Below are positions 1 to 64,000 of a DNA stretch of 64,000 nt, piece by piece. The DNA comes from Paludibacteraceae bacterium (GTDB lineage Bacteria; Bacteroidota; Bacteroidia; Bacteroidales; Paludibacteraceae). The translations under genes were made by a program, and so were the position numbers. The stretch covers positions 188,851-252,850 of the forward strand of contig JAFTIM010000004.1 in assembly GCA_017456885.1 (NCBI GenBank). The letters are read 5' to 3'. Below the pieces are notes generated by a model. The model had not been told where the DNA came from, ran no database searches, and saw nothing but the letters and a program-made list of their open reading frames with translations. How positions within the stretch are numbered: position 1 is the first letter of the stretch; the number at the start of each line of letters is the position of its first letter.

Positions 1-313
1 GGTGCATTTACCGAATGGCTGAATGTACTTGTATCTGAAAGTATCAACTTTTGTTTAGAAATGTTAATATAATATACAAAGGAACGATTTATGATTAAAC
101 TCCTACCCGTACGAATGAACATACTCCTATCACTACCAAGTTGATTCAGTATCATCTTCTCAATCTCACCAAGCTGATAAGAGAGCATACGAACCTCTCC
201 GTCGGCTTGCACAAGTGTAGAATAATTCCCATCTGATGCAATATATAAACAATGCGTTCAGGTGCAATACGAACGAAATCAATTGAAGTTGATATGATTA
301 AATGTCTCTTCAC
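1..313 (-). pseudogene. LytTR-type DNA-binding domain protein, partial at window edge and frame-disrupted
   Basis: Minus-strand translation gives KRHLIISTSIDFVRIAPERIVYI in one frame. After a 2-nt shift inside the ATATATA run at 241-247 it continues YIASDGNYSTLVQADGEVRMLSYQLGEIEKMILNQLGSDRSMFIRTGRSLIINRSF, which fits the LytTR pattern. No ATG; possible GTG at 313. Open to window edge. Confidence 0.45.
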
Positions 314-445
314 TATGCAATTTTGAAACAAAAATATATAGGTTTATGTACATATCAAAAATATATTTTACAAAATGTACGAAACGGCTTTCCTATTGTA
401 TGAATGCTTGGAGGTTCGAGTGCTAACGTATTTTCTTTCGTACAT

Positions 446-486
446 AAAAAAAAACAAGGAACTCTTAAGATTTCCTTGTTTTTTTG
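446..486 (-). terminator. Rho-independent terminator downstream of tRNA-Lys
   Basis: Stem CAAGGAA (455-461) pairs with TTCCTTG (472-478). It is followed on the minus strand by a T9 run (446-454). Confidence 0.5.
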
Positions 487-559
487 TGATTCGCTTGGGG
501 CTCGAACCCAAGACCCCATCCTTAAAAGGGATGTGCTCTACCAGCTGAGCTAGCGAATC
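487..559 (-). tRNA. tRNA-Lys (anticodon UUU)
   Basis: The reverse complement GATTCGCTAGCTCAGCTGGTAGAGCACATCCCTTTTAAGGATGGGGTCTTGGGTTCGAGCCCCAAGCGAATCA folds as a cloverleaf. Anticodon loop CTTTTAA, GTTCGAG T-loop, 73 nt, no encoded CCA. Confidence 0.9.
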
Positions 560-625
560 TTTTTTCAAATGCGGTGCAAAGATATAAATATTATTTGACA
601 ATAACAAATCCTTTTTGCATATAAA

Positions 626-1519
626 TTACGATTCCTTATGTTCTATTTGATAGCCAAAACTACGCAACTTACGTTCGCGATTACGCCAATCTTTTTCTAC
701 TTTCACAAAAAGTTGCAGAAAAACCTTTTTCGCAAAAAACGTTTCAATGTCTTTTCGGGCGTCTATGCCAACTCGTCGCAACGACTTTCCCTGCTTCCCT
801 ATCAAAATACCTTTTTGCGAGTCGCGTTCACAATAAATCAACGCACTGATGCGTATAATATTCTCATCTTCTTTAAACTCTTCCACAACAACTTCCACCG
901 AATAGGGTATCTCCTTTTCGTAATGGAGTAAGATTTTTTCTCTGATAATTTCAGTTACAAAAAAGCGTTCTGGTTTATCGGTCAGTGCATCTTTATCAAA
1001 AAACGGAGGTGAGTCGGGCAACAACTCCTTTATCCGATAAAATAACGGCTCAATATTAAATTTCTCTTTCGCTGAAATGGCAAAAATCTCTGCTTTGGGA
1101 AGTTGTTGATGCCAAAACTCCACTAATTGCTCCAATTGAGATTGGTCTATTAAATCTATCTTGTTGACAATCAATATAGTTTTCCCATCAAACAATTTGA
1201 CCTTTTGCAAAAAATCCTCGTTTTTGTCAAAAGAATCCATCGGGTCGGTTACATATAACAGAATATCGGCATCCGATAGTGCAGAAACCGAAAATCCCAA
1301 CATTGATTCTTGCAACTTATAATTAGGCTTTAAAACACCCGGAGTGTCGGAATAAACAATTTGATAATCATCACCATTGACAATGCCCATGATGCGATGA
1401 CGTGTAGTTTGAGCTTTCGATGTTATGATTGAAAGCCGCTCCCCTACCAACGCATTTGCCAACGTAGATTTTCCCACATTCGGATTTCCGACAATATTAA
1501 CGAAACCTGCTTTGTGCAT
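626..1519 (-). CDS. era: GTPase Era
   Basis: G1 motif GNPNVGKST, DTPG, NKID, and a C-terminal KH domain. 297 aa. Confidence 0.95.
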   Translation of the reverse strand: MHKAGFVNIVGNPNVGKSTLANALVGERLSIITSKAQTTRHRIMGIVNGDDYQIVYSDTPGVLKPNYKLQESMLGFSVSALSDADILLYVTDPMDSFDKNEDFLQKVKLFDGKTILIVNKIDLIDQSQLEQLVEFWHQQLPKAEIFAISAKEKFNIEPLFYRIKELLPDSPPFFDKDALTDKPERFFVTEIIREKILLHYEKEIPYSVEVVVEEFKEDENIIRISALIYCERDSQKGILIGKQGKSLRRVGIDARKDIETFFAKKVFLQLFVKVEKDWRNRERKLRSFGYQIEHKES

Positions 1520-1537
1520 AAATTTAAATATTTATTA

Positions 1538-1545
1538 CAAAGGTA
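1538..1545 (-). promoter_or_regulatory. Bacteroidetes -7 promoter box (TACCTTTG) for era
   Basis: Exact TAnnTTTG match on the minus strand, 19 nt upstream of the era ATG. Confidence 0.4.
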
Positions 1546-1583
1546 CTCTTTTTTCATAAAAATAGGCTACCTTTGAGCATCAG

Positions 1584-2666
1584 ATGGGAGCTAAAAAAAT
1601 CATCATATCGGTAACAAGCGATTTATCTACCGACCACCGAGTGCAAAAGACAACCCAAACGCTTTACGAAGCGGGGTTTAATGTCCTACTCGTCGGACGA
1701 AGAACCCGAAAAAGTTTACCTTTTCAGGCCAATTACCCGTTTCGACAATTTCGATTGTTATTTAACTCTTCCTTTTTATTCTACGCAGAATACAATATCA
1801 GACTCTTTTTTTTATTGCTATTTTCAAGAGCCGACATTTTTTTGTCGAACGATTTGGATACTCTATTGGCAAATTGTTTGGCAGGGAAACTCAAAAGGAA
1901 AAGAATTGTATATGATACACACGAGTTGTTTACCGAAGTACCCGAACTAAACGGAAGAAATTTTGTAAAACACATCTGGCAAATGATCGAACAAGTTTGT
2001 CTTCCAAGAGTTAATGCAAGTTATACGGTTTGCCAATCCATAGCCGACTATTACCAAACAAAATATCACATTAAAATGGAAGTGGTACGCAACGTGCCAT
2101 TATGTACATTGCAGGAAAACGTAGTTTCAAAACTTTCTTTCCCCAGTAAGAAAATCATTTTATACCAAGGAGCTTTGAACATCGGAAGAGGTATCGAATG
2201 GATTATACAGGCAATGCCTTTGATTAAAAATTCGATATTGATAATCATTGGCGAAGGAGACATTTCCAACGATTTAAAAATGCAAGTAGAGAGGCTGAAT
2301 CTTCAAAAGCGAGTGTATTTTCTTGGTCGCATATCGTGTAAAGAGTTACCAACCTACACGATTGCAGCCGACTTGGGAATTTGCCTTCTCAACAACAACA
2401 GTTTAAGCTATTATTACTCTCTTCCGAACAGAATCTTTGATTTTATGTATGCAAAAGTTCCTATTTTGGCAAGCGATTTTCCCGAAATCAGGAATATCAT
2501 AACAAATCATCATCTTGGCGAGGTCATCAACAACTACCAGCCACATTTCCTTGCAGAAACCATCACAAAAATGCTAAACGAGAAAATTGACGATAAGAAT
2601 TTTGAAGAAGCCATAAAACAATTCAATTGGGAAAACGAGAAAAAAGTTCTATTAAGCCTTTTCTAA
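1584..2666 (+). CDS. Glycosyltransferase, GT4/GT1 family
   Basis: 360 aa with a typical GT-B layout, including a C-terminal E-x7-E-like region (FPEIRNIITNHHLGE). A TACCTTTG box lies at 1568-1575. Confidence 0.75.
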   Translation: MGAKKIIISVTSDLSTDHRVQKTTQTLYEAGFNVLLVGRRTRKSLPFQANYPFRQFRLLFNSSFLFYAEYNIRLFFLLLFSRADIFLSNDLDTLLANCLAGKLKRKRIVYDTHELFTEVPELNGRNFVKHIWQMIEQVCLPRVNASYTVCQSIADYYQTKYHIKMEVVRNVPLCTLQENVVSKLSFPSKKIILYQGALNIGRGIEWIIQAMPLIKNSILIIIGEGDISNDLKMQVERLNLQKRVYFLGRISCKELPTYTIAADLGICLLNNNSLSYYYSLPNRIFDFMYAKVPILASDFPEIRNIITNHHLGEVINNYQPHFLAETITKMLNEKIDDKNFEEAIKQFNWENEKKVLLSLF

Positions 2667-2673
2667 AAATAAT

Positions 2674-3567
2674 ATGCTTTCGATTCTAATACCTGCCTAC
2701 AATTACGATTGCACACTTTTAGTGAAAGATTTACATAAACAAGTTATTGAGTGTAAAATTCCTTTTGAGATAATTGTTGCAGAAGACGGTTCTACAAAAT
2801 TTACATCTGAAAACCAACAGATTACAACTCTTATCTATTGCAAACATATCGTTTTGCAACAAAACATAGGACGTGCCGCCATTCGTAATTTTCTTGCAAA
2901 AGAAGCAAAATTTGAGAATCTGTTATTTATAGATTGCGACAGCAAAATTGTGAGCGACACTTATATAAAAACGTATGTAACCCACTTTGGAAAAATTGTT
3001 TTGGGCGGACGTATTTATAATAAACCTTCAAGTAAGAATCATACCTTATTGCCAAAATATGGGGCACGCGAAAAAATAGGAAAAGAACAAGAGGGAAAAA
3101 TTTTCACTTCTCCGAATTTCTTAATCCCAAAACAGATTTTCGATATTGTCCGTTTTGATGAAAATATAACACAATATGGTCATGAAGATACGTTGTTCGG
3201 TTGTGCTCTACATCACAACGGATTTAAATTTCTTTTAATTGACAATCCGATTCTTCACGACTCGATCGAAGATAATATCACATTTCTGCACAAAACTGAA
3301 TTATCTATCAATAATTTGTTATTGTTGATAAAACGGACTGATGATAAGGAACTACAAAAAATATCGAAATTGTACAGATGTTATCAAAAACTCCATACAA
3401 TAAAACTCACATCAGCCATTTCGACCTTATTTATCTCAACAAGAGAGTTTTTGCAAAAACAACTTTGCAGCTCAACCCCCTCGCTATTTCTTTTTAATCT
3501 TTACAAAATAGGCTACCTCTGCCATATTGCATCAAAAAGTCAGGACTTTTTGACAGAAAACGTATAA
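2674..3567 (+). CDS. Glycosyltransferase family 2
   Basis: N-terminal MLSILIPAYNYD...EIIVAEDGS and DCD motifs typical of GT-A/GT2. 297 aa. Confidence 0.8.
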   Translation: MLSILIPAYNYDCTLLVKDLHKQVIECKIPFEIIVAEDGSTKFTSENQQITTLIYCKHIVLQQNIGRAAIRNFLAKEAKFENLLFIDCDSKIVSDTYIKTYVTHFGKIVLGGRIYNKPSSKNHTLLPKYGAREKIGKEQEGKIFTSPNFLIPKQIFDIVRFDENITQYGHEDTLFGCALHHNGFKFLLIDNPILHDSIEDNITFLHKTELSINNLLLLIKRTDDKELQKISKLYRCYQKLHTIKLTSAISTLFISTREFLQKQLCSSTPSLFLFNLYKIGYLCHIASKSQDFLTENV

Positions 3568-3663
3568 AAAAGCTACGCTTTGGCAGAAAAACTTTTTTGG
3601 TATAAAATATGTTAGACTATTGGAAAAATTTAAACTATTAACTAATTATAAAAAATAAAAATC

Positions 3664-3933
3664 ATGAACATTAAACCATTAGCAGACCGTGTTTTAATTC
3701 AGCCGGCTGCAGCTGAGGAAAAAACTGTTGGAGGAATTATTATTCCTGATTCAGCAAAAGAAAAACCACTAAAAGGTATTGTTGTTGCGGTAGGAACAGG
3801 CTCAAAAGATGAGGAAATGATTCTAAAAGCCGGAGATACCGTTCTTTATGGCAAATATGCTGGTACGGAACTCGAACTTGACGGTGAAAAATATCTTATC
3901 ATGCGTCAATCCGATGTACTTGCAATCATTTAA
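3664..3933 (+). CDS. groES: Co-chaperonin GroES
   Basis: [14 protein letters not shown]...GGIIIPD signature, 89 aa, immediately upstream of groEL. Confidence 0.97.
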
Positions 3934-3941
3934 TAAAATAA

Positions 3942-5594
<1,653 letters not shown>

Positions 5595-5611
5595 TCATCT
5601 CCATAACGGAT

Positions 5612-5650
5612 AAAAAAAAGAGGTCGATGAATTTCGACCTCTTTATTTTT
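5612..5650. terminator. Bidirectional terminator between groEL and the convergent MFS gene
   Basis: 11-bp stem (5617-5627 with 5634-5644), loop TGAATT, A-run on the left and T-run on the right. Confidence 0.7.
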
Positions 5651-6890
5651 TACCGAAATCGTTGTCTATTTTCAGAAATTTAAGCAACAAAAATCCGGGT
5701 ATCGTGCAAAGACAGACCCATATAAAAAACGGTGCATATCCCCAAGCCTCCTGAAGTTGTCCTGCAAACATACCGGGCAACATCATTCCAAGAGCCATAA
5801 TGCCCGTTCCAATAGCATAATGTGCTGTTTGGAATTCGCCTTTCGACATAAAAATCAAATACAGCGTAAAGGCAGTAAAACCGAAACCATAACCAAATTG
5901 TTCGAAAGCCACTCCCGATGCAATCAGCCACAACGACTGCGGTTGTGCGTATGCAAAATAAACATACACCAAGTTAGGGAGATTCATCATCAATGCCATT
6001 GGCAATAACCACGTTTTAAGTCCGTTTCGTGCAACTACAACTCCTCCCAAAATGCCACCTGCAAGCAATGCTACCACACCTATCGTACCCTTTATAAATC
6101 CCACACTTTCGGTCGAAAGACCTAATCCCCCGACTTCTGTTGGATCCAGTAAAAAAGGAGCGGCAATCTTCGCCAATTGTGCTTCTCCAAAACGATAAAG
6201 AAGTAAAAACAAAAAAGAGACAATGATATTTTTCTTTTTAAAGAAGCTAACAAACAATTTACCAATGTTTTGAAGCGAATGTTGCTCATCAATTTTGGGT
6301 TTCGGAAGTAAGAAATAATGATGCACAAATAGTGCAAGAAACACACCTGCCGAGAGCATAAATGTCAAACTCCAAGCATAAACGGCACTATTTATTTTTG
6401 TAGATAAATATCCCGCCAACATCACCAACAAGCCCTCACCTGTAACCGTAGCAATGCGGTAAAAGGTATTACGAATGCCCACAAACAGCGACTGCTCGTT
6501 CTCTTTCAGTGCCAGCATATAAAAACCGTCGGCAGCAATATCGTGTGTGGCCGAACTGAAAGCCAACAGCCAAAAAAAAGCCAACGTAGTCTGAAAAAAA
6601 TAATTGGTAGGAATAGTAAATGCTATTCCTGCCAATCCAACACCAATAAGCAATTGCATCGTGCATACCCACCAACGCTTTGTCTTTAGCAAATCTACAA
6701 AAGGGCTCCAAAACGGCTTAATAACCCATGGCAAATAAAGCCAACTTGTATAAAATGCAATATCGCTATTGGCAATACCCAAGTTTTTGTACATAATAAC
6801 CGAAACAGTCATTACCAAAACATAGGGCAAGCCTTCTGCAAAATAAAGTGTTGGCACCCATGCCCACGATGAATTACTTTTTTTATTCAC
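5643..6890 (-). CDS. MFS transporter, AmpG-like family
   Basis: 415 aa and multi-TM. N-terminus SWAWVPTLYFAEGLPYV...LPWVIKPFWSPFVD is typical of AmpG-type MFS permeases. It starts 11 nt after the trpB2 stop. Confidence 0.75.
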   Translation of the reverse strand: MNKKSNSSWAWVPTLYFAEGLPYVLVMTVSVIMYKNLGIANSDIAFYTSWLYLPWVIKPFWSPFVDLLKTKRWWVCTMQLLIGVGLAGIAFTIPTNYFFQTTLAFFWLLAFSSATHDIAADGFYMLALKENEQSLFVGIRNTFYRIATVTGEGLLVMLAGYLSTKINSAVYAWSLTFMLSAGVFLALFVHHYFLLPKPKIDEQHSLQNIGKLFVSFFKKKNIIVSFLFLLLYRFGEAQLAKIAAPFLLDPTEVGGLGLSTESVGFIKGTIGVVALLAGGILGGVVVARNGLKTWLLPMALMMNLPNLVYVYFAYAQPQSLWLIASGVAFEQFGYGFGFTAFTLYLIFMSKGEFQTAHYAIGTGIMALGMMLPGMFAGQLQEAWGYAPFFIWVCLCTIPGFLLLKFLKIDNDFGKK

Positions 6891-6901
6891 AATTCGATTC
6901 T

Positions 6902-8284
6902 TTAGAAATTAACTTTAGGCAACTCCGCCAAAGATTTTTTTATATCCTCGTCGGTTGGAATATAATCGTTCATGACGCCATCATTAAATTTCTGATATGC
7001 TACCAAATCGAAATATCCGGTTCCGGTAAGACCAAACACGATGTTCTTTTCTTCGCCTGTTTCTTTACATTTCAAGGCTTCGTCGAGTGCGACCTTAATT
7101 GCATGCGAGCTTTCGGGAGCAGGCAAAATGCCTTCGACACGTGCAAAAGTTTCAGCCGCTTTAAACACTTCGGTTTGCTCTACGCTTCGTGCTTGTATCA
7201 ATCCTTGATCATAAAGTTCGGAAACAATCGAGCTCATACCATGATAACGAAGACCTCCCGCATGATTGGCCGATGGGATAAAACTGCTACCCAAAGTGTA
7301 CATTTTGGCAAGTGGGCAAACTTTTCCCGTATCACAAAAATCGTATGCATAACTACCTCTTGTAAGACTTGGACAAGAAGCAGGTTCTACCGCAATAATC
7401 TGATAGTTGGCCTCCCCTCTCAACATCTCTCCTACAAACGGAGATATAAGACCTCCGAGATTAGATCCGCCACCTGCACAACCGATAAGCACATCGGCTT
7501 TGATTCCGTATTTGTCAAGTGCAGTTTTTGTCTCTAATCCGATTATGGACTGATGAAGCAACACTTGAGCCAATACGGAACCCAACACATAGCGATAACC
7601 CTCTTGTGTAGTCGCAGCTTCTACCGCTTCCGATATTGCACATCCAAGGCTTCCGGTAGTACCGGGGAATTCCTCGTTGATTTTTCTTCCGATATTCGTA
7701 TTCATCGATGGCGATGGGGTTACCTTTGCTCCGTATGTACGCATTACCTCTCGGCGAAATGGTTTTTGCTCATAAGAACATTTCACCATATACACCTGAC
7801 AATCCATATCGAAGTACGAACATGCCATCGAGAGTGCGGTACCCCATTGTCCGGCTCCCGTTTCGGTAGTAACACCTTTTAATCCTTGCTTTTTAGCGTA
7901 ATACGCCTGTGCAATTGCCGAATTCAACTTATGACTTCCCGAAGTGTTATTACCTTCAAATTTGTAATAAATATGGGCCGGAGTTCCCAACTTTTTTTCC
8001 AAGCAATAGGCTCTCACAAGAGGAGATGGGCGATACATTTTATAGAAAGTACGAATCTCTTCAGGAATATCGAAGAATGGCGTCGTATCGTCTAACTCTT
8101 GCTTTACCAACTCTTCACAAAAAACATGTGATAACTCTTCAGCCGTAATCGGCTTCAACGTGCCGGGGTTTAAGATTGGTGCCGGTTTTTTCTTCATATC
8201 GGCACGTACATTATACCATTGTTTCGGCATTTCGTTCTCCTCCAAATAAATTTTGTAAGGAATTTCTTTCATTTCTTCTTTCAT
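6902..8284 (-). CDS. trpB: TrpB-like PLP-dependent enzyme (tryptophan synthase beta, long TrpB2 type)
   Basis: 460 aa. It has a PLP-lysine context (NTSGSHKLNSA), a GAGQWG phosphate loop and a GGGSN motif. There are no adjacent trp genes. Confidence 0.9.
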   Translation of the reverse strand: MKEEMKEIPYKIYLEENEMPKQWYNVRADMKKKPAPILNPGTLKPITAEELSHVFCEELVKQELDDTTPFFDIPEEIRTFYKMYRPSPLVRAYCLEKKLGTPAHIYYKFEGNNTSGSHKLNSAIAQAYYAKKQGLKGVTTETGAGQWGTALSMACSYFDMDCQVYMVKCSYEQKPFRREVMRTYGAKVTPSPSMNTNIGRKINEEFPGTTGSLGCAISEAVEAATTQEGYRYVLGSVLAQVLLHQSIIGLETKTALDKYGIKADVLIGCAGGGSNLGGLISPFVGEMLRGEANYQIIAVEPASCPSLTRGSYAYDFCDTGKVCPLAKMYTLGSSFIPSANHAGGLRYHGMSSIVSELYDQGLIQARSVEQTEVFKAAETFARVEGILPAPESSHAIKVALDEALKCKETGEEKNIVFGLTGTGYFDLVAYQKFNDGVMNDYIPTDEDIKKSLAELPKVNF

Positions 8285-8309
8285 CTCTTTTTTTATTAAA
8301 ATTATTAAA

Positions 8310-8347
8310 CAAAAAAAAAGCTATAAAGTGGTATACCTTATAGCTCT
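8310..8347 (-). terminator. Terminator hairpin in the trpB2 leader (candidate attenuator terminator)
   Basis: Minus strand AGCTATAAG-GTATACCAC-TTTATAGCT followed by T9. The T-run ends 25 nt upstream of the trpB2 ATG (8284), leaving no room for a promoter in between. Confidence 0.55.
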
Positions 8348-8382
8348 ATAAATTTTTATATAAAATGGTAATCCACCTTATG

Positions 8383-8430
8383 TTAATAAGATAAATACCA
8401 CCACCAATTATTTCTAATGTTATTCAACAT
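8383..8430 (-). CDS. Candidate Trp-rich leader peptide MLNNIRNNWWWYLSY
   Basis: ATG-initiated 15-codon ORF with three consecutive TGG codons (8398-8406), stop TAA. It lies between a TACCTTTG promoter box and the terminator hairpin upstream of trpB2. Confidence 0.55.
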   Translation of the reverse strand: MLNNIRNNWWWYLSY

Positions 8431-8454
8431 AGTCTTGTTCTTTGTTTCGATGTG

Positions 8455-8462
8455 CAAAGGTA
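8455..8462 (-). promoter_or_regulatory. Bacteroidetes -7 promoter box (TACCTTTG) for the trpB2 leader
   Basis: Exact TAnnTTTG on the minus strand, 25 nt upstream of the leader ATG. TTTG repeats lie further upstream. Confidence 0.45.
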
Positions 8463-8504
8463 AAAAACTTTTATTCAAACAAACAAACTTTTTTTGTTAT
8501 TTTT

Positions 8505-9452
8505 TTATTCCAACAATCGTTTTAACACTGTTTGTGCCGAAATCTCACGATTGGCAGCTTCAGGAATCACCAACGATTGAGGCGATTCAATCACTTCATC
8601 GGTTACGATCATATTTCTGCGAACCGGCAAGCAATGCATAAAATAAGCGTGGTTGGTCAGCAACATTTTTGCAGCATCTACGGTCCAAGATCTATCGGTA
8701 CTCAAAACTTTTCCATAATTAGGGTCGTTGTATGCCGCCCAATTTTTTGCATAAATAAAATCGGCACCCTCAAATGCTTTTTGTTGGTTATATTCAACTT
8801 TTGCTCCACGCACAAATTTTTCATCAAGTTCGTAACCTTCAGGGTGCGTAATCACAAAATCGACATCGGCCTCGTTCATAAAATCGCAAAAAGAGTTCGG
8901 AACTGCCTGTGGCAATGCCTTGGGATGAGGAGCCCAAGTCAACACAACTTTCGGGCGTTCTGTTTTTTTGTATTCTTCTATAGTTATCAAATCGGCAAAA
9001 GCCTGCAAAGGATGACCTGTTGCCGCTTCCATGCTGAAAACGGGCTTTCCTGAATATTTTATAAATTGATTCAATATTGTTTCCTCGTAATCAAATTGTT
9101 TACTCTCGAATCGTGCAAACGAGCGAACTCCAATCACATCGCAATAGCACCCCATCACGGGAATTGCCTCCAAGAGATGTTCCGGTTTATCTCCGTCCAT
9201 AATTACGCCTCGCTCCGTTTCCAACTTCCATGCTCCCTGATTCACATCAAGCACGATTGTATTCATTCCCAAGTTCATGCCTGCTTTTTGAGTACTCAAG
9301 CGTGTACGTAAACTCGAATTAAAAAACACCATTAAAAGCGTTTTATTTTCGCCAATGTGTTTAAACGCATATCTGTTTTTCTTTATTTCGAGAGCCTCTT
9401 TTACAGCATCTTTCAGATTTCCAAGATCTGTTACATTTGTATATTTTTTCAT
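8505..9452 (-). CDS. argF: N-succinyl/N-acetyl-ornithine carbamoyltransferase (Bacteroidetes argF' type)
   Basis: SLRTR carbamoyl-phosphate motif, HPLQ, HCLP. Start chosen at MKKYTNV (9452), which overlaps the lgt stop as ATGA. The longer ORF to 9506 overlaps lgt. Confidence 0.88.
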   Translation of the reverse strand: MKKYTNVTDLGNLKDAVKEALEIKKNRYAFKHIGENKTLLMVFFNSSLRTRLSTQKAGMNLGMNTIVLDVNQGAWKLETERGVIMDGDKPEHLLEAIPVMGCYCDVIGVRSFARFESKQFDYEETILNQFIKYSGKPVFSMEAATGHPLQAFADLITIEEYKKTERPKVVLTWAPHPKALPQAVPNSFCDFMNEADVDFVITHPEGYELDEKFVRGAKVEYNQQKAFEGADFIYAKNWAAYNDPNYGKVLSTDRSWTVDAAKMLLTNHAYFMHCLPVRRNMIVTDEVIESPQSLVIPEAANREISAQTVLKRLLE

Positions 9453-10318
9453 TTTAAAAGCGTATGTTTTTTTACAAAAGCATTGATTATCAAATAAATT
9501 CCCCATATTATAAAGGGTAAACTAAGCCATTGCCCCATATTAAGCAGTAAAGAAGATTCAAAGGCTTCTTGGTCGTTTTTAATAAATTCAAGGACAAAAC
9601 GAGTACCGAATATTCCTATCCAAAAAATGCCCAACAGCAACCCTTCTCGTTTCCCTGCATTATACTTCCAATACAAAAGAGCGCAAACCGCAAATGTTAC
9701 CAAACAATATATCATCTCATAAATCTGCGTCGGATGACAAGCCTGCCCCTTATACAACATTTGCCACTCGTAGGAGCGAACAAACATAAAGCCCCAAGGC
9801 AATGTGGTAGGAAAGCCGAATATTTCGGAGTTCATCAGATTACCGAAACGAATACATGCGCCACAAAGGGCAACTCCTATAATCAGACGATCCAACAACC
9901 AAACAAAACCTCGTTTCAGCCATTTTCGATTGTACAACCAAACCGCTATCAATATACCGATAGCACCTCCATGACTTGCCAATCCGCCTTCCCATATCGC
10001 TATCAAACGCCAAGGTTTAAGCAGGTATTCATTGCCATACTTAAAAGTGATACCCAAAAAATTGACAGGCTCTTCAAGCAAATGCCACTCGTAGAAAAAA
10101 CAATGTCCCAAACGAGAACCGATTATGGCTCCCAAAAGTACATAGATGAACAATTTATCAAGCAAAGGTTCCGCTATTTGCTCTCTTTTGTAAACCTTGC
10201 CCATGATAAAAAGCACAAGCAAAATGCCCAATGCCCACATTACTCCGTACCAACGTACCGAAAGCGGACCAAGCGAAAAACAAACGGGATCGACATCCCA
10301 AACGACATACTGCAACAT
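9449..10318 (-). CDS. lgt: Prolipoprotein diacylglyceryl transferase
   Basis: 289 aa membrane protein with RWYGVMWALG, GGLASHGGAIG and HPTQIYE motifs typical of Lgt. Confidence 0.9.
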   Translation of the reverse strand: MLQYVVWDVDPVCFSLGPLSVRWYGVMWALGILLVLFIMGKVYKREQIAEPLLDKLFIYVLLGAIIGSRLGHCFFYEWHLLEEPVNFLGITFKYGNEYLLKPWRLIAIWEGGLASHGGAIGILIAVWLYNRKWLKRGFVWLLDRLIIGVALCGACIRFGNLMNSEIFGFPTTLPWGFMFVRSYEWQMLYKGQACHPTQIYEMIYCLVTFAVCALLYWKYNAGKREGLLLGIFWIGIFGTRFVLEFIKNDQEAFESSLLLNMGQWLSLPFIIWGIYLIINAFVKKHTLLK

Positions 10319-10324
10319 ACAATT

Positions 10325-13300
10325 TTATTTTCCGTGACAATTCTTATATTTCTTACCACTACCGCAAGGACAAGGATCGTTTCGGCCGACCGTTTTTTCT
10401 ACATGAATCGGAGCCGTCTTTTGTTGAGCGCGCGTATCTTGTTTCGAAGGGTCAGTTCTTCGATATTCGTCTTTTTGTGTACGATAGCGACTGTAATCCG
10501 AACGGCTTTGCTCGGCTGCACGAACCTGCTGCGTTTCTCGTACCGGTATTTGTCCCCTCATCAGTATCGAGATACTTCTGCGATTGATCCGATTTATCAT
10601 CTCACGGAACAGATTGTATGATTCGAGTTTATAAATCAACAACGGATCTTTCTGCTCGTAAGTCGCATTCTGAACAGACTGACGCAAATCGTCAAGTTCT
10701 CGCAAATGTTCTTTCCATTCTTCATCGATTGCGTACAATAATATTGATTTCTGGAAAGATTTTACAACTTCTTTAGCTTCCGTTTCGTATGCTTTTTTCA
10801 GATTTACCGAAATATTGTACATCCGTTTTCCATCGGTAATCGGTATTAAAATATTCTCGTATTGATGTCCCTGCTTTTCGTAAACTTGTTTGATGACAGG
10901 ATTAGCTATTTGAGCTATTTTTTCCGATTTACGGCGGAAAGCGTCAAACACATCATTGGCTACTTCATTCGACAACTCAATCATTTTTTTCGCTCTGAAA
11001 TCAGCTTCATCAAAAGGCGGATTTACAGCAAAAACAGACATCAAATCAGCAGTCAAACTATCGTAACTCATCATGTTTTGAGCATCTTCGACCACCGCAT
11101 CCGAAATGTCGTAAATCATATTCGCAATGTCCACACCGATACGCTCTCCCATCAAAGCATGGCGACGCTTTTTGTAAATAACGCTTCGTTGCGAGTTCAT
11201 CACATCGTCGTATTCGAGCAAACGTTTACGAATGCCGAAGTTATTCTCTTCCACTTTTTTCTGGGCACGCTCAATCGATTTCGAAATCATCGAATGTTGT
11301 ATCACTTCGCCCTCTTCCATACCCAGTTTATCCATTACGCTTGCGATACGCTCCGAGCCGAAAAGACGCATCAAATCATCTTCGAGCGACACAAAAAATA
11401 CAGACGAACCGGGGTCGCCCTGACGTCCTGCACGACCTCTCAGCTGACGATCGACACGGCGACTTTCGTGGCGTTCGGTGCCTATAATAGCCAAACCACC
11501 TGCCTCTTTCACGGCATCGCTCAACTTAATATCGGTACCACGACCGGCCATATTCGTAGCAATAGTTACCGTACCGCTCTGTCCGGCTTGTGCCACAATT
11601 TCCGCCTCCCGTTGGTGCAACTTTGCATTCAATACGTTGTGTTTTATTTTTCGCATTGTAAGCATTCGGCTCAAGAGCTCGGATATTTCTACCGAAGTTG
11701 TACCCACCAACACAGGACGACCTTGCGAAACCATTTCTACGATTTCTTCGATAACGGCATTGTATTTTTCTCGTTTTGTTCGATAAACACGGTCGTCCAA
11801 ATCGTGGCGAGCAATAGGTTTGTTGGTCGGAATCACCACCACGTCGAGTTTGTAAATGTTCCAAAACTCACCTGCCTCGGTTTCAGCCATACCCGTCATA
11901 CCTGCCAATTTGTGATACATGCGGAAATAGTTTTGCAATGTAATGGTGGCAAATGTTTGAGTAGCGGCTTCTACTTTCACACGCTCTTTAGCCTCGATGG
12001 CTTGATGCAAACCATCGGAATAGCGGCGTCCCTCCATAATACGTCCGGTTTGCTCATCTACAATTTTCACCTGATTATCGACAACCACATATTCGTCGTC
12101 TTTCATAAACAGCGTATAGGCTTTCAAAAGTTGATTCACCGTATGTACGCGTTCCGATTTCAAAGAATAATTTTGCAACAACTCGTCTTTTTTGGCTTGT
12201 TTTTCCTCAGCCGAAAGCGAAGCGTCTTTTTCCAATTCCGCCACTTCGGAACCCACATCGGGCAACACAAAGAAATGAGGGTCTTCGCCCGCATTTGTCA
12301 AAGCATCGATACCTTTATCGGTAAGCTCGATAGTGTTATGTTTCTCGTCGATAACAAAAAACAGGGGGTCGGTGGCTATATGCATGTTTTTGTCATTTTC
12401 CTGCATATAGAACTCTTCCGTTTTTATCAAAATTTGCTTAATGCCCTGTTCGCTCAAAAACTTGATAAGCGGCTTGTTTTTAGGCATTGCCTTGTATGAG
12501 CGGAATAATGCAAGAGCGCCTTCTTCCTGCTCTTTTTTGTCGTCGGAAGCCAACTTTTTACGCGCTTCGGCCAACAACTTTGTAGCCATATCCGACTGTT
12601 GTTTTACCAGAAACTCTACACGAGGGCGAAATTCTTCAAACATTTGGTCGTCGCCTTTCGGCACCGCACCTGAAATAATCAAAGGCGTACGGGCATCGTC
12701 AATCAATACGGAATCGACCTCATCGACAATGGCATAATTATGCGTGCGTTGTACCAAATCCAACGGATTCATTGCCATGTTGTCGCGCAAATAATCGAAA
12801 CCGAATTCGTTGTTGGTACCAAAAGTTATATCCGCATTGTAAGCCTGACGACGTTCTTCGGAATTCGGGCGATGCTTATCGATGCAATCTACCGAAAGTC
12901 CGTGGAACATATAAAGCGGTCCCATCCATTCGGAGTCGCGTTTCGACAGATAATCGTTCACCGTAACAACGTGAACACCATTTCCGGTAAGAGCGTTAAG
13001 GAAAACCGGCAACGTAGCCACAAGCGTTTTACCTTCACCAGTTGCCATTTCGGCAATTTTTCCTTTGTGCAACACCACGCCACCAATGAGCTGAACATCG
13101 TAGTGCGCCATATCCCAACGAACAAGGTTGCCGCCTGCCATCCATTCGTTTTTGTAAACTGCTTTGTCGCCTTCAATTTCTACAAAATCGAATTTTGCCG
13201 CCAAATTTCGGTCGAAATCGTTTGCCGTAACTTCTATTTCTTCGTTATCCTTAAAACGACGTGCTGTTTCTTTGATTATAGCAAATGCCTCAGGGAGTTT

Positions 13301-13615
13301 TTCATCTAAAATAGTTTCGTATTTTTCTGTGATTTGCTTTTCAAGCTTATCGATTTCTTCGTAAATCGTTTCACGTTTTTCTATCTCGGTTTCTTCTATC
13401 TTCTGACGCAAATCGTTTACCTTTTGGCGTTCGGTAGCAACGTACTCGGCAATTTGTTGTTTTATTTTGGTGCTCAATGCACGCAACCCGTCATTGTCCA
13501 ACGCCTGAACACGTGGCTCTACTGCTTTTATTCTATCTATATAAGGCTGAATTTCTTTTAAATCGCGTTGCGACTTATTGCCAAAAATCTTACTTAAAAA
13601 CTCGTTAAATCCCAT
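10325..13615 (-). CDS. secA: Preprotein translocase ATPase SecA
   Basis: 1096 aa. Walker [27 protein letters not shown], and a C-terminal zinc finger [14 protein letters not shown]. Confidence 0.98.
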
Positions 13616-13652
13616 ATTTCAATTATATATTTTATATGTTACAACAATTTGG

Positions 13653-13660
13653 CAAAGATA
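13653..13660 (-). promoter_or_regulatory. Bacteroidetes -7 promoter box (TATCTTTG) for secA
   Basis: Exact TAnnTTTG on the minus strand, 38 nt upstream of the secA ATG. Confidence 0.4.
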
Positions 13661-13868
13661 GAATTTTTTCACAAGTTGGTTTGCAAAAAAATCCGTATAT
13701 TCTCAACAGACGAGATTAAATATCGCATTTCGTAATGCGAACAGACGTCAATCCGTTGTTATTAAAGTTTCTGCAAAGGTCGGCAATCACTTCTACAGGC
13801 ACAAGCAACTAAAGGTTGTCATTTTTAGGAAAAATCGAACTCATAGTTTCTTTCAAATAACTACATAA

Positions 13869-14126
13869 ACAGTTAATCAAATTATAGCTGATGCGAATAT
13901 AAAAAACACCCTCTCCAGAGAACTCTCTGCGGAAGGTGGCGTTACGTTACGGCCTTGCGGTTGGTCGGAAGGCGTCAGCAAAAATATCGACGGCTACGAT
14001 ATCGACAATGGTTGTTATACTTTAAGTAATGGTCATAAAGTAAAAGTTTTTTGCATATATCACCCGTCAGTAGGCTACGATTGGTCTTTTTGGCACAAAG
14101 TGATAAAAACAATGACCGATTTCTAA
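13869..14126 (+). pseudogene. Open frame without a canonical start (possible gene remnant or unconventional small gene)
   Basis: 85 stop-free codons, ...GGVTLRPCGWSEGVSKNIDGYDIDNGCYTLSNGHKVKVFCIYHPSVGYDWSFWHKVIKTMTDF*. There is no upstream ATG/GTG/TTG in frame. A strong terminator follows directly. Confidence 0.3.
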
Positions 14127-14131
14127 TTTTG

Positions 14132-14159
14132 AATGCCTGAAGTTTTCAGGCATTTTTTT
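14132..14159 (+). terminator. Rho-independent terminator
   Basis: Perfect 10-bp stem AATGCCTGAA/TTCAGGCATT (14132-14141 with 14145-14154), 3-nt loop, followed by a T-run. Confidence 0.65.
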
Positions 14160-14166
14160 ACTTTTG
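14159..14166 (+). promoter_or_regulatory. Bacteroidetes -7 promoter box (TACTTTTG) for the M13 peptidase gene
   Basis: Exact TAnnTTTG, 25 nt upstream of the ATG at 14191. Confidence 0.4.
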
Positions 14167-14190
14167 CATCGAATTTTAAATCTATAAAAA

Positions 14191-16200
14191 ATGAAAAAAA
14201 TTGTATTATTTGCATTAGTATTACTTATGACAGCTTGTAGCAACAAAAAAACTGTACAGACCTCGGGCATCGATTTGTCGAATTTGGACACGACGGCTGT
14301 GGCTCAAGACGATTTTTATCAGTATGCGTGTGGCGGCTGGATGAAAAACAACCCGCTCACGGGCGAGTATTCACGCTTTGGCTCGTTCGACAAACTTGCC
14401 GAAGACAACCGTGAGCAACTCAATTCGTTAATTTCTGACATTGCTAAAAAGAAAGACAACAAAGCAGGAAGCGTTGAACAAAAAATAGGCGATTTGTACA
14501 ACCTTGCCATGGACAGCGCGCGCCTCAACGCCGAAGGCTACTCCCCTATCCAAAAGGAAATTGACCTTTTCAGAAACGCAACAAAAGAAGATTTAGCAAC
14601 ATTACTCGGCAAAACTCGCTATGGAATGTTCGTTCTATATGTCGATGCCGACCCTATGAACAGTTCGATAAATCTTTTACAAACATACCAAGCAGGTTAC
14701 GCTCTTGGCGAGCGAGAGTATTACCTCGACACCGACGAACACACCACAGAAATACGTGCTAAATACCTAAAACACATTGAACGCATGTTCGGTCTTTGTG
14801 GTTTTGATGCTACTACGGCACAAAAAAGTGCAAACACCATTCTACGAATGGAAACACGCCTTGCCACGGCAGCCTACGACAATGTGAAACTGCGCGACCC
14901 GCAAGCCAACTACAACAAAATGTCGATAGACGAGTTGAAAGCGCTGGTGCCGCAGTTCGATTGGAACGCCTATTTCGCTGCACGCCAGATCAGCTCCAAC
15001 CAAATTTCGGTGTCGCAAAAAGAGCATTTGCAAGAGGTGGGCAAAATGATGGCCGAGGAGTCTATCGAAGACCTCCGCACCTATTTCATTTGGCAGGTCA
15101 TCGACGATGCGGCAAGTTATCTGAGCGACGAAATCAGCGCTGCCAATTTCGATTTCTACGGCAAAACCTTGTCGGGCAAACAGGAGCAGTCGCCACGCTG
15201 GAAACGCGCCGTGAGCGTCGTCAACGGCACACTTGGCGAGGCTGTCGGACAGATGTATGTGGCTAAATATTTCCCGCCCGAAGCCAAAGATCGCATGGTG
15301 AATTTGGTCAAAAACCTGCAAGCCTCGCTTGGCGAACGCATCGAAAATCTTACTTGGATGGGCGACAGCACCAAAACAAAAGCATTAGAGAAACTAAGTA
15401 CTTTCTATGTAAAAATTGGCTATCCTGACAAATGGCGTGATTATAGTGGTTTGAAAATTGACCCCGCATTGTCGTATTACGAGAATCTGAAACGTGCTTC
15501 CGACTTTGAAGATGCCTACGAACTGAGTTTCATCGACCAGCCGGTTGACCGCGACAAATGGTACATGACTCCGCAAACGGTCAACGCCTACTACAACCCG
15601 AGCACCAACGAAATCTGCTTCCCTGCGGGCATTCTGCAATATCCGTTCTTCGACATGCAGGCCGACGATGCCATGAACTACGGCGCCATCGGTGTGGTTA
15701 TTGGTCACGAAATGACGCACGGATTCGACGACCAAGGCTGCCAATTCGACAAAGACGGCAACCTGAACAATTGGTGGACAGCCGAGGACAAAGAGAAATT
15801 TGATGCACGCACCAAGGTGATGGCCGACTATTTCGACGCCATCGAGGTGGCTCCGGGCGTACACGCCAACGGACGTTTCACGTTGGGCGAAAACATTGCC
15901 GACCACGGCGGTTTGCAAGTGTCGTTCAACGCTTTCAAACACGCCATGGAGGAACATCCGCTCGACACCATCGACGGATTCTCGCCCGAGCAGCGTTTCT
16001 TCCTTGCCTATGCCACCGTGTGGGCGGGCAACATCCGCGACGAGGAGATTTTGGTACGCACCAAAGGCGACCCGCACTCGCTTGGTCGTTGGCGCGTGAA
16101 TGGCGCCCTGCCGCACATCGGTGCGTGGTACGAGGCGTTCCATGTTACCGAGTCGTCGCCCATGTATGTGGCTCCCGAAAATCGCGTAAGCATTTGGTAA
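14191..16200 (+). CDS. pepO: M13 family zinc metallopeptidase (PepO / endothelin-converting-enzyme-like), lipoprotein
   Basis: Lipoprotein signal MKKIVLFALVLLMTAC, zinc motif HEMTHGFD, downstream ENIADHGG. 669 aa. Confidence 0.9.
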   Translation: MKKIVLFALVLLMTACSNKKTVQTSGIDLSNLDTTAVAQDDFYQYACGGWMKNNPLTGEYSRFGSFDKLAEDNREQLNSLISDIAKKKDNKAGSVEQKIGDLYNLAMDSARLNAEGYSPIQKEIDLFRNATKEDLATLLGKTRYGMFVLYVDADPMNSSINLLQTYQAGYALGEREYYLDTDEHTTEIRAKYLKHIERMFGLCGFDATTAQKSANTILRMETRLATAAYDNVKLRDPQANYNKMSIDELKALVPQFDWNAYFAARQISSNQISVSQKEHLQEVGKMMAEESIEDLRTYFIWQVIDDAASYLSDEISAANFDFYGKTLSGKQEQSPRWKRAVSVVNGTLGEAVGQMYVAKYFPPEAKDRMVNLVKNLQASLGERIENLTWMGDSTKTKALEKLSTFYVKIGYPDKWRDYSGLKIDPALSYYENLKRASDFEDAYELSFIDQPVDRDKWYMTPQTVNAYYNPSTNEICFPAGILQYPFFDMQADDAMNYGAIGVVIGHEMTHGFDDQGCQFDKDGNLNNWWTAEDKEKFDARTKVMADYFDAIEVAPGVHANGRFTLGENIADHGGLQVSFNAFKHAMEEHPLDTIDGFSPEQRFFLAYATVWAGNIRDEEILVRTKGDPHSLGRWRVNGALPHIGAWYEAFHVTESSPMYVAPENRVSIW

Positions 16201-16222
16201 ACAGACTAAAATACGCATAAAC

Positions 16223-16259
16223 AAAAATCCTCTTCCCACGTCGGGAGGAGGATTTTTTT
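16223..16259. terminator. Bidirectional terminator between convergent peptidase and nuclease genes
   Basis: 15-bp stem (16223-16237 with 16243-16257, one G-U pair), 5-nt loop, A-run and T-run flanks. Confidence 0.7.
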
Positions 16260-16282
16260 CTGTATTGAGCAATTCGATGGAA

Positions 16283-18433
16283 TTATTTCACAATCACCTT
16301 GTGTGTTTCGTTGCCGACTATTACAATGTAAACGCCGTTGAGCGAACCATTTTGGGCGGTTACGTCAATGCCGAGCACGTTGTAGATGCGCATATCGTCG
16401 GCACCATAGATGCGACCATTGCAACTATAAATCCTCGTTTGAGACATAGGTGCTTCGTCTATACCAGATACACAATCGGCATTGAGCAGCACATTTTTAA
16501 TTTCCCAGCACGACCCTTCGGCAGCCGTGGCAGCCACATATTTGAAGGCGAAGTGCATGTTTTTGGTCAAAAACTCTTTGGGAATATTGATGTTACCCGA
16601 CTTGACAAATGTCCAATTCGTGCCTGTCGGATAGTTGGGAATGGTTACCTGTGTCCATGTGGCGGAGGCAGGTGCGCCTCCCTCGTAGTCGTTCGACAAC
16701 CAAAGGGTTTGCATCGTGGTTTTGTTGGCCGCAGTGCCTTTGTTTGCTGTGTGTTCGAACGTGAGCGTGGCCGCTTGGTGCTTGCTGAGGTTAAAGGCCG
16801 GCGACACGAGCCAATCCTCGTTGTTGTCCGATGCCGTACCGTTCATTTTGGCGTAATGGTAATTTGCATCGCAATACCAATCGCTCGTACCGCTCACGTT
16901 TATCGAATTAAATTCGCCCAGCGACGAGTAGAATGTTTCGGAATAACTCATCGTTTCGCACTCGGTCGTCTCCTCTTCACCGGATTCGGCATTGAGTTTC
17001 AAGCCGACAAGGTAAGGGTCGTGGTCGGAGTAGCGATAAGCGGAGTTGTATGCCGCATTGTCGCCACAACTTGTGCAGATGTGATACACAGCCGCGCCCG
17101 TTATCTGTGTCGCCATGGTACTGTTGGCAAACACATGGTCGATGAGTTCGCCGCCACCATAGCAATGCGAGAATGCCGCCGGATTGTAGATTAGGAGTTG
17201 CTCCTCGTAGCCGGCATCGACCAGAATTTGCAGCGGCTCTTCGCCCATTTCGCAGTTCAAGTCGCCCAAAATCAAAATGTCGGGGTCGGCAGTGATGCTT
17301 TGCATTTTATTTTTCAAATCGGTAGCCTCCGATACGCGTTTGGCATTGCCTTGGTCTTCGGTTGTATCTTTGGCCTTGAAGTGGTTCATGCTCAGCGTGA
17401 AACGTCCGCCCGAGGTCAAATCCTCGAACATCTGATAACGCATCGTGTATTTGTAATAGGTTTGACTTGTGCTGGCGTTGTTTGCCCCGATGGGTTTCAC
17501 TTTGTCTTTGCGGTAGATGAAGCCCGATTTTATGAATGTGTATCCGTTGTCCACAATGCCGTCTGTTACATAGGCGTAAGGAGAGTCCTCGGTGCGCCCG
17601 TTGAGCGAATCGGTAATCACCTGCAATGGCACTTCATTGGCTTCCAATTCGCACAAAGCGATGATGTCGGCATTGGCAAAGCGGAACACATCGACCATGC
17701 GGTTTGTTTTGCTGACAAGGCACGCTTCGTCGCCGCAGTCGCTGCGGTCGGCTTCGGTGTAGTGTATGAAGTAGTTGCGCACGTTTTGTGCCAGCACCAC
17801 CAAGTCGGGTTCGCCAATGCTCGGCAGTGCAACGGGCAGCAGCAATCCCGTGCCCGGTTCGCTCTCGTTGCAAACGGATGTGAGCGAAAAATTTTTCACT
17901 TCCCAACCCGGAACATCGCTGTCGGTGTTGTCGTAGTAAAACGCAATGCGCACGTTCGCTTGTCCCAAAAACGCGTCGGGCACTGCAATCGTGTTATTCA
18001 CCCACGACCATTTTGTGCCGCTCTCGGCAAAAGTCATCTCCAAATCGGTCCAAGTGGCGGTGTGAACATCGCCGGCAAAGTCGGAGGAGATTTTCAGTTT
18101 GCACCGCTCGCTCCACGCGCCACTGCCAAACGCACAAGCGTGGTTAAAAGCAATGGTGGCCGATCGCATGTCGCTCAAATCGAATGCCGGCGACACCAAC
18201 CAATCTTCATTCGTGCCATTGTTGTATCCGTTGATAACGGCACAAGCGTACGTTGTGTTTACATACCACGAGGCTGTTCCACCGTTGTCGTAGGCGGTAA
18301 ATTCGCCCAAGTCCGCAGCAAACGACTCGTTGTAGGCGAGATTTTGGCATGTTGATGCCGCCACATTCGTCTGAATGGCATTTACCGACAAAAACATGCA
18401 AAAAACAAACAATAGTGTAAAATACTTTTTCAT
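16283..18433 (-). CDS. Secreted endonuclease/exonuclease/phosphatase (EEP) family protein with a T9SS C-terminal sorting domain
   Basis: Signal peptide MKKYFTLLFVFCMFLSVNA. EEP motifs (LCELE, GDLNCE, SDHDP). Duplicated flanking domains both contain NEDWLVSPAF. The C-terminal roughly 60 aa (...GVYIVIVGNETHKVIVK) resembles a Por/T9SS tail. Confidence 0.75.
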   Translation of the reverse strand: MKKYFTLLFVFCMFLSVNAIQTNVAASTCQNLAYNESFAADLGEFTAYDNGGTASWYVNTTYACAVINGYNNGTNEDWLVSPAFDLSDMRSATIAFNHACAFGSGAWSERCKLKISSDFAGDVHTATWTDLEMTFAESGTKWSWVNNTIAVPDAFLGQANVRIAFYYDNTDSDVPGWEVKNFSLTSVCNESEPGTGLLLPVALPSIGEPDLVVLAQNVRNYFIHYTEADRSDCGDEACLVSKTNRMVDVFRFANADIIALCELEANEVPLQVITDSLNGRTEDSPYAYVTDGIVDNGYTFIKSGFIYRKDKVKPIGANNASTSQTYYKYTMRYQMFEDLTSGGRFTLSMNHFKAKDTTEDQGNAKRVSEATDLKNKMQSITADPDILILGDLNCEMGEEPLQILVDAGYEEQLLIYNPAAFSHCYGGGELIDHVFANSTMATQITGAAVYHICTSCGDNAAYNSAYRYSDHDPYLVGLKLNAESGEEETTECETMSYSETFYSSLGEFNSINVSGTSDWYCDANYHYAKMNGTASDNNEDWLVSPAFNLSKHQAATLTFEHTANKGTAANKTTMQTLWLSNDYEGGAPASATWTQVTIPNYPTGTNWTFVKSGNINIPKEFLTKNMHFAFKYVAATAAEGSCWEIKNVLLNADCVSGIDEAPMSQTRIYSCNGRIYGADDMRIYNVLGIDVTAQNGSLNGVYIVIVGNETHKVIVK

Positions 18434-18460
18434 AGGCTTTTTTATTTAAATTTTAGGTCT

Positions 18461-18468
18461 CAAATTTA
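18461..18468 (-). promoter_or_regulatory. Bacteroidetes -7 promoter box (TAAATTTG) for the nuclease gene
   Basis: Exact TAnnTTTG on the minus strand, 28 nt upstream of the ATG at 18433. Confidence 0.35.
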
Positions 18469-18607
18469 TGTAACAAACACAAGATTTCCAAAATAACCGA
18501 CTAAAAAAAAGCACATTAAAACCATTTATCAACAGCCTGTTAAGAAATAACTATTTGTCCTATCGCTTTTCTTATTAACTTCGCAGATGTAAAAAAAAAA
18601 GAAAAAA

Positions 18608-20119
18608 ATGGCAGAAGAAACTACACAACCAAAAACTTCAAGAACACGCAAAAACAGTGCAAAAACAACCGACTACGGCAAAGTTCCACCGCAAGCCATC
18701 GAATTGGAAGAACTTGTTTTGGGGGCTTTGATGGTACAAAAAGACGCCCTTTCGTTGGTTGACGAAATACTGAAACCCGAACATTTTTATAAAGATGCTC
18801 ACAAGGAAATCTACACTGCCATTGTCAATTTGAATAGCAAACAAGAGCCGATTGATATTTTTACGGTTGTAGAACAACTGCGTAAAAACGGCAAGTTGGA
18901 GGAGATTGGAGGTCCTTACTACATCACCACACTGACCGACAAAGTAGGTTCGGCAGCACACATTGAGTTTCATGCAAAAATTATTGTACAAAAGCATATT
19001 GCGCGTGAGTTGATTCGCGTTGCAAGTACGATAGAAACGAAAGTTTTCAGCGAAGAAAACGACATTGACGAACTCATGCAAGAGGCCGAAGGTATGCTTT
19101 TTGAAATTTCGCAACAAAATATCAAAAAAGATGTTGTTCAAATAAATCCTGTCATCGAAGAAGCTCGCGAACGCATTTCGAAAGCCGCTGAAAACAAAAG
19201 CGGTATGAGCGGTGTTACGAGTGGGTTTCATGCTTTGGATAAGGTTACCAGCGGTTGGCAAAAATCCGACTTAATCATCATTGCTGCTCGTCCGGCGATG
19301 GGAAAAACCGCATTTGTCCTTTCGATGGCAAAAAACATTGCTATTGATAGGAGAATACATGTTGGAGTATTCTCCCTCGAAATGTCCAACGTGCAGTTGG
19401 TCAATCGTCTGATAGTGAACGTATGCAGTATTCCCGGAGAGAAAATCAAAAGCGGACAACTCGAGCAAGACGAGTGGAAGCAATTGGATACAAAAATAAG
19501 AGATCTTTACGATGCACCACTCTACTTGGACGACACGGCAGCCCTTTCCATTACCCAATTTCAATCGAAAGCAAGACGATTGGTAAAAAATCACGGAGTA
19601 CAACTCATCATTATCGACTATTTGCAACTAATGAATGCATCGGGATTGAAATTTCAGAGCCGAGAGCAGGAAATCAGTATGATTTCACGTTCACTGAAAG
19701 GACTTGCCAAGGAATTAGACATTCCAATTATTGCCCTTTCGCAGCTCAATCGTAATTTGGAAGGGCGTTCGGGCAACGATGCGAAAGTACCTCAACTATC
19801 CGACCTGCGCGAATCGGGAGCCATTGAGCAAGATGCCGACATCGTATGCTTCATTCATCGTCCCGAATATTATAAAATATACGAAGTGGAAAACAAGGAT
19901 ATGCGTGGCGTAGCACAAATTATCATTGCAAAACACCGAAACGGAGCTACCGGTACCGTAAATCTGAAGTTCAAGAACGATTACGCACGTTTTATGAATG
20001 AGGACGACGATCGTTATCAAACCGAATCAGTAATCCTTCCAAGTAGGAGCAATCGAGAAAGTTATCAAAATGATTTAGACACTCCCCTGCCATCTCACAA
20101 CAATGATGTTCCGTTTTAA
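18608..20119 (+). CDS. dnaB: Replicative DNA helicase DnaB
   Basis: PPQAIELEELVLGALM N-terminal domain, Walker A ARPAMGKT, IIDYLQLM, SQLNR. 503 aa, no intein. Confidence 0.97.
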   Translation: MAEETTQPKTSRTRKNSAKTTDYGKVPPQAIELEELVLGALMVQKDALSLVDEILKPEHFYKDAHKEIYTAIVNLNSKQEPIDIFTVVEQLRKNGKLEEIGGPYYITTLTDKVGSAAHIEFHAKIIVQKHIARELIRVASTIETKVFSEENDIDELMQEAEGMLFEISQQNIKKDVVQINPVIEEARERISKAAENKSGMSGVTSGFHALDKVTSGWQKSDLIIIAARPAMGKTAFVLSMAKNIAIDRRIHVGVFSLEMSNVQLVNRLIVNVCSIPGEKIKSGQLEQDEWKQLDTKIRDLYDAPLYLDDTAALSITQFQSKARRLVKNHGVQLIIIDYLQLMNASGLKFQSREQEISMISRSLKGLAKELDIPIIALSQLNRNLEGRSGNDAKVPQLSDLRESGAIEQDADIVCFIHRPEYYKIYEVENKDMRGVAQIIIAKHRNGATGTVNLKFKNDYARFMNEDDDRYQTESVILPSRSNRESYQNDLDTPLPSHNNDVPF

Positions 20120-20793
20120 AGCGTAGCGGTTAAAACGCTCCAAAGTTTATCGTCGGGACAAGGTGCCTCAATGTAAATGGGGAGTTTTGAAACGGGATGA
20201 ACAAACCGAATGCTACGAGCATGCAAGCAGATTCCGCCATCGGGATTGCTTCGCTCATAGCCGTATTTCAAATCGCCTTTTATCGGACAACCTATGTGAG
20301 CCAACTGACAACGTATTTGATGATGTCTTCCCGTTTCCAAATTGATTTCAAGCAAAAAATAGCGGTCGCTTTTAGCAATTACACGATAGGTAAGAATTGC
20401 CTTTTTTGCATCTTTTCTGTCTTTTTTGCAAACAAAAGATTTATTCTGTTTTTCGTTTCGCCAAAGATAATGTTCCAAACGTTCGCTATCTTTCGGAGGT
20501 CTATTTTTTACAATTGCCCAATAGGTTTTTTGTATCTCTCCATGAGAGCGAAACATTTCGTTTAAGCGTGCCAATGCCTTGCTCGTACGAGCAAAAAGCA
20601 CCACTCCGCTTGTAGGGCGATCAAGACGATGCGTAACTCCAAGAAAAACAGCACCCGGCTTGGCATATTTTTCTTTGATATAATCCTTTACCGTTTCCGA
20701 CAATGGCAAGTCGCCCGTTTTGTCTCCTTGCACAATTTCCGAGCAAGTTTTATTTACCGCAATTATATGATTGTCTTCGTATAATACATTCAT
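20116..20793 (-). CDS. RluA-family RNA pseudouridine synthase
   Basis: Catalytic motif HRLDRPTSG and GRHHQIR. 225 aa. Confidence 0.85.
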   Translation of the reverse strand: MNVLYEDNHIIAVNKTCSEIVQGDKTGDLPLSETVKDYIKEKYAKPGAVFLGVTHRLDRPTSGVVLFARTSKALARLNEMFRSHGEIQKTYWAIVKNRPPKDSERLEHYLWRNEKQNKSFVCKKDRKDAKKAILTYRVIAKSDRYFLLEINLETGRHHQIRCQLAHIGCPIKGDLKYGYERSNPDGGICLHARSIRFVHPVSKLPIYIEAPCPDDKLWSVLTATL

Positions 20794-21590
20794 TTTCTTT
20801 GTCTTACAACTTCGTACAAAAGAATACCCGCTGAAACCGACACGTTTAACGACGCAATTTTTCCAAACATCGGAATGCGAACGTGCTTATCGCAACATTG
20901 CAAATGTTCTTCGGCAATGCCGACATCTTCCGCTCCCATGACAATTGCCACCGGAGAGGTAAAATCCGTATCAGTATAATCTTGTTGCGATTTTTCGGTT
21001 GCTGCCACAAGCTGAATACCCGACTCGGACAAGAATTTGAGAGTTGCCGTCAAATCCTCTACCCTGCAAACAGGCACCCGATGCAATGCACCTGCCGACG
21101 TTTTTATTGCATCGGCAGTGACAGAAACACCGCCCCGCATCGGCAAGATAATGGCATCAACTCCTGCACATTCGCACGTACGAGCAATTGCTCCAAAATT
21201 TCGAACATCGGTAATACCGTCTAATACCACAAAAAACGGATTTTTCCCCTCCTCGTACACACGCAACACCATCTCCTCCACATTTTGATAGGTTATTTCC
21301 GAAAGAAACGCAATTACGCCTTGATGATTTTTCTCGGTCAGCCGATTCAATTTCTCTTGCGGAACCCGTATTATAGGAAGATTCTTTTCACGGGTAGCAT
21401 CCAAAAGTTCTTTACCGATTGCACTATTCATGTCTCTGCGAATCAATATTCGGTCAAATTCCTTTCCTGCCTCTATTGCCTCCAAAACGGCACGAATACC
21501 AAATACCATTCGGTTTTCTTTCACTCGACGCTCCTTCACATTGTCAAGATAAGCCGCCTTGTGATATTTTCTGTTCTCGTTTCTCATCAT
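20790..21590 (-). CDS. rlmB: 23S rRNA 2'-O-methyltransferase, SpoU/TrmH class (RlmB-like)
   Basis: N-terminal SpoU substrate-binding region (GIRAVLEAIEAG) and C-terminal SPOUT motifs (NFGAIARTC, SLNVSVSAGILLYE). 266 aa. Confidence 0.85.
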   Translation of the reverse strand: MMRNENRKYHKAAYLDNVKERRVKENRMVFGIRAVLEAIEAGKEFDRILIRRDMNSAIGKELLDATREKNLPIIRVPQEKLNRLTEKNHQGVIAFLSEITYQNVEEMVLRVYEEGKNPFFVVLDGITDVRNFGAIARTCECAGVDAIILPMRGGVSVTADAIKTSAGALHRVPVCRVEDLTATLKFLSESGIQLVAATEKSQQDYTDTDFTSPVAIVMGAEDVGIAEEHLQCCDKHVRIPMFGKIASLNVSVSAGILLYEVVRQRK

Positions 21591-21602
21591 TTTCTAAAAA
21601 CT

Positions 21603-21633
21603 TAAAAAAGAGTGAAAGCAACCTCTCACTCTT
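21603..21633 (-). terminator. Rho-independent terminator after the zinc-ribbon gene
   Basis: Stem AAGAGTGA/TCACTCTT (21608-21615 with 21626-21633), with a T-run on the minus strand (21604-21609). Confidence 0.55.
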
Positions 21634-21659
21634 TATCCAATTATGAAAAAAATCTTTTC

Positions 21660-22430
21660 TTACTTCGATTCTTGCAATCCTGCCAATTCCGCATCGACCA
21701 ATATACGTCCGCAATATTCGCAAACAATAATTTTTTTACGCAAACGAATGTCCAACTGACGTTGTGGCGGAATCTTATTAAAGCAACCTCCGCAAGCATC
21801 ACGCTGTACAGGCACTACAGCCAATCCGTTACGTACATTCTTACGGATACGTTTAAATGCTGTCAGCAAACGAGGTTCTATCAATTCTTCCGCCTTTTTG
21901 CCCTCTTCCATCAAACGTTCTTCTTCTTGCTTTGTTTCGGTGATTATTTCGTTCAACTCACTCTTCTTTTGAGTCAAATCCAATTTGCGTTCATCACGAA
22001 ATTGTTTAGCATTAGCTACTTCGGTTTTTTTATTTTCAATAGAGAGCGTATATTCCTTTATTTTTTTCTCGCTTGCCAAAATTTCTAATTCCTGAAATTC
22101 TATTTCTTTTGACAAAGAATCGTATTCTCTGTTGTTACGGACATTATTCTGAAGTTCCGTATTTTTTGCAATTTTAGCGTGAGCTTCTTCAATCACATTT
22201 TTTTGAGCCACGATTTGTTTCTCTAAAGATTTTATTTCTTCCGTATAGTTTTGAATACGAGTTTCGTACCCTTCTATTTCGTCTTTCAAGTCTTGCACCT
22301 CCAAAGGCAACTCTCCACGCAAGGTTTTAATTTTATCAATCTCGGTAGTAACCTTTTGCAATGCATAAAGAGCCTTTAAGCGTTCTTCAACAGAAATCTC
22401 TTTTTCAACATTTTTTTCTTCTGTAGCCAT
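21660..22430 (-). CDS. Coiled-coil protein with C-terminal C4 zinc ribbon (COG1579/DUF164-like)
   Basis: Long heptad-rich region followed by CGGC...CEYCGRIL. 256 aa. Confidence 0.75.
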   Translation of the reverse strand: MATEEKNVEKEISVEERLKALYALQKVTTEIDKIKTLRGELPLEVQDLKDEIEGYETRIQNYTEEIKSLEKQIVAQKNVIEEAHAKIAKNTELQNNVRNNREYDSLSKEIEFQELEILASEKKIKEYTLSIENKKTEVANAKQFRDERKLDLTQKKSELNEIITETKQEEERLMEEGKKAEELIEPRLLTAFKRIRKNVRNGLAVVPVQRDACGGCFNKIPPQRQLDIRLRKKIIVCEYCGRILVDAELAGLQESK

Positions 22431-22433
22431 ATT

Positions 22434-23237
22434 CTATAAATAATTTATTTGATTTGTCTTAATTTTTGAAAAATGGATTGCAAATTTAGGTATTTTTTTT
22501 TGTAATTGTTCAAAAAATATCTCTTTTGTAAATTGTTCCGATTCAAAGTGTCCGATATCAGCCATCAGTATCCGACCATCGGCTGCAAAAAACGTATGAT
22601 ATTTTACATCTGCTGTTAAAAAAACATCGGCCTTACGACTTATTGCCGTTTGCAAAAACTCGCTACCGCTACCACCACAAAGTGCAACTCGTTTTACCGG
22701 TTTATTCAACAGAGGCGAATGTTTTATGCACTCTATCGCGAAAATATTTTTCAATCTGTTCAAAAAATCCAATTCATTCTCCGGCATCTCAAGTTCGCCT
22801 ATCACGCCGCTTCCAACATTTTCGTTTAGGCAACCCGATTTCGGCACCAAAGTTGTTACGTTTCGAAGACCGATTTTCTCGGCAATTTTGTAATTAACCC
22901 CTTGCGGCGCATTATCCCAACAAGTATGTGCGGCATAAACGGCCATATCATTTTTTATGGCTTTCACCACACATCGTTCAACATAGTCGGCATCTCCTAT
23001 TCGTTTTAAACCCGAAAACAGAAGTGGATGATGGCTTACAATCAACTGACACCCAAGTTCTAATGCTTCATCAATCACTTCCTCCGTAACATCTATACAA
23101 AGCAACACGGCTGATACCTCTTGCGAAGCTCTGCCCAATATCAAACCGCAATTATCATAATCCTCCTGCCACGAGAGAGGCGCAAACGCTTCCAAAACAC
23201 GACAAATTTCACCTACGGTACAAGAAAAGTTCCTCAT
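22434..23237 (-). CDS. Nif3-like dinuclear metal centre protein
   Basis: DNCGLILG, VSHHPLLF, and a C-terminal HFESE metal-ligand region. 267 aa. Confidence 0.85.
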   Translation of the reverse strand: MRNFSCTVGEICRVLEAFAPLSWQEDYDNCGLILGRASQEVSAVLLCIDVTEEVIDEALELGCQLIVSHHPLLFSGLKRIGDADYVERCVVKAIKNDMAVYAAHTCWDNAPQGVNYKIAEKIGLRNVTTLVPKSGCLNENVGSGVIGELEMPENELDFLNRLKNIFAIECIKHSPLLNKPVKRVALCGGSGSEFLQTAISRKADVFLTADVKYHTFFAADGRILMADIGHFESEQFTKEIFFEQLQKKIPKFAIHFSKIKTNQINYL

Positions 23238-23239
23238 AA

Positions 23240-24352
23240 TTAAATCATTAAATCTCTTATTACGCTATCCGACAAAAGTAATCCTTTTTGAGTCAAACAC
23301 AAACGATTGTTTTTCAACACCAGCAATTCGTTCTGTAAATATTGTTGTGCATTTTTTCTGCAATAACGATAAAACCGCTCGCCAAAACGGCAAAGAAGAA
23401 ACTCTAAATCGACCCCCTCTTTTCTTCTCAAATTCGTAATTATCAATTCATTATAAACATCTTCGCACGACAAGGTTTCTATTTCGTAATAATCGCGAAG
23501 CAAGCAATATTTTCTCGTATCGCAAACATTCCATTGACGCGAAACACCATTATAAGAGTGTGCGCCACTGCCTATACCCAAATAATGGGTTCCGTCCCAA
23601 TATGAAGAGTTATGTTTTGAACGCATACCTGATTTTGCAAAATTGGATATTTCATAATGCTCAAAACCATTTGACGTCAGATATTGTATCGCATTTTCAT
23701 ACATCAATATCGACACTTCCTCGTCTGTCGGCACAAAAATTTTCTGTTTCCGCTGTCGGTCGATTGTGGTTCCCTGTTCAAAAGTCAGACCATACACCGA
23801 AACATGAGGCACATTTAATTGCGTAACGATTCTCAAATTTTCGTTAAACGAGTCCACTCTCTGAAAGGGTAATCCGAACATCAAATCGACGCTGATATTC
23901 ACAAATCCACACCTCTGACAACGTTTTACGGCTTCGATAGCTTGTTGTGCCGAATGCCGACGATTAACAAACCTTAATTCTACATCATTAAAGCTCTGCA
24001 CACCTATACTCAAGCGATTGATTGGCAACTGTTTAAGACCAAGTACATAGTTCGCCGACAAGTCGTCAGGATTACACTCCAGCGTAACCTCTTCACATTG
24101 ACTCAAATCGAAATTTCGATTCAAAACATCAAAAACAGATGCCAACTCCTCCGTTGTTAATAACGAAGGGGTACCACCACCGAAATAGATGGTTTTTACG
24201 GGTTGATTTCCAAGGTATTTTTTTCGTAAACCAATCTCATCGCACAACGCCTTGACATATTGTTTTTTCAGTTGAAGATTGGTGCCTGAATGAAAATCGC
24301 AATAAGTACAACGTGTTTTACAAAAAGGGATATGAATATAAATTCCTGCCAT
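23240..24352 (-). CDS. hemW: Radical SAM heme chaperone HemW (oxygen-independent coproporphyrinogen oxidase-like)
   Basis: IYIHIPFCKTRCTYCDF CxxxCxxC motif. Start trimmed to MAGIY (24352). Confidence 0.85.
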   Translation of the reverse strand: MAGIYIHIPFCKTRCTYCDFHSGTNLQLKKQYVKALCDEIGLRKKYLGNQPVKTIYFGGGTPSLLTTEELASVFDVLNRNFDLSQCEEVTLECNPDDLSANYVLGLKQLPINRLSIGVQSFNDVELRFVNRRHSAQQAIEAVKRCQRCGFVNISVDLMFGLPFQRVDSFNENLRIVTQLNVPHVSVYGLTFEQGTTIDRQRKQKIFVPTDEEVSILMYENAIQYLTSNGFEHYEISNFAKSGMRSKHNSSYWDGTHYLGIGSGAHSYNGVSRQWNVCDTRKYCLLRDYYEIETLSCEDVYNELIITNLRRKEGVDLEFLLCRFGERFYRYCRKNAQQYLQNELLVLKNNRLCLTQKGLLLSDSVIRDLMI

Positions 24353-24413
24353 AAAAAAGGAACAAAAATCGCTTTCAAAGGCAAAGATACGCTTTTCTAT
24401 CGAAGAAAAAGCG

Positions 24414-24421
24414 TACATTTG
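24414..24421 (+). promoter_or_regulatory. Bacteroidetes -7 promoter box (TACATTTG) for murA
   Basis: Exact TAnnTTTG, 25 nt upstream of the ATG at 24446. Confidence 0.4.
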
Positions 24422-24445
24422 TATCTCAAAAATAACGATTTACTT

Positions 24446-25756
24446 ATGGCATTTTTTGAAATAACCGGTGGCAACAAACTGAATGGCGAAATTATCCCTC
24501 AAGGGTCTAAAAATGAAGCTCTTCAGGTTCTATGTGCCGTTTTGTTGACCAAAGATGTGGTTCAAGTTGATAACATACCTAACATTCGAGATGTAAACAA
24601 ACTGATAGAATTACTTCAGTTTTTAGGAGTAAAAACGGTAAAGACCGGTATTGATTCATACACATTTTGTGCAAAAGACATTGATATTGATGTACTCCAC
24701 AAAACGGAATATTTAAAAAAAGCCACTGAACTAAGAGGCTCTATCATGTTAGTCGGTCCGTTGTTGGCTCGGCTCGGATATGCGGTTGTGCCTCAACCCG
24801 GAGGCGATAAAATCGGGCGACGCCGATTGGATACCCACTACATCGGATTTCAAAAATTAGGAGCAGAAGTTGCCTTTAACAAAGAGTTACATTGTTACGA
24901 AATAAAAGGGGAAACATTGCAAGGATGTTACATGCTCCTTGACGAGGCCTCTGTTACCGGAACGGCAAACATCGTAATGGCATCGGTATTAGCAAAAGGC
25001 AAGACTACCATTTTCAACGCAGCATGCGAACCTTATCTATTTCAGTTGTGTTCAATGTTGAATAATATGGGAGCCAAAATATCGGGCGTAGGCTCCAACC
25101 TGCTCACAATTGAGGGAGTAGAAGAACTGCACGGTTGTTCGCATCGAATGTTGCCCGATATGATTGAGATAGGCTCTTTTATCGGACTTGCCGCCATGAC
25201 AAAATCGGACATAACGATAAAGAATGTCGGATTTGAGCATTTAGGTATCATTCCAAAAACATTTTCAAAACTCGGTATTCAGATGAATCTGACAGGCGAC
25301 GATTTGCACATTCCTTCGCAAGATTCGTACACCATAGAGCGATTTATGGACGGTTCTATTTTAACCATCTCCGATGCTCCATGGCCGGGGTTCACTCCCG
25401 ACCTTATCAGTATTGCGTTAGTGGTGGCAATTCAAGCAAAAGGCAGCGTGCTCATTCATCAGAAGATGTTTGAAAGTAGGCTTTTCTTTGTTGATAAATT
25501 GATTGACATGGGTGCCCAAATCATTTTATGCGATCCACACAGAGCAACCGTCATAGGGCTCGGGCAACAAACTCCGTTAAGAGCAGTAAATATGGTTTCT
25601 CCCGATATTCGTGCAGGAGTTGCATTGCTCATTGCAGCTCTTTCGGCAGAAGGGACAAGCCGAATAGACAACATAGAACAAATTGACAGAGGGTATCAAA
25701 ACATCGATATTCGACTGCAAAATATAGGAGCAAACATCAAGCGTTTCGATTATTAA
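24446..25756 (+). CDS. murA: UDP-N-acetylglucosamine 1-carboxyvinyltransferase
   Basis: MAFFEITGGNKLNGEI...GSKNEALQ N-terminus and PGGDKIGRRRLDTH loop. The start is set downstream of the longer ORF, which overlaps hemW. Confidence 0.95.
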   Translation: MAFFEITGGNKLNGEIIPQGSKNEALQVLCAVLLTKDVVQVDNIPNIRDVNKLIELLQFLGVKTVKTGIDSYTFCAKDIDIDVLHKTEYLKKATELRGSIMLVGPLLARLGYAVVPQPGGDKIGRRRLDTHYIGFQKLGAEVAFNKELHCYEIKGETLQGCYMLLDEASVTGTANIVMASVLAKGKTTIFNAACEPYLFQLCSMLNNMGAKISGVGSNLLTIEGVEELHGCSHRMLPDMIEIGSFIGLAAMTKSDITIKNVGFEHLGIIPKTFSKLGIQMNLTGDDLHIPSQDSYTIERFMDGSILTISDAPWPGFTPDLISIALVVAIQAKGSVLIHQKMFESRLFFVDKLIDMGAQIILCDPHRATVIGLGQQTPLRAVNMVSPDIRAGVALLIAALSAEGTSRIDNIEQIDRGYQNIDIRLQNIGANIKRFDY

Positions 25757-25773
25757 ACAAAACATTTTTAGAC

Positions 25774-26640
25774 ATGCAAACAGAATCAAAAACAGCAATA
25801 TTACTAATGCACTGCCCTGACAAACAAGGAATTTTGGCAGTTGTAACCGATTTTATAAATAAAAACGGAGGAAACATCGTTTATCTTGACCAATATGTTG
25901 ACCGAACGGAAAAAATATTTTTCATGCGCGCAGAATGGGAACTGAACGATTTTATCATACCAGACGAAAAAATCGAAGAATATTTTGCAACGCTTTATGC
26001 TCAAAAATATAACATGGATTTTAAGTTATATTTCAGCAATCAACTTCCCCGTATGGCTATTTTCGTATCCAAAATGTCGCATTGCCTTTACGACATGTTG
26101 GCACGATATACGTCCAACGAATGGAAAGTAGAGATTCCTCTGATTATCAGCAATCACCCCGACATGCAAGAAACGGCCAAACGATTCAACATTGAGTATC
26201 ATTATTTTCCAATAACCAAAGAAAACAAACAAGAGCAAGAGGCAAAAGAACTTGAATTGCTCAAAAAATATAACATCAACTTCATTGTGTTAGCTCGTTA
26301 CATGCAAGTTTTGTCTGCCGACTTCATCACTCATTACGAACAAAAAATAATCAACATTCATCACTCGTTTTTACCCGCATTTGTAGGTGCAAAGCCTTAT
26401 CATGCGGCATTTGAGCGCGGAGTAAAACTCATTGGAGCGACAAGCCATTATGTAACAAGCGATTTAGATGCCGGTCCGATTATCGAACAAGACATTGTAC
26501 GCATTTCGCATAAAGACACCATAGAAAATCTGATTGCCAAAGGTCGCGATTTAGAAAAAATTGTTCTTTCAAGAGCAGTAGGAAAACATATCGAGCGGAA
26601 AATTCTCACTTACAAAAACAAAACCGTAGTGTTCAATTAA
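25774..26640 (+). CDS. purU: Formyltetrahydrofolate deformylase
   Basis: N-terminal ACT domain plus a formyltransferase core (NIHHSFLPAF, SHYVTSDLDAGPII). 288 aa. Confidence 0.9.
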   Translation: MQTESKTAILLMHCPDKQGILAVVTDFINKNGGNIVYLDQYVDRTEKIFFMRAEWELNDFIIPDEKIEEYFATLYAQKYNMDFKLYFSNQLPRMAIFVSKMSHCLYDMLARYTSNEWKVEIPLIISNHPDMQETAKRFNIEYHYFPITKENKQEQEAKELELLKKYNINFIVLARYMQVLSADFITHYEQKIINIHHSFLPAFVGAKPYHAAFERGVKLIGATSHYVTSDLDAGPIIEQDIVRISHKDTIENLIAKGRDLEKIVLSRAVGKHIERKILTYKNKTVVFN

Positions 26641-26655
26641 CATAAAAGAAAAAGT

Positions 26656-28125
26656 ATGGAAACTTTTGCCATCGTACTGATTTTCTGTGTAATCGTTTTC
26701 ATGCTTTGCTCTCTTTTTTCGAATAAAATTGTTCGATATGTGCTTGCCCTATCAGGCTCTTTGTTTATTGTTTTACAAGCGGCATCAATATATTTTACTC
26801 AAACATTTATCGGATATCAATTCTATGTACATTGCAATCTGAATGCGACAAAGGGATTCTCTCTCTATTTTATTTTTCACATTTTTGCCGCCGTTGCATT
26901 GCTTTTTGCTTTATGCTTCGCATTTATAAAATGGAGTAATACAAAACAAAACGGGAGCATTCGTTTTTTTTCTGTCGTTTGCATTTTATTGTCCGTTTTT
27001 GCAGTTTGTTCCAACAAAAAATTTATCAGAGACAGTCGTACTTTGAGTTCGATATTCAGCAACGAGGTCCAATCGTTTCAAAAAACGCTTAACCAAAACA
27101 ACATGAGCGACTACACGCTTGCTCGCCACATTGTTTGTAAAAATCAAACACCAAAAAACATCATTGTTCTTTCGTTGGAATCTTACGAGAAAGCATTTAT
27201 TGAGGATAAAAATTTCGAGTTGTTAACTCCCAATTTAAGACGACTCAAAAGCGTATGGAATTACATCAATCTGAATCAAAATATAGGAAGTTCATGGACA
27301 AGCGGGTCTATCTATACTTATCTAACCGGATTCCCCGCTTTCTTCGGAGTACATGGAAACTCTATCTTTCAAACATCTTATCATACCGAAATTGCAAGCG
27401 TTTCGCAAATACTTAAACAATCGGGACATAACACGTTTTTTCTGATAGGCAATGCCGAGCATTCGGGGCTACAAGATATGCTCACTACGTTGTCTATAGA
27501 CTCGATAATCGACGATCGTTCTTTTCACAATCTATATCCCGAAAGCAATTACGGATTAAGGGACAAGGACTTGTTTGAAATAGCAAAATCACTCATCATT
27601 GAGCAAACAAAAGCGGACTTGCCTTTTGCCATCTTCATTTCAACTACCGACACACACGCTCCCAACGGCATATACGACCAACGTATGGAAACCGTTTTAA
27701 ACAGAGCGTTTTACAAAAACGATTTAGAATTTATGATTGCGGCAGTTGATTTTATAGTAGGCGACTTTGTCGATTTTCTGCAACGAAACAACATTTTGAA
27801 CACTTCTACGCTGTTTATTTTTCCCGATCATCTAAAAATGGGTAATCCAGCCATGTTTAAAAATAACGAACGAGGTCTGTTTCTATTGAGTAACACGGGA
27901 AACGACTTGCTTAAAATATCACCCGAGAAGCCTTTGTATCAGATAGATTTGCCAAAACTTATTTTAAATGGAGCCGGCATTCAACACAATGCAAAATTTC
28001 TAACCGATTATATCGGCAACGACATCAATTATTTAGAGAATCACATAAAAGAACTTACCGCCATCAATGTCAACGGGTTATTAAGAAGCGACACGACCCG
28101 CATTCCTCAAGAATTCAGAAAATAA
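26656..28125 (+). CDS. Membrane-anchored sulfatase-like / LTA-synthase family protein
   Basis: About 4-5 N-terminal TM helices followed by an alkaline-phosphatase-superfamily domain (VLSLESYE, TTDTHAP). 489 aa. Confidence 0.7.
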   Translation: METFAIVLIFCVIVFMLCSLFSNKIVRYVLALSGSLFIVLQAASIYFTQTFIGYQFYVHCNLNATKGFSLYFIFHIFAAVALLFALCFAFIKWSNTKQNGSIRFFSVVCILLSVFAVCSNKKFIRDSRTLSSIFSNEVQSFQKTLNQNNMSDYTLARHIVCKNQTPKNIIVLSLESYEKAFIEDKNFELLTPNLRRLKSVWNYINLNQNIGSSWTSGSIYTYLTGFPAFFGVHGNSIFQTSYHTEIASVSQILKQSGHNTFFLIGNAEHSGLQDMLTTLSIDSIIDDRSFHNLYPESNYGLRDKDLFEIAKSLIIEQTKADLPFAIFISTTDTHAPNGIYDQRMETVLNRAFYKNDLEFMIAAVDFIVGDFVDFLQRNNILNTSTLFIFPDHLKMGNPAMFKNNERGLFLLSNTGNDLLKISPEKPLYQIDLPKLILNGAGIQHNAKFLTDYIGNDINYLENHIKELTAINVNGLLRSDTTRIPQEFRK

Positions 28126-28834
28126 GCCGCATTTTGCAAATAGAATCTGTATGACGTTTGATTTCAAATAGCATTTCGTGTTCCGATGTATTTTCTTTAT
28201 GGAAAGTAAGCACATCGTCAAGCAAAGCCTCGTTTATATATTGCAATTCAAAGCGGACAATACGATTATCTTTAAAGAAGACAGCAGGATTTTCTATCGT
28301 ATCCAACAGCCATTCCACATACTTGGCACTATTGGCATGATAGTTCAAATCAATATCACTATACCTTACCTTGTATTCAGTCAAAGGCGCTGTCTGTATC
28401 GAAGGGATTTTTTGCGGACGTTCGCACAACGAGGGCTTTTCTACTACAAACGAAGCACAATTCATAGTCAAATCAACAGCACGACGCGTTTCTATGTCTA
28501 TCATTGCCCAAATAGAAGTTGCCGAACCTATCACGTTCCCTTTTTCATCTCTTATGCAAAAATTTCTCGTTGTAAACAGACGACTCACGTTTTCAACCCA
28601 TGTTTCTATGGAAATGGTTTCATCACCTTTAGGAATTTCATTCATTTCAACTGCAATACGCGACAGCACCCAAGTGTGATTGTTTGTATTTATCTGTTGT
28701 ATACCAAAGTGGTTTTCGGCAGCATTGCGTCCGGCCGTTTCCAACAAATAGCATATTAAACGGGTTATTTTCAATCGTCTTGAAAAATCCACGTCTTGCA
28801 AGGTAATTTGATAGGTATAAGTAGCCGTTTTCAT
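28115..28834 (-). CDS. Acyl-ACP thioesterase
   Basis: Double hot-dog layout with the DVDFSRRLKI and YSDIDLNYHANSAKY motifs seen in FatA/B-like thioesterases. 239 aa. Confidence 0.8.
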   Translation of the reverse strand: MKTATYTYQITLQDVDFSRRLKITRLICYLLETAGRNAAENHFGIQQINTNNHTWVLSRIAVEMNEIPKGDETISIETWVENVSRLFTTRNFCIRDEKGNVIGSATSIWAMIDIETRRAVDLTMNCASFVVEKPSLCERPQKIPSIQTAPLTEYKVRYSDIDLNYHANSAKYVEWLLDTIENPAVFFKDNRIVRFELQYINEALLDDVLTFHKENTSEHEMLFEIKRHTDSICKMRLIF

Positions 28835-29424
28835 CCGTTTTTATTTTTTCGGTAGTTGTTTTGACGTTGCTTTTTACGAGCGACTAAATCTTTGGAATTT
28901 TTCAACGAAAGGTCCTTAAATGTCAATTTTCCTCCCGACAATTCCAACAAATCGTTTTGTATTTTATCATCATCTACGGCATCTTTATTCCACGTCAGAT
29001 ACTGCTTTTTCATGTAATTTGCGATGAACGAAACAAAACAATCGCGTCGTTCACCCTCCTCCATTTCCAAAGCAACACTTATCATATCATGCACCAAATG
29101 ACCATAATGCATATAGCGTATTTGCGACGAAGGATAAGGTATTTTCTGCACCTTTTCAGTGCTTTTATCTTTCGGGATAATCTCATACGGATAGTCGATG
29201 TCAAGTCGGTAACGCGACATCATTGCCAAATGATCCCAAAGTTTATGTTTAAACTCATTGACATCACGCAAACAAGGGAACATATTGCCCATTACGCTGA
29301 TTATCGTTTGCGCACATCTCATGCGTTCTTCTCTATCGGGAATGGTAATTGCATGCTCTACCATTTGTTGCATATTCCGCCCATATTCAGGCATTATCAA
29401 ATCGGTTCGTTGAGGATACTCCAT
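28831..29424 (-). CDS. DUF4290 domain protein
   Basis: PEYGRNMQQMVEHA...REERMRCAQTIISVMG matches the conserved Bacteroidetes DUF4290 family as I recall it. 197 aa. Confidence 0.65.
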   Translation of the reverse strand: MEYPQRTDLIMPEYGRNMQQMVEHAITIPDREERMRCAQTIISVMGNMFPCLRDVNEFKHKLWDHLAMMSRYRLDIDYPYEIIPKDKSTEKVQKIPYPSSQIRYMHYGHLVHDMISVALEMEEGERRDCFVSFIANYMKKQYLTWNKDAVDDDKIQNDLLELSGGKLTFKDLSLKNSKDLVARKKQRQNNYRKNKNG

Positions 29425-29428
29425 CAGT

Positions 29429-30118
29429 TTAAAATTTTTGTTTTGGAATGGTAGCTATAAATTGTTTCAGATAAAAAGGCTCAAAATAAGCTATGTCTTT
29501 AAAATCGTGTCCTTCAAAAGCCTGCTCCACCAATCGAATCATCATTTGAGCCGATGGATAAATAGTTTCATCAAAAAAAGCATTCGAGTGATTCAGCAAC
29601 ATTTTGCATTTCGACACACCATTGCCAAAAAAGCAGATTTTATTGTCTTGCAGTAAATCGTCATAACAACCTTGCTCTATTATATCGGCCGAGGTAGGAC
29701 GCATCACCGACAAATCTGCATTATAAAACGCATTGTACACTTCCATTCTTCGTGCATCTATCATCGGACACAGCAACGTACCGTCATCGACAAAATGTTT
29801 TTCCTTGAACGCATTAGCCATAATTTTCAACGTATCAATGGCTATCAACGGAACCGACCAGCCATAACAAAGACCTTTTGCCGTAGAAACACCGATACGC
29901 AATCCAGTATAAGATCCGGGACCTGAGCTGACTGCCACTGCATCCACCTTCAGCGAGTGTTGTTGCAAAAACGTGCAAATTTCTTTTAAAAACAACGGCA
30001 ATAAGCGTGCATGCGATTGTGCTTCAAAATCGATTTTTTGCAACAAACAATCTCCGTTTTTCGACAAGGCTGCCGAACAAACCGTAGTAGATGTTTCTAT
30101 ATGAAGAATTACTGCCAT
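29429..30118 (-). CDS. tsaB: tRNA t6A biosynthesis protein TsaB
   Basis: ILHIETSTTVCSAAL...GPGSYTGLRIG motif. 229 aa. Confidence 0.85.
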   Translation of the reverse strand: MAVILHIETSTTVCSAALSKNGDCLLQKIDFEAQSHARLLPLFLKEICTFLQQHSLKVDAVAVSSGPGSYTGLRIGVSTAKGLCYGWSVPLIAIDTLKIMANAFKEKHFVDDGTLLCPMIDARRMEVYNAFYNADLSVMRPTSADIIEQGCYDDLLQDNKICFFGNGVSKCKMLLNHSNAFFDETIYPSAQMMIRLVEQAFEGHDFKDIAYFEPFYLKQFIATIPKQKF

Positions 30119-30186
30119 TAGGATATTAAAGTGTGCAAAATTACGCTATTTTATCTGTAACAGGAAAACAATTCGTTAAAATTCGA

Positions 30187-30194
30187 TAATTTTG
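30187..30194 (+). promoter_or_regulatory. Bacteroidetes -7 promoter box (TAATTTTG) for gmk
   Basis: Exact TAnnTTTG, 29 nt upstream of the ATG at 30223. Confidence 0.4.
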
Positions 30195-30222
30195 CACAGG
30201 TCAAAAACATGTTATAGCATTT

Positions 30223-30789
30223 ATGGGAAAACTCATTATTGTTTCTGCACCTTCGGGAGCAGGAAAAAGCACTCTTATCAACCATCTTTTATCCATCGGA
30301 TACGATTTTTCGTTTTCTATTTCAGCGACAAGTCGTCCTCCGCGCGGAAACGAACGAAACGGCGTTGAATATTTCTTTTTGTCGCCTGACGATTTCAAAC
30401 AAAAGATTAAAAATCAAGAATTTATAGAATACGAAGAGGTTTATCCGAATTGTTTTTACGGTACCCTAAAATCGGAAGTCGACAAGGCACTTGACAAAGG
30501 AAGGACTATACTTTTCGATGTTGACGTAAAAGGCGGAATCAACATTAAAAACATATACAAAGACAATGCACTTTCCATTTTTATAGAGCCACCCTCTATC
30601 AATGCGTTAAGGGAGCGACTTGAGAAAAGAAATACAGACTCAAAAGAGATGATTGAAAAACGTATTGCCAAAGCTACCGAGGAATTGACTTATGCCCCGT
30701 TTTTCGATACGAGAGTAATAAACGACAACCTTGATACGGCAAAAAAAACTATCGAAACGCTTGTGAAAAATTTCTTGGAAAACGATTAA
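30223..30789 (+). CDS. gmk: Guanylate kinase
   Basis: P-loop SAPSGAGKST, TSRPPRGNE, YFF. 188 aa. Confidence 0.95.
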   Translation: MGKLIIVSAPSGAGKSTLINHLLSIGYDFSFSISATSRPPRGNERNGVEYFFLSPDDFKQKIKNQEFIEYEEVYPNCFYGTLKSEVDKALDKGRTILFDVDVKGGINIKNIYKDNALSIFIEPPSINALRERLEKRNTDSKEMIEKRIAKATEELTYAPFFDTRVINDNLDTAKKTIETLVKNFLEND

Positions 30790-30794
30790 AAAAC

Positions 30795-30802
30795 TACCTT
30801 TG
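30795..30802 (+). promoter_or_regulatory. Bacteroidetes -7 promoter box (TACCTTTG) for thrS
   Basis: Exact TAnnTTTG, 40 nt upstream of the ATG at 30842. Confidence 0.4.
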
Positions 30803-30841
30803 CCGTTCATAATAAAAAACCATTTGTAAGGTAAAATAAAG

Positions 30842-32782
30842 ATGATAAAAGTAACTTTTCCTGATGGTTCCTCACGCGAATATGCAAAAGGAACAACCGC
30901 TTTCCAAATAGCAGAAAGCATTAGTCCGCGTTTGGCAGCCGATGTATTGGTTGCAAGTGTCAACAACAACATTTATGAACTCAACAGACCCATTAACTCC
31001 GATTGCTATATCAAGCTGCACAAATGGGACGACAACGAAGCCAAGCATACGTTTTGGCACACATCGGCGCATTTAATGGCAGAAGCGCTGCAAGAGTTAT
31101 ATCCAAACATCAAATTCGGAATCGGTCCTGCCATCGAAAACGGTTTTTACTACGATGTTGATTTAGGTGATGATGTCATCAAAGAGAGTGATTTTGCAAA
31201 AATTGAGGCAAAAATGGCTGAATTGGTAGCAAAAGGGGAATCGCTTACCAGAAAAGAAATTTCTAAAAGCGATGCTTTGGCAATGTTCTCTCAACGAAAC
31301 GAAACCTACAAAACCGAACTTATCGAAGAACTTGAAGACGGCACAATTTCGACTTACACACAAGGTTCGTTTACCGACCTTTGCCGGGGACCTCATCTTG
31401 TATCAACAGCGCCTATAAAAGCTATTAAAATTTTAAGTGTAGCCGGTGCTTATTGGCGTGGAGATGAGAAGCGCAAGCAACTCACTCGTCTTTATGGAAT
31501 TACATTCCCGAAGAAAAAAATGCTTGATGAATACCTAACTCTTTTGGAAGAGGCAAAAAAACGCGACCATCGAAAAATAGGGAAAGAGATGGAGTTGTTT
31601 ATGTTTACCGAAATGGTGGGCAAAGGGTTACCTATTTGGTTGCCAAAAGGTACCGCATTAAGACTTCGTTTGGAAGACTTTCTGAAAAAAATTCAGAAAC
31701 GCTTTGGTTATCAACAAGTAATGACACCACACATCGGGAACAAACAACTATATGTAACCTCAGGGCATTGGGACCACTATGGCAAAGACAGTTTCCAACC
31801 CATCACCACTCCCGAAGAAGGTGAAATTTACCTGTTAAAACCGATGAATTGTCCTCATCATTGCATGATTTACAAAAATGCACCTCGTTCGTATAAAGAT
31901 TTACCTCTGCGTTTGGCGGAATTTGGTACGGTTTATCGTTATGAACAAAGCGGCGAACTTCACGGCTTAACACGAGTTCGCTCGTTTACGCAAGACGATG
32001 CCCACATATTCTGCCGCCCTGACCAAGTAAAAGAAGAGTTCATCAAGGTAATGGACATCATACAAATCATATTCAAGTCGTTGAATTTCGACAAGGTTGA
32101 AGCTCAAATTTCGCTACGCGACCCAAATAACCATGAAAAATACGTAGGAAGCGATGAGGTTTGGGAAAAAGCGGAGCGTGCGATTGTAGAAGCGTGTCAA
32201 GAAAAACACTTGGATGCAAAAGTAGAATACGGAGAAGCCGCATTCTATGGTCCGAAATTGGATTTTATGGTACGCGATGCTATCGGTCGGCGTTGGCAAT
32301 TGGGAACTATTCAGGTTGATTACAACTTGCCGGAACGATTCCAATTAGAATACATGGGAACGGACAATCAGAAACACCGTCCCGTAATGATTCACAGAGC
32401 GCCGTTTGGTTCAATGGAGCGATTTGTGGCGGTATTGATTGAGCATACGGGAGGAAAGTTCCCATTGTGGTTGACTCCCGACCAAGTTGCCATACTGCCC
32501 ATATCCGAAAAATTCAACGACTATGCCCAAGAATTGCAAAAGATATTGGAAGAGAAAGACGTAAGGGCTGTTGTTGACGATAGGAATGAAAAAATCGGTC
32601 GGAAAATACGCGACACCGAACTTAAACGCATTCCTTATATGCTGATTATCGGCGAAAAAGAAGTTGGTACAAAAACTGTTTCTGTTCGCAAACAAGGAGA
32701 AGGCGACAAAGGCACCATGAGTATTTCCGACTTTGCTTCTTACATTAACAAAGAAGTTGAGAGTCAGATGAATGCCTATTGA
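30842..32782 (+). CDS. thrS: Threonine--tRNA ligase
   Basis: TGS domain start ([10 protein letters not shown]), editing-domain HTSAH, and class II motifs ([15 protein letters not shown]). 646 aa. Confidence 0.97.
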
Positions 32783-32800
32783 TTATCCACATAAAAACAG

Positions 32801-32837
32801 ATGAACGAAGGAGCATTTTTTTAATGCCTTCGTTCAT
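32801..32837 (+). terminator. Hairpin terminator after thrS
   Basis: ATGAACGAAGG...CCTTCGTTCAT is a perfect 11-bp stem with an inner GCATT/AATGC extension. The T-tail is weak. Confidence 0.5.
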
Positions 32838-32856
32838 TTGCATTTAAATCTGATAC

Positions 32857-33609
32857 ATGGAAAACAACAAAATTCTACGCACCGAACATTTGGTAAAAAA
32901 ATACGGAAAACGAACCGTAGTAAACGATGTCTCAATTGAAGTTCATCAAGGAGAAATTGTTGGGCTGTTGGGACCGAATGGTGCCGGTAAAACCACGACT
33001 TTTTATATGACAACGGGGCTTGTCGTTCCCAACAAGGGACACATCTATCTTGACGATGTGGACATTACCAAATATCCTGTTTATAAAAGAGCACGTGCCG
33101 GCATCGGTTATTTGGCACAAGAAGCCTCTGTTTTCCGTAAAATGAGTGTAGAAAACAACATTCGTGCCGTATTGGAAATGACCAATTTTTCGAAAGAGTA
33201 TCAGAAAGAGAAACTCGAAAGTCTGATAGAAGAATTTCATCTCGGACATGTACGCAAAAACATCGGCGACCGACTTTCGGGAGGCGAACGTCGAAGAACA
33301 GAAATTGCCCGTTGCTTGGCTATCGAACCGAGTTTTATTATGTTAGACGAGCCTTTTGCAGGTGTAGACCCTATTGCGGTGCAAGACATTCAGGATATTA
33401 TTTGGAAACTGAAGGACAAAAACATCGGTATTCTGATAACCGACCACAACGTTGACGAAACCCTTTCTATTACCGACAGGGCTTATATGCTTTTCGACGG
33501 AAAAATATTTTTTCAAGGAACAGCCGAAGAATTATCCTCAAATCCGATTGTTCGCGAGAAATATTTAGGACGCGATTTCGAACTTAAGAGAAAGAGCAAA
33601 ATCAACTAA
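32857..33609 (+). CDS. lptB: LPS export ABC transporter ATP-binding protein
   Basis: Walker [10 protein letters not shown], signature LSGGERRR, Walker [13 protein letters not shown]. 250 aa. Confidence 0.9.
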
Positions 33610-33637
33610 TTTATTCATGATTTTTAACATAAAAATC

Positions 33638-33645
33638 TATATTTG
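33638..33645 (+). promoter_or_regulatory. Bacteroidetes -7 promoter box (TATATTTG) for the DUF349 gene
   Basis: Exact TAnnTTTG, 25 nt upstream of the ATG at 33670. Confidence 0.4.
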
Positions 33646-33669
33646 CAAAAAATAAGATAATACGAAATT

Positions 33670-35433
33670 ATGGAATCGACAGACAACAAAGCAATCACAG
33701 AAAAAGAAGAACCATTGGAGACTGTTGAAAATCAAGTCGAAGAACTTTCAGCGAAAGACGACAATGAGGTGATAATGGATTATTTCTCATTGGAACTGAC
33801 CGACTTAATCAATCACTTGAAAAGTGTTGTTGAAAAAGCCCCAACTACCGATGTAAAAAACGAGGTTGAAACCATAAAAGTCGCTTTTTATAAAAAGCAC
33901 AAAGCCATTGTCGAAAAGCAAAAAAGAGATTTTGTCGAACAAGGTGGCGACGAAGAAGCTTTTGTTCCTCAAAGTAGCGACATTGATGAAATTTTCAAAG
34001 AACTGCTAAACGAATACAAAAAAATTAAAGCTGCACAAAAAGAAGCCGAAGACAAAATCATTGCAGAAAATTTAGAAAAAAAGCAGTCCATCATAGAGCA
34101 ACTTAACTCGCTGATTGAAAGCAATGCCGACATTAACGAAACCATATCCGAATTTAGGCGTTTGACTCAAGAGTGGAGAAACATCGGAAAAGTAGCACCT
34201 GAATTTGCGAATGAAATTTGGAAACGTTATAATATTCTGCAAGAGAAATTCTACGATTTGATAAAAATAAACAATGAGTTGCGAGAATACGATTTCAAAA
34301 AGAACTTGGAACAAAAGACCGTTCTTTGCGAAAAAGCCGAAGCATTGGACAACGAGAAAAACATCATTTCAGCCTTTCAGCAATTGCAATTATTACACGA
34401 AGAATGGAAAAACATCGGTCCTGTAGCAAAAGAGTTGCGAGAAAGCATTTGGGAACGATTTAAAGTTGCCTCCGGCATTATCAACAAAAAGCACCAACAA
34501 TATTTTGAAGACATAAAAGCGAAAGAGAAAGAGAATTTGAGTAAAAAAATCTTATTATGCGAAGCCGTAGAAAACACCGATTTAACCTCTCTTTCGACTT
34601 TCAAGCAATGGGACGAGGCAAGCGAACATATCTTAAAACTTCAAGAGGAATGGAAAAGCATCGGTTTTGCACCTCGAAAAGATAATGTAAAAATTTATGA
34701 ACGATTCAGAACTGCTTGTAATAACTTCTACAAACAGAAAAGTCTGTTTTTCAAAACCTTAAAAGACGATTTCTCGAACAATCTAAAACAAAAAGAGGCT
34801 CTTTGCGAACAAGTAGAGAAGTTGAAAGATAGTACGAATTGGAACGAAACAACAAAAAAAATAACCGATTTACAAAAGGAATGGAAAAACATCGGACAAG
34901 TTCAAAAGAAATACTCCGATGCTGTTTGGAAGCGTTTCTCAGAGGCATGTGATTATTTCTTCCAACAACGAAACGAAGCGTTAAAATCAAAAAAAGAAGA
35001 AGAAAACAGCAATCTTGCTGCAAAGAAGGATTTGATTGAACGGCTTAAAAATTGCGTATTGACAGGCAATGATGACAACGATTTAAGTACTATTCAGGCT
35101 TTTGAAAAAGAGTGGAATGAAATAGGACACATTCCTTTTAAAGTAAAGGATAAAATTTTTGATGAATACAAAAATGCGTTAAATTCTCTATATGCAAAAA
35201 TCAAGAAAACAGATAAAAAAGCCCGCAATATACTCTCTATGAACAGAAATCAACTGCTTAGGCTTTACAATACGTTGCAAAATGAGATAAAAACTTACGA
35301 AAACAACATCGGCTTCTTTGCCAACTCAAAAAAAGCGAACAAAGTGGTTGCCGATCTTCAACACAAAATAGAACGTTTAAAAAAAGAGGTCGAAGATATT
35401 GTAAAACGTATCGAAGAATTAGACGAACAATAA
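33670..35433 (+). CDS. DUF349 repeat protein
   Basis: Five repeats of the (Q/E/K)EW(K/R/N)xIG motif (QEWRNIGKV, EEWKNIGPV, EEWKSIGFA, KEWKNIGQV, KEWNEIGHI). 587 aa. Confidence 0.8.
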   Translation: MESTDNKAITEKEEPLETVENQVEELSAKDDNEVIMDYFSLELTDLINHLKSVVEKAPTTDVKNEVETIKVAFYKKHKAIVEKQKRDFVEQGGDEEAFVPQSSDIDEIFKELLNEYKKIKAAQKEAEDKIIAENLEKKQSIIEQLNSLIESNADINETISEFRRLTQEWRNIGKVAPEFANEIWKRYNILQEKFYDLIKINNELREYDFKKNLEQKTVLCEKAEALDNEKNIISAFQQLQLLHEEWKNIGPVAKELRESIWERFKVASGIINKKHQQYFEDIKAKEKENLSKKILLCEAVENTDLTSLSTFKQWDEASEHILKLQEEWKSIGFAPRKDNVKIYERFRTACNNFYKQKSLFFKTLKDDFSNNLKQKEALCEQVEKLKDSTNWNETTKKITDLQKEWKNIGQVQKKYSDAVWKRFSEACDYFFQQRNEALKSKKEEENSNLAAKKDLIERLKNCVLTGNDDNDLSTIQAFEKEWNEIGHIPFKVKDKIFDEYKNALNSLYAKIKKTDKKARNILSMNRNQLLRLYNTLQNEIKTYENNIGFFANSKKANKVVADLQHKIERLKKEVEDIVKRIEELDEQ

Positions 35434-35453
35434 GTTCATCCCAAATCATTTTT

Positions 35454-35488
35454 AATAAGCATATAGAAATATATGCTTATTTTGTTTT
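35454..35488. terminator. Bidirectional terminator between convergent genes
   Basis: AATAAGCATATA-GAAA-TATATGCTTATT hairpin followed by TTTGTTTT. Confidence 0.6.
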
Positions 35489-35517
35489 AAAAAGGAGAGA
35501 GAAACGTTTTTAGGGTT

Positions 35518-36450
35518 TTATTCTTTACCCGAAAGTTGTTTCAGAAAAAATGCGGTATAAACTTTTGCACCATCATCATTCAAATGAGTCAGGTCGTTAA
35601 AGTATTCTGCATGTTCAAAAAAGAGTGGAATTTGCGTATTATCCATAAACACTGCTCCATATTCATCGCAAAGTTGTTGCATTTTTTCTTTCGAATAGTT
35701 TTTCCCCTCTTTTAATGTATATTTCGGAGAATCCACTACCACCATTCTGACTCCTTTTTCTTTTGCTCGTGCAAGCACAGAGCGAAATCGTTCTATTTTC
35801 GTTTCACTAAGTTGCTGATATCGTACACCTCTCGTTTCCAACACTAAAGGCGATTTTAATGTTTTCAGTTTCAACGGAAAATATCCCTTGATAGTTTCGT
35901 CAACAAAATTATCGCGCCCTATATAACGCGATACAATTCGATGAATAACGGAATTGTATTTATATAAATTGCTTGTCAGACGTATGTACTCCGTCCACGG
36001 AAGTTCTTCCCTTATTGTTTGTTTTACCCATTTGTTGCAATTATAGTACGGATACAGATTCTCCAAAGGGTCCTTATCTTCTTCAAAAAGATAGTCAACT
36101 CCATTCTCCCAAATAATAAGTTTCGGTACGTAACGGTCAAGTATTGAATTTATCACACAACAATTATAACTGAAAAAACACCCATCGCGCCCTACATTGT
36201 AAGCAGGCATACAGAAACTATCCTCCACCATCTGCGTAACATAATGATGAGCAGCTCTCGAAGAACCGACAATCACTATCGGAGCATTAACATCGTTCAA
36301 CGAAAAATACGTTTTACCGGTATCCCCTTGGTTACTGATTTGCGGAAGCATCCAATGTATTGTTCTCCCTACAACAAAGTCGATAGCAACAACCATTAAA
36401 AGCACGATAATAATTGATGTCAAGAAATTTTTTAAGCCTTTTTTCATCAT
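35518..36450 (-). CDS. SGNH/DltD/AlgJ-like extracytoplasmic acyltransferase partner of the MBOAT protein
   Basis: N-terminal TM anchor, GSSRA (GDS-like) block and a C-terminal DLTHLNDDGA (DxxH) block. It lies directly downstream of the MBOAT gene. 310 aa. Confidence 0.6.
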   Translation of the reverse strand: MMKKGLKNFLTSIIIVLLMVVAIDFVVGRTIHWMLPQISNQGDTGKTYFSLNDVNAPIVIVGSSRAAHHYVTQMVEDSFCMPAYNVGRDGCFFSYNCCVINSILDRYVPKLIIWENGVDYLFEEDKDPLENLYPYYNCNKWVKQTIREELPWTEYIRLTSNLYKYNSVIHRIVSRYIGRDNFVDETIKGYFPLKLKTLKSPLVLETRGVRYQQLSETKIERFRSVLARAKEKGVRMVVVDSPKYTLKEGKNYSKEKMQQLCDEYGAVFMDNTQIPLFFEHAEYFNDLTHLNDDGAKVYTAFFLKQLSGKE

Positions 36451-36453
36451 CCA

Positions 36454-37876
36454 TCAAAATTGAAAGTAAATAAAAGAACCGCTATTGAGAACTCCAAAGG
36501 CAAGGATATAGCAAATCAACAAGGCAGCTGTAATATACCTCACCACTCCATATTTTGAGCTCAACAAATGAATATCTAAATCTTTTTCTTTCACAAAATC
36601 GTAAGCAAAAACTATTGTCATAGCAAGAAAAGCCAGCAACAATGTATTACCATCAAAAAACGGCATACCAAACTCTGTAAATATCTTTCGGAAGACAATC
36701 ATTACTTGCTCCATATCATTGATACGGAAAAAAATCCAAGCGAAATTGACAATTGTAAATGTCAGAAAAAGCCGTAATACATTTGCAAATGAAAATTTAT
36801 CGGAAATAGTCTTTATTCTTTCAGCATATATCAGTCGTTCTATTACCATACAAACACCATGAATGACTCCCCAGACAAGAAAAGTATATGCTGCCCCATG
36901 CCACAAACCACTCACGACAAAAACAATCATTGTATTCAATATCCAACGTACTCTGCTACAACGATTTCCTCCCAGCGAGAAATAGATGTAATCCCTAAAC
37001 CAAGTAGTAAGCGAAATATGCCATCGTCTCCAAAAATCGGTTACTGTTTTTGCAAAATACGGACGAAGAAAATTTGTCTGTAAATCGATACCCAACAATT
37101 TGCCTGAACCAATAGCCATTAGCGAATATCCGGCAAAATCGGCATAAATTTGAATAGTATAAAGTATCGAAGTAAAAAATAAGGTTGTACCGTTGTGTTG
37201 AGCAATATTTTCATATACGGTATCTACATAAATGCCCAAACGGTCAGCCAAACACAACTTCATCCCCCCCCCCCAATAGCATTGATTTACAACCAATTAC
37301 AATCTTACCATTATTAAAAGCGCGGGGTAAAAAATACTGAGGCAATTGTTTTTGCGCCCGACTGATAGGTCCACTGAGAATGCTTGGAAAAAACATCACA
37401 TAAGCCAAATATGCCAATACATCATGTGTAGGTTTTATCTTTTCGCGATACACATCAATGCTATAACTCAATGCTGTGAAAGTATAAAAACTAATGCCTA
37501 TCGGTAGTAAGATGTTTAAAGAATGAACATTTACATGTATTCCAAAAAGAGAGAATGTATCTATAAATGCCTGAACAAAAAAATTAAAATATTTGAAAAA
37601 GAACAAGATACCGATATTCAACACGATGGTAGCTACTGACAATACCTTTCGCCACTGCTTATTCGCTGTTCTGTCCATAAAATATCCTGTGAGAAAAGTG
37701 GAGAAAGCCGTCAAAAACAATAATCCGAGGAAACGCCAACTCCACCAACCATAGAAGACACTACTCGCCAACACAATCAGTAGGTTTTGAGCATTTTTAC
37801 TCCTACGACAAACAGTCCAATAAAAAACAAAAACAACGAAAAGTAAAATTAAATACTCAACAGATTGAAATACCAT
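36454..37876 (-). pseudogene. MBOAT family O-acyltransferase (AlgI/DltB-like), frameshifted at a homopolymer
   Basis: Two overlapping ORFs (37244-37876 N-terminal part, 36454-37296 C-terminal part with WRRWHISL and GLWHGA motifs) together give about 490 aa. The frames switch exactly at the C11 run at 37264-37274. Confidence 0.85.
37264..37274. repeat. Homopolymer C11 (G11 on the coding strand) inside the MBOAT gene
   Basis: Counted directly: catCCCCCCCCCCCaatagc. A G10 or G13 tract would give a continuous ...SMLLGGGMKLCLADRLGIY... frame. Confidence 0.95.
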
Positions 37877-37999
37877 ACATCATAAATTTTCGTGCAAATA
37901 TATGTTAAATACAAAACATATCCATTTCTCTCTATCAAAAAAAGGGAATCTGCACATAAGCGAATTAGTGCTTTTTAAAAATATATCATACTTTTTCGT

Positions 38000-38007
38000 T
38001 ACCTTTG
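38000..38007 (+). promoter_or_regulatory. Bacteroidetes -7 promoter box (TACCTTTG) for valS
   Basis: Exact TAnnTTTG, 26 nt upstream of the ATG at 38033. Confidence 0.4.
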
Positions 38008-38032
38008 CAAACAATTTTAACCTTTTTATAAA

Positions 38033-40660
38033 ATGGAATTAACAAGCAAATACAACCCTCAAGATATTGAACAAAAATGGTATCAATATTGGTTAGACCA
38101 TAAATTGTTTGCATCGAAACCCGATGGGCGCGAAGCCTATACGGTGGTTATTCCGCCGCCAAACGTTACGGGCGTACTCCACATGGGGCACATGCTGAAC
38201 GAAACGATTCAGGACATTTTGGTGCGCCGTGCCCGCATGATGGGATTCAACGCCTGCTGGGTGCCCGGCACCGACCACGCCTCCATTGCCACCGAAGCCA
38301 AAGTGGTGAACCGATTGGCACAGCAAGGCATCAAAAAAGCCGACCTCACACGCGAGCAATTTTTGGAACACGCCTGGGATTGGACCAACGAACACGGCGG
38401 CATCATTCTGAAACAGTTGCGCCGGCTGGGCGCTTCGTGCGATTGGGACCGCACGGCATTCACCATGGACGAAAAACGCAGCGAAAGCGTCATCAAAGTA
38501 TTTTGCGACCTGTATCGCAAAGGTCTAATTTACAGAGGTGTACGAATGGTAAATTGGGACCCGAAAGCCATGACTGCCCTATCGGACGAAGAGGTCGTTT
38601 ACAAGGAAGAACACTCGAAACTCTACTATCTGCGCTACAAAGTGGAAGGCGATGCCGAAGGGCGGTATGCCGTAGTGGCAACCACACGTCCCGAAACCAT
38701 TATGGGCGACACGGCGATGTGTATCAACCCGAACGACCCGAAAAACACGTGGCTGAAAGGGAAACGCGTCATCGTGCCGTTGGTTGGTCGCGTCATTCCC
38801 GTCATCGAAGACGACTATGTGGACATCGAATTTGGTACAGGCTGCCTGAAAGTAACGCCCGCACACGATGTGAACGACTACATGCTGGGCGAAAAATACA
38901 ACCTGAAATCCATCGACATATTCAACGACAACGGCACGATAAGCGAAGCCGCCGGATTGTATGTCGGCATGGACCGATTTGAGGTGCGCAAACAGATAGA
39001 AAAGGATTTGGCAGAAGCCGAATTGCTCGAAAAGGTGGAAGACTACACCAACAAAGTCGGTTTCTCGGAACGCAATCCCGACACCGCCATCGAGCCAAAA
39101 CTCTCGATGCAGTGGTTCCTGAAGATGGAACATTTGGCAAAAATCGCCCTCGACCCCGTGATGAAGGACGACATCAAATTCTATCCGTCGAAATACAAAA
39201 ACACCTATCGTCATTGGCTCGAAAACATCAAAGATTGGTGCATCAGCCGACAGTTGTGGTGGGGACACCGCATTCCGGCCTACTATCTGCCCGAAGGCGG
39301 ATTTGTGGTGGCCGAAACGGCCGAAAAAGCCCTTGCCGCCGCCAAAGCCAAAACGGGCAACGCGGCATTGACTTTGAACGATTTGCGTCAGGACGAAGAT
39401 GCGCTCGACACATGGTTCTCGTCGTGGTTGTGGCCGATTTCGCTGTTCGACGGCATCAACAATCCTGATAACGAGGAGATTAACTACTACTACCCGACTG
39501 CCGATTTGGTGACGGGTCCCGACATCATTTTCTTTTGGGTGGCACGCATGATTATGGCCGGCTACGAGTACAAAGGCACGATGCCGTTCCGCAACGTCTA
39601 TTTTACGGGTATTGTGCGCGACAAGTTGGGACGCAAAATGTCGAAACAACTCGGCAACTCGCCCGACCCGCTGCTGCTCATCGAAAAATACGGCGCCGAC
39701 GGCGTGCGCATGGGCATGATGCTGTCGGCACCGGCCGGCAACGATATTTTGTTCGACGAAGCGTTGTGCGAACAAGGACGCAACTTCAACAACAAAATTT
39801 GGAATGCGCTGCGCTTGGTCAAAGGTTGGCAAGTGGCCGACATCGAACAACCCGAATCGGCAAAAATCGCCATCAATTGGTTCGACAGCAAACTATCGGC
39901 CACCATCGAGGAGATTAACGATGATTTCTCGAAATATCGTATCAGCGAAGCGTTGATGACCGTTTACAAACTCTTTTGGGACAACTTCTCGTCGTGGTAT
40001 CTCGAAATGGTGAAACCAGCTTATCAACAGCCGATTGATGCGCAAACCTACGCAGCCACATTGACCTATTTCGAGAAACTGATGTTGTTATTGCATCCGT
40101 TTATGCCGTTCATTACCGAAGAAATTTGGCAAGTGCTCGGTCAGCGCAGCGACGGCGACAGCATCATGGTGGCACAAATGCCTACCGCAAGTCGTGTGGA
40201 CACTACTCTGCTGTCCGATTTCGACATCGTGAAAGAGTTGATTGCCGCCGTGCGTTCGACACGTTTGGCGCGCAACATACCCAACAAAGAGGCTTTGGAA
40301 CTGCACATCGTTACCGGAACGCACCATCACGCATACGACAGCATTGTGCTGAAAATGTGTAACTTAGCAAGCATTTCGCAAGGCGGAAAAGATGCTACTG
40401 CCGCTTCGTTTATGGTACGTACCACCGAATACGCCATTCCGCTTGGCAACAACATCAATGTCGAAGAAGAGATAGCCAAAGCGGAAGCCGAGATAGAATA
40501 TCTGACCGGATTTTTGGCTTCGGTGATGAAAAAACTCGGCAACGAGAAGTTCGTGGCCAATGCCAAGCCTGAAATTGTGACCAACGAGCGCAAAAAACAA
40601 GCCGATGCCGAAAGCAAATTGGCAACGTTGCGTGCGACACTTGCACAGTTGCGCAAATAA
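38033..40660 (+). CDS. valS: Valine--tRNA ligase
   Basis: HMGH (HIGH-type) motif, KMSKQLGN (KMSKS), and a C-terminal coiled coil. 875 aa. Confidence 0.98.
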
Positions 40661-40708
40661 ATTTGCAAAATAACGTTTGACATTTCGACATAACATGTCA
40701 AACAACTT

Positions 40709-40781
40709 GGGGAATTAGCTCAGTTGGTAGAGCATTTGGTTCGCAATCAAAGGGTCGTCGGTTCGAGTCCGATATTCTCCA
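40709..40781 (+). tRNA. tRNA-Ala (anticodon CGC)
   Basis: GGGGAATTAGCTCAGTTGGTAGAGCATTTGGTTCGCAATCAAAGGGTCGTCGGTTCGAGTCCGATATTCTCCA. The G3:U70 Ala identity pair is present. Anticodon loop TTCGCAA, 73 nt, no encoded CCA. Confidence 0.9.
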
Positions 40782-40791
40782 CAATACACAT

Positions 40792-40816
40792 AAAATCAGA
40801 CAATTATCTGATTTTT
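40792..40816 (+). terminator. Terminator after tRNA-Ala
   Basis: 9-bp stem (40792-40800 with 40807-40815), loop CAATTA, then a T-run. Confidence 0.5.
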
Positions 40817-41534
40817 ACTTTATGGTAATAAACAGAAACAGCGAAACAGCAATCATCAATAGAGCAACCGCTTTTTGGTATTTTTTCTTGTCGATATGAC
40901 GAATAAAATGCATGGCGATGGCATTTCCAAACATCATAGCACAACCGATACCAAAACCTTCGGCAAAAACTGTCAGATTCATAAGTTGTAACTTGCCATA
41001 CACCACAATTTTAACAATATGCATAGCTGCCGCCGCAGTAGCTTCGCTGGCAATATAAGCCACCGGCAACAAATCGAGCGACAAGAAAACGGCACTACTT
41101 AACGGACCTGAAATGCCAAGCAATCCATTTAACCCGCCTGTCAATCCTCCTCCAAGCAGCATCGTCAAACGGGACTTTGGCAAGCGTATTTTACCACTGA
41201 TTTTCAGAATTGCAAAAACAATGAGTCCAATACACAAAACCCTTGTCATCAATGCCTTATCGACAACTGCAAAACCGATTGCACCCAATGCCGTACAAGG
41301 AAGCGCCACCAACAAGAACCAACCAACCGACTTCCATTCGATGGACTTCCACCCTATTGCTATACGCGACAAATTACTCAACAATTGTGCAATAGTAGAA
41401 ACCGGAACTGCCACTTCTACCCCATAGAAATAGGTGATGACAGGCAAAAGAATCATACCACCTCCAAAGCCGACAGCACCGGAAAGCATACCGGCTACAA
41501 ATCCCACAATCAATAAAACGACAAGCTGCATCAA
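40815..41534 (-). CDS. TauE/SafE family sulfite exporter-like membrane protein
   Basis: 239 aa, about 7 TM helices, glycine-rich repeats GFGGGMILLPV and GGLNGLLGISGP. Confidence 0.8.
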   Translation of the reverse strand: MMQLVVLLIVGFVAGMLSGAVGFGGGMILLPVITYFYGVEVAVPVSTIAQLLSNLSRIAIGWKSIEWKSVGWFLLVALPCTALGAIGFAVVDKALMTRVLCIGLIVFAILKISGKIRLPKSRLTMLLGGGLTGGLNGLLGISGPLSSAVFLSLDLLPVAYIASEATAAAAMHIVKIVVYGKLQLMNLTVFAEGFGIGCAMMFGNAIAMHFIRHIDKKKYQKAVALLMIAVSLFLFITIK

Positions 41535-41601
41535 TTCGTTTCTTTTAAATGTTTAATCAAAATAATAAACACATCGTACTACAACGCTCATCAGCAGTTT
41601 A

Positions 41602-41910
41602 TTATTCGTTACAATTTTCGTGGCCGTATGCCATTATGTCCACACGATTATTTACGACTTTTATACCCTCTGCCTGCAAACGGCGTTTCTGTTCCTCAAT
41701 ACCGCCAAACGCATACGAAGGACTCAAAAATCCTTGTGCATTTACAACCTTATAGCAAGGATTTTCTTCTGGGTCTTGATTTTTATGCAAAATATTTCCT
41801 ACTACACGAGCAAGGTTTTTGTTTCCCAAACGCTTGGCTATCTGTCCGTAGGTCATCACCCTGCCATACGGTATTTCGCGTAATATACTATAAATGTTCT
41901 CCGAAAGCAT
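41602..41910 (-). CDS. MGMT-family DNA-binding domain protein (methylated-DNA--protein-cysteine methyltransferase-like)
   Basis: IPYGRVMTYGQIA helix-turn-helix. The active-site-like PCYKVV replaces the canonical PCHRVV, with Cys retained. Start trimmed to MLSENIY. Confidence 0.75.
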   Translation of the reverse strand: MLSENIYSILREIPYGRVMTYGQIAKRLGNKNLARVVGNILHKNQDPEENPCYKVVNAQGFLSPSYAFGGIEEQKRRLQAEGIKVVNNRVDIMAYGHENCNE

Positions 41911-41953
41911 CGTTGCAAAGATACGGCAGTTTGCTCTAAACAACAAAAATCAC

Positions 41954-41961
41954 TACCTTTG
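41954..41961 (+). promoter_or_regulatory. Bacteroidetes -7 promoter box (TACCTTTG) for the ABC-F gene
   Basis: Exact TAnnTTTG, 40 nt upstream of the ATG at 42001. Confidence 0.4.
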
Positions 41962-41997
41962 CACTCCTTTTTTGAGAAACTTTTTATTAAATATTGA

Positions 41998-43617
<1,620 letters not shown>

Positions 43618-43618
43618 G

Positions 43619-44086
43619 ATGAAAAAGATTATTAACCCTTGGATAGGTATCGACGGATACAACTGCTTTGGGTGTTGCCCAACAAACGATGCAGGAATAA
43701 AAATGGAGTTCTACGAAGACAGAGACGAAATTATTTCTTTTTGGCAAGCAAACGAGCATTATCAAAGTTATCTAAATACCTTGCACGGTGGCATTCAGGC
43801 AACACTGATTGACGAAATTGCAGGATGGGTGGTTTTTCACAAATTGCAAACCATCGGTGTTACAAACAGATTGAATGTCGTTTATAAGAAAGCACTTCAT
43901 ATTGACGAAAAGATTACGTTAAGAGCTTCTCTTAAAGAACAAAAACGTAATGTAGCATTCATTGAAATACGTATTTTCAACGCCAACAACGAACTTTGTA
44001 CCACTGCCGAAGCGGTCTATTTCTGCACCTCGAAAGAGAAAGCCAAACAAGAGATGAAATTCGAAGGGTGTAAAACAGAGAATTAA
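43619..44086 (+). CDS. PaaI/hot-dog fold thioesterase
   Basis: N-terminal CFGC motif and the LHGGIQATLIDE core typical of PaaI-type thioesterases. 155 aa. Confidence 0.75.
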   Translation: MKKIINPWIGIDGYNCFGCCPTNDAGIKMEFYEDRDEIISFWQANEHYQSYLNTLHGGIQATLIDEIAGWVVFHKLQTIGVTNRLNVVYKKALHIDEKITLRASLKEQKRNVAFIEIRIFNANNELCTTAEAVYFCTSKEKAKQEMKFEGCKTEN

Positions 44087-44157
44087 ATTTTCACCTGTTT
44101 TCTTGGCTAAACAATTCAAACAAACATATTTACTAGGTTCAGTAACCTTGCCGTATG

Positions 44158-45744
44158 TTATTGTATTACGTTTTTAATAAACGACACGAACAACGGATTT
44201 GGTCGGAGAACCGTTCCCGTATATTCGGGGTGAAATTGTACTCCCACATACCAACGACAAGCCGGCACTTCTACAATCTCCACCAATCCCGTTTCCGGAT
44301 TGATGCCCATACATTGCATTCCTGCTTGTTCGAATTGCGATTTGAAAGAGTTGCTAAATTCGTATCTATGTCGATGACGTTCAACAATTTGAGTTGTCCC
44401 ATACGCTTCATAAGCTTTTGACCCCTGAACAAGTTCGCAAGCATATCCTCCAAGACGCATGGTTCCCCCCATTTGCGTAATACTTTTCTGTTCTTCCATA
44501 ATATCTATTACGGGGTTCGATGTCAAAGGATTCATTTCGCTACTATTGGCATCGGTCAAACCCAATACATTACGGGCAAATTCGACCACCATCATCTGCA
44601 TACCCAAGCAGATGCCAAGCGTAGGTTTGTCAGAAACTCGGCAATATTCAGCTGCAATGATTTTTCCCTCAATGCCACGCGAACCGAATCCCGGACAAAT
44701 AACAACTCCGTCCATACCCAAAAGTAACTCCTCCACGTTGTTTTTGGTTACACCCTCGCTTTGTATAAAATGCGTTTTTACCTTACAATCGTTGTAAGTT
44801 GCAGCTTGTGCCAAACACTCAAGAATAGATTTGTAGGCATCTTGCAAATCGTATTTTCCGACAAGAGCGATATGAACAATGCGCGTTGCCCTCTTTCTTC
44901 GTTCAAGGAAGTTGTTCCATGCACCCAAATCGAGGTCTTGTTTAACCTCAACACCGAATTTGCGCAAAATAACCATATCGAGCGACTGTTCAGCCATGCG
45001 TATAGGCACTTCGTAAATACTCGGCACATCAAGGCTTTGCACCACACAATCGTTGCTTACGTTGCAAAAACCGGCAACTTTGTCCAACAAATTTCTATTC
45101 AATTCGTGCTCCGTACGCAGTACTAAAATATCGGGTTGCAACCCAAGTCCTTGCATGTCTTTCACCGAATGTTGAGTCGGTTTTGTTTTCAATTCGCAAG
45201 CGGCAGCTATATAAGGAACATAAGTAAGATGTACATTGAGCGCATCACGTCCCAATTGCCATTTCAATTGACGAATAGCCTCCAAGAAAGGCAAACTCTC
45301 TATATCACCCACCGTTCCACCTATTTCGGTGATGACAAAATCGTATTTCCCCGTTTCGCCAAGCACCTGCATACGACGTTTGATTTCATCGGTAATATGA
45401 GGAACTACCTGCACCGTTTTCCCCAAATAAGCGCCTTCACGCTCCTTGGCAATAACGCTTTGATAGATTTTGCCTGTTGTAACATTGTTGGCATGTGTAG
45501 TCTGAATATCCGTAAAACGCTCGTAATGACCCAAATCGAGGTCGGTTTCGCACCCATCAACGGTTACATAACATTCTCCGTGTTCGTAAGGATTCAACGT
45601 ACCGGGGTCGATATTGATATAAGGGTCAAACTTTTGTATAGTAACACGGTATCCTCTGGCTTGCAACAATTTACCAATAGATGCCGAAATAATACCTTTA
45701 CCCAAAGAACTGACAACACCGCCGGTTACAAATATGTATTTCAT
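44158..45744 (-). CDS. pyrG: CTP synthase
   Basis: MKYIFVTGGVVSSLGKG start, GATase C-domain GICLGMQ and HRHRYE. 528 aa. Confidence 0.97.
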   Translation of the reverse strand: MKYIFVTGGVVSSLGKGIISASIGKLLQARGYRVTIQKFDPYINIDPGTLNPYEHGECYVTVDGCETDLDLGHYERFTDIQTTHANNVTTGKIYQSVIAKEREGAYLGKTVQVVPHITDEIKRRMQVLGETGKYDFVITEIGGTVGDIESLPFLEAIRQLKWQLGRDALNVHLTYVPYIAAACELKTKPTQHSVKDMQGLGLQPDILVLRTEHELNRNLLDKVAGFCNVSNDCVVQSLDVPSIYEVPIRMAEQSLDMVILRKFGVEVKQDLDLGAWNNFLERRKRATRIVHIALVGKYDLQDAYKSILECLAQAATYNDCKVKTHFIQSEGVTKNNVEELLLGMDGVVICPGFGSRGIEGKIIAAEYCRVSDKPTLGICLGMQMMVVEFARNVLGLTDANSSEMNPLTSNPVIDIMEEQKSITQMGGTMRLGGYACELVQGSKAYEAYGTTQIVERHRHRYEFSNSFKSQFEQAGMQCMGINPETGLVEIVEVPACRWYVGVQFHPEYTGTVLRPNPLFVSFIKNVIQ

Positions 45745-45781
45745 AGTTTTGTTATTTATTTTTATATGAATAGTTTTTATC

Positions 45782-47392
45782 TTACTCCCACTCTATGGTT
45801 GCCGGTGGTTTTGAAGATATGTCGTAACATACGCGATTGACACCTTTCACCTTATTGATAATCTCATTAGAAATATTTGCCATGAAATCGTATGGAAGGT
45901 GCGCCCAATCGGCACTCATGGCATCGGTACTTGTAACAGCACGCAATGCAACCGGATGTTCGTAAGTACGTTCATCGCCCATTACTCCTACGGAGCGAAC
46001 CGTAGAAAGCAACACCGCCCCTGCTTGCCATATCTGGTCGTAAAGCGAAACCTCTATTTCTCCATTTTTCATATTAGCAGGAACACCGGCTGCAAGCACA
46101 CGGCGAGCATCGTCACCATTGAGTTTCACCTTATACTCTCGAAGTCCGCGTATGTAAATATCGTCAGCATCCTGAAGAATGCGTACTTTTTCGGGAGTAA
46201 TATCGCCAAGAATGCGTACGGCAAGCCCCGGACCAGGAAAAGGATGACGTGTAATCAGATGTTCAGGCATTCCCATCGAACGCCCCACCCTACGAACCTC
46301 GTCCTTGAAAAGCCATTTGAGCGGTTCGCATAGGCGGAGATTCATCTTTTCGGGAAGTCCGCCTACATTGTGGTGGCTCTTGATGACCTTGCCAGTGATA
46401 TTGAGGCTCTCGATGCGGTCGGGATAAATCGTACCTTGAGCAAGCCATTTAGCCCCGGTCTGTTTTTTTGCCTCGGCGTTAAATACCTCCACAAAATCGC
46501 GACCTATAATTTTACGTTTCTGTTCAGGATCGGATACTCCGACAAGGTCAGCAAAAAATTTAGCCGACGCATCGACACCTATTACATTAAGACCTAAACA
46601 CTTATAATCTTCCATCACATCATGGAATTCATTTTTGCGAAGCATACCATGATCAACAAATATACAGGTCAGATTCTTACCAATTGCCTTATTGAGAAGG
46701 ACAGCCGCCACACTCGAATCGACACCACCCGACAATCCAAGTATTACCTTGTCATCGCCCAATTCTTCCTTAAGCTGAGCCACAGTAGATTCGACAAAAG
46801 AGGCCGCGCTCCAATCCTGCTTGCTACCGCAAATATCCACGGCAAAGTTTTTAAGGAGTTGTATGCCCTGCATAGAGTGAAAAGCCTCAGGATGAAACTG
46901 GACTCCCCACAACTGCTCGCCCTCCGCCTGATAGGCAGCATACTGCACTTTGTCGGTAGAAGCTATGCAGCGAAAATTGTCAGGGAGTGCCACGATAGTG
47001 TCTCCATGGCTCATCCACACTTGCGAGTTATCATCAAAATCTTTAAATAGAAGATTATCTTTCTCAAATGATTGAAGATTGGCACGTCCGTACTCTCGTG
47101 TACCTGCAGGTGCGACTTTTCCACCCATGGTGTGTGCCATATACTGCGCCCCATAGCAAATACCAAGTATGGGATATTTTCCGCGAATACCGCTCAAATC
47201 CACCTTAAATGCTTTCGGGTCATAAACACTGAAAGGAGATCCTGAAAGAATGACGCCAATAATATCAGGGTCATCGTATGGGAACTTATTATAAGGAAAA
47301 ATTTCGCAGAAAGTATCAAGATCGCGCAAACGACGACCTATCAACTGTGTGGTCTGTGAACCGAAATCAAGAATGACAATCTTTTGTTGCAT
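45782..47392 (-). CDS. guaA: GMP synthase (glutamine-hydrolysing)
   Basis: GATase GICYGAQ, ATP-PPase SGGVDSSV, C-terminal PPATIEWE. 536 aa. Confidence 0.97.
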
Positions 47393-47437
47393 AATTATTG
47401 GTATAGTGGTAAGTATTCTTCAGTTTACATTTTTTCA

Positions 47438-50400
47438 TCATTGATACTCACTCCACGACTTAATAGCTATCTCATCAATAGTCATTGTGCAGAATGCACT
47501 GATGAAAGCACTGGCGAGACGAGCGTTGGTGAGGAGCGGGATATTGAGGTCGATGGAGGCACGACGTATCTTGTATCCGTTGGTGAGTTCGCCTGATGTT
47601 AAGTTTTTCGGGATATTGACCACCATATCTATCTCCTTGTTGTGGAGCATGTCGAGAGCCTGCGGCTGTCCCTGCTCGCTTGGCCAATACACGCGCGTGT
47701 TAGTTACCCCATTTTCGGTAAGAAAACGCGATGTTCCTCCCGTGGCATAAATATGATAACCTTTACTTTGTAAAAGTCGAGCCGAAGCAAGCATATCTAC
47801 TTTTTGCTTGGCATCGCCCGTAGAGAGGAGGATGCCCTTTTCGGCAGATGGTATGCGGTAGCCGACGCTGAGCATGGACTTGAGGATGGCGCATGAGGAG
47901 TCGTCGCCGATACAGCCAACCTCTCCGGTCGATGCCATGTCGACTCCAAGCACAGGGTCGGCCTTCTGGAGGCGGTTGAAGGAGAACTGGCTGGCTTTGA
48001 TGCCGACATAGTCGAGGTCGAAGAGGTTTTTGCCAGGTTTTTCAACATCGAGGCCGAGCATGACGCGAGTGGCGAGTTCGATGAAGTTTATCTTGAGCAC
48101 CTTGCTGACGAATGGGAATGAACGTGAGGCACGAAGGTTGCACTCTATGACTTTGATGTCATTGTCGCGAGCAAGGAACTGTATGTTGAATGGACCTGAG
48201 ATGTTGAGCTCGCGTGCTATCTGGCGGCTGATGCGCTTGATGCGTCGCATGGTCTCCACATAGAGTTTTTGAGGAGGGAACTGTATGGTGGCATCGCCAG
48301 AGTGGACTCCTGCATACTCGATGTGCTCAGAGATGGCATATACGATGATTTCGCCATTGCGGGCCACAGCGTCCATCTCCACTTCCTTGGCATGTTCGAT
48401 GAACTGGCTCACGACGACTGGATGTTTCTTGGAGACATTGGCAGCGAGAGTGAGGAAGCGTTCGAGTTCTTCCTGATTGCTGCACACGTTCATGGCTGCT
48501 CCTGAGAGAACGTATGAAGGACGCACGAGAACGGGGAATCCGACCTTGTCGATAAACTTGTTGATGTCCTCCATAGATGTCAGTGCGCTCCACTCGGGCT
48601 GGTCTACTCCTATGCGGTCTAGCATGGCAGAGAACTTGTCTCGGTCCTCGGCGTTGTCGATGCTCTTGGCGCTTGTGCCGAGGATGTTGACGTTCTGTCC
48701 GTCGAGGCGCATGGCAAGGTTGTTTGGTATCTGTCCTCCTGTAGACACGATGACTCCGTGAGGATTTTCGAGGTCGATGATGTCGAGCACACGCTCGAAG
48801 GTCAGTTCGTCGAAATAGAGGCGGTCGCACATGTCGTAGTCGGTGGAGACAGTCTCTGGGTTGTAGTTTATCATCACGCTGCGGTAGCCTTGCTTGCGGA
48901 TGGTCTGCAGTGCCTGCACGCCACACCAGTCAAACTCCACACTGGAGCCGATGCGGTATGCACCGCTACCGAGCACTACAATGGAACGGTGGTCGCCAGT
49001 GTAGTCAACGTCATTGGCTACTCCGCTGTATGTGAGGTATAGATAGTTGGTATGTGCTGGGTATTCGGCTGCCAGTGTATCTATCTGCTTCACTACAGGC
49101 AGGATGCCTTTCGCCTTACGTATGGCTCTAACTGCCATTGAGCCGTCCTCGCTACCAAGTTGAGCTTCGAGTCCTATGGCACGCGCTATCTGGAAGTCGG
49201 AGAATCCTTGTACCTTTGCCTTGCGCAGGAGGTCGGTTGGAAGAGACTCTGGAGTATACTGTTTAAGAGCATCGGAAGTGGTGACTATGCCTTGGAGCTT
49301 CTGCAGGAACCATCGGTCTATCTTTGTCAATTCATGTATCTGATCGACGGTATATCCGGCGGCAAGGGCTTTGGAGATGACGAAGATGCGTTTGTCTGTG
49401 GGTTCGCGGAGAGCTTTGTCCACATCGTCAATGACGAGTTCTTTGTTGTCGACAAAGCCATGCATGCCCTGGCCAATCATTCGCAGTCCCTTCTGGATGG
49501 CTTCCTCAAAGGTGCGTCCGATGGACATGACCTCTCCCACAGACTTCATGGAAGAGCCGAGTTCGCGGTCTACACCATGGAACTTTCCGAGGTCCCAACG
49601 TGGTATCTTGCACACCACATAGTCGAGGGCTGGTTCGAAGAATGCGCACGTAGTCTTTGTGACAGAGTTCTTCAGGTCAAAGAGACCATAGCCAAGTCCG
49701 AGTTTGGCAGCCACGAAAGCAAGCGGATATCCTGTGGCCTTAGAGGCGAGGGCAGATGAGCGGCTCAGGCGAGCATTGACCTCTATGACACGATAGTCCT
49801 CGCTCTCAGGGTCGTAGGCATACTGCACGTTGCACTCACCCACGATGCCCACATGACGCACGATGCGTATAGCCAGTTCGCGGAGCTTGTGGTAGTCGCT
49901 GTTGGACAGGGTCTGAGAGGGGGCGATGACGATGCTCTCGCCTGTATGTATGCCGAGAGGGTCGAAGTTTTCCATGTTGCAGACGGTGATGCAGTTGTCG
50001 AAGCGGTCGCGCACCACCTCGTACTCCACTTCCTTCCATCCTCGGAGGCTCTTCTCCACCAACACCTGTGGTGAGAAGGAGAAGGCTTTCTCAGCCAAGA
50101 CATTGAGTTCGTCCTCATTGTCGCAGAAACCGCTGCCCAGCCCTCCGAGGGCATAGGCCGCACGAATGATGACAGGATATCCCAATGCTTTAGCAGCATT
50201 ACGGGCATCCTCGATATTCTTGACAGCCTCACTCTTGATGGTCTTGACATCTATCTCATTGAGACGCTCCACAAAGAGTTCGCGGTCTTCAGTGTCCATG
50301 ATGGCCTGAACGGGGGTGCCAAGCACCTGAACGCCATACTTCTCAAAGACGCCCTCACGATACAGAGCTACACCGCAGTTGAGTGCAGTCTGTCCGCCGA

Positions 50401-50671
50401 AAGAGAGCAGCACACCGTCGGGGCGCTCCTTTTCGATGACACGCTCCACGAAGTAGGGTGTGACTGGGAGGAAATATATCTGGTCGGCCACTCCCTCCGA
50501 TGTCTGAACGGTTGCGATGTTGGGGTTGATGAGGACGGTCTGTATGCCTTCTTCCTTGAGGGCCTTCAGAGCCTGTGAGCCAGAGTAGTCAAATTCTCCC
50601 GCCTCACCTATCTTGAGTGCTCCCGAACCGAGGAGTAATACTTTCTTTATGCTTGTATTGATGTTTTCCAT
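47438..50671 (-). CDS. carB: Carbamoyl-phosphate synthase large subunit
   Basis: Duplicated ATP-grasp halves, an MGS-like C-terminal domain, and the IGEAGEFDYSGSQA start. 1077 aa. Confidence 0.98.
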   Translation of the reverse strand: MENINTSIKKVLLLGSGALKIGEAGEFDYSGSQALKALKEEGIQTVLINPNIATVQTSEGVADQIYFLPVTPYFVERVIEKERPDGVLLSFGGQTALNCGVALYREGVFEKYGVQVLGTPVQAIMDTEDRELFVERLNEIDVKTIKSEAVKNIEDARNAAKALGYPVIIRAAYALGGLGSGFCDNEDELNVLAEKAFSFSPQVLVEKSLRGWKEVEYEVVRDRFDNCITVCNMENFDPLGIHTGESIVIAPSQTLSNSDYHKLRELAIRIVRHVGIVGECNVQYAYDPESEDYRVIEVNARLSRSSALASKATGYPLAFVAAKLGLGYGLFDLKNSVTKTTCAFFEPALDYVVCKIPRWDLGKFHGVDRELGSSMKSVGEVMSIGRTFEEAIQKGLRMIGQGMHGFVDNKELVIDDVDKALREPTDKRIFVISKALAAGYTVDQIHELTKIDRWFLQKLQGIVTTSDALKQYTPESLPTDLLRKAKVQGFSDFQIARAIGLEAQLGSEDGSMAVRAIRKAKGILPVVKQIDTLAAEYPAHTNYLYLTYSGVANDVDYTGDHRSIVVLGSGAYRIGSSVEFDWCGVQALQTIRKQGYRSVMINYNPETVSTDYDMCDRLYFDELTFERVLDIIDLENPHGVIVSTGGQIPNNLAMRLDGQNVNILGTSAKSIDNAEDRDKFSAMLDRIGVDQPEWSALTSMEDINKFIDKVGFPVLVRPSYVLSGAAMNVCSNQEELERFLTLAANVSKKHPVVVSQFIEHAKEVEMDAVARNGEIIVYAISEHIEYAGVHSGDATIQFPPQKLYVETMRRIKRISRQIARELNISGPFNIQFLARDNDIKVIECNLRASRSFPFVSKVLKINFIELATRVMLGLDVEKPGKNLFDLDYVGIKASQFSFNRLQKADPVLGVDMASTGEVGCIGDDSSCAILKSMLSVGYRIPSAEKGILLSTGDAKQKVDMLASARLLQSKGYHIYATGGTSRFLTENGVTNTRVYWPSEQGQPQALDMLHNKEIDMVVNIPKNLTSGELTNGYKIRRASIDLNIPLLTNARLASAFISAFCTMTIDEIAIKSWSEYQ

Positions 50672-50683
50672 AATGCTTCTTTT

Positions 50684-51757
50684 CTACAGGAGTTTAACAA
50701 AATCATCGAAGAGGAATTCTGTGTCGGTAGGACCGCTGGCCGCCTCAGGATGGAACTGAACGGAGAACCATGGCTTGGACTTATGGCGAATGCCCTCGTT
50801 GGAGCCATCGTTCATGTTGGAGAAGAGAGGTTCCCAGTCGTTACCCAGTGTGGCATCATCGACAGCGAATCCATGATTCTGGCTTGTGATGAAGCAGCGG
50901 TTGGTGCCAGCCATGCGTACGGGTTGGTTGTGGCTTCGGTGGCCATACTTGAGTTTGTAAGTCTGTGCACCCCCGGCCTTGGCAAGTAGCTGGTTGCCCA
51001 TGCAGATACCGAAGATAGGTTTGTCGCTCATGCTCATGGCTTTGCGCAGGTTGTCGACTGCTGCTCCACACTGGTCGGGGTCGCCGGGGCCGTTGCTGAT
51101 GAAGATGCCGTCGTAGCGCAGGGAGGTGAAGTCGTAGTTCCATGGGACACGCACTATCTCTACTCCTCGGCGCTTGAGGCAGCGTATGATATTGCTCTTC
51201 ACACCGCAGTCAACGAGGATGATGGTCTTCTCGGCCCCCTCATTGTATCTGATGACTTCTTTGCAGGAGACTTTGTCAACATAGTTGACAGAAGAGTATG
51301 GTATAGACGCAACATCCGACTCCACGTCTTCGATGACGATACGTCCCATCATGACACCGTGTTCGCGCAGCACTTTGGTGAGCTGGCGTGTGTCTATGCC
51401 CGTGATGCCAGGAATCTGTTCGCGCTTGAGCCATGACGCAAGACTCTCGCAGGCATTCCAATGGCTGTACTGCTCACTGTAGTCGCTCACGATGAGGGCT
51501 TCGGCATGGATGCGCTCGCTCTCCATGAAGTCGGGGATGCCATCTGTCGCGATGGTGAAGGGTGGCACACCATAGTTGCCTACTAATGGATATGTCAGCG
51601 TCATGAGCTGACCTGCATATGAGGGATCCGTTAGGCTCTCGGGATAACCCGTCATGGCAGTATTGAACACGACCTCGCCTGCTACAGGCTTCTCATATCC
51701 GAAGGACCCACCTTCGAATCGCGTGCCGTCATCCAGAATCAATGTTGCTTTTCTCAT
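50684..51757 (-). CDS. carA: Carbamoyl-phosphate synthase small (glutaminase) subunit
   Basis: GICMGNQ catalytic Cys context and HGFAV...FSVQFHPE. 357 aa. Confidence 0.95.
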   Translation of the reverse strand: MRKATLILDDGTRFEGGSFGYEKPVAGEVVFNTAMTGYPESLTDPSYAGQLMTLTYPLVGNYGVPPFTIATDGIPDFMESERIHAEALIVSDYSEQYSHWNACESLASWLKREQIPGITGIDTRQLTKVLREHGVMMGRIVIEDVESDVASIPYSSVNYVDKVSCKEVIRYNEGAEKTIILVDCGVKSNIIRCLKRRGVEIVRVPWNYDFTSLRYDGIFISNGPGDPDQCGAAVDNLRKAMSMSDKPIFGICMGNQLLAKAGGAQTYKLKYGHRSHNQPVRMAGTNRCFITSQNHGFAVDDATLGNDWEPLFSNMNDGSNEGIRHKSKPWFSVQFHPEAASGPTDTEFLFDDFVKLL

Positions 51758-51764
51758 TTACCTA

Positions 51765-53660
51765 TTATTCCTTAATATTTTTTATTTCATTTTCCACGTA
51801 ATCAATAAAAGCCTGATTTACCAACTTCATACCTCCCTGCGTTGGATAATCGCCACTAAAATACCAATCTCCACTATGGTTTGGGCAAGCCTTGTGAAGT
51901 CCTTCGAGCGTTTGATACACAATTTGTACTTTGGCATTCACATTATCAGATTTAAGAATTTCGACCATCTTTGCCGCTATTTCCTCATCTGAAAATGGTG
52001 CATAAATTTCTTTTACATAATTCACAAAACGCTCTTTCGGACACAAAAGCTGCGCTTTACATTTATTATAAACATCGGTAATGACTTGTTCCATTCCTCG
52101 TTCTTTGAGGAGTGCGATAGTGGCCTTAAAGGCAATAAACTGATTCATGCTTGCCATATCGATACCATAATAGTCGGGATAACGCACTTGTGGCGAAGAG
52201 GAAACGATAACAATTTTTTTCGGTTTCAAACGGTCAAGAATACTGATAATACTCTGCTTGAGCGTAGTGCCTCGCACTATACTATCGTCAATAATCACCA
52301 AATTGTCCACACCGGCATTCAAACTTCCGTAAGTGATATCGTACACATGAGCTGCAAGGTCGTTACGACTATTACCCTCCGCAATAAAAGTACGAAGTTT
52401 TATGTCCTTGATAGCCACCTTTTCACTCCGTATGCGTTTCGACAATATTCTTGAAATTTCCTCGTGAGCGGCACCCGAGCGAACAGCTTTTTCTATTTGC
52501 TCTACTTTCTGCTGATTCAAATAGTTGTCTAACCCTTCGAGCATTCCGTAAAAAGCCACTTCGGCCGTATTCGGGATAAAAGAAAATACCGTGTGTTCAA
52601 CATCGTAATCAATCGCTTTGAGAATAGACGGAATTAAAAGCTTACCCATCTCTTTTCGTTCACGATAAATATCCACATCACTTCCGCGACTAAAGTATAT
52701 TCGTTCAAAAGAACAGGCTCTTTTGTTTTTAGGTTCGTTGATTTGCACAAGTCTCATATTACCCGAACGATTGACAAGAATAGCTTGCCCGGGTTGCAAT
52801 TCTGTAACTTGGTCGGCTGCGACATTAAGTACCGTTTGTATGACGGGACGCTCGGAGGCAAGCACCATAACTTCGTCGTCCATATACCAAAATGCCGACC
52901 GAATACCCCAAGGGTCGCGCACGGCAAAACTCTCGCCGCTACCCGTAATGCCGCACATCACATAGCCTCCGTCCCAATCTTTACTCGCCTGTCGAAGCAC
53001 ATGGCTCATATCAACACTATTTTCTATGGCTCGGGTTACATCTATGCCCGTCATTCCTTCTGCAACGTATTTTTCGTACAAATGTTCCACCTCGCGGTCG
53101 AGGCGATGACCGAGTTGTTCCAATATAATATATGTGTCGGCATAACGACGCGGGTGTTGTCCCTCACTCGTTATTTTTGCAAACACTTCATCAACGTTAG
53201 TGAGGTTGAAATTACCGCAAACAGCCAAATTGCGTGATCGCCAATTATTACGTCGGAGAAACGGATGAACGTACGACAAACCACTCTTACCCGTGGTTGA
53301 ATATCGCAAATGTCCCATATAGATATCCCCTGCAAAGGGCAAACATTTTTTTGCAAATACGGCATCATTGAGCTCGTCTTTGCTCAAATCGGCAAACTTG
53401 CCTTGTATATTCTGAAAAATTTCGGTGATGGCTCCCGTACCCAAAGCACGTTCGCGAAACATATATTCTTCGCCGGAAGCGGCGTCAAGTTTGACACAAG
53501 CAATGCCTGCTCCTTCTTGACCACGGTTGTGTTGTTTTTCCATCATAAGGTACATTTTGTTCAACCCATACATCCATGTACCATATTTCTGTCGGTAATA
53601 CTCCAACGGCTTGAGCAACCGCACCATTGCCACGCCGCATTCATGCTTTATTATCTCCAT
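51765..53660 (-). CDS. purF: Amidophosphoribosyltransferase (long Bacteroidetes-type PurF, Ntn class II amidotransferase)
   Basis: N-terminal HECGV (Ntn Cys) and the PRTase motif VIIDDSIVRGTT. 631 aa. Confidence 0.88.
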   Translation of the reverse strand: MEIIKHECGVAMVRLLKPLEYYRQKYGTWMYGLNKMYLMMEKQHNRGQEGAGIACVKLDAASGEEYMFRERALGTGAITEIFQNIQGKFADLSKDELNDAVFAKKCLPFAGDIYMGHLRYSTTGKSGLSYVHPFLRRNNWRSRNLAVCGNFNLTNVDEVFAKITSEGQHPRRYADTYIILEQLGHRLDREVEHLYEKYVAEGMTGIDVTRAIENSVDMSHVLRQASKDWDGGYVMCGITGSGESFAVRDPWGIRSAFWYMDDEVMVLASERPVIQTVLNVAADQVTELQPGQAILVNRSGNMRLVQINEPKNKRACSFERIYFSRGSDVDIYRERKEMGKLLIPSILKAIDYDVEHTVFSFIPNTAEVAFYGMLEGLDNYLNQQKVEQIEKAVRSGAAHEEISRILSKRIRSEKVAIKDIKLRTFIAEGNSRNDLAAHVYDITYGSLNAGVDNLVIIDDSIVRGTTLKQSIISILDRLKPKKIVIVSSSPQVRYPDYYGIDMASMNQFIAFKATIALLKERGMEQVITDVYNKCKAQLLCPKERFVNYVKEIYAPFSDEEIAAKMVEILKSDNVNAKVQIVYQTLEGLHKACPNHSGDWYFSGDYPTQGGMKLVNQAFIDYVENEIKNIKE

Positions 53661-53685
53661 TGATTTTGCCCCACTATTTCGTTTG

Positions 53686-53693
53686 CAAATTTA
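53686..53693 (-). promoter_or_regulatory. Bacteroidetes -7 promoter box (TAAATTTG) for the purF-carAB-guaA-pyrG gene string
   Basis: Exact TAnnTTTG on the minus strand, 26 nt upstream of the purF ATG (53660). Confidence 0.4.
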
Positions 53694-53926
53694 AGACGAG
53701 ATACGCAGAAAACCTCATTTATTGTTCATTTTTTACAAAAACTCCCAAAATACGAATCCCGAACTGAAATCTTTTTATTCATTTTCACTTTCAATTTAAA
53801 TCTTACAAACACTCATATTTTACAGACTATAATTTTTAAACGCATTTTTTATGGATATTTTTATTCAGATATAAATACAAAATGTATTTTTCCGTACTTT
53901 TATGCCCTTATATCAAAAAGTCGAAT

Positions 53927-55153
53927 ATGGCATTGGTCAATGAATATTTTTTGGAATTACCCAAAGAAACCGTTTTTTCAAACATCACAAAAGAAGTAGA
54001 GATATTCAAGGTTATACGTCCGACTTCTCAACTCATCGACTTAAGTATCAACGACGTAACTTGCTCATTGGCAGAGCATATAGTAGAAAATATGCACAAA
54101 GCCGTGAACGAAATGGCAGAATCGTCCACTTTTCATGGTTACGGACCGGAACAAGGATACGTTTTTTTGAGAGAGGCCATTATAAAAAACGATTTTAACA
54201 CGCGGGGCATTCACCTCAGCCCGGACGAGATATTTGTAAACGACGGAATCAAAAGCGAGATTGGAAACATTGGCGAGATTCTTGGAAGCGACAATGCCGT
54301 AGGAGTAACCGACCCTATTTACCCCGTATATGTGGAAAGCAACGTCATATCGGGTCGTGCAGGCATTTTCCGCAACGGACATTGGAGCAATGTCAATTAC
54401 CTCGAATGCCTTGAGTCCAACGGCTTTATTCCTCAAATTCCTGACCGACCGATTGATATTGTTTACCTTTGCTCGCCCAACAACCCCACGGGAATGGCAT
54501 TTAGCAAATCGCAACTGAAGAAATGGGTAGATTACGCCTTAAAAAACAACACTTTGATTCTTTTTGACGCCACCTACGAAGCCTACATTCAGGCCCCAAA
54601 CATTCCCCACTCCATTTACGAAATTCGAGGAGCGAAAAAAGTTGCCATCGAATTACGAAGTTTCTCTCGCACAGCCGGGTTTACAGGCATTCGCTGCGGT
54701 TACACCGTCATTCCGAAAGAATTAAACGTACAAACACTCGACGGTCGGCTTCTTTCGATGAATTCGCTATGGAACTATCGCCAACGAATACGTTTCAATG
54801 GAGTTTCGTATGTTACACAATGTGCCGCTGCCGCCATTTATACCGATGAGGGGAAGGTCGAAGTTGAAAAAACAATTGAGTACTACATGAAAAACGTAAT
54901 GTTGATGCGTCGAGGACTTTCCCAAACAAGAATACGACTTTACGGTGGCGAACACATACCTTATTTATGGATTAAAGTACCTCAAGGACATACTTCGTTG
55001 GAATATTTCCGCCTTATGCTCTATGGAGCAAATGTAGTATGCACTCCCGGCACCGCATTTGGTCCGGGTGGCGAAGGCTATGTACGCTTAAGTGCATTCG
55101 CCACAAGAGAAGAGTGCGAAAAAGCAGTGGAAAAACTACGAGAATGGTTGTAA
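53927..55153 (+). CDS. dapL: LL-diaminopimelate aminotransferase
   Basis: MALVNEYFLELP start typical of DapL, class I aminotransferase core (SPNNPTG, SFSRTAGFTGIRCGY). Start trimmed from 53882. Confidence 0.85.
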   Translation: MALVNEYFLELPKETVFSNITKEVEIFKVIRPTSQLIDLSINDVTCSLAEHIVENMHKAVNEMAESSTFHGYGPEQGYVFLREAIIKNDFNTRGIHLSPDEIFVNDGIKSEIGNIGEILGSDNAVGVTDPIYPVYVESNVISGRAGIFRNGHWSNVNYLECLESNGFIPQIPDRPIDIVYLCSPNNPTGMAFSKSQLKKWVDYALKNNTLILFDATYEAYIQAPNIPHSIYEIRGAKKVAIELRSFSRTAGFTGIRCGYTVIPKELNVQTLDGRLLSMNSLWNYRQRIRFNGVSYVTQCAAAAIYTDEGKVEVEKTIEYYMKNVMLMRRGLSQTRIRLYGGEHIPYLWIKVPQGHTSLEYFRLMLYGANVVCTPGTAFGPGGEGYVRLSAFATREECEKAVEKLREWL

Positions 55154-55372
55154 AATCACCTTTTTTTACTACCTAACTCCGTATCAATACTTAGTACTAC
55201 TTTTTTTAAACTAATTCACTATATACCAAAACGTTGGTAATCTTTTTAATGCCACTCTTTACAAACTAATACTATTACACTTGAAGACTACGAGGCAAGC
55301 AGGATAAGGCAGATGGCGTTGGAAAGTTTATGCTAACGAAAAAAAGAGGGAAAAAATAACTTGTTCTTCACA

Positions 55373-55386
55373 ATAACAATTGTTAT
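55373..55386. promoter_or_regulatory. Perfect 14-bp palindrome ATAACAATTGTTAT (possible operator)
   Basis: Self-complementary over 14 nt. It lies about 120 nt upstream of the ATPase promoter box. Confidence 0.3.
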
Positions 55387-55425
55387 GTAGAGCAAAGTAA
55401 TTAGCAGTTGTTTAGCAATACATCA

Positions 55426-55487
55426 ATTCCATTTTGCCGAACAAACTAATGCCAAATTACCGAAAAATATTATTCCATCTTGCCGAA
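55426..55487 (+). repeat. Two 16-nt direct repeats ATTCCATYTTGCCGAA spaced 46 bp apart
   Basis: 55426-55441 and 55472-55487 differ at one position. A related GCC...CCGAA element lies between them. Confidence 0.4.
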
Positions 55488-55503
55488 TATAGAATTAATT
55501 AAT

Positions 55504-55511
55504 TACCTTTG
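55504..55511 (+). promoter_or_regulatory. Bacteroidetes -7 promoter box (TACCTTTG) for the ATPase gene
   Basis: Exact TAnnTTTG, 22 nt upstream of the ATG at 55533. Confidence 0.4.
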
Positions 55512-55532
55512 TAGTAGTAAATGCTTTAATTT

Positions 55533-56816
55533 ATGGATGGTTACAGACATAGAATAATGGATAACCTGCTTGAAAAGAAGTTGCAGGCAAAGGGGGCTGT
55601 GCTGATAGAAGGTCCTAAATGGTGTGGAAAGACCACTACAGCAGAGGAGGTTGCAGCCAGCAAAATATTGTTGGCTCGAACTGATGTAAAAAATAGTTTC
55701 AAGAGCCTATTAGAGATAGATACCGATGCTGCACTATCAGGAGATACGCCCATGCTTATTGACGAGTGGCAGACTGTACCTAAATTATGGGATGCAGTGA
55801 GATACACTGTTGATCATCGCCGTAAAATGGGCCAGTTCATCTTAACGGGTTCTGCAGTCCCCGACAAGGAGGCTGAAGAGGAAAGAGAACATTCGGGAAC
55901 AGGACGCTTTGCTTGGTTAACAATGCGACCTATGACCTTGTTTGAATCTGGTGAATCAAACGGAAAGGTGAGTCTTGGCGATTTGTTTACTGCTCCAGAG
56001 AGAATACTGGAAAAGAATGAACTTAAATTGCAAGACATAGCTTTCCTTATTTGTCGTGGTGGTTGGCCTATGGCTGTCGGATTACCCGAAGAGGCGGCAT
56101 TGGAACAAGCGTTTGATTACTATGATGCTGTAACCAAAGAGGATATAACCAAAGTTGATGGAGTTAAAAGAGCTTCGGAGCGAGTGCAACGTTTAATGAG
56201 AGCATATGCTCGACATCAAGGGACACAGGCATCAGTAGCCACCTTAAAGGCGGACTTGAAAAATAATGATACTGCCACTCTTGATGATGACACTATAAGT
56301 TCTTACCTTGAAGCTCTGAGAAAAATATTCGTTGTAGAAGATATGCCGGCTTGGAATCCGAATCTTCGTTCAAAGACCGCAATTCGTACGGCAGATACAC
56401 GCTATTTTGTCGATCCATCTATTGCAACGGCTGCATTAGGTTTAGGTCCTGCCGATTTAATGAATGACTTAAAGACAATGGGCTTTTTCTTTGAAGCAAT
56501 GTGCGTAAGAGATCTGCGCGTGTTTGCAGAAGCATTAAACGGTAAGGTATATCATTATCGGGATAAAAGCGGTTTGGAATGTGATGCAGTTGTACATCTT
56601 CGAAACGGACAGTATGGACTTATTGAAGTCAAACTCGGAGGCGAGACCTTGATAAACGAAGGTATAGAAACACTGACTTCATTAGCCAAGCAGATTGACA
56701 CAACACGCATGAAAGCACCAGCCTTTAAGATGATATTAACGGCAACTGGCGAACATGCCTATCGTCGCCCCGAAGATGGAATTTACATTGTTCCAATAGG
56801 ATGTTTGAAACAGTAA
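55533..56816 (+). CDS. AAA ATPase with C-terminal DUF4143 (PD-(D/E)xK-like) domain (COG1373 type)
   Basis: Walker A GPKWCGKTT (55611-55637), Walker B MLIDEWQ, C-terminal ECDAVV...LIEVK (about 56580-56633). 427 aa. Confidence 0.8.
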   Translation: MDGYRHRIMDNLLEKKLQAKGAVLIEGPKWCGKTTTAEEVAASKILLARTDVKNSFKSLLEIDTDAALSGDTPMLIDEWQTVPKLWDAVRYTVDHRRKMGQFILTGSAVPDKEAEEEREHSGTGRFAWLTMRPMTLFESGESNGKVSLGDLFTAPERILEKNELKLQDIAFLICRGGWPMAVGLPEEAALEQAFDYYDAVTKEDITKVDGVKRASERVQRLMRAYARHQGTQASVATLKADLKNNDTATLDDDTISSYLEALRKIFVVEDMPAWNPNLRSKTAIRTADTRYFVDPSIATAALGLGPADLMNDLKTMGFFFEAMCVRDLRVFAEALNGKVYHYRDKSGLECDAVVHLRNGQYGLIEVKLGGETLINEGIETLTSLAKQIDTTRMKAPAFKMILTATGEHAYRRPEDGIYIVPIGCLKQ

Positions 56817-56842
56817 ATCAGTATTAATTTGAATCCCTTTTA

Positions 56843-56850
56843 TATCTTTG
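56843..56850 (+). promoter_or_regulatory. Bacteroidetes -7 promoter box (TATCTTTG) upstream of the small ORFs and the DUF262-HEPN pair
   Basis: Exact TAnnTTTG, 27 nt after the ATPase stop. Confidence 0.35.
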
Positions 56851-56924
56851 CATTTGAAAAATCATCAAGATTCCAAAGGTGATATGACGAATGAGTATTC
56901 TACGGACGGTACAACTCTTAGGCA

Positions 56925-57101
56925 ATGTATAGAAGCTATGCCCCATCTACCATCAACTTCACAATACTGGAATCGGTTATAGATGCCTGGCAAGATGATT
57001 ATACCGATATGAGGCGATTCTTCATTTATGGTGAATCATTGGAGTTTGAAGCACTCATGTACAGGATAGAGGAACTTCAAAAACGAGTAAAGATGATGTA
57101 G
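56925..57101 (+). CDS. Small hypothetical ORF (58 aa), possibly the distal part of a frameshifted roughly 72-aa gene starting at 56885
   Basis: ATG...MYRSYAPSTINFTILESVIDAWQDDYTDMRRFFIYGESLEFEALMYRIEELQKRVKMM*. An overlapping 32-codon ORF (MTNEYSTDGTTLRQCIEAMPHLPSTSQYWNRL) would join it if the CCCC run were one C longer. Confidence 0.25.
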   Translation: MYRSYAPSTINFTILESVIDAWQDDYTDMRRFFIYGESLEFEALMYRIEELQKRVKMM

Positions 57102-57193
57102 AAATATGTTTATACATTAAATTTATCTGAAACTTTCAATGTAAATTCTTATATAATTGTAAAACTTGGAACATCCATTAAAACTATAAAATA

Positions 57194-58315
57194 ATGATTG
57201 ACGAACGTATAGATTTGATTGAGGAGGAACAGAATGAGGAATTTTCCAATGATGATTTGTTCAATATCACTTCATGGGGAGCTGACCCCTCTGTTCGAGA
57301 GTTAATATTGCAATATAAAGAAGGTGATATAGAAAAACCTGAGTTGCAAAGAAAATATGTATGGACGAAAAAAGATGCAAGCCGATTTATTGAATCCTTG
57401 TTACTTGGACTTCCCGTACCAAGTATATTTCTCGCTAATATCGAGCAGTCTGGGAAACGCCTAATAATCGATGGATACCAAAGAATCCGTACTCTATATG
57501 ATTTTATAGAAGAAGGAATATGGCATGGTGACGATTCGGAATTTAAATTGTTAAATTCTAATATCATAAATGAACGATGGAGAGGTAAAGCTTTCGCAGA
57601 TTTATCAGAGAATGATAAGCGTAGACTTAAAAATTACACGATCCATGCTATTGTTTTTGAGCAAAAACATCCTTCAAATGATTCTGGTCTTTTCCAAGTT
57701 TTTGAAAGGATAAACACAAGCGGTACTACTTTGAATGACCAGGAAATCCGAAATTGTGTTTATCAAGGTGCGATGAATACCCTTTTATTTGCCGTCAATA
57801 AACACGATAAATGGCGTATTTTATACGGAGGTCAAGAAGAAGATTCCAGAATGATGGATTTGGAATTAATATTGCGTTTTTATGCCTTAAACTGCGGGAA
57901 TGTATATAATTCAGATAAAAAGAAAATCAGTCTAAAACAGACGCTAAATAAGTACATGCAAGATAACATGCATGCATCAGATGAATTTATTAATGAAAAG
58001 GAATCTGAATTTTGTTCTGCTATTGATTTTGTATATACAAACTTTGGAGAAGAAGCGTTCTTTAATCTACAAAATGATTTAACTAAAATTAGACGTAGAT
58101 TATATCCAACAGTTTTTGATTCAATTATGATTGCAACTTCTATTGCCCTCAATAGAGGATATGTTTACAATGGAGAGAATCTGAAAGAAAAGCGTATGAA
58201 CTTACTAAAGGACGCTATGTATAGAGACAGTATTTCTCAGGGAACTATGAAAGTAGACAACATTCGTACTCGTATTTCATTGGCTCTACGATTCTTATAC
58301 GGCATGGAACTATGA
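57194..58315 (+). CDS. DUF262 (ParB/Srx-like) domain protein
   Basis: ELQRKYVW...LLLGLPVPSIFL...IIDGYQR (DGQQR-type motif, 57470-57484)...FERINTSGTTL. 373 aa, with a helical C-terminal half and no DUF1524/HNH visible. Confidence 0.85.
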   Translation: MIDERIDLIEEEQNEEFSNDDLFNITSWGADPSVRELILQYKEGDIEKPELQRKYVWTKKDASRFIESLLLGLPVPSIFLANIEQSGKRLIIDGYQRIRTLYDFIEEGIWHGDDSEFKLLNSNIINERWRGKAFADLSENDKRRLKNYTIHAIVFEQKHPSNDSGLFQVFERINTSGTTLNDQEIRNCVYQGAMNTLLFAVNKHDKWRILYGGQEEDSRMMDLELILRFYALNCGNVYNSDKKKISLKQTLNKYMQDNMHASDEFINEKESEFCSAIDFVYTNFGEEAFFNLQNDLTKIRRRLYPTVFDSIMIATSIALNRGYVYNGENLKEKRMNLLKDAMYRDSISQGTMKVDNIRTRISLALRFLYGMEL

Positions 58316-58803
58316 TAAATAATCCAAATGCACAAACTGCTATAGATGACTGTAATGCGGAATTATCTCGTATTACGGGTATAATAAATGGTGTAGGTAG
58401 CACTAGCCCTCTTTCAGGTTACTTGACAAAATATTCTTTAATTAGAATTTGTGGAACCCTTGAGGTCTGTTATAAAACAATTATTGCAGACTATTATGAA
58501 AATCTTGCTCCTCAGTTAGGAAAGTACATTGGCTATCATTTAAGAGATGCGTCAATGAACCCTACATATGATAATATATGCCAAGCAATAAAACGTTTTG
58601 ATGATGTTAGACAGCAAAATTTTAAGTCCGCTGTTGGTGCTCTGACAAATACGGAAAGTTTAAAAGAATCTTTTTCTGTATTAAATAGAGAAAGAAATAA
58701 AGTTGCTCATGGTATAAACTCAACATTATCATTTAATGATATGAAGAGCCGCTTTTCTGAAGCAATAAAAGTTATAGAAGTTTTAGATTCTGTTATGCTC
58801 TAA
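58312..58803 (+). CDS. HEPN-like protein (R-x4-H motif; RiboL-PSP / MAE_18760-like family suspected)
   Basis: 163 aa and predicted to be all-helical. RNKVAHG (R128...H133, 58693-58710) matches the HEPN R-N-x3-H signature. Its ATG overlaps the DUF262 stop as ATGA. Confidence 0.6.
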   Translation: MINNPNAQTAIDDCNAELSRITGIINGVGSTSPLSGYLTKYSLIRICGTLEVCYKTIIADYYENLAPQLGKYIGYHLRDASMNPTYDNICQAIKRFDDVRQQNFKSAVGALTNTESLKESFSVLNRERNKVAHGINSTLSFNDMKSRFSEAIKVIEVLDSVML

Positions 58804-58840
58804 TCCATCTTAATATCTAGACCTAACCATAACATAAGAG

Positions 58841-58862
58841 TAGCCTGCATTCCAGCAGGCTA
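58841..58862. terminator. Bidirectional terminator between convergent HEPN and endonuclease genes
   Basis: TAGCCTGC-ATTCCA-GCAGGCTA hairpin followed by TTATTGTGTTTT. Confidence 0.55.
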
Positions 58863-58908
58863 TTATTGTGTTTTGATGCTTTATTCAATGATTATAAATC
58901 ACTGTTGT

Positions 58909-59637
58909 TTATCTAGCCATTATCGTGTGATAAACCTTATCAATAAACTTTTCATAGTCATTAAGTATCACTGCACCATCAGGAGCAATACTTGGGTATT
59001 GATGTCTGGAAAGTTCCATTGTAGGAATATTATTGCGATAATGCTCTAAATATTCTGTTTTGGTGGTTACTCTATATTCATTAACCTCTGGCATTGTTTG
59101 AACAACATATATCAATGTTTTATTGGGAGTATGATAAAAACAATCCACATCATCAAAAGAAAGGCGGCAATATTTCGTAATATTATGGTCGGTAAATTCC
59201 TCCCACTTGGATAATTCCCCACTATTTTTGTAATATGGGAGTTTGTCCAGAATGATGAAAATCTGGAAATAAGGGCAATTTGCTGTCCTTATATTCGCCG
59301 TTTCTCCTAGCATGTTTTCAAAGTAATTATTTGAATTCTGAGAATAATTCTGCATAACAAACTTAACCGCAATACCAGCAACATCCTTTTGTGTATGCCT
59401 GTTTTTTATGGTAATATCAACCATTTTATCAACATATCGCCCTTTAATACTAGCCTCTCTGTCATCGCCATATCCTTGTGATTTAACAACATAATTCGCA
59501 CCAAGCCTATTAGCAATATCGTGTGCGATTGCTCCATGAAGAGGCTTCAGTTTTGCTGTACTTCGTGAAGTACCTATTGATACAAAAGACTTAAAAGAGT
59601 CTAGAATCTTCTCCAAAAAAACTTGATTGGTCAACAT
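58909..59637 (-). CDS. Putative type II restriction endonuclease (assigned by context)
   Basis: 242 aa, same strand as the methyltransferase, and its first 47 nt overlap that gene's 3' end. It has a PD-(D/E)xK-like segment VDITIKN-x10-IAVKFV (D74...K92), but the acidic residue of the ExK triad is not obvious. Confidence 0.45.
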   Translation of the reverse strand: MLTNQVFLEKILDSFKSFVSIGTSRSTAKLKPLHGAIAHDIANRLGANYVVKSQGYGDDREASIKGRYVDKMVDITIKNRHTQKDVAGIAVKFVMQNYSQNSNNYFENMLGETANIRTANCPYFQIFIILDKLPYYKNSGELSKWEEFTDHNITKYCRLSFDDVDCFYHTPNKTLIYVVQTMPEVNEYRVTTKTEYLEHYRNNIPTMELSRHQYPSIAPDGAVILNDYEKFIDKVYHTIMAR

Positions 59638-61072
59638 ATTGTTTTTCTGATTTATATGTAATGTAATAATTTATATACTGCTGCACATCTTTTGAGTTAA
59701 ATGTATAGTATCCACCACTTTTGTATTTTTTGAGTAAACTTACATACTTTGCAAATTCTTCACTAATGAGAATACTTTTAATATCTTCAAAAGGGATATT
59801 CAGTTCACTGATTATGTATAATCCGCTATACAATCCACATCCAGCTTTTACAAACTCAATTTTCAGATCTTTTTCTGTGCGAAGTAAAGTGTTAATTGCA
59901 ACTTTATCTTTCCACACATCTGCTAACGCCTGTGTCCTACCGAACTCATAGAATGTTGGATATTCGGTTCTACCTTTTAAAAGAGCGCTTTTATGTTTGT
60001 TAAAATACTCGCAAATAGTATCATCTGAAAGAACTGTATTAGGTGATAATAATTTCCCTCTCTTGTCGTATGGGAATAAACAGTTATACCATTTACCAGT
60101 TGATGCTTTCAACGTCTTGATTGTAATATTAGATTCTGGGATTCCATCTCCGATAAAAACATTGTCAGCCAATGTAGCGAAACCATTCTTGACAGAAACA
60201 TAAGTAGGACATTTTTTGGTCTTAATGTCTCGTAATACATTGAGGCTTTCTTTGTCGGACAGATAGAAATATGAGTCTATAAAACAATCATCCAATTGTA
60301 TGCGGTCGCAGAATTTACGACAACGTTTTATGCTGTCAAAGGTATAGTAGTCAAAATGTTTATCTTTTTTATCCTTCGCAAATAAAGAGATAATAGTATA
60401 TGCCGTTGCATTTTCAAATGGCTGAAAGTGTCCTAAATCTACTAGGGAAACTAAATTTTGTTCTCTAAGAATATACAATCTCATATTATGAGCTGCAACA
60501 CTATTGAGCCATGAACTAGGAGTAATATAACATAATTTGCCAGTTGCATTTAACATTCTAAATCCTAATTCAAAAAATGCTAAATATAAATCTGTCATTC
60601 CACCATTGGCGAATTTGTATTGCTTAACTTCATCATATGAGGAATCTAAATTATGTACACGTACATATGGGGGATTACCAACAACAAAGTCCATTTTCCT
60701 GTCAAATTTTGTAATTGATAGCGAACTTTGATTATATAAATCCCATTTAATATTATCAAGCCCAAATCCTTGTGCGATTTGATTAAGATTTACAATACAT
60801 TGCTGATAAGCAATTTCATCGGTGTCTATTCCATGTATAAATTTTTCAAGATCTTGTTTTATGATACCACTATCTCTGCCTGCTTTCAATGATTCATTAC
60901 AATACCTTGCTACCACCGATTTTAAGAAAGCACCATCACCACAGCTATTATCAATGATATGCTTACCAATTATAGAGGATCCAACATATCCTGCATAATT
61001 CAGCATTTCATCAACAAGATATTGTGGCGTAAATACTTGTCCTATCTTTTTCGTCTTTTTATTTTCTTTCAT
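59591..61072 (-). CDS. Gamma-class N6-adenine DNA methyltransferase (Eco57I/TaqI-like) with a C-terminal target-recognition domain
   Basis: QVFTPQYLVDEM (motif X), DNSCGDGAFL (motif I), NPPY (motif IV, 60665-60676). 493 aa. Confidence 0.9.
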   Translation of the reverse strand: MKENKKTKKIGQVFTPQYLVDEMLNYAGYVGSSIIGKHIIDNSCGDGAFLKSVVARYCNESLKAGRDSGIIKQDLEKFIHGIDTDEIAYQQCIVNLNQIAQGFGLDNIKWDLYNQSSLSITKFDRKMDFVVGNPPYVRVHNLDSSYDEVKQYKFANGGMTDLYLAFFELGFRMLNATGKLCYITPSSWLNSVAAHNMRLYILREQNLVSLVDLGHFQPFENATAYTIISLFAKDKKDKHFDYYTFDSIKRCRKFCDRIQLDDCFIDSYFYLSDKESLNVLRDIKTKKCPTYVSVKNGFATLADNVFIGDGIPESNITIKTLKASTGKWYNCLFPYDKRGKLLSPNTVLSDDTICEYFNKHKSALLKGRTEYPTFYEFGRTQALADVWKDKVAINTLLRTEKDLKIEFVKAGCGLYSGLYIISELNIPFEDIKSILISEEFAKYVSLLKKYKSGGYYTFNSKDVQQYINYYITYKSEKQYVDQSSFFGEDSRLF

Positions 61073-61089
61073 TCCGTCATTGTTTATCT

Positions 61090-61108
61090 TCTCTATGTAA
61101 GAGATACT
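61090..61108. repeat. Left arm of a perfect 19-bp inverted repeat (TCTCTATGTAAGAGATACT)
   Basis: Exact reverse complement of 61263-61281, checked base by base. Confidence 0.95.
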
Positions 61109-61244
61109 GCTATTGATGGAACTTGCTGATTATTAGACGGAATTTTGTTTTATGTATCTGCTTTTGCTAAACAGCCACACACAATTATATGGCTCACAGC
61201 CTTTTTATTGGCTCTAAAAATGGTGATAGTTGCTTTATTTTGCG

Positions 61245-61252
61245 TAATTTTG
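61245..61252 (+). promoter_or_regulatory. Bacteroidetes -7 promoter box (TAATTTTG) inside the IR-flanked segment
   Basis: This is the only TAnnTTTG match on either strand of 61109-61262. After inversion it would lie about 47 nt upstream of the methyltransferase ATG. Confidence 0.4.
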
Positions 61253-61262
61253 CAGTAAATTA

Positions 61263-61281
61263 AGTATCTCTTACATAGAGA
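61263..61281. repeat. Right arm of a perfect 19-bp inverted repeat (AGTATCTCTTACATAGAGA)
   Basis: Exact reverse complement of 61090-61108. Confidence 0.95.
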
Positions 61282-61310
61282 GCAATCATTTTGCTAAATA
61301 TCTTTACTTC

Positions 61311-62507
61311 TTACAAATCCTTTAATATCTGTGCATTTGCTCTATCAACTACGGCATTATCCAATGATGCCAAATAGATTTGTGTAGTCATCTCCGAGTC
61401 GTGTCCCATACCTTCACTGATAACAGATATTGGGATATTCTTACTCTTAGCAATGCTCGCCCACGAATGACGGGCTACATATAGGGTTAGAGGAATGGAT
61501 AATCCGACCATATTCGCAATCTCTTTTAGCGACTTGTTAGTGCGATATAGCACATTCTTATATTGGTTTCTATCGTATGGATATTTGAGAATGGGTAACA
61601 AATATGGGCTGTAGTAATCAGCATCGTGTTTATCCACAATCTCCTGCATACACCTCTCCCATTTAATGAATAATTGTTGCCCTGTTTTGCGTCTGCGGTA
61701 TGATAGTATGCCATTAGAGAGGTCTTTTTTCTTGAGGTATGCCATATCAATAAAAGACATTCCTCGTGTGTAGAATGAGAACATAAACATATCTCGAGCA
61801 AAGTCCAACGATGGTTGCAATGACAGGTCGAGATTCTTAATCCGCTTGATTGCCTTTAATGGAATGGCTCGCTTAATGGTCTTATCAATACCCGTATAAA
61901 CGTGTTTGAATGGGGTTCGATTGGTGGTCAAATCCTTTTCAACTGCACGGTTATAAACCGCTCGGAGTATTCGCATATAGAACGAAGAACTGTTTTTTGT
62001 TAGTCCTCTATTATGCAAATAAGCCTCATACATCAGCATTAAATCGGAGTCAATATCTTCCAATAAAATATCCTTATCATCTCTAAACTCCATAAAACTT
62101 TTAAGCGTGCAACGATAGGTCTCCGATGTGCGTTGCTTACCCATCTGCTGCAATTGGGCTATAACACCCTGCATAAAGTTGAACAACGATTGCTCATTGA
62201 CTTGCTTCTAGAATGTGGAGATTATATCATCAGCGCTGTACTTTATTCGCTTTTTCTCTAATTGGTTAATGACAGATTGTAGTCGCTTAATATCCCAATC
62301 AATATGCTCCTCGATGGATTGCAGATAGTTCTGTCGGCTGTTATTGGTGGCGATTATAGCATTGTTATCTTCATTCCATTCGTGCATAAAGAGTCGGTAA
62401 TCCGTCTTTAACTGACGGATTACACGATTCTGAATTACCTGATAATAGATTGTTCCCTCTTTGTCCTCATTTGTCGAGGGTCGAAACCTTACCTTGATAC
62501 TTGCCAT
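61311..62507 (-). pseudogene. Tyrosine site-specific recombinase (Bacteroides integrase type) interrupted by an in-frame TAG
   Basis: N-terminal 99 aa (MASIKVRFRPS..., arm-binding type) and C-terminal 291 aa (YTRGMS, ARHSWAS, GHDSEMTTQIY catalytic R/H-x-x-R/Y) are in the same frame. They are separated by a TAG at 62208-62210. Confidence 0.85.
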
Positions 62508-63022
62508 ATTACTATATTATTTTTTGTTTTGATAATCCTTCTATATTTTTCTATTTTCCCCTATAGTATTCTACATTTAGTTTATACCTATTCTGCAAAA
62601 AAAGACCTATATAAATAAATGCCCTTATATTCACTCATTTGCTCATTTTTTTGGTTGTCTAAACTCAGAAAGCCCTCTATTCTATATTAGCATTCCACAA
62701 AAACAAGGATTAAGACACTATTGCATCGGCAACTCACATTGTATTCATGCCATCAAGGGATGTCGTTTCGCAAGTAACCGCTCTACAAAAAAAACAGCAA
62801 TAAAAAAAATAGCAAGTTTTATTTTAAATACGAAGTAATTTATTTTAATTGCTATTTAAATACAAAATACTTAAAAATATTTTAATTAAAAACAAAAGCA
62901 TTTTTTAATACTTCAAGAACCGATTATCTAAAACAAGCAAAATCGCAATTTCCATACTTTGCATACCTAAAAAACAAGTCGGCTTTTCGGCTTTAACATA
63001 GACATTTTTTAGAATAGCATAT

Positions 63023-63799
63023 ATGGAAACAAACAACTTAGGATTGTACGAAGCAGCCAACGAACACGACGCTTGCGGTGTGGGTATGGTTGTCAATATT
63101 CACGGTAACAAGTCACACGAGTTAGTAGATTCGGCTTTAAAAGTATTGGAAAACATGCGTCATCGCGGAGCGGAAGGTGCCGACGAGGTATTCGGAGGTT
63201 ATCTCTATTTTCACAAAGCTCCCGATGCAAAGGCTTTCCACGAAGAGACGGTACGAAAACTATCGAAGCTGTACCTTTACGACTGCCTGCGCGCTAATAA
63301 AAGCCTTTCGGCCTGAGGCGTAGAGGGTCGCGTGCCATTTCTCGACAAGGAATTTCTCGACGTGGCAATGCGTCTTGCCCCCGAGTCGAAAATGTGTTCG
63401 GGCAATACCATCGAGAAAAAAATCGTGCGCGAAGCCTTTGCCGATATGCTTCCCTACAATGTGGCTTGGCGACAAAAAGAGCAGTTCAGCGATGGCGTAG
63501 GTTACAATTGGATTGACACGTTGAGAGCCATCACTGCCGAAGCCGTCAGCGATGAACAAATGGCGCATGCTGCCGAACGCTTCCCCATCAATACGCCGAT
63601 GAACAAGGAGAAATACTACCATCGTTCGATATTCGAGGAGCATTTCCCGAGCAAAAGTGCGGCTTTGAGTGTTCCACACGAAGCCAGCGTAGCATGCTCC
63701 ACTGCCATTGCTCTTGAATGGGACAAAGCATGGAAAGGGAAAAACGAGCCAAGCGGTCGTGCCGTAAAAGATGTTCACGAAAAAGCATACGAAAAATAG
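63023..63799 (+). pseudogene. gltB'-'asnB fusion remnant (5' end of glutamate synthase large subunit joined in frame to the 3' third of asparagine synthase B) with an internal TGA
   Basis: Residues 1-54 ([14 protein letters not shown]...[10 protein letters not shown]) are GltB-like. From about 63185 the sequence [26 protein letters not shown]...RVPFLDKEFLDVAM...AWRQKEQFSDGVGY is AsnB-like. TGA at 63314-63316 replaces the Trp of the SAWGVE motif. Confidence 0.8.
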
Positions 63800-63824
63800 A
63801 CATTCTAAACAATTACTACAGATT

Positions 63825-64000
63825 ATGAAAAAACGCTGGATAATACTAATGACTGCTATGGTCATAATTGCCATTGCAGGACTATTCGCAACGGAACCGA
63901 CTTTCGATTGCGACTTTTCGAAAATAAATGCAGCAGACGTTGCATGGCTGATTACCGCCACGATATTTGTACTGATGATGACACCGGGGTTGTCGTTTTT
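63825..64000 (+). CDS. amt: Ammonium transporter (Amt family), 5' partial
   Basis: MKKRWIILMTAMVIIAIAG...ADVAWLITATIFVLMMTPGLSF matches the Amt N-terminal TM1 / TPGL(A/S)FF region. It runs off the window. Confidence 0.7.
   Translation, partial: MKKRWIILMTAMVIIAIAGLFATEPTFDCDFSKINAADVAWLITATIFVLMMTPGLSF

Follow-up and report, generated by a model that had tools for sequence, protein, structure and literature searches.

Results

Genes and leader elements at the trpB2 locus

The window, by which we mean the whole 64-kb stretch of DNA that was analyzed, carries a stand-alone trpB2 gene, an MFS permease gene directly downstream of it, and an intergenic leader region between trpB2 and its upstream neighbor, a carbamoyltransferase-like gene (Table 1). 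The leader contains a promoter box, a short open reading frame (ORF) with a run of tryptophan codons, and a hairpin followed by a U run. The downstream gene had been named trpB2 in a first-pass annotation, and protein family models agree with that name, as its product scores 675 bits with NF009057 (cut-off 366) and 585 bits with TIGR01415, and only 153 bits with TIGR00263, the canonical trpB model. The MFS gene starts 11 nt past the trpB2 stop codon, and no terminator was found in this 11-nt gap; the scan gave three weak terminator-like sites, all of them within the MFS gene. The MFS gene is probably cotranscribed with trpB2, and we propose that the bidirectional terminator beyond it ends the trpB2-MFS transcription unit. 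This gene order is kept only in G001 and G003.

Table 1. Coordinates of the leader elements and neighboring genes in the window, in the order of trpB2 transcription
Feature	Position	Strand	Remarks
N-acetyl/succinyl-ornithine carbamoyltransferase-like gene	8505-9506		upstream neighbor of the leader
Candidate -33 TTTG element	8484..8487	minus	Bacteroidetes-type promoter; read from the sequence; 21 nt upstream of the -7 box
-7 promoter box TACCTTTG	8462-8455	minus	consensus TAnnTTTG; seen in the sequence
Leader ORF MLNNIRNNWWWYLSY, 15 codons	8383..8430	minus	ATG 8430-8428; TAA 8385-8383
UGG UGG UGG, proposed sensing codons	8406-8398	minus	three consecutive Trp codons
Segment 1 (5' strand of the 1:2 hairpin)	8386..8401	minus	end of the Trp run and codons Y-L-S-Y
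Segment 2	8365..8381	minus	core AUAAGGUGG at 8381-8373
CCAUUUUAU	8360..8368	minus	partner of segment 2 in the competing local hairpin, -7.0 kcal/mol
Antiterminator 3' strand	8323..8337	minus	GGUA 8337-8334 and CCACUUUAU 8331-8323
Intrinsic terminator	8311..8346	minus	stem GAGCUAUAAGGU/ACUUUAUAGCUU 8346-8318; loop AUACC; U9 8319-8311
trpB2, 460 aa	6902..8284	minus	TrpB-like PLP enzyme, TrpB2 type
MFS permease gene, AmpG/BT1-like	5643..6890	minus	TIGR00901 185 bits (below the cut-off of 350); PF03092, PF07690
Bidirectional terminator	5617..5644	minus	11-bp stem with 5 G-C pairs; next strong terminator, after the MFS gene

The -7 box, the mini-ORF with its three TGG codons and stop codon, and the hairpin with its U9 run, all of which the first-pass annotation had listed, were found on the minus strand at the positions that it gave. 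It had also placed the hairpin and U run ahead of trpB2, and this order is correct, with the distance from the U run to the trpB2 ATG (8284), which it had put at 25 nt, coming to 26 nt of A/U-rich sequence. The TTTG upstream is a candidate -33 element according to the spacing rule of the Bacteroides promoter consensus. Tryptophan accounts for 3 of the 15 codons of the leader ORF. The terminator stem, in which 8346-8335 pairs with 8329-8318 over 12-13 bp (-12.5 to -13.2 kcal/mol), was also recovered independently by a terminator scan (13 pairs; 1 site versus 0.5 expected in shuffles), and the 166-nt leader folds with a z score of -4.0 relative to dinucleotide shuffles. Since the 220-nt leader sequence is identical across six independent public assemblies, an assembly artefact is excluded.

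A skeptical reading of this arrangement would be that the mini-ORF is a product of chance, that the hairpin and U9 run terminate the carbamoyltransferase-like gene, and that trpB2 has its own unrecognized promoter. The motif of the -7 box, TANNTTTG, is indeed not significant when taken alone (76 occurrences in the 64-kb window versus 67 expected), and a scan for sigma-70-type promoters gave none, in a phylum where such a scan is uninformative either way. What speaks against chance is, first, that only the 26 nt mentioned above separate the U run from trpB2. Moreover, a census of both strands of the 1.92-Mb genome found 28 copies of TGGTGGTGG, of which the leader copy is the sole intergenic one, all others lying within long ORFs in another frame; together with the W-rich leaders and terminators that precede trpB2 in relatives, this puts the leader ORF beyond chance. 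The W-rich ORF, the position of the box, the 1:2 hairpin, and the antiterminator are kept in dozens of leaders beside differing genes, and two covariance models described below match the leader over their full length. We find a chance origin hardly credible and treat the elements as parts of one leader in what follows.

The core of segment 2, AUAAGGUGG, has three alternative partners, namely, segment 1, a local sequence at 8368-8360, and the terminator loop with the 3' arm, the last of which constitutes the antiterminator. Pairing of AUAAGGUGG with CCACUUUAU over 9 bp with one G-U pair had been proposed by eye in the first-pass annotation, and the duplex exists as proposed, with a computed stability of -10.9 kcal/mol that ranks 4th among the 28 leaders compared below. 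The 3' strand of the antiterminator is made up of the terminator's apical 5' arm, its loop, and its proximal 3' arm, and bases overlapping CCAUUUUAU are reused in the inner helices (UACC 8370-8367 with GGUA 8337-8334, and 8365-8359 with 8350-8344). Two further structures, overlooked in the earlier annotation, are the 1:2 hairpin (-13.4 kcal/mol), which has the leader stop codon in its loop, and the competing local hairpin formed by 8381-8373 and 8368-8360.

Conservation and covariation of the leader

When relatives were searched for a W-rich mini-ORF ahead of trpB2, an ATG-initiated ORF with a WW(W) or W-x-W motif, followed by a terminator, was found upstream of the gene in at least 15 related Bacteroidales genomes, which include G001 (MLYNKNNWWWHLSY), G002, G004, G007, G010, and G012 as well as G013, G017, G025, G032, G035, and G040. 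The relatives compared fall into one order, taken from the type of promoter to be Bacteroidales. Such leaders occur alike in the native TrpB2 clade and in the acquired clade discussed below, and the upstream neighbor genes vary between leader-bearing trpB2 loci. The encoded peptides share the WW(W) run and frequently an Asn-rich stretch before it and are otherwise widely different. No W-rich leader with a terminator was found in 80 trpB2 loci of the Bacillota/Spirochaete type. In G003, which belongs to the same genus and has the same locus, the leader is absent and the trpB2 ATG lies 2 nt past the stop codon of the upstream gene, indicating that the control is dispensable.

For a closer comparison, we assembled a set of 28 leaders, 11 located before trpB2 and 17 before the operon. 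All 28 have one layout, in which segment 1, consisting of the Trp codons and a few codons that follow them, pairs with segment 2, which is rich in purines, and the loop of this 1:2 hairpin contains or adjoins the leader stop codon; 1:2-type hairpins also appear in the relatives' folds. Segment 2, whose start lies 15-20 nt past the final Trp codon, can base-pair with the loop and proximal 3' arm of its own terminator. In 26-27 of the 28 related leaders, a NNNNTTTG box starts 20-37 nt upstream of the leader ATG. The paired sequences themselves vary: operon-type leaders have a (U/C)CGUGAG box in segment 2 and a CUCACG(A/G) box in the terminator, the window has AAGGUGG and CCACUU, and other trpB2 leaders have GGAGG:CCUCC, GGGUGGAU:AUCCACCU, or GGGGUU:AACCC.

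In an alignment-free permutation analysis, cognate duplexes between segment 2 and the terminator were favored over noncognate ones (p = 0.009 when the 11 trpB2 leaders were taken by themselves and p = 0.0009 with the whole set of 28). In alignment A1, which comprises the 17 operon-type leaders, the 7-bp antiterminator helix is 96.6% paired and shows double (compensatory) changes at 3 of its 7 pairs; its covariation score was matched by none of 500 shuffles, and the helix collapses on sliding. The terminator helix in the same alignment is 97.8% paired, and 9 of its 11 pairs show compensatory changes; A1 column 165 covaries with segment 2 as well as with the terminator 5' arm. The antiterminator proposed in the first-pass annotation is thus supported both by the cognate preference and by the compensatory changes in operon-type leaders.

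Folding of the leader in different ribosome states

We examined in silico how the position of a translating ribosome changes the fold at the point of decision. Transcripts were cut 5 nt into the terminator 3' arm, and we measured what fraction of the segment made up of the loop and these 5 nt was paired to the stretch running from the last Trp codon to the terminator. With a ribosome stalled at the last Trp codon, this fraction averaged 0.61 over the 28 leaders and was 0.69 for the window, compared to 0.07 and 0.01, respectively, with the ribosome at the stop codon and 0.11 and 0.08 with no ribosome. In 26 of 28 leaders, pairing was greater in the stalled state than at the stop codon (Wilcoxon p = 1.5e-8), and dinucleotide-shuffled linkers gave 0.12 overall and 0.15 for the window. 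With a footprint of generally known size, a ribosome whose A site holds the third Trp codon is expected to cover the leader to about 8388, which hides segment 1 and leaves segment 2 free, and a ribosome on the stop codon is expected to cover it to about 8373 (8385 minus 12), the exact end of AUAAGGUGG.

For transcripts ending at 8328 to 8323, the antiterminator is the minimum-free-energy structure (-8.9 to -14.7 kcal/mol), and it is overtaken only after the terminator's last 3-5 nt emerge. When the full leader is brought to equilibrium, the terminator prevails whichever ribosome state is assumed (P = 0.97), the local hairpin together with the terminator (-19.8 kcal/mol) being 4.6 kcal/mol better than the full antiterminator with its 9 bp, UACC:GGUA helix, and inner hairpin (-15.2 kcal/mol). 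In equilibrium folds with ribosome masks, 2 of the 11 trpB2 leaders (L092 and L098) flip to the antiterminator; the window leader does not. The expectation that the antiterminator would compete with the terminator therefore held at the decision point, where it formed in the stalled state only, and did not hold at equilibrium. As the terminator is favored at equilibrium in all states, the switch would have to be kinetic. The terminator of Escherichia coli trpL is likewise the more stable structure.

These results bear on the possibility that the leader is a decaying or constitutively leaky remnant of a real Bacteroid-trp attenuator, in which the antiterminator has ceased to compete in this lineage and the hairpin merely dampens trpB2 at any Trp level. 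A remnant could account for the dominance of the terminator at equilibrium in every ribosome state, for the local hairpin spanning 8381-8360, which competes for segment 2 and can trap it ahead of the transcription of its target, for the poor antiterminator duplex of G001, the closest leader-bearing relative (-4.5 kcal/mol, last of 28), and for the loss of the leader altogether in G003. It is at odds with the intact and highly ranked 9-bp duplex of the window, with the clean switching of the partial transcript according to ribosome position, and with the identity of the leader sequence in six independent assemblies, and in trpL, too, the balance of stability lies with the terminator. We consider decay unlikely and favor a functional, Trp-responsive attenuator.

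Relation to the Bacteroid-trp RNA family

The one relevant match in an Rfam scan was family RF01692 (Bacteroid-trp, "Bacteroidete tryptophan peptide leader RNA"), which aligns full length at 8330-8450 on the minus strand and keeps both the AUG and the UGG run in phase, such that the AUG and UGGUGGUGG align to the consensus AUG...UGGuGGUGg. The score of 32.3 bits (E 0.04-0.19) lies under the 49-bit gathering threshold, and the trpB2 leader is the top match of RF01692 anywhere in the genome. Weinberg et al. (2010; PMC2864571) attributed to the motif the control of trpB and trpE in Bacteroidetes, with no explicit mention of TrpB2; their motif alignment stops at the 5' arm of the terminator, and they speak of "a loosely conserved hairpin," for which our cmscan alignment shows about 10 model pair positions that are noncanonical or deleted.

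In 60 relatives, RF01692 detects leaders on the contig of trpA, about 6-7 kb upstream of this gene, and these operon leaders directly precede either trpE or trpB1, whose product has about 395 aa and shares about 30% identity with TrpB2. Their scores range from 35 to 54 bits; of 16 such leaders only 2 pass the 49-bit cut-off and the others score 35-48.8 bits, so that a sub-threshold RF01692 score is normal for true members in this order. In addition, a covariance model (R1) built from alignment A1, with the trpB2 leaders left out, matches the window at 8310-8442 on the minus strand (model positions 1-152, 31.2 bits, E 3.9e-4 with 189 kb searched) and also matches 15 other trpB2 leaders. The terminator half of R1 also matches 5612-5696, a region that includes the terminator after the MFS gene.

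The leader is a sub-threshold but genuine relative of the cataloged Bacteroid-trp RNA and belongs to a kind already known for the phylum. It resembles the family in coming from the same phylum, in having a short ORF with at least two UGG codons upstream of a Trp synthesis gene, and in having a segment 15-20 nt past the Trp codons that pairs with the terminator loop and 3' arm. It is unlike the family in its target, which is a stand-alone TrpB2 paralogue and not trpB1-EGDCFA or trpE, and in its antiterminator box, where AAGGUGG:CCACUU takes the place of the family's (U/C)CGUGAG:CUCACG(A/G).

Origin of trpB2 and loss of the tryptophan pathway

TrpB2 shares 81-90% identity with its counterparts in Lachnospiraceae and other Bacillota (about 90% with those of Lachnospiraceae) but only 52-56% with the TrpB2 of most relatives, same-genus G002 and G004 included. 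The GC content of trpB2 (43%, versus 41% for the genome) is uninformative on transfer, and the tree was used instead. In the maximum-likelihood tree, G000, G001 with G003, G013, and G026 fall at several places within a Bacillota clade that is separated from the native Bacteroidales TrpB2 clade at 100/100 support. By the evidence of this tree, trpB2 is a gene acquired from Bacillota. A search for the empty site showed that in same-genus genomes with a native trpB2 the MFS gene is preceded by an HD-domain gene and priA, and with this differing gene order no insertion boundary can be defined between the carbamoyltransferase and MFS genes.

Donor-type genes are frequently preceded by a different kind of regulator. 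The T-box family RF00230 scored above its cut-off at 4 of 20 donor-type loci scanned, and the T-box core motif was present at 29 of 80 donor-type loci versus 1 of 30 Bacteroidales loci, where the single match is degenerate and probably due to chance. T-box control of trpB2 in the window was rejected, as a search of 7800-9000 with RF00230 gave no match even when E values of up to 10 were admitted, and the leader lacks the core motif. Given that trpB2 is nested within Bacillota and that T-boxes stand at donor-type loci, the acquired gene appears here to be under the recipient's type of sensor.

In this genome (95% complete, 22 contigs), no trpA was found above the family cut-off, and TrpA, F, C, D, G, and E of G007 used as tblastn queries found nothing except weak glutamine-amidotransferase similarity, which leaves trpB2 as the sole Trp pathway gene in the genome. 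As trpE, G, D, C, F, and A are absent, TrpB2 could make Trp only from outside indole. TrpB2 in this organism probably salvages indole, and the joining of indole to serine or phosphoserine would be the one way left to Trp. The leader is commoner in those trpB2-bearing relatives that lack trpA (11 of 18 genomes, versus 5 of 19 with trpA; Fisher p = 0.049, a value uncorrected for phylogeny).

Discussion

Our results make it highly probable that the region upstream of trpB2 acts as a ribosome-mediated attenuator of transcription, which senses the level of charged tRNA-Trp and controls trpB2 and probably also the downstream MFS gene. Transcription would start a few bases past the TACCTTTG box, and the 15-codon leader would be translated while RNA polymerase advances, so that translation and transcription would be coupled. 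When Trp is plentiful, the ribosome would reach the UAA codon and cover AUAAGGUGG in segment 2; with segment 2 covered, the terminator hairpin (8346-8318) with its U9 run would form and transcription would halt 26 nt short of trpB2. When charged tRNA-Trp is scarce, the ribosome would stall at UGG UGG UGG, covering segment 1 and leaving segment 2 free to capture the emerging terminator loop (CCAC) and the first bases of the 3' arm in the 9-bp helix, which UACC:GGUA and the inner hairpin would bring to about -15 kcal/mol. This capture would precede closure of the terminator helix, and the polymerase would read through into trpB2. In a leader that is not translated, segment 1 would pair with segment 2 (the 1:2 hairpin), and the terminator would form too.

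The logic is that of E. coli trpL, with which the leader shares consecutive Trp codons, a 1:2 hairpin acting as an anti-antiterminator, an antiterminator, an intrinsic terminator, and three outcomes, in our case from predicted folding, according to whether the ribosome is stalled, has reached the stop codon, or is absent. There is no sequence relationship between the two leaders, and the present one has three Trp codons instead of two. Moreover, its segment 2 captures the terminator loop and 3' arm, while that of trpL captures mainly the 5' arm, and its ORF has an A-rich 5' untranslated region (UTR) and no Shine-Dalgarno sequence, as is usual in Bacteroidota. A further parallel is found in the W-rich trp leaders of actinobacteria, for which Seliverstov et al. 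(2005; PMC1262725) predicted by comparative genomics that antiterminator and terminator share complementary triples; likewise, the leaders studied here show three-way covariation among segment 2, the 5' arm, and the 3' arm. They belong to another phylum than the actinobacterial ones, whose helices are GC-rich, and are unrelated to them in sequence. TRAP-like control and TnaC-like sensing of free Trp were also considered and rejected, the latter because it would act in the direction opposite to that needed by a biosynthetic gene.

It is possible to imagine that the attenuator has an additional function in trans, exerted elsewhere by the terminated leader RNA of about 130 nt or by the 15-residue peptide. 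A trans-acting leader RNA and peptide, rnTrpL and peTrpL, have been reported for Sinorhizobium meliloti (PMC7298713 and PMC7968998), and this literature precedent is joined by the consideration that the leader RNA would be abundant whenever Trp is sufficient. The leader peptides of relatives are, on the other hand, as divergent outside the WW(W) run and the frequent Asn-rich stretch as described above, and all conserved features are explained by the cis arrangement. We regard an added trans role as very improbable and restrict our interpretation to attenuation in cis.

Our findings add a well-supported example to a class of Bacteroidota switches that has so far been predicted only, and they bring nothing new in principle. 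They do extend the published motif by an explicit model of the 1:2 hairpin, antiterminator, and terminator that is backed by covariation, and they indicate that the RF01692 cut-off used by Rfam passes over most genuine members in this order. A literature search for experimental work on a Bacteroidota Trp leader or on trpB2 attenuation returned only the study of Weinberg et al. (2010) and one mention in Flavobacterium psychrophilum.

The leader stands before a gene of foreign descent, and this leads us to speculate about how the two came together. Trp T-box leaders, which regulate trpB2 in Bacillota, serve the same gene lineage, respond to the same signal (charging of tRNA-Trp), and likewise act through a choice between terminator and antiterminator; unlike the attenuator proposed here, the T-box senses the tRNA directly and without a leader peptide. 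We lean slightly toward the view that trpB2 underwent regulatory refitting after horizontal transfer, in which a Bacteroidales-style promoter, W-rich leader, and terminator were placed on the acquired gene, and that the same happened independently in G013; the sister species G003 carries no such module. Set against the T-box-controlled donor genes, trpB2 would then be an example of a gene whose control has passed to a sensor native to its host. If true, leader-peptide attenuators would be compact, transferable units with which foreign genes can be fitted, and the debated TrpB2 would be tied to Trp starvation in genomes that have no other Trp genes, that is, to obligate indole salvage.

With TrpB2 limited to outside indole, the proposed switch would turn indole salvage on when Trp is short. 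The natural role of TrpB2 is debated, and its presence as the sole Trp gene under a predicted Trp starvation switch argues for a role in making Trp from environmental indole. This indole reading concerns Bacteroidales of the gut or rumen.

Origin of trpB2 and loss of the Trp pathway

The TrpB2 protein is approximately 90% identical to proteins of Lachnospiraceae versus approximately 54% to those of G002 and G004, two relatives from the same genus. The gene occupies the same locus in G000, the genome of the window, and in the same-genus relatives G001 and G003, yet in the tree G000 falls apart from G001 and G003, which suggests either a second allele replacement or weak tree resolution. Across the whole G000 genome (1.92 Mb, 95% complete), trpA, trpF, trpC, trpD, trpG, and trpE are all missing, and trpA is also missing throughout the genus and in many family members.

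The adjacent MFS permease is probably cotranscribed with trpB2 under the same Trp control, since the short gap separating the two genes contains no terminator; the orthologous permease gene in G002 has different neighbors.

Features of the trpB2 region and T-box leaders of related loci
Feature	Position	Strand	Remark
trpB2	6902-8284	-	Bacillota type by protein identity; compared with loci L004-L083
AmpG/BT1-like MFS permease	5643-6890	-	Starts 11 nt past trpB2
GUGGUAU, end of Trp-codon run	8395-8401	-	Perfectly complementary to terminator loop
AUACCAC, terminator loop	8328-8334	-	
T-box leaders (L008, L009, L026, L032)	~2540-2916 (locus coordinates)		~100-450 nt upstream of trpB2; above Rfam cut-off

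Leaders of trpB2

GUGGUAU, where the Trp-codon run ends, complements the terminator loop, so that segment 2 (GGUGGAU), the stretch after the leader stop codon that can pair with segment 1 or with the terminator loop and 3' arm, seems to be almost a duplicate of that run.

At the G003 locus (L086), the carbamoyltransferase gene and trpB2 are ordered as in the window, and their junction contains no leader, promoter, or terminator. Since the trpB2 ATG there lies only 2 nt past the upstream stop codon, the attenuator was either cleanly deleted at this locus or never gained. Closely related Bacillota trpB2 genes are preceded by T-boxes (table); one of these loci, L032, is labeled "uncultured Bacteroides sp." and yet carries a T-box, so its contig is probably mis-binned or mislabeled.

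Trp-operon leaders and the Rfam model

The gathering score of RF01692, the Rfam Bacteroid-trp leader model (49 bits), passes over 14 of the 16 genuine trp-operon leaders of this order (loci L117-L134 in relatives G006-G057), and the missed leaders score 35 to 48.8 bits. The published model does not include the 3' half of the terminator, the site of the conserved CUCACG that partners the CGUGAG box. Upstream of trpE at one such locus (L132; G040:C37), two W-leader open reading frames, MNTNRLNNYWWWQFTYSFYREEGKLS and MNNSNLHIWWWHNSGIKP, lie in tandem, the first with a separate terminator of its own, and this pair may constitute a tandem attenuator.

Follow-up and report, generated by a model that had tools for sequence, protein, structure and literature searches.

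PD-T4-2 is a two-gene anti-phage system (“DUF262, HEPN”) that was obtained from E. coli ECOR65 by functional selection (Vassallo et al. 2022, Nat Microbiol; PMC9519451). Its two components are RCO39066.1 and the product of a second, unannotated ORF (record QOYX01000002). The cloned system blocks T4, and deleting it from its native strain sharply increases plaquing by T4 (PMC9519451). By HHpred, PD-T4-2A was assigned to DUF262/DndB/ParBc (PF03235), and PD-T4-2B was assigned to HEPN_RiboL-PSP (PF18735, 97.8%) and then to MAE_28990 (PMC9519451). PD-T4-2 is also an entry in PADLOC and is covered in reviews (PMC10952713, PMC12065111), and its mechanism is described in the literature as largely uncharacterized. 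A RiboL-PSP-HEPN family was listed as “in operon with ParB” by Anantharaman et al. 2013 (Biol Direct; PMC3710099). More broadly, DUF262 is the sensing NTPase in GmrSD, BrxU, and SspE, and the same role has been proposed for NsnA (PMC10952713, PMC12065111), which belongs to the Menshen system (NsnABC; Millman et al. 2022; analyzed in PMC12065111). In GmrSD, BrxU, and SspE, DUF262 senses modified DNA and drives the effector. And in DARNA (PD-T7-3), a HEPN tRNase can be turned on by DNA.

We analyzed a window of 64,000 nucleotides from the metagenome-assembled genome (MAG) of a gut member of the Bacteroidales (family Paludibacteraceae). The window contains a DUF262 gene and a HEPN gene, which we will call gene A and gene B:

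57118 to 57193, + strand: AT-rich leader, conserved upstream of gene A; presumed promoter and ribosome-binding region
57194 to 58315, + strand: gene A, 373 amino acids, ATG start; ParB-like DUF262 domain (GmrSD_N) and a helical C-terminal half of the NsnA “ParBDB” type
57248 to 57280, + strand: N-terminal motif of gene A, N19-DDLFNITSWG-29
57470 to 57484, + strand: DGYQR (DGxQR) motif of the ParB/DUF262 nucleotide-binding site, amino acids 93–97 of gene A
58312 to 58315, + strand: ATGA stop/start overlap, predicted to couple the translation of gene B to that of gene A
58312 to 58803, + strand: gene B, 163 amino acids, ATG start; all-helical RiboL-PSP-type HEPN protein, the predicted RNase effector
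58693 to 58710, + strand: R128-x4-H133 catalytic motif of HEPN (RNKVAH), in gene B
58839 to 58864, either strand: GC-rich hairpin and T-run between gene B and a convergent ORF of 242 amino acids; terminator-like sites are called on both strands

We think it likely that this pair is of the PD-T4-2 type: a self-contained cassette that moves horizontally and acts against phages (or mobile elements), in which gene A would encode the sensor and gene B the effector.

Both ORFs are long for a stretch of DNA with 32–36% GC. The exact protein encoded by gene A is in NCBI as MBQ7388213.1 (“DUF262 domain-containing protein”, from a Paludibacteraceae MAG), and that of gene B is MBQ7388214.1 (“hypothetical protein”). 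The original prediction described a DUF262 gene without the DUF1524/HNH half, followed by a HEPN gene that starts within the stop codon of the first gene, and this description holds up. The ATG of gene B does lie inside ATGA, and this overlap indicates that the two genes are translationally coupled. The quoted motifs of gene A are all present (ELQRKYVW at amino acids 50–57, LGLPVPSIFL, DGYQR, and FERINTSGTTL at amino acids 170–180), as is R128-NKVA-H133 in gene B, and Pfam searches identify gene A as PF03235 and gene B as PF18735. The prediction also mentioned that surveys of HEPN proteins had noted ParB/DUF262-HEPN neighborhoods, and indeed such an operon appears in Anantharaman et al. 2013 (PMC3710099). 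But its statement that it knew of no experimental characterization is outdated: PD-T4-2 has the same architecture, and its activity against T4 was published in 2022 (PMC9519451).

Gene A matches PF03235 (GmrSD_N) at amino acids 35–190 (E = 1.5e-28). This is the only Pfam match across its 373 amino acids; in particular, neither DUF1524 nor HNH was found in this search. Its best-scoring family in PADLOC is NsnA (E = 8.3e-68, with amino acids 24–364 aligning to positions 43–375 of 385), and it matches PD-T4-2_A (PDLC04027) over its full length (E = 7.2e-54, with amino acids 22–366 aligning to positions 28–359 of 363). It also matches phrog_2598 (E = 2.9e-68). In the AF2 model of gene A (pLDDT 79.9), the C-terminal half is helical. 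Foldseek’s best match for this model is BrxU (7p9k; E = 1.9e-4, probability 1.0), although the structural likeness is limited (TMq 0.26); ParB CTPases come next. 7p9k is also the match from a profile search against the PDB. In the DGxQR motif, whose role in NTP hydrolysis is taken from the literature on BrxU, HEC-06, and NsnA, residues D93, G94, Q96, and R97 are invariant in 31 close homologs (alignment A2), and they are at least 90% conserved among 123 non-redundant homologs across phyla. We predict that gene A encodes an NTP-binding DNA sensor. The N-terminal motif N19-DDLFNITSWG-29 is invariant in alignment A2 and is kept across the 123 homologs, yet it is modeled at a pLDDT of about 41. 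Perhaps this motif is a contact with the partner or within a dimer.

Gene B matches HEPN_RiboL-PSP (PF18735) at amino acids 14–161, well above the family’s cutoff (E = 7.6e-14; 52.5 bits versus 28.4 bits). Weaker matches to HEPN_Cthe2314 and MAE_28990 are below their Pfam cutoffs. The AF2 model of gene B has seven helices and a pLDDT of 94.8, but comparing it to the PDB with Foldseek gave no significant match: HEPN structures had TM scores of only 0.3–0.5 and E values above 0.5. The low-probability HEPN structures in the list are 2hsb, 7ae8, 1ylm, 4nqf, and 1jog, and HepT structures match weakly as well. A profile search of gene B against the PDB found nothing. The predicted assignment to HEPN holds on the Pfam profile. 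The catalytic residues R128 and H133 are invariant in alignment A1; along with E51, they are also invariant across 61 HEPN proteins that are 26–48% identical. More broadly, 117 of 119 full-length representatives of HEPN clusters have R-x4-H.

PADLOC’s model for the second component, PD-T4-2_B (PDLC04028), matches gene B weakly (E = 0.0015), so that gene B has no match in PADLOC at the limit of 0.001. Close relatives of gene B match this model with E values of 1.5e-06 and 3.2e-06, and across the HEPN family as a whole, PD-T4-2_B ranks first among PADLOC families (45 of 61 diverse members, with a best E of 1.6e-10). Given the label “hypothetical protein” in GenBank and the missed match at the limit of 0.001, automated tools may overlook members such as this one. 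Gene B is also 30% identical to the HEPN protein of the E. coli plasmid pLR-27_3 (E = 5e-26). A tblastn search with the HEPN protein found no match in deposited phage genomes.

The original prediction had proposed co-occurrence across genomes as a check. We collected loci by searching with one partner only, across genomes of many phyla, metagenomes, and viral contigs. In all 149 loci that could be evaluated, the HEPN gene comes directly after the DUF262 gene, and in most cases the stop and start codons overlap. These comprise 79/79 genome loci that were found via DUF262 alone, 44/44 metagenome loci that were found via HEPN alone, 8/8 viral contigs, and 18/18 further loci, including plasmids of E. 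coli and Salmonella and one E. coli prophage. Among 126 non-redundant junctions, 51 have a 4-nt overlap, 7 have a 1-nt overlap, and about 32 have overlaps of 8–20 nt; in the remaining junctions, the gap is no longer than 37 nt. The pairing of DUF262 with a RiboL-PSP-type HEPN is thus close to obligate across many phyla. We also looked for natural fusions of the two domains (“Rosetta stone” proteins). The long candidates (P0303 and P0325) were spurious or of low complexity, and four others (P0234, P0324, P0214, and P0195) are HEPN proteins whose extensions are unassigned.

The two genes also diverge together: across 133 pairs, the identities of the A and B proteins to those in the window are strongly correlated (r = 0.94). 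For both genes, dN/dS versus close relatives is 0.05–0.07, so both are under strong purifying selection. Gene A is the better conserved partner, and DUF262 partners from Bacteroidota, Bacillota, Pseudomonadota, and other groups are about 50% identical to each other. Each gene has hundreds to thousands of homologs; together with the lengths of the ORFs, the low dN/dS, and the invariant motifs, this goes well beyond what chance would give. A single allele of the family, of the type found in Odoribacter, is present in 692 blocks of an assembly collection.

Loci in different genomic surroundings share only 57118–58891, or about 1.7 kb, with the window. This block is common to three loci (L009, L010, and L099). 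By blastn, the similarity to L009 and L010 (92.8%) begins at 57118, while by megablast it begins at 57162; genes further upstream differ. The AT-rich leader, for which we aligned four upstream regions, moves with the cassette, and its role as a promoter is presumed (a generic scan for sigma-70 promoters gave only a weak match, at 57166–57195). At the other end, the hairpin falls within the shared block, and it is likely a bidirectional terminator that ends the cassette.

The pair is horizontally mobile as a two-gene unit. It is practically the sole cargo of a 3.9-kb plasmid from E. coli, on IncX1 plasmids it immediately follows the replication gene, and it is found on integrative and mobilizable elements with relaxases and integrases. 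We recovered three variants of DUF262-HEPN from E. coli (on plasmid pLR-27_3, on IncX1 plasmids, and in a prophage-embedded locus), none of which is near PADLOC’s archetype models. We also noticed that in gut Bacteroidales, some copies are embedded in capsule loci.

Since the pair is found on very small plasmids and beside replication genes, a role in addiction would fit these locations equally well. The pair might be mainly a toxin-antitoxin-like module that stabilizes its host elements, with HEPN as the toxin, the coupled DUF262 protein as the antitoxin, and phage defense as a secondary role. The gene order and the overlap do resemble those of type II toxin-antitoxin operons, and HEPN toxins with protein partners, such as HepT-MNT, are well known from the literature. 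However, the “antitoxin” would be an enzyme-like protein of 373 amino acids with an invariant NTP-binding motif, and it would be more conserved than its toxin, which is atypical. Gene A also lacks an MNT domain or the DNA-binding domain of an autoregulator, and a system with the same architecture gave protection from T4 in its native strain. We consider addiction as the main role to be unlikely, although addiction and defense are not mutually exclusive.

For an anti-phage cassette of the PD-T4-2 type, a sensor that controls a HEPN effector fits the data, and we propose the following mechanism. Gene A would encode a ParB-like DUF262 NTPase whose helical C-terminal half binds DNA, similar to NsnA and to the sensor half of GmrSD, BrxU, or SspE. 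Because of translational coupling, A and B would be produced together, and we infer that they probably form a complex that holds a HEPN dimer inactive. During infection, A would bind the invader’s DNA, perhaps in response to a modification (as for T4) or to some state of the DNA that is specific to phages. Binding to DNA, along with the binding or hydrolysis of a nucleotide at DGxQR, would change the conformation of A, which would license the HEPN dimer to cleave RNA (tRNA, mRNA, or rRNA) with its R-x4-H site. Translation would then halt and the infection would be aborted or stalled, unless the outcome is direct immunity.

We also considered that gene A might itself encode the nuclease: a ParB-like DNase for type IV-like restriction of modified or foreign DNA, with HEPN as an accessory (a regulator that binds nucleotides or nucleic acids, or a second, RNA-directed arm) and not as the only effector. 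ParB/DUF262 has been classed among the endoDNase domains of restriction-modification type that are associated with HEPN (PMC3710099), and gene A has a weak match to PADLOC’s REase_II (E = 2.1e-08). Also, T4, the phage used to select the archetype, has glucosyl-hydroxymethylated DNA, as for GmrSD, and gene A is the more conserved partner. However, in GmrSD, BrxU, and SspE, cleavage is assigned to the DUF1524 half, with DUF262 as the NTPase or sensor. And the invariance of R-x4-H in HEPN across the family favors catalysis over mere binding. A DNase activity for gene A seems quite improbable to us.

The island around the cassette is low in GC and includes an integrase and a methyltransferase:

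55533 to 56816: AAA_14 and DUF4143 ATPase
58909 to 59637, − strand: ORF of 242 amino acids; identity as a restriction enzyme from position only
59591 to 61072, − strand: type II N6-adenine methyltransferase
61311 to 62507, − strand: tyrosine integrase, split into two ORFs

The original prediction had placed the pair in a recombinase-associated island, next to a restriction-modification system and an ATPase-nuclease. The integrase, the methyltransferase, and the ATPase are indeed present, while the restriction enzyme is identified only by its position: searches with the 242-amino-acid ORF against Pfam, PADLOC, NCBIfam, PHROGs, the PDB, and plasmids all came back empty. A mobile defense island as the setting is supported. 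We found no convincing direct repeats that could be attachment sites bounding the island, and we found no empty site, as every contig with an identical DapL gene has the island too. A search for an RNA antitoxin or a repeat array, in the style of AbiF or type III toxin-antitoxin systems, gave no Rfam match and no meaningful tandem repeat. We considered the upstream ATPase as a third component, but the DUF4143 ATPase of the window is unrelated to the ATPase_2 protein upstream of the pair in L009, L010, and L099, and neither of them recurs in 143 loci. The ATPase does not belong to the system.

It is hardly credible that the pair is decaying and merely rides along in a degenerate island without a function: although the adjacent integrase is split in the window and the flanking core genes gltB and asnB are present only as fragments, both genes of the pair are intact with low dN/dS, their catalytic motifs are intact and invariant, identical proteins are found on 13–20 contigs, and sister strains (L145 and L146) have an unbroken integrase.

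The pair, then, is not an unknown candidate: it is probably a Bacteroidales member of PD-T4-2, an experimentally validated and catalogued family. To what was known of this family, we add the near-absolute pairing of DUF262 with RiboL-PSP-type HEPN, the mobility of a 1.7-kb cassette, and the co-divergence of the two genes. The family offers a clean and compact model for how a ParB-like NTPase could control an RNase. And since the family is abundant in Bacteroidales of the human gut, it may influence both phage therapy and the ecology of phages in this habitat.

How similar is this pair to the archetype? As judged from PADLOC’s models and the published domain calls, both are two-gene operons with DUF262 first and a HEPN protein of about 165 amino acids second. 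Both have the same top domain calls (PF03235/DndB/ParB for A; PF18735 and then MAE_28990 for B), both first components lack DUF1524, and in both the R-x4-H motif is near residue 130 of B. In contrast to PD-T4-2, the pair in the window is from a gut member of the Bacteroidales instead of E. coli, and it is distant in sequence. Because A scores higher on NsnA and B is weak on PD-T4-2_B, we view this lineage as a distant relative of the archetype. On these sequence comparisons, we classify the pair as a divergent Bacteroidales member of the PD-T4-2 type, with its anti-phage function extrapolated.

A more tentative idea, with some chance of being correct, is that the DUF262-HEPN lineage uses a logic that is undescribed for defense systems: a ParB-like, nucleotide-dependent DNA clamp or sensor would activate a separate HEPN RNase in trans, without an ATPase transducer or a fused nuclease. 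The DDLFNI-SWG motif might be the coupling element, the lineage may differ functionally from PD-T4-2 of ECOR65, and the copies in capsule loci might follow the phase variation of the capsule.

Other known systems share parts of this architecture. The association in Anantharaman et al. 2013 is similar, in that a RiboL-PSP-type HEPN with R-x4-6-H adjoins a ParB/DUF262 gene, but their survey listed it without statistics or a function, and here the pairing is counted. As in Menshen, gene A has the architecture of NsnA (ParB-DUF262 and a helical ParBDB-like half), and the proposed logic is of a sensor coupled to an RNase-type effector. Unlike Menshen, there is no NsnB (ABC-ATPase/DUF3696) and no NsnC (inPIN-BECR); instead, the HEPN gene is directly downstream, and the next gene is convergent. 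Like GmrSD, BrxU, and SspE, gene A has an N-terminal DUF262 with DGxQR, and BrxU (7p9k) is its best match in the PDB by both structure and sequence. Unlike in those systems, the DUF1524 HNH half is absent. Since the effector is presumed to be a distinct protein of the RNase type, it probably targets RNA and not DNA. In DARNA, HepT-MNT, and AbiF, a HEPN effector with R-x4-H is inactive until infection, as we propose for gene B. However, DARNA consists of just one protein, which includes an ssDNA-binding domain. Control is by AMPylation for HepT and by an RNA for AbiF, while the partner of gene B is a ParB-like NTPase. Compared to HEPN-MNT (HepT/MntA) in particular, the partner is DUF262, with no NTase domain according to Pfam, and the HEPN subfamily is RiboL-PSP instead of HepT.

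The original prediction described a ParB-like DUF262 gene (gene A) followed by a HEPN gene (gene B). The motifs and positions it gave for the pair are all correct:

57194-58315, + strand: gene A, an ORF of 373 amino acids
57470-57484: DGYQR motif of gene A
58312-58803, + strand: gene B, an ORF of 163 amino acids
58693-58710: R128-NKVA-H133 motif of gene B

The quoted FERINTSGTTL is found in gene A, and gene B does begin inside the stop codon of gene A, as both its ATG and that stop codon lie within ATGA. The domain assignments also hold. In Pfam, gene A matches PF03235 (GmrSD_N/DUF262; 1.5e-28, amino acids 35-190), and gene B matches PF18735 (HEPN_RiboL-PSP; 7.6e-14) over nearly its full length, with 52.5 bits against a cut-off of 28.4 bits. 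Gene A was said to lack the DUF1524 half, and it has no match to DUF1524 in Pfam. The exact proteins are in GenBank from a Paludibacteraceae MAG, where gene B is labelled 'hypothetical protein'.

In the AlphaFold model of gene A (pLDDT 79.9), the N-terminal half is ParB-like and the C-terminal half is helical. Its best Foldseek neighbour is BrxU (7p9k; E 1.9e-4, probability 1.0), followed by the CTPases ParB, Noc, and KorB; a profile search of the PDB also found BrxU. Gene B is modelled as an all-helical domain with seven helices (pLDDT 94.8). Foldseek found no significant match for it, and HEPN structures (AF_0298, HepT, YutE, and others) are listed at TM 0.3-0.5 only, so the HEPN assignment of gene B has its basis in the Pfam profile and the conserved motifs. 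R128, H133, and E51 are invariant in 61 relatives (26-48% identity). In an exhaustive search, 1.84 billion cluster representatives yielded 318 matches at E <= 1e-3, and R-x4-H is present in 117 of the 119 full-length representatives. In gene A, D93-G94-x-Q96-R97 is invariant in close homologues and is still conserved in 123 non-redundant homologues from many phyla. NDDLFNITSWG (amino acids 19-29 of gene A; 57248-57280) is likewise invariant in close homologues and conserved across phyla, despite a pLDDT of about 41 for residues 1-29; its role may be in partner binding or dimer swapping.

The two genes occur together across genomes, as was predicted. Scanning one genome per species with peptide patterns from gene A only gave 80 loci from Bacteroidota, Bacillota, Pseudomonadota, Verrucomicrobiota, Acidobacteriota, Planctomycetota, and Cyanobacteria, as well as a candidate-phyla-radiation bacterium and one bin labelled archaeal. 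A RiboL-PSP-type HEPN ORF lies directly downstream in 79 of the 80, and the remaining locus is cut by a contig edge (79/79 evaluable). Conversely, a metagenome scan with patterns from gene B only gave 45 loci, and gene A is directly upstream in all 44 that could be evaluated. Both genes are also present in 8 of 8 viral contigs and in 18 of 18 loci fetched earlier (including a 3.9-kb E. coli plasmid, IncX1 plasmids of E. coli and Salmonella, a Hymenobacter plasmid, and an E. coli locus embedded in a prophage). Among 126 non-redundant junctions, the genes overlap by 4 nt in 51, by 1 nt in 7, and by more in about 32; in the others they are separated by no more than 37 nt. Across 133 pairs, the identities of gene A and gene B to the window's pair are correlated (r = 0.94), with gene B diverging faster. 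In an Alistipes sp. MAG (L019, 3486-5114), identity to the window's pair is 95% for gene A (dS 0.33) and only about 81% for gene B (dN 0.12, dS 0.72); this discordance suggests recombination between alleles within the two-gene unit.

By DNA comparison, only 57118-58891 is common to loci in other genomic settings. This block comprises the two genes, flanked by about 76 bp on the upstream side and about 88 bp on the downstream side, which makes the pair a self-contained mobile cassette. No RNA family or repeat array was found within it. In the window, the cassette lies in a stretch of 32-36% GC (about 56.6-62.9 kb) between core genes of 45-55% GC. Features in and around this stretch are:

55533-56816: AAA_14+DUF4143 ATPase (PADLOC candidate PDC-S01, 1.7e-64)
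58839-58864: terminator-like hairpin, inside the downstream 88 bp of the cassette
58909-59637, - strand: 242-aa ORF, overlapping the methyltransferase gene by 47 bp
61311-62186 and 62208-62507, - strand: split tyrosine integrase (Arm-DNA-bind_5, SAM_5, and catalytic domain)
63023-63316: GATase_2 fragment (97 aa), the N-terminus of a glutamate-synthase-like gene, just past the integrase
63332-63799: Asn_synthase C-terminal fragment (a 155-aa ORF here, a 143-aa gene call in sister contigs)

The ATPase has an intermediate GC content (about 42%). We rejected it as a system component: it is unrelated to the ATPase upstream of another cassette (L009) that is 93% identical to the window's, and neither ATPase recurs elsewhere. 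The methyltransferase is a type II N6-adenine enzyme (Eco57I-like) and a neighbour of the cassette in the island. From its position, the 242-aa ORF is a candidate for the cognate restriction enzyme; none of Pfam, PADLOC, NCBIfam, PHROGs, PDB sequences, and plasmids gave a match for it. The integrase is split into ORFs of 99 and 291 aa, as in L144 and L150 (called as 99 and 287 aa), and is one intact 398-aa gene in L145 and L146; a strain polymorphism or an error in assembly accounts for the split. The same island is present in every contig that has the identical DapL gene at its flank, and in some of these the integrase is intact. From the GATase_2 and Asn_synthase fragments, it looks as if several kb of nitrogen-assimilation genes were deleted beside the island; this arrangement is kept in all sister contigs (L144-L150), where an ammonium transporter follows.

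Other settings vary. Four homologous pairs (L001-L003, 6001-7610; L004, 6001-7613) lie within capsular-polysaccharide loci of Bacteroidales and share the strand of the capsule genes; their gene A is 67-70% identical to the window's. In L001-L003, an integrase and a NusG/UpxY-like gene precede the pair and flippase and acyltransferase genes follow; in L004 it is flanked by glycosyltransferase, Wzy, and ATP-grasp genes. These pairs might be co-transcribed with phase-variable capsule operons. On integrative mobilisable elements (L015-L018, 5877-7489), a HEPN allele of 58% identity and the DUF262 gene paired with it have a relaxase and a NikA-like gene upstream and a Vsr gene immediately downstream. 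After Vsr come Dcm-type methylases (L015, L016) and AAA_5 (McrB-like) genes; RE_LlaJI is matched faintly in L015, and L017 has a different gene set after Vsr. The region recurs as a site of defence cargo, and its downstream modules vary. The Hymenobacter plasmid pair (L007, 3479-5044) adjoins HNH and Z1-domain genes, and its 521-aa DUF262 partner has an N-terminal MTaX1 (methylase-associated X1) domain, which parallels the additional N-terminal sensor domains described for NsnA of Menshen. On the E. coli plasmid pLR-27_3 (3948 bp, non-mobilisable), the pair (gene A 47.7% and gene B 30% identical to those of the window) makes up half of just four annotated genes; the others are a VbhA-family antitoxin gene and a fragment of a replication gene. 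The gene A protein of this plasmid occurs on 159 Enterobacteriaceae contigs.

In the best-supported model, whose steps we infer, gene A would be the sensor, a ParB-like NTPase whose helical half would bind DNA, and gene B would be a HEPN RNase effector. For GmrSD, BrxU, and SspE, the DUF262 half was shown to act as NTPase and sensor, and the same was proposed for NsnA (PMC10952713, PMC12065111). Three things favour a direct A-B complex: tight co-translation, co-divergence, and the lack of a third conserved gene. Within this complex, DNA recognition by gene A would be coupled to nucleotide binding or hydrolysis and would license a HEPN dimer of gene B to cut RNA. DARNA/PD-T7-3, a DNA-activated HEPN tRNase, is a precedent for such DNA-to-RNase signalling. 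We also considered that the pair might be primarily an addictive toxin-antitoxin module, as its location on a small plasmid and next to rep would suit, but we think this improbable. That gene A is a DNase in its own right seems slightly less probable still. A decayed passenger is excluded by selection, since dN/dS relative to the closest relatives is 0.05-0.07 for both genes, and we give this very little credence.

The original prediction knew of no experimental characterisation of the DUF262-HEPN architecture. This was not borne out: PD-T4-2, a validated anti-phage system, has the same architecture (PMC9519451). Its entry reads 'DUF262, HEPN', and it came from E. coli ECOR65 by functional selection (PMC9519451). 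Its activity against T4 was validated from a low-copy plasmid, and its deletion in the native strain raised T4 plaquing dramatically (PMC9519451). By the authors' HHpred, PD-T4-2A is DUF262/DndB/ParBc and PD-T4-2B is HEPN_RiboL-PSP (97.8%), then MAE_28990 (PMC9519451); these top calls are also those for the window's gene A and gene B. An earlier survey, Anantharaman et al. 2013, already has the entry 'Ribo L-PSP-HEPN ... operon with ParB' (PMC3710099), and in reviews PD-T4-2 stands beside Menshen and Dazbog among largely uncharacterised systems that have DUF262 and lack DUF1524 (PMC10952713, PMC12065111). In PADLOC, gene A matches PD-T4-2_A (7.2e-54) and NsnA (8.3e-68), each over its full length. 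Gene B scores only 0.0015 on PD-T4-2_B, and its close relatives score about 1e-6; PD-T4-2_B models match 45 of 61 diverse members of the gene B family and are the top PADLOC family there. Menshen is ruled out by the lack of NsnB or NsnC, and a GmrSD-type enzyme by the lack of DUF1524. Membership is judged from architecture and profile matches, and by this evidence the window's pair is a distant member of PD-T4-2. The pair is thus a new, divergent Bacteroidales member of an experimentally validated kind, and its value lies in the comparative statistics and in the question of its mechanism rather than in the discovery of a new system.

Follow-up and report, generated by a model that had tools for sequence, protein, structure and literature searches.

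We identified a short invertible DNA segment in front of a restriction-modification (R-M) operon of a Paludibacteraceae bacterium, and very likely it is a promoter inverton that is operated by a tyrosine recombinase, gates the operon and is here in its OFF orientation. The window analyzed is a contiguous stretch of 64,000 nucleotides (64 kb), in which a pair of 19-bp inverted repeats encloses 154 bp of intergenic DNA between the operon and a tyrosine recombinase (integrase) gene. The evidence, read directly from DNA, lies in the repeats themselves, in their two naturally occurring orientations, in an architecture and promoter box that are conserved across related loci, and in a nonsense codon within the recombinase gene, which probably locks the switch in this genome. 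The features of the locus, in order of position in the window, are as follows; L004 and L018 are two closely related contigs described below, and A5 is an alignment of segments from related loci.

58842-58861, minus strand: hairpin AGCCTGC-TGGAAT-GCAGGCT at the end of the methyltransferase-endonuclease (M-R) operon, where the cassette homology between genomes stops.
58909-59637, minus strand: 242-aa ORF, a probable cognate PD-(D/E)xK restriction endonuclease, from weak fold matches and its position after the methyltransferase gene.
59591-61072, minus strand: Type II N6-adenine DNA methyltransferase of 493 aa, the first cargo gene (Pfam Eco57I and N6_Mtase; PADLOC MTase_II).
61090-61108, no strand: proximal (methyltransferase-side) recombination core site TCTCTATGTAAGAGATACT, a perfect repeat arm that is unique in the window and an inversion breakpoint in L004 and L018.
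61109-61262, no strand: invertible segment of 154 nt, here in its OFF orientation; L004 and L018 have it the other way round between the same flanks.
61164-61172, plus strand: inner copy of a conserved 9-mer, TTGCTAAAC, part of a near-invariant block, TTTGCTAAACAA, in alignment A5; it turns over together with the segment and may be an arm-type or accessory site.
61245-61252, plus strand: Bacteroidetes-type -7 box TAATTTTG, the sole TAnnTTTG in the gap, with a homologous box in 53 of 58 related loci.
61263-61281, no strand: distal (integrase-side) core site AGTATCTCTTACATAGAGA, exactly reverse-complementary to the proximal one and supported by the same searches and by the L004 and L018 breakpoints.
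61291-61299, plus strand: outer copy of the 9-mer, TTGCTAAAT, which is fixed, lies 9 nt outside the distal core site and forms a direct repeat with the inner copy.
61311-62507, minus strand: tyrosine recombinase (integrase) gene, nonsense-interrupted, from Pfam matches on two ORF pieces with the frame read through.
62208-62210, minus strand: in-frame TAG at codon 100 (CAG, Gln, in intact alleles), from the frame read-through and an alignment of alleles.

A repeat search recovered the two arms as a perfect, 100% complementary pair with 154 nt between them, in agreement with the initial annotation of this DNA, which had been made by reading the letters alone. When up to three mismatches were allowed, the 19-mer matched only these two sites in the 64-kb window, where 0.02 would be expected, and none of 100 shuffled sequences gave two or more. 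The proximal core site is also a dyad on its own (TCTCT-ATGTA-AGAGA). The annotated spacing likewise agrees with the ORF coordinates: the gap between the methyltransferase and recombinase genes measures 238 nt, with the proximal arm 17 nt away from the methyltransferase ATG. Both arms and the segment are wholly intergenic, as the methyltransferase ORF occupies 59591-61072 on the minus strand and the stop side of the recombinase ORF is at 61311. An hsdS-type shufflon, or any other inversion that alters a gene, was ruled out on this ground, since the arms and the segment all lie between 61072 and 61311.

Within 61073-61310, a search of both strands for TAnnTTTG gave TAATTTTG alone, in a window where this pattern occurs on average 0.59 times per kb and strand. 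This extends to the whole gap what the initial annotation had claimed for the segment, namely a single such box on the plus strand, directed away from the M-R genes and toward the 3′ end of the recombinase gene. When reflected through the centre of the repeats, the box falls at 61126-61119 on the minus strand, precisely where it had been predicted, and the distance from box to methyltransferase ATG is 46 nt rather than the 47 nt first given. We found no clear -33 TTTG at the canonical spacing from the -7 box, and a scan for sigma-70 promoters and terminators returned nothing above shuffled sequences; the sigma-70 model is uninformative for Bacteroidetes.

From this layout we propose the following mechanism. 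In the orientation of the window, the predicted promoter would drive antisense transcription of the 3′-terminal part of the recombinase gene and would leave the M-R operon without a promoter of its own. A recombination event at the inverted core sites would turn the segment round and bring the -7 box to its position upstream of the methyltransferase ATG, switching the operon ON and making both methylation and restriction phase-variable. Speculatively, the order of the genes (M before R) and their overlap may help cells to survive the switch to ON with an unmethylated chromosome.

The methyltransferase matches the PADLOC MTase_II profile over its full length (E = 4e-160), and its 3′ end is overlapped by 47 nt by the 242-aa ORF. 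This ORF has more than 2,500 homologues and no match in Pfam, NCBIfam, PADLOC or PDB sequences. Its AF2 model has a pLDDT of 90, and a Foldseek search of the PDB with the model gave weak matches (best E = 2e-3, TM 0.3-0.45), among which nucleases with a restriction-endonuclease fold make up most of the top 20 (BstEII, BspD6I, BsaWI, PspGI, AgeI and NotI among them). On contigs retrieved by protein look-up, the ORF always comes after a methyltransferase homologue. The modelled fold suggests that it is probably, although not certainly, the cognate restriction endonuclease of the methyltransferase. The hairpin that closes the operon presumably serves as its terminator. Further defence genes lie nearby, PD-T4-2-like and PDC-S01-like.

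The orientation of the segment was surveyed in ENA and Logan contigs that encode an identical or close-variant methyltransferase or 242-aa protein, found by protein look-up; the sample names suggest ruminant-gut metagenomes. The orientation of the window occurs in about 19 other samples, a count taken from consensus assemblies, which record only the majority state of each sample. The opposite orientation is present in L004 (ERZ1767601 NODE_8) and L018 (ERZ27227510 k141_284491). Both have flanks collinear with the window, and in both the 192 bp from repeat to repeat align in reverse, with 96.9% identity in L004 and 98.4% in L018 and with breakpoints exactly at the repeats. The segment that had been put forward as invertible is thus found inverted in near-identical loci. 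Furthermore, L018 shares an identical methyltransferase protein and the same diagnostic inner SNP with L019, an OFF contig from another sample, and so one allele exists in both orientations. The -7 box of the ON-oriented L018 allele is mutated to TAATTTCG. An inversion introduced by the assembler without supporting reads appears unlikely, because the 19-nt repeat should be shorter than the k-mers used in assembly.

Contig ends were also considered as traces of inversion. The Logan contig L016 (sample SRR12711444) starts exactly k-1 = 30 nt (11 inner nt plus the 19-nt repeat) from the outer flank, a position that is suggestive, and only suggestive, of a k = 31 graph branch at which both orientations would be present. 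Four other Logan contigs that end inside the segment (L008-L010 and L017) were rejected as marks of inversion, as their ends do not fit the position of a k = 31 inversion branch. Those of L009 and L017 fit exactly a strain-SNP bubble with an L004-type allele, and those of L008 and L010 would require a further variant, which was not observed. JGI metagenome contigs were also scanned for an exact match to the proximal repeat together with the methyltransferase flank, and none was found.

The same arrangement recurs across the Bacteroidales. A search of GTDB representative genomes with an alignment of four integrases (A2) returned at least 574 relatives, and the loci of the best 80 were fetched. 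Conserved inverted repeats, for which the initial annotation had proposed to check homologous loci, are present in 58 of these 80 as a perfect repeat of 11-29 nt after the integrase gene; several of the other 22 end too near the integrase stop to be judged. In nearly all of the 58 loci the repeat pair starts 23-61 nt past the integrase stop and has a spacer of 134-183 nt. In most, it ends at most about 60 nt from the next ORF on the same strand, and the cargo ATG falls within about 15-60 nt of the core site. In 53 of the 58 loci a TAnnTTTG box occurs on one strand only, in the terminal 45 nt of the segment and some 10-20 nt short of the end; it faces the cargo in 11 of these and the integrase in 42. 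When the segments were oriented by promoter (alignment A5), TAnnTTTG(CA) was placed about 12 nt from one core site in invariant or near-invariant columns, making the -7 box the most conserved feature of the segment.

Orientation differs between closely related members of this set as well. The locus of a Leyella lascolaii isolate (L102, ON) and that of a Prevotella metagenome-assembled genome (L103, OFF) have 100% identical flanks and a 100% identical segment in inverse orientation, and the segments of L065 and L068 are 94% identical when one is inverted. The cultured Bacteroides xylanisolvens XB1A carries the identical 19-nt repeat in the OFF orientation in front of different cargo. With the same module in 58 loci and in both orientations, and a verified analogue in Bacteroides thetaiotaomicron (discussed below), the likeness to Bacteroides invertible promoters drawn in the initial annotation is well founded.

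The core sites at both ends of the segment follow a palindromic (dyad) family consensus, aTCTCTTnnnAAGAGA. Their half-sites, TCTCT and AGAGA, are conserved in the family, whereas the central bases differ from one locus to another but agree exactly between the arms within a locus. Conserved half-sites around a variable centre that is matched between arms are the crossover pattern of tyrosine recombinases, as in sites of the Cre, Flp and Xer types. Locus-specific central bases would prevent cross-reaction among paralogous platforms in one genome, and some genomes do contain two or more platform paralogues (L051/L087, L069/L101 and L067/L103). A second cassette family (family B, L020-L029) is 86% identical in DNA over the methyltransferase and 242-aa region, and its integrase is 49% identical in protein sequence. 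It has the same layout with a different repeat, AATCTCTTTCTATGAGA, a segment of 193 nt and a sole box facing away from the cargo. The diverged integrase and the different repeat of this family indicate that the repeat co-varies with the recombinase.

The recombinase combines Arm-DNA-bind_5, Phage_int_SAM_5 and Phage_integrase Pfam domains, an architecture of Bacteroidales integrases, and from its type and adjacent position it is presumably the cognate invertase. Because it has an arm-binding domain, the two copies of the 9-mer are candidate arm-type sites. The inner copy, TTGCTAAAC with at most one mismatch, lies inside the segment in 41 of the 58 loci, on a strand that follows the orientation of the segment, and 37 of the 58 have an outer copy beyond the distal repeat, at a distance of 4-14 nt (about 9 nt in most). 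The copies are therefore direct repeats in the OFF orientation and inverted repeats in the ON orientation. Judging from this pattern, they may be arm-type or accessory sites: the N-terminal domain (residues 1-99) would have TTGCTAAAC as its candidate target and the C-terminal domains TCTCTATGTAAGAGA. The direct or inverted layout of the 9-mers could then bias the direction of switching.

The initial annotation was correct as to the family and position of the adjacent recombinase, both borne out by Pfam, but missed that the gene is not intact: the reading frame 62507-61314 contains the in-frame TAG at codon 100, between the arm-binding domain and the core-binding and catalytic domains. The same TAG splits the gene in L001 (ERZ27256821), and the allele is intact in L002-L007, of which L002 and L005 are in the OFF orientation. 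As the intact allele of L005 is identical to the recombinase of the window at 396 of 398 residues, the nonsense mutation is recent. By inspection, alignment A2 shows no variation at the catalytic residues R248, K274, R347, H370 and Y379, with Tyr344 in place of the first His. Since the TAG parts the arm-binding domain from the catalytic part, the change from CAG to TAG probably locks or impairs the switch in OFF in this genome. The description of the locus as currently OFF therefore stands, and the term ‘phase-variable’ may no longer be applicable to this particular strain.

It is possible, if doubtful, that the inverton still switches in this genome, either because the fragment encoded after the TAG is translated and active or because a paralogous integrase acts in trans. 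All catalytic residues do fall in that downstream fragment, which comprises the core-binding and catalytic domains in 287-291 aa, and many simple tyrosine invertases, such as FimB/E, Cre and XerC/D, work without an arm-binding domain. The genomes with two or more platform paralogues show that a second integrase can be at hand. However, the arm-binding domain is conserved throughout the family together with the candidate arm sites, suggesting that the domain is needed. Action in trans is opposed by the differing central spacers of paralogous platforms, and no integrase paralogue was found within the 64-kb window. In addition, L001, the other assembly with the TAG allele, is also OFF. We therefore favour an inverton that is locked or impaired.

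No intrinsic terminator or terminator-like site was detected in 60800-62700, the region that covers the co-directional integrase gene and the start of the R-M operon, and consequently some expression of the operon in the OFF state could arise by read-through from the integrase gene. Taken to its extreme, this would mean that the segment inverts without gating the R-M system at all, the operon being transcribed by integrase read-through in both orientations and the promoter serving mainly as antisense control of the recombinase. Besides the co-directional genes and the lack of a detected terminator-like site, the predominance of promoters facing the integrase (42 of the 53 reference loci) is in keeping with such an arrangement. 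We nevertheless consider it unlikely. At the analogous locus of B. thetaiotaomicron, restriction genes rise 6- to 16-fold in phage-exposed cultures, with inversion of the promoter from off to on (bioRxiv 10.1101/521070). Moreover, the flipped box would be close to the core site on the cargo side, at a constant spacing, with the cargo ATG in most loci about 15-60 nt further on, which is the geometry of a cargo promoter. Gating of the operon by the segment thus remains the preferred reading.

The unit formed by integrase, inverton, methyltransferase and 242-aa ORF (58858-62523 in the window) is found in differing genomic contexts. Its homology between genomes is limited by the operon-end hairpin on one side and by a point about 16 nt upstream of the integrase ATG on the other. 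No core-like or att-like sites were found at these cassette boundaries, and a megablast search of the cassette against plasmids gave no match. The same integrase and an identical repeat also precede different cargo genes, which start 13-17 nt past the core site. The first ORFs after 48 modules have mainly defence functions. Their Pfam matches include N6_Mtase (7), ResIII/Helicase_C (9), Type ISP enzymes (6) and SNF2 (4), as well as MmeI, Type III and HsdM methylases, and their PADLOC matches include MTase_II, REase_MTase_IIG, DrmD and HKD+Snf2. Exchange of cargo by site-specific recombination at the core site was considered and is unsupported, because the leader past the core does not segregate with the cargo.

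The changing contexts and cargo might indicate that the repeats serve a mobile element for attachment or cassette exchange and have no role as an expression switch. The sharp fall in identity across the inverton, from 99.95% on the cargo side to 93.9% on the integrase side when the window is compared with L004, would be consistent with exchange at this point. However, the sites are inverted and 154 nt apart, so that recombination between them yields inversion and not excision; both orientations are seen with identical flanks, the promoter box is conserved, the cassette boundaries lack core-like sites, and the leader sequence past the core site is not linked to the cargo. We regard this explanation as highly improbable. 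Finally, a chance repeat, a structured RNA, a terminator element or the multi-copy MITE raised in the initial annotation has a negligible probability: AT-rich intergenic DNA is prone to repeats, but the repeat is unique in the window with 0.02 matches expected even at three mismatches, each of the 58 related modules comes immediately after an integrase gene (in loci that were themselves collected through an integrase search), no Rfam family matched 60800-61600, and a loop of 154 nt does not make a terminator.

If the promoter inverton works as proposed, the Type II R-M system would be expressed in a subpopulation only, which would affect the methylome, phage resistance and the uptake of foreign DNA. 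Such a population would hedge its bets between phage attack and the cost of self-restriction, and what metagenome assemblies capture would mostly be the silent state. The nonsense mutation in the recombinase suggests how a switch can freeze in a lineage. The occurrence of the same recombinase and inverton module before many defence systems, across families of the Bacteroidales, suggests that phase variation extends to a large part of the defence repertoire in gut Bacteroidales.

We tentatively propose that the module is a widespread, horizontally spread ‘phase-variable defence-expression platform’ of the Bacteroidales, in which an integrase and an inverton of ~150 bp are joined to interchangeable anti-phage cargo, with orthogonal spacers and an orientation biased by arm sites. 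Under the same tentative proposal, the cargo would range over components of Type II, IIG/ISP, III and I R-M systems, DISARM-like helicases and HKD-SNF2 proteins, and the mechanism would be nearer to that of lambda-Int than to that of Fim- or Cre-type invertases. A search signature for such loci, and for new defence cargo, would be the integrase stop followed by TTGCTAAAC, TCTCTTnnnAAGAGA, about 150 nt, the -7 box and the core site. A 2026 report places homologues of a Bacteroides tyrosine recombinase near restriction enzymes (PMC13552941), and an inverton survey lists R-M-adjacent invertons of Types I-III (PMC11741434). In the searchable literature we found single loci and a general association of recombinases with defence, and no family-wide platform with interchangeable cargo, locus-specific spacers or paired TTGCTAAAC sites.

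Several known switches share parts of this design. The E. coli fimS element has 9-bp repeats and a 314-bp segment, and is inverted by FimB and FimE, which are small and lack an arm-binding domain; accessory sites bias its direction. The locus described here resembles fimS in its short promoter-bearing segment, short inverted repeats and adjacent tyrosine recombinase, but its recombinase, an integrase of roughly 400 aa, has an Arm-DNA-bind_5 domain at the N terminus, and candidate arm-type sites are present. Among R-M systems of gut Bacteroidales, the Type I hsdS shufflon of B. fragilis is phase-variable (PMC7641763), and ‘epigenetic invertons’ have been described (PMC7672463). In both, as in the switch proposed here, a site-specific recombinase is reported to render an R-M system, and with it the methylome, phase-variable through DNA inversion. 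The hsdS shufflons, as described there, invert coding half-genes and so change specificity, whereas an intergenic promoter would here turn a whole Type II system ON or OFF.

A similar organization is seen in the S-layer/OmpA loci of B. thetaiotaomicron (BT1927 and seven paralogues), which also have an adjacent tyrosine recombinase, a repeat-flanked promoter, ON and OFF states and multiple platforms per genome. Their repeats are imperfect 17-nt palindromes, and their promoter region of 301 bp is nearly identical between paralogues (bioRxiv 10.1101/521070). In contrast to the defence enzymes found here, the cargo of those loci consists of surface lipoproteins; in the present family the core-site spacer is specific to each platform. 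The nearest known counterpart is BT4014-BT4013 of the same species, a phase-variable restriction-enzyme locus for which Porter et al. described an upstream recombinase, 18-bp inverted repeats and a near-consensus promoter assembled OFF; PCR and amplicon sequencing verified its inversion, and its expression is selected for by exposure to phage (bioRxiv 10.1101/521070). By that published description, the two loci are alike in the upstream recombinase, in repeats of about 18 bp and in a promoter assembled away from the restriction cargo. The present locus differs in its host, a member of the Paludibacteraceae from the ruminant gut, in its cargo of a Type II N6-adenine methyltransferase and a 242-aa putative endonuclease, and in the nonsense mutation carried by its recombinase.

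The integrase gene adjacent to the inverton carries an in-frame TAG at 62208-62210 (minus strand), at codon 100, which encodes glutamine in intact alleles. The nonsense codon divides the integrase into a 99-aa arm-binding ORF and a 287-291-aa core-binding/catalytic ORF. Among relatives of the window locus, the gene is split identically in L001 and is intact in L002-L007. On the other side of the integrase, two short neighbouring ORFs at 63023-63799 (plus strand; 97 and about 143-155 aa) were assigned to GATase_2 and Asn_synthase from Pfam matches on the L001 genes. They look like a broken-up asparagine-synthase pseudogene directly past the integrase, a remnant that may mark an old insertion site.

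We identified a 9-mer, TTGCTAAAC/T, in two copies:

61164-61172, plus strand: inner copy, within the invertible segment
61291-61299, plus strand: outer copy, 9 nt beyond the integrase-side repeat

Most of 58 related loci retain both copies, of which the inner one turns over with the segment. The copies may be arm-type or accessory sites. In the family B cassettes, the interval from the integrase stop to the inverton contains an additional perfect 12-nt inverted repeat (TTGTCGGAGATA / TATCTCCGACAA, spacer 53 nt; L020, 2013-2089), which also occupies the corresponding place in L021-L029 and is absent from the window.

Between window positions 55591-64000 and L004, an ON-oriented relative from another strain, nucleotide identity is 99.95% on the methyltransferase side, 96.9% within the segment and only 93.9% beyond it, towards the integrase, so that the jump falls at the inverton. 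The integrase of L018, also in the ON orientation, is 84.7% identical to that of the window, and its M-R region (the methyltransferase and the 242-aa ORF) is 99.4% identical. These jumps in sequence identity suggest recombination at or close to the platform, the module of integrase and inverton.

The R-M cassette is located within a defence island (window 55533-58803, plus strand). GmrSD_N and HEPN_RiboL-PSP genes there have PADLOC matches to PD-T4-2 A/B and NsnA; for a gene with AAA_14-DUF4143 domains, the match is PDC-S01. The same cassette in L018 adjoins other HEPN and GmrSD genes, non-homologous to those of the window. The 17-nt methyltransferase leader (61073-61089, minus strand) contains a 3-codon mini-ORF, ATG ACG GAA TGA, whose stop overlaps the methyltransferase ATG and which may be trivial. 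The 90%-identity cluster of the 242-aa protein (58909-59637) also includes 493- and 499-aa methyltransferase homologues (P0011, P0012), probably a clustering artefact arising from overlapping genes or a fused call.

Two ON-oriented loci carry changes that are possibly inactivating. The cargo ORF of L052, a reference-genome platform, has a TAA stop at codon 7 (about 4919-4945), where the L041 platform has CAA, and the -7 box of L018 (segment 2311-2464) reads TAATTTCG. Selection against constitutive expression could explain these changes, as could chance.

A platform is also found in a cultured human gut bacterium, Bacteroides xylanisolvens XB1A (NC_021017.1; L031, 4730-4920). Its integrase is 91% identical, and its 19-nt repeat and inverton, OFF-oriented, are identical. 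The cargo that follows the inverton differs, being a 220-aa protein of an MmeI_Mtase-like family (MSQIKSKE...), with the sequence partly masked by N.
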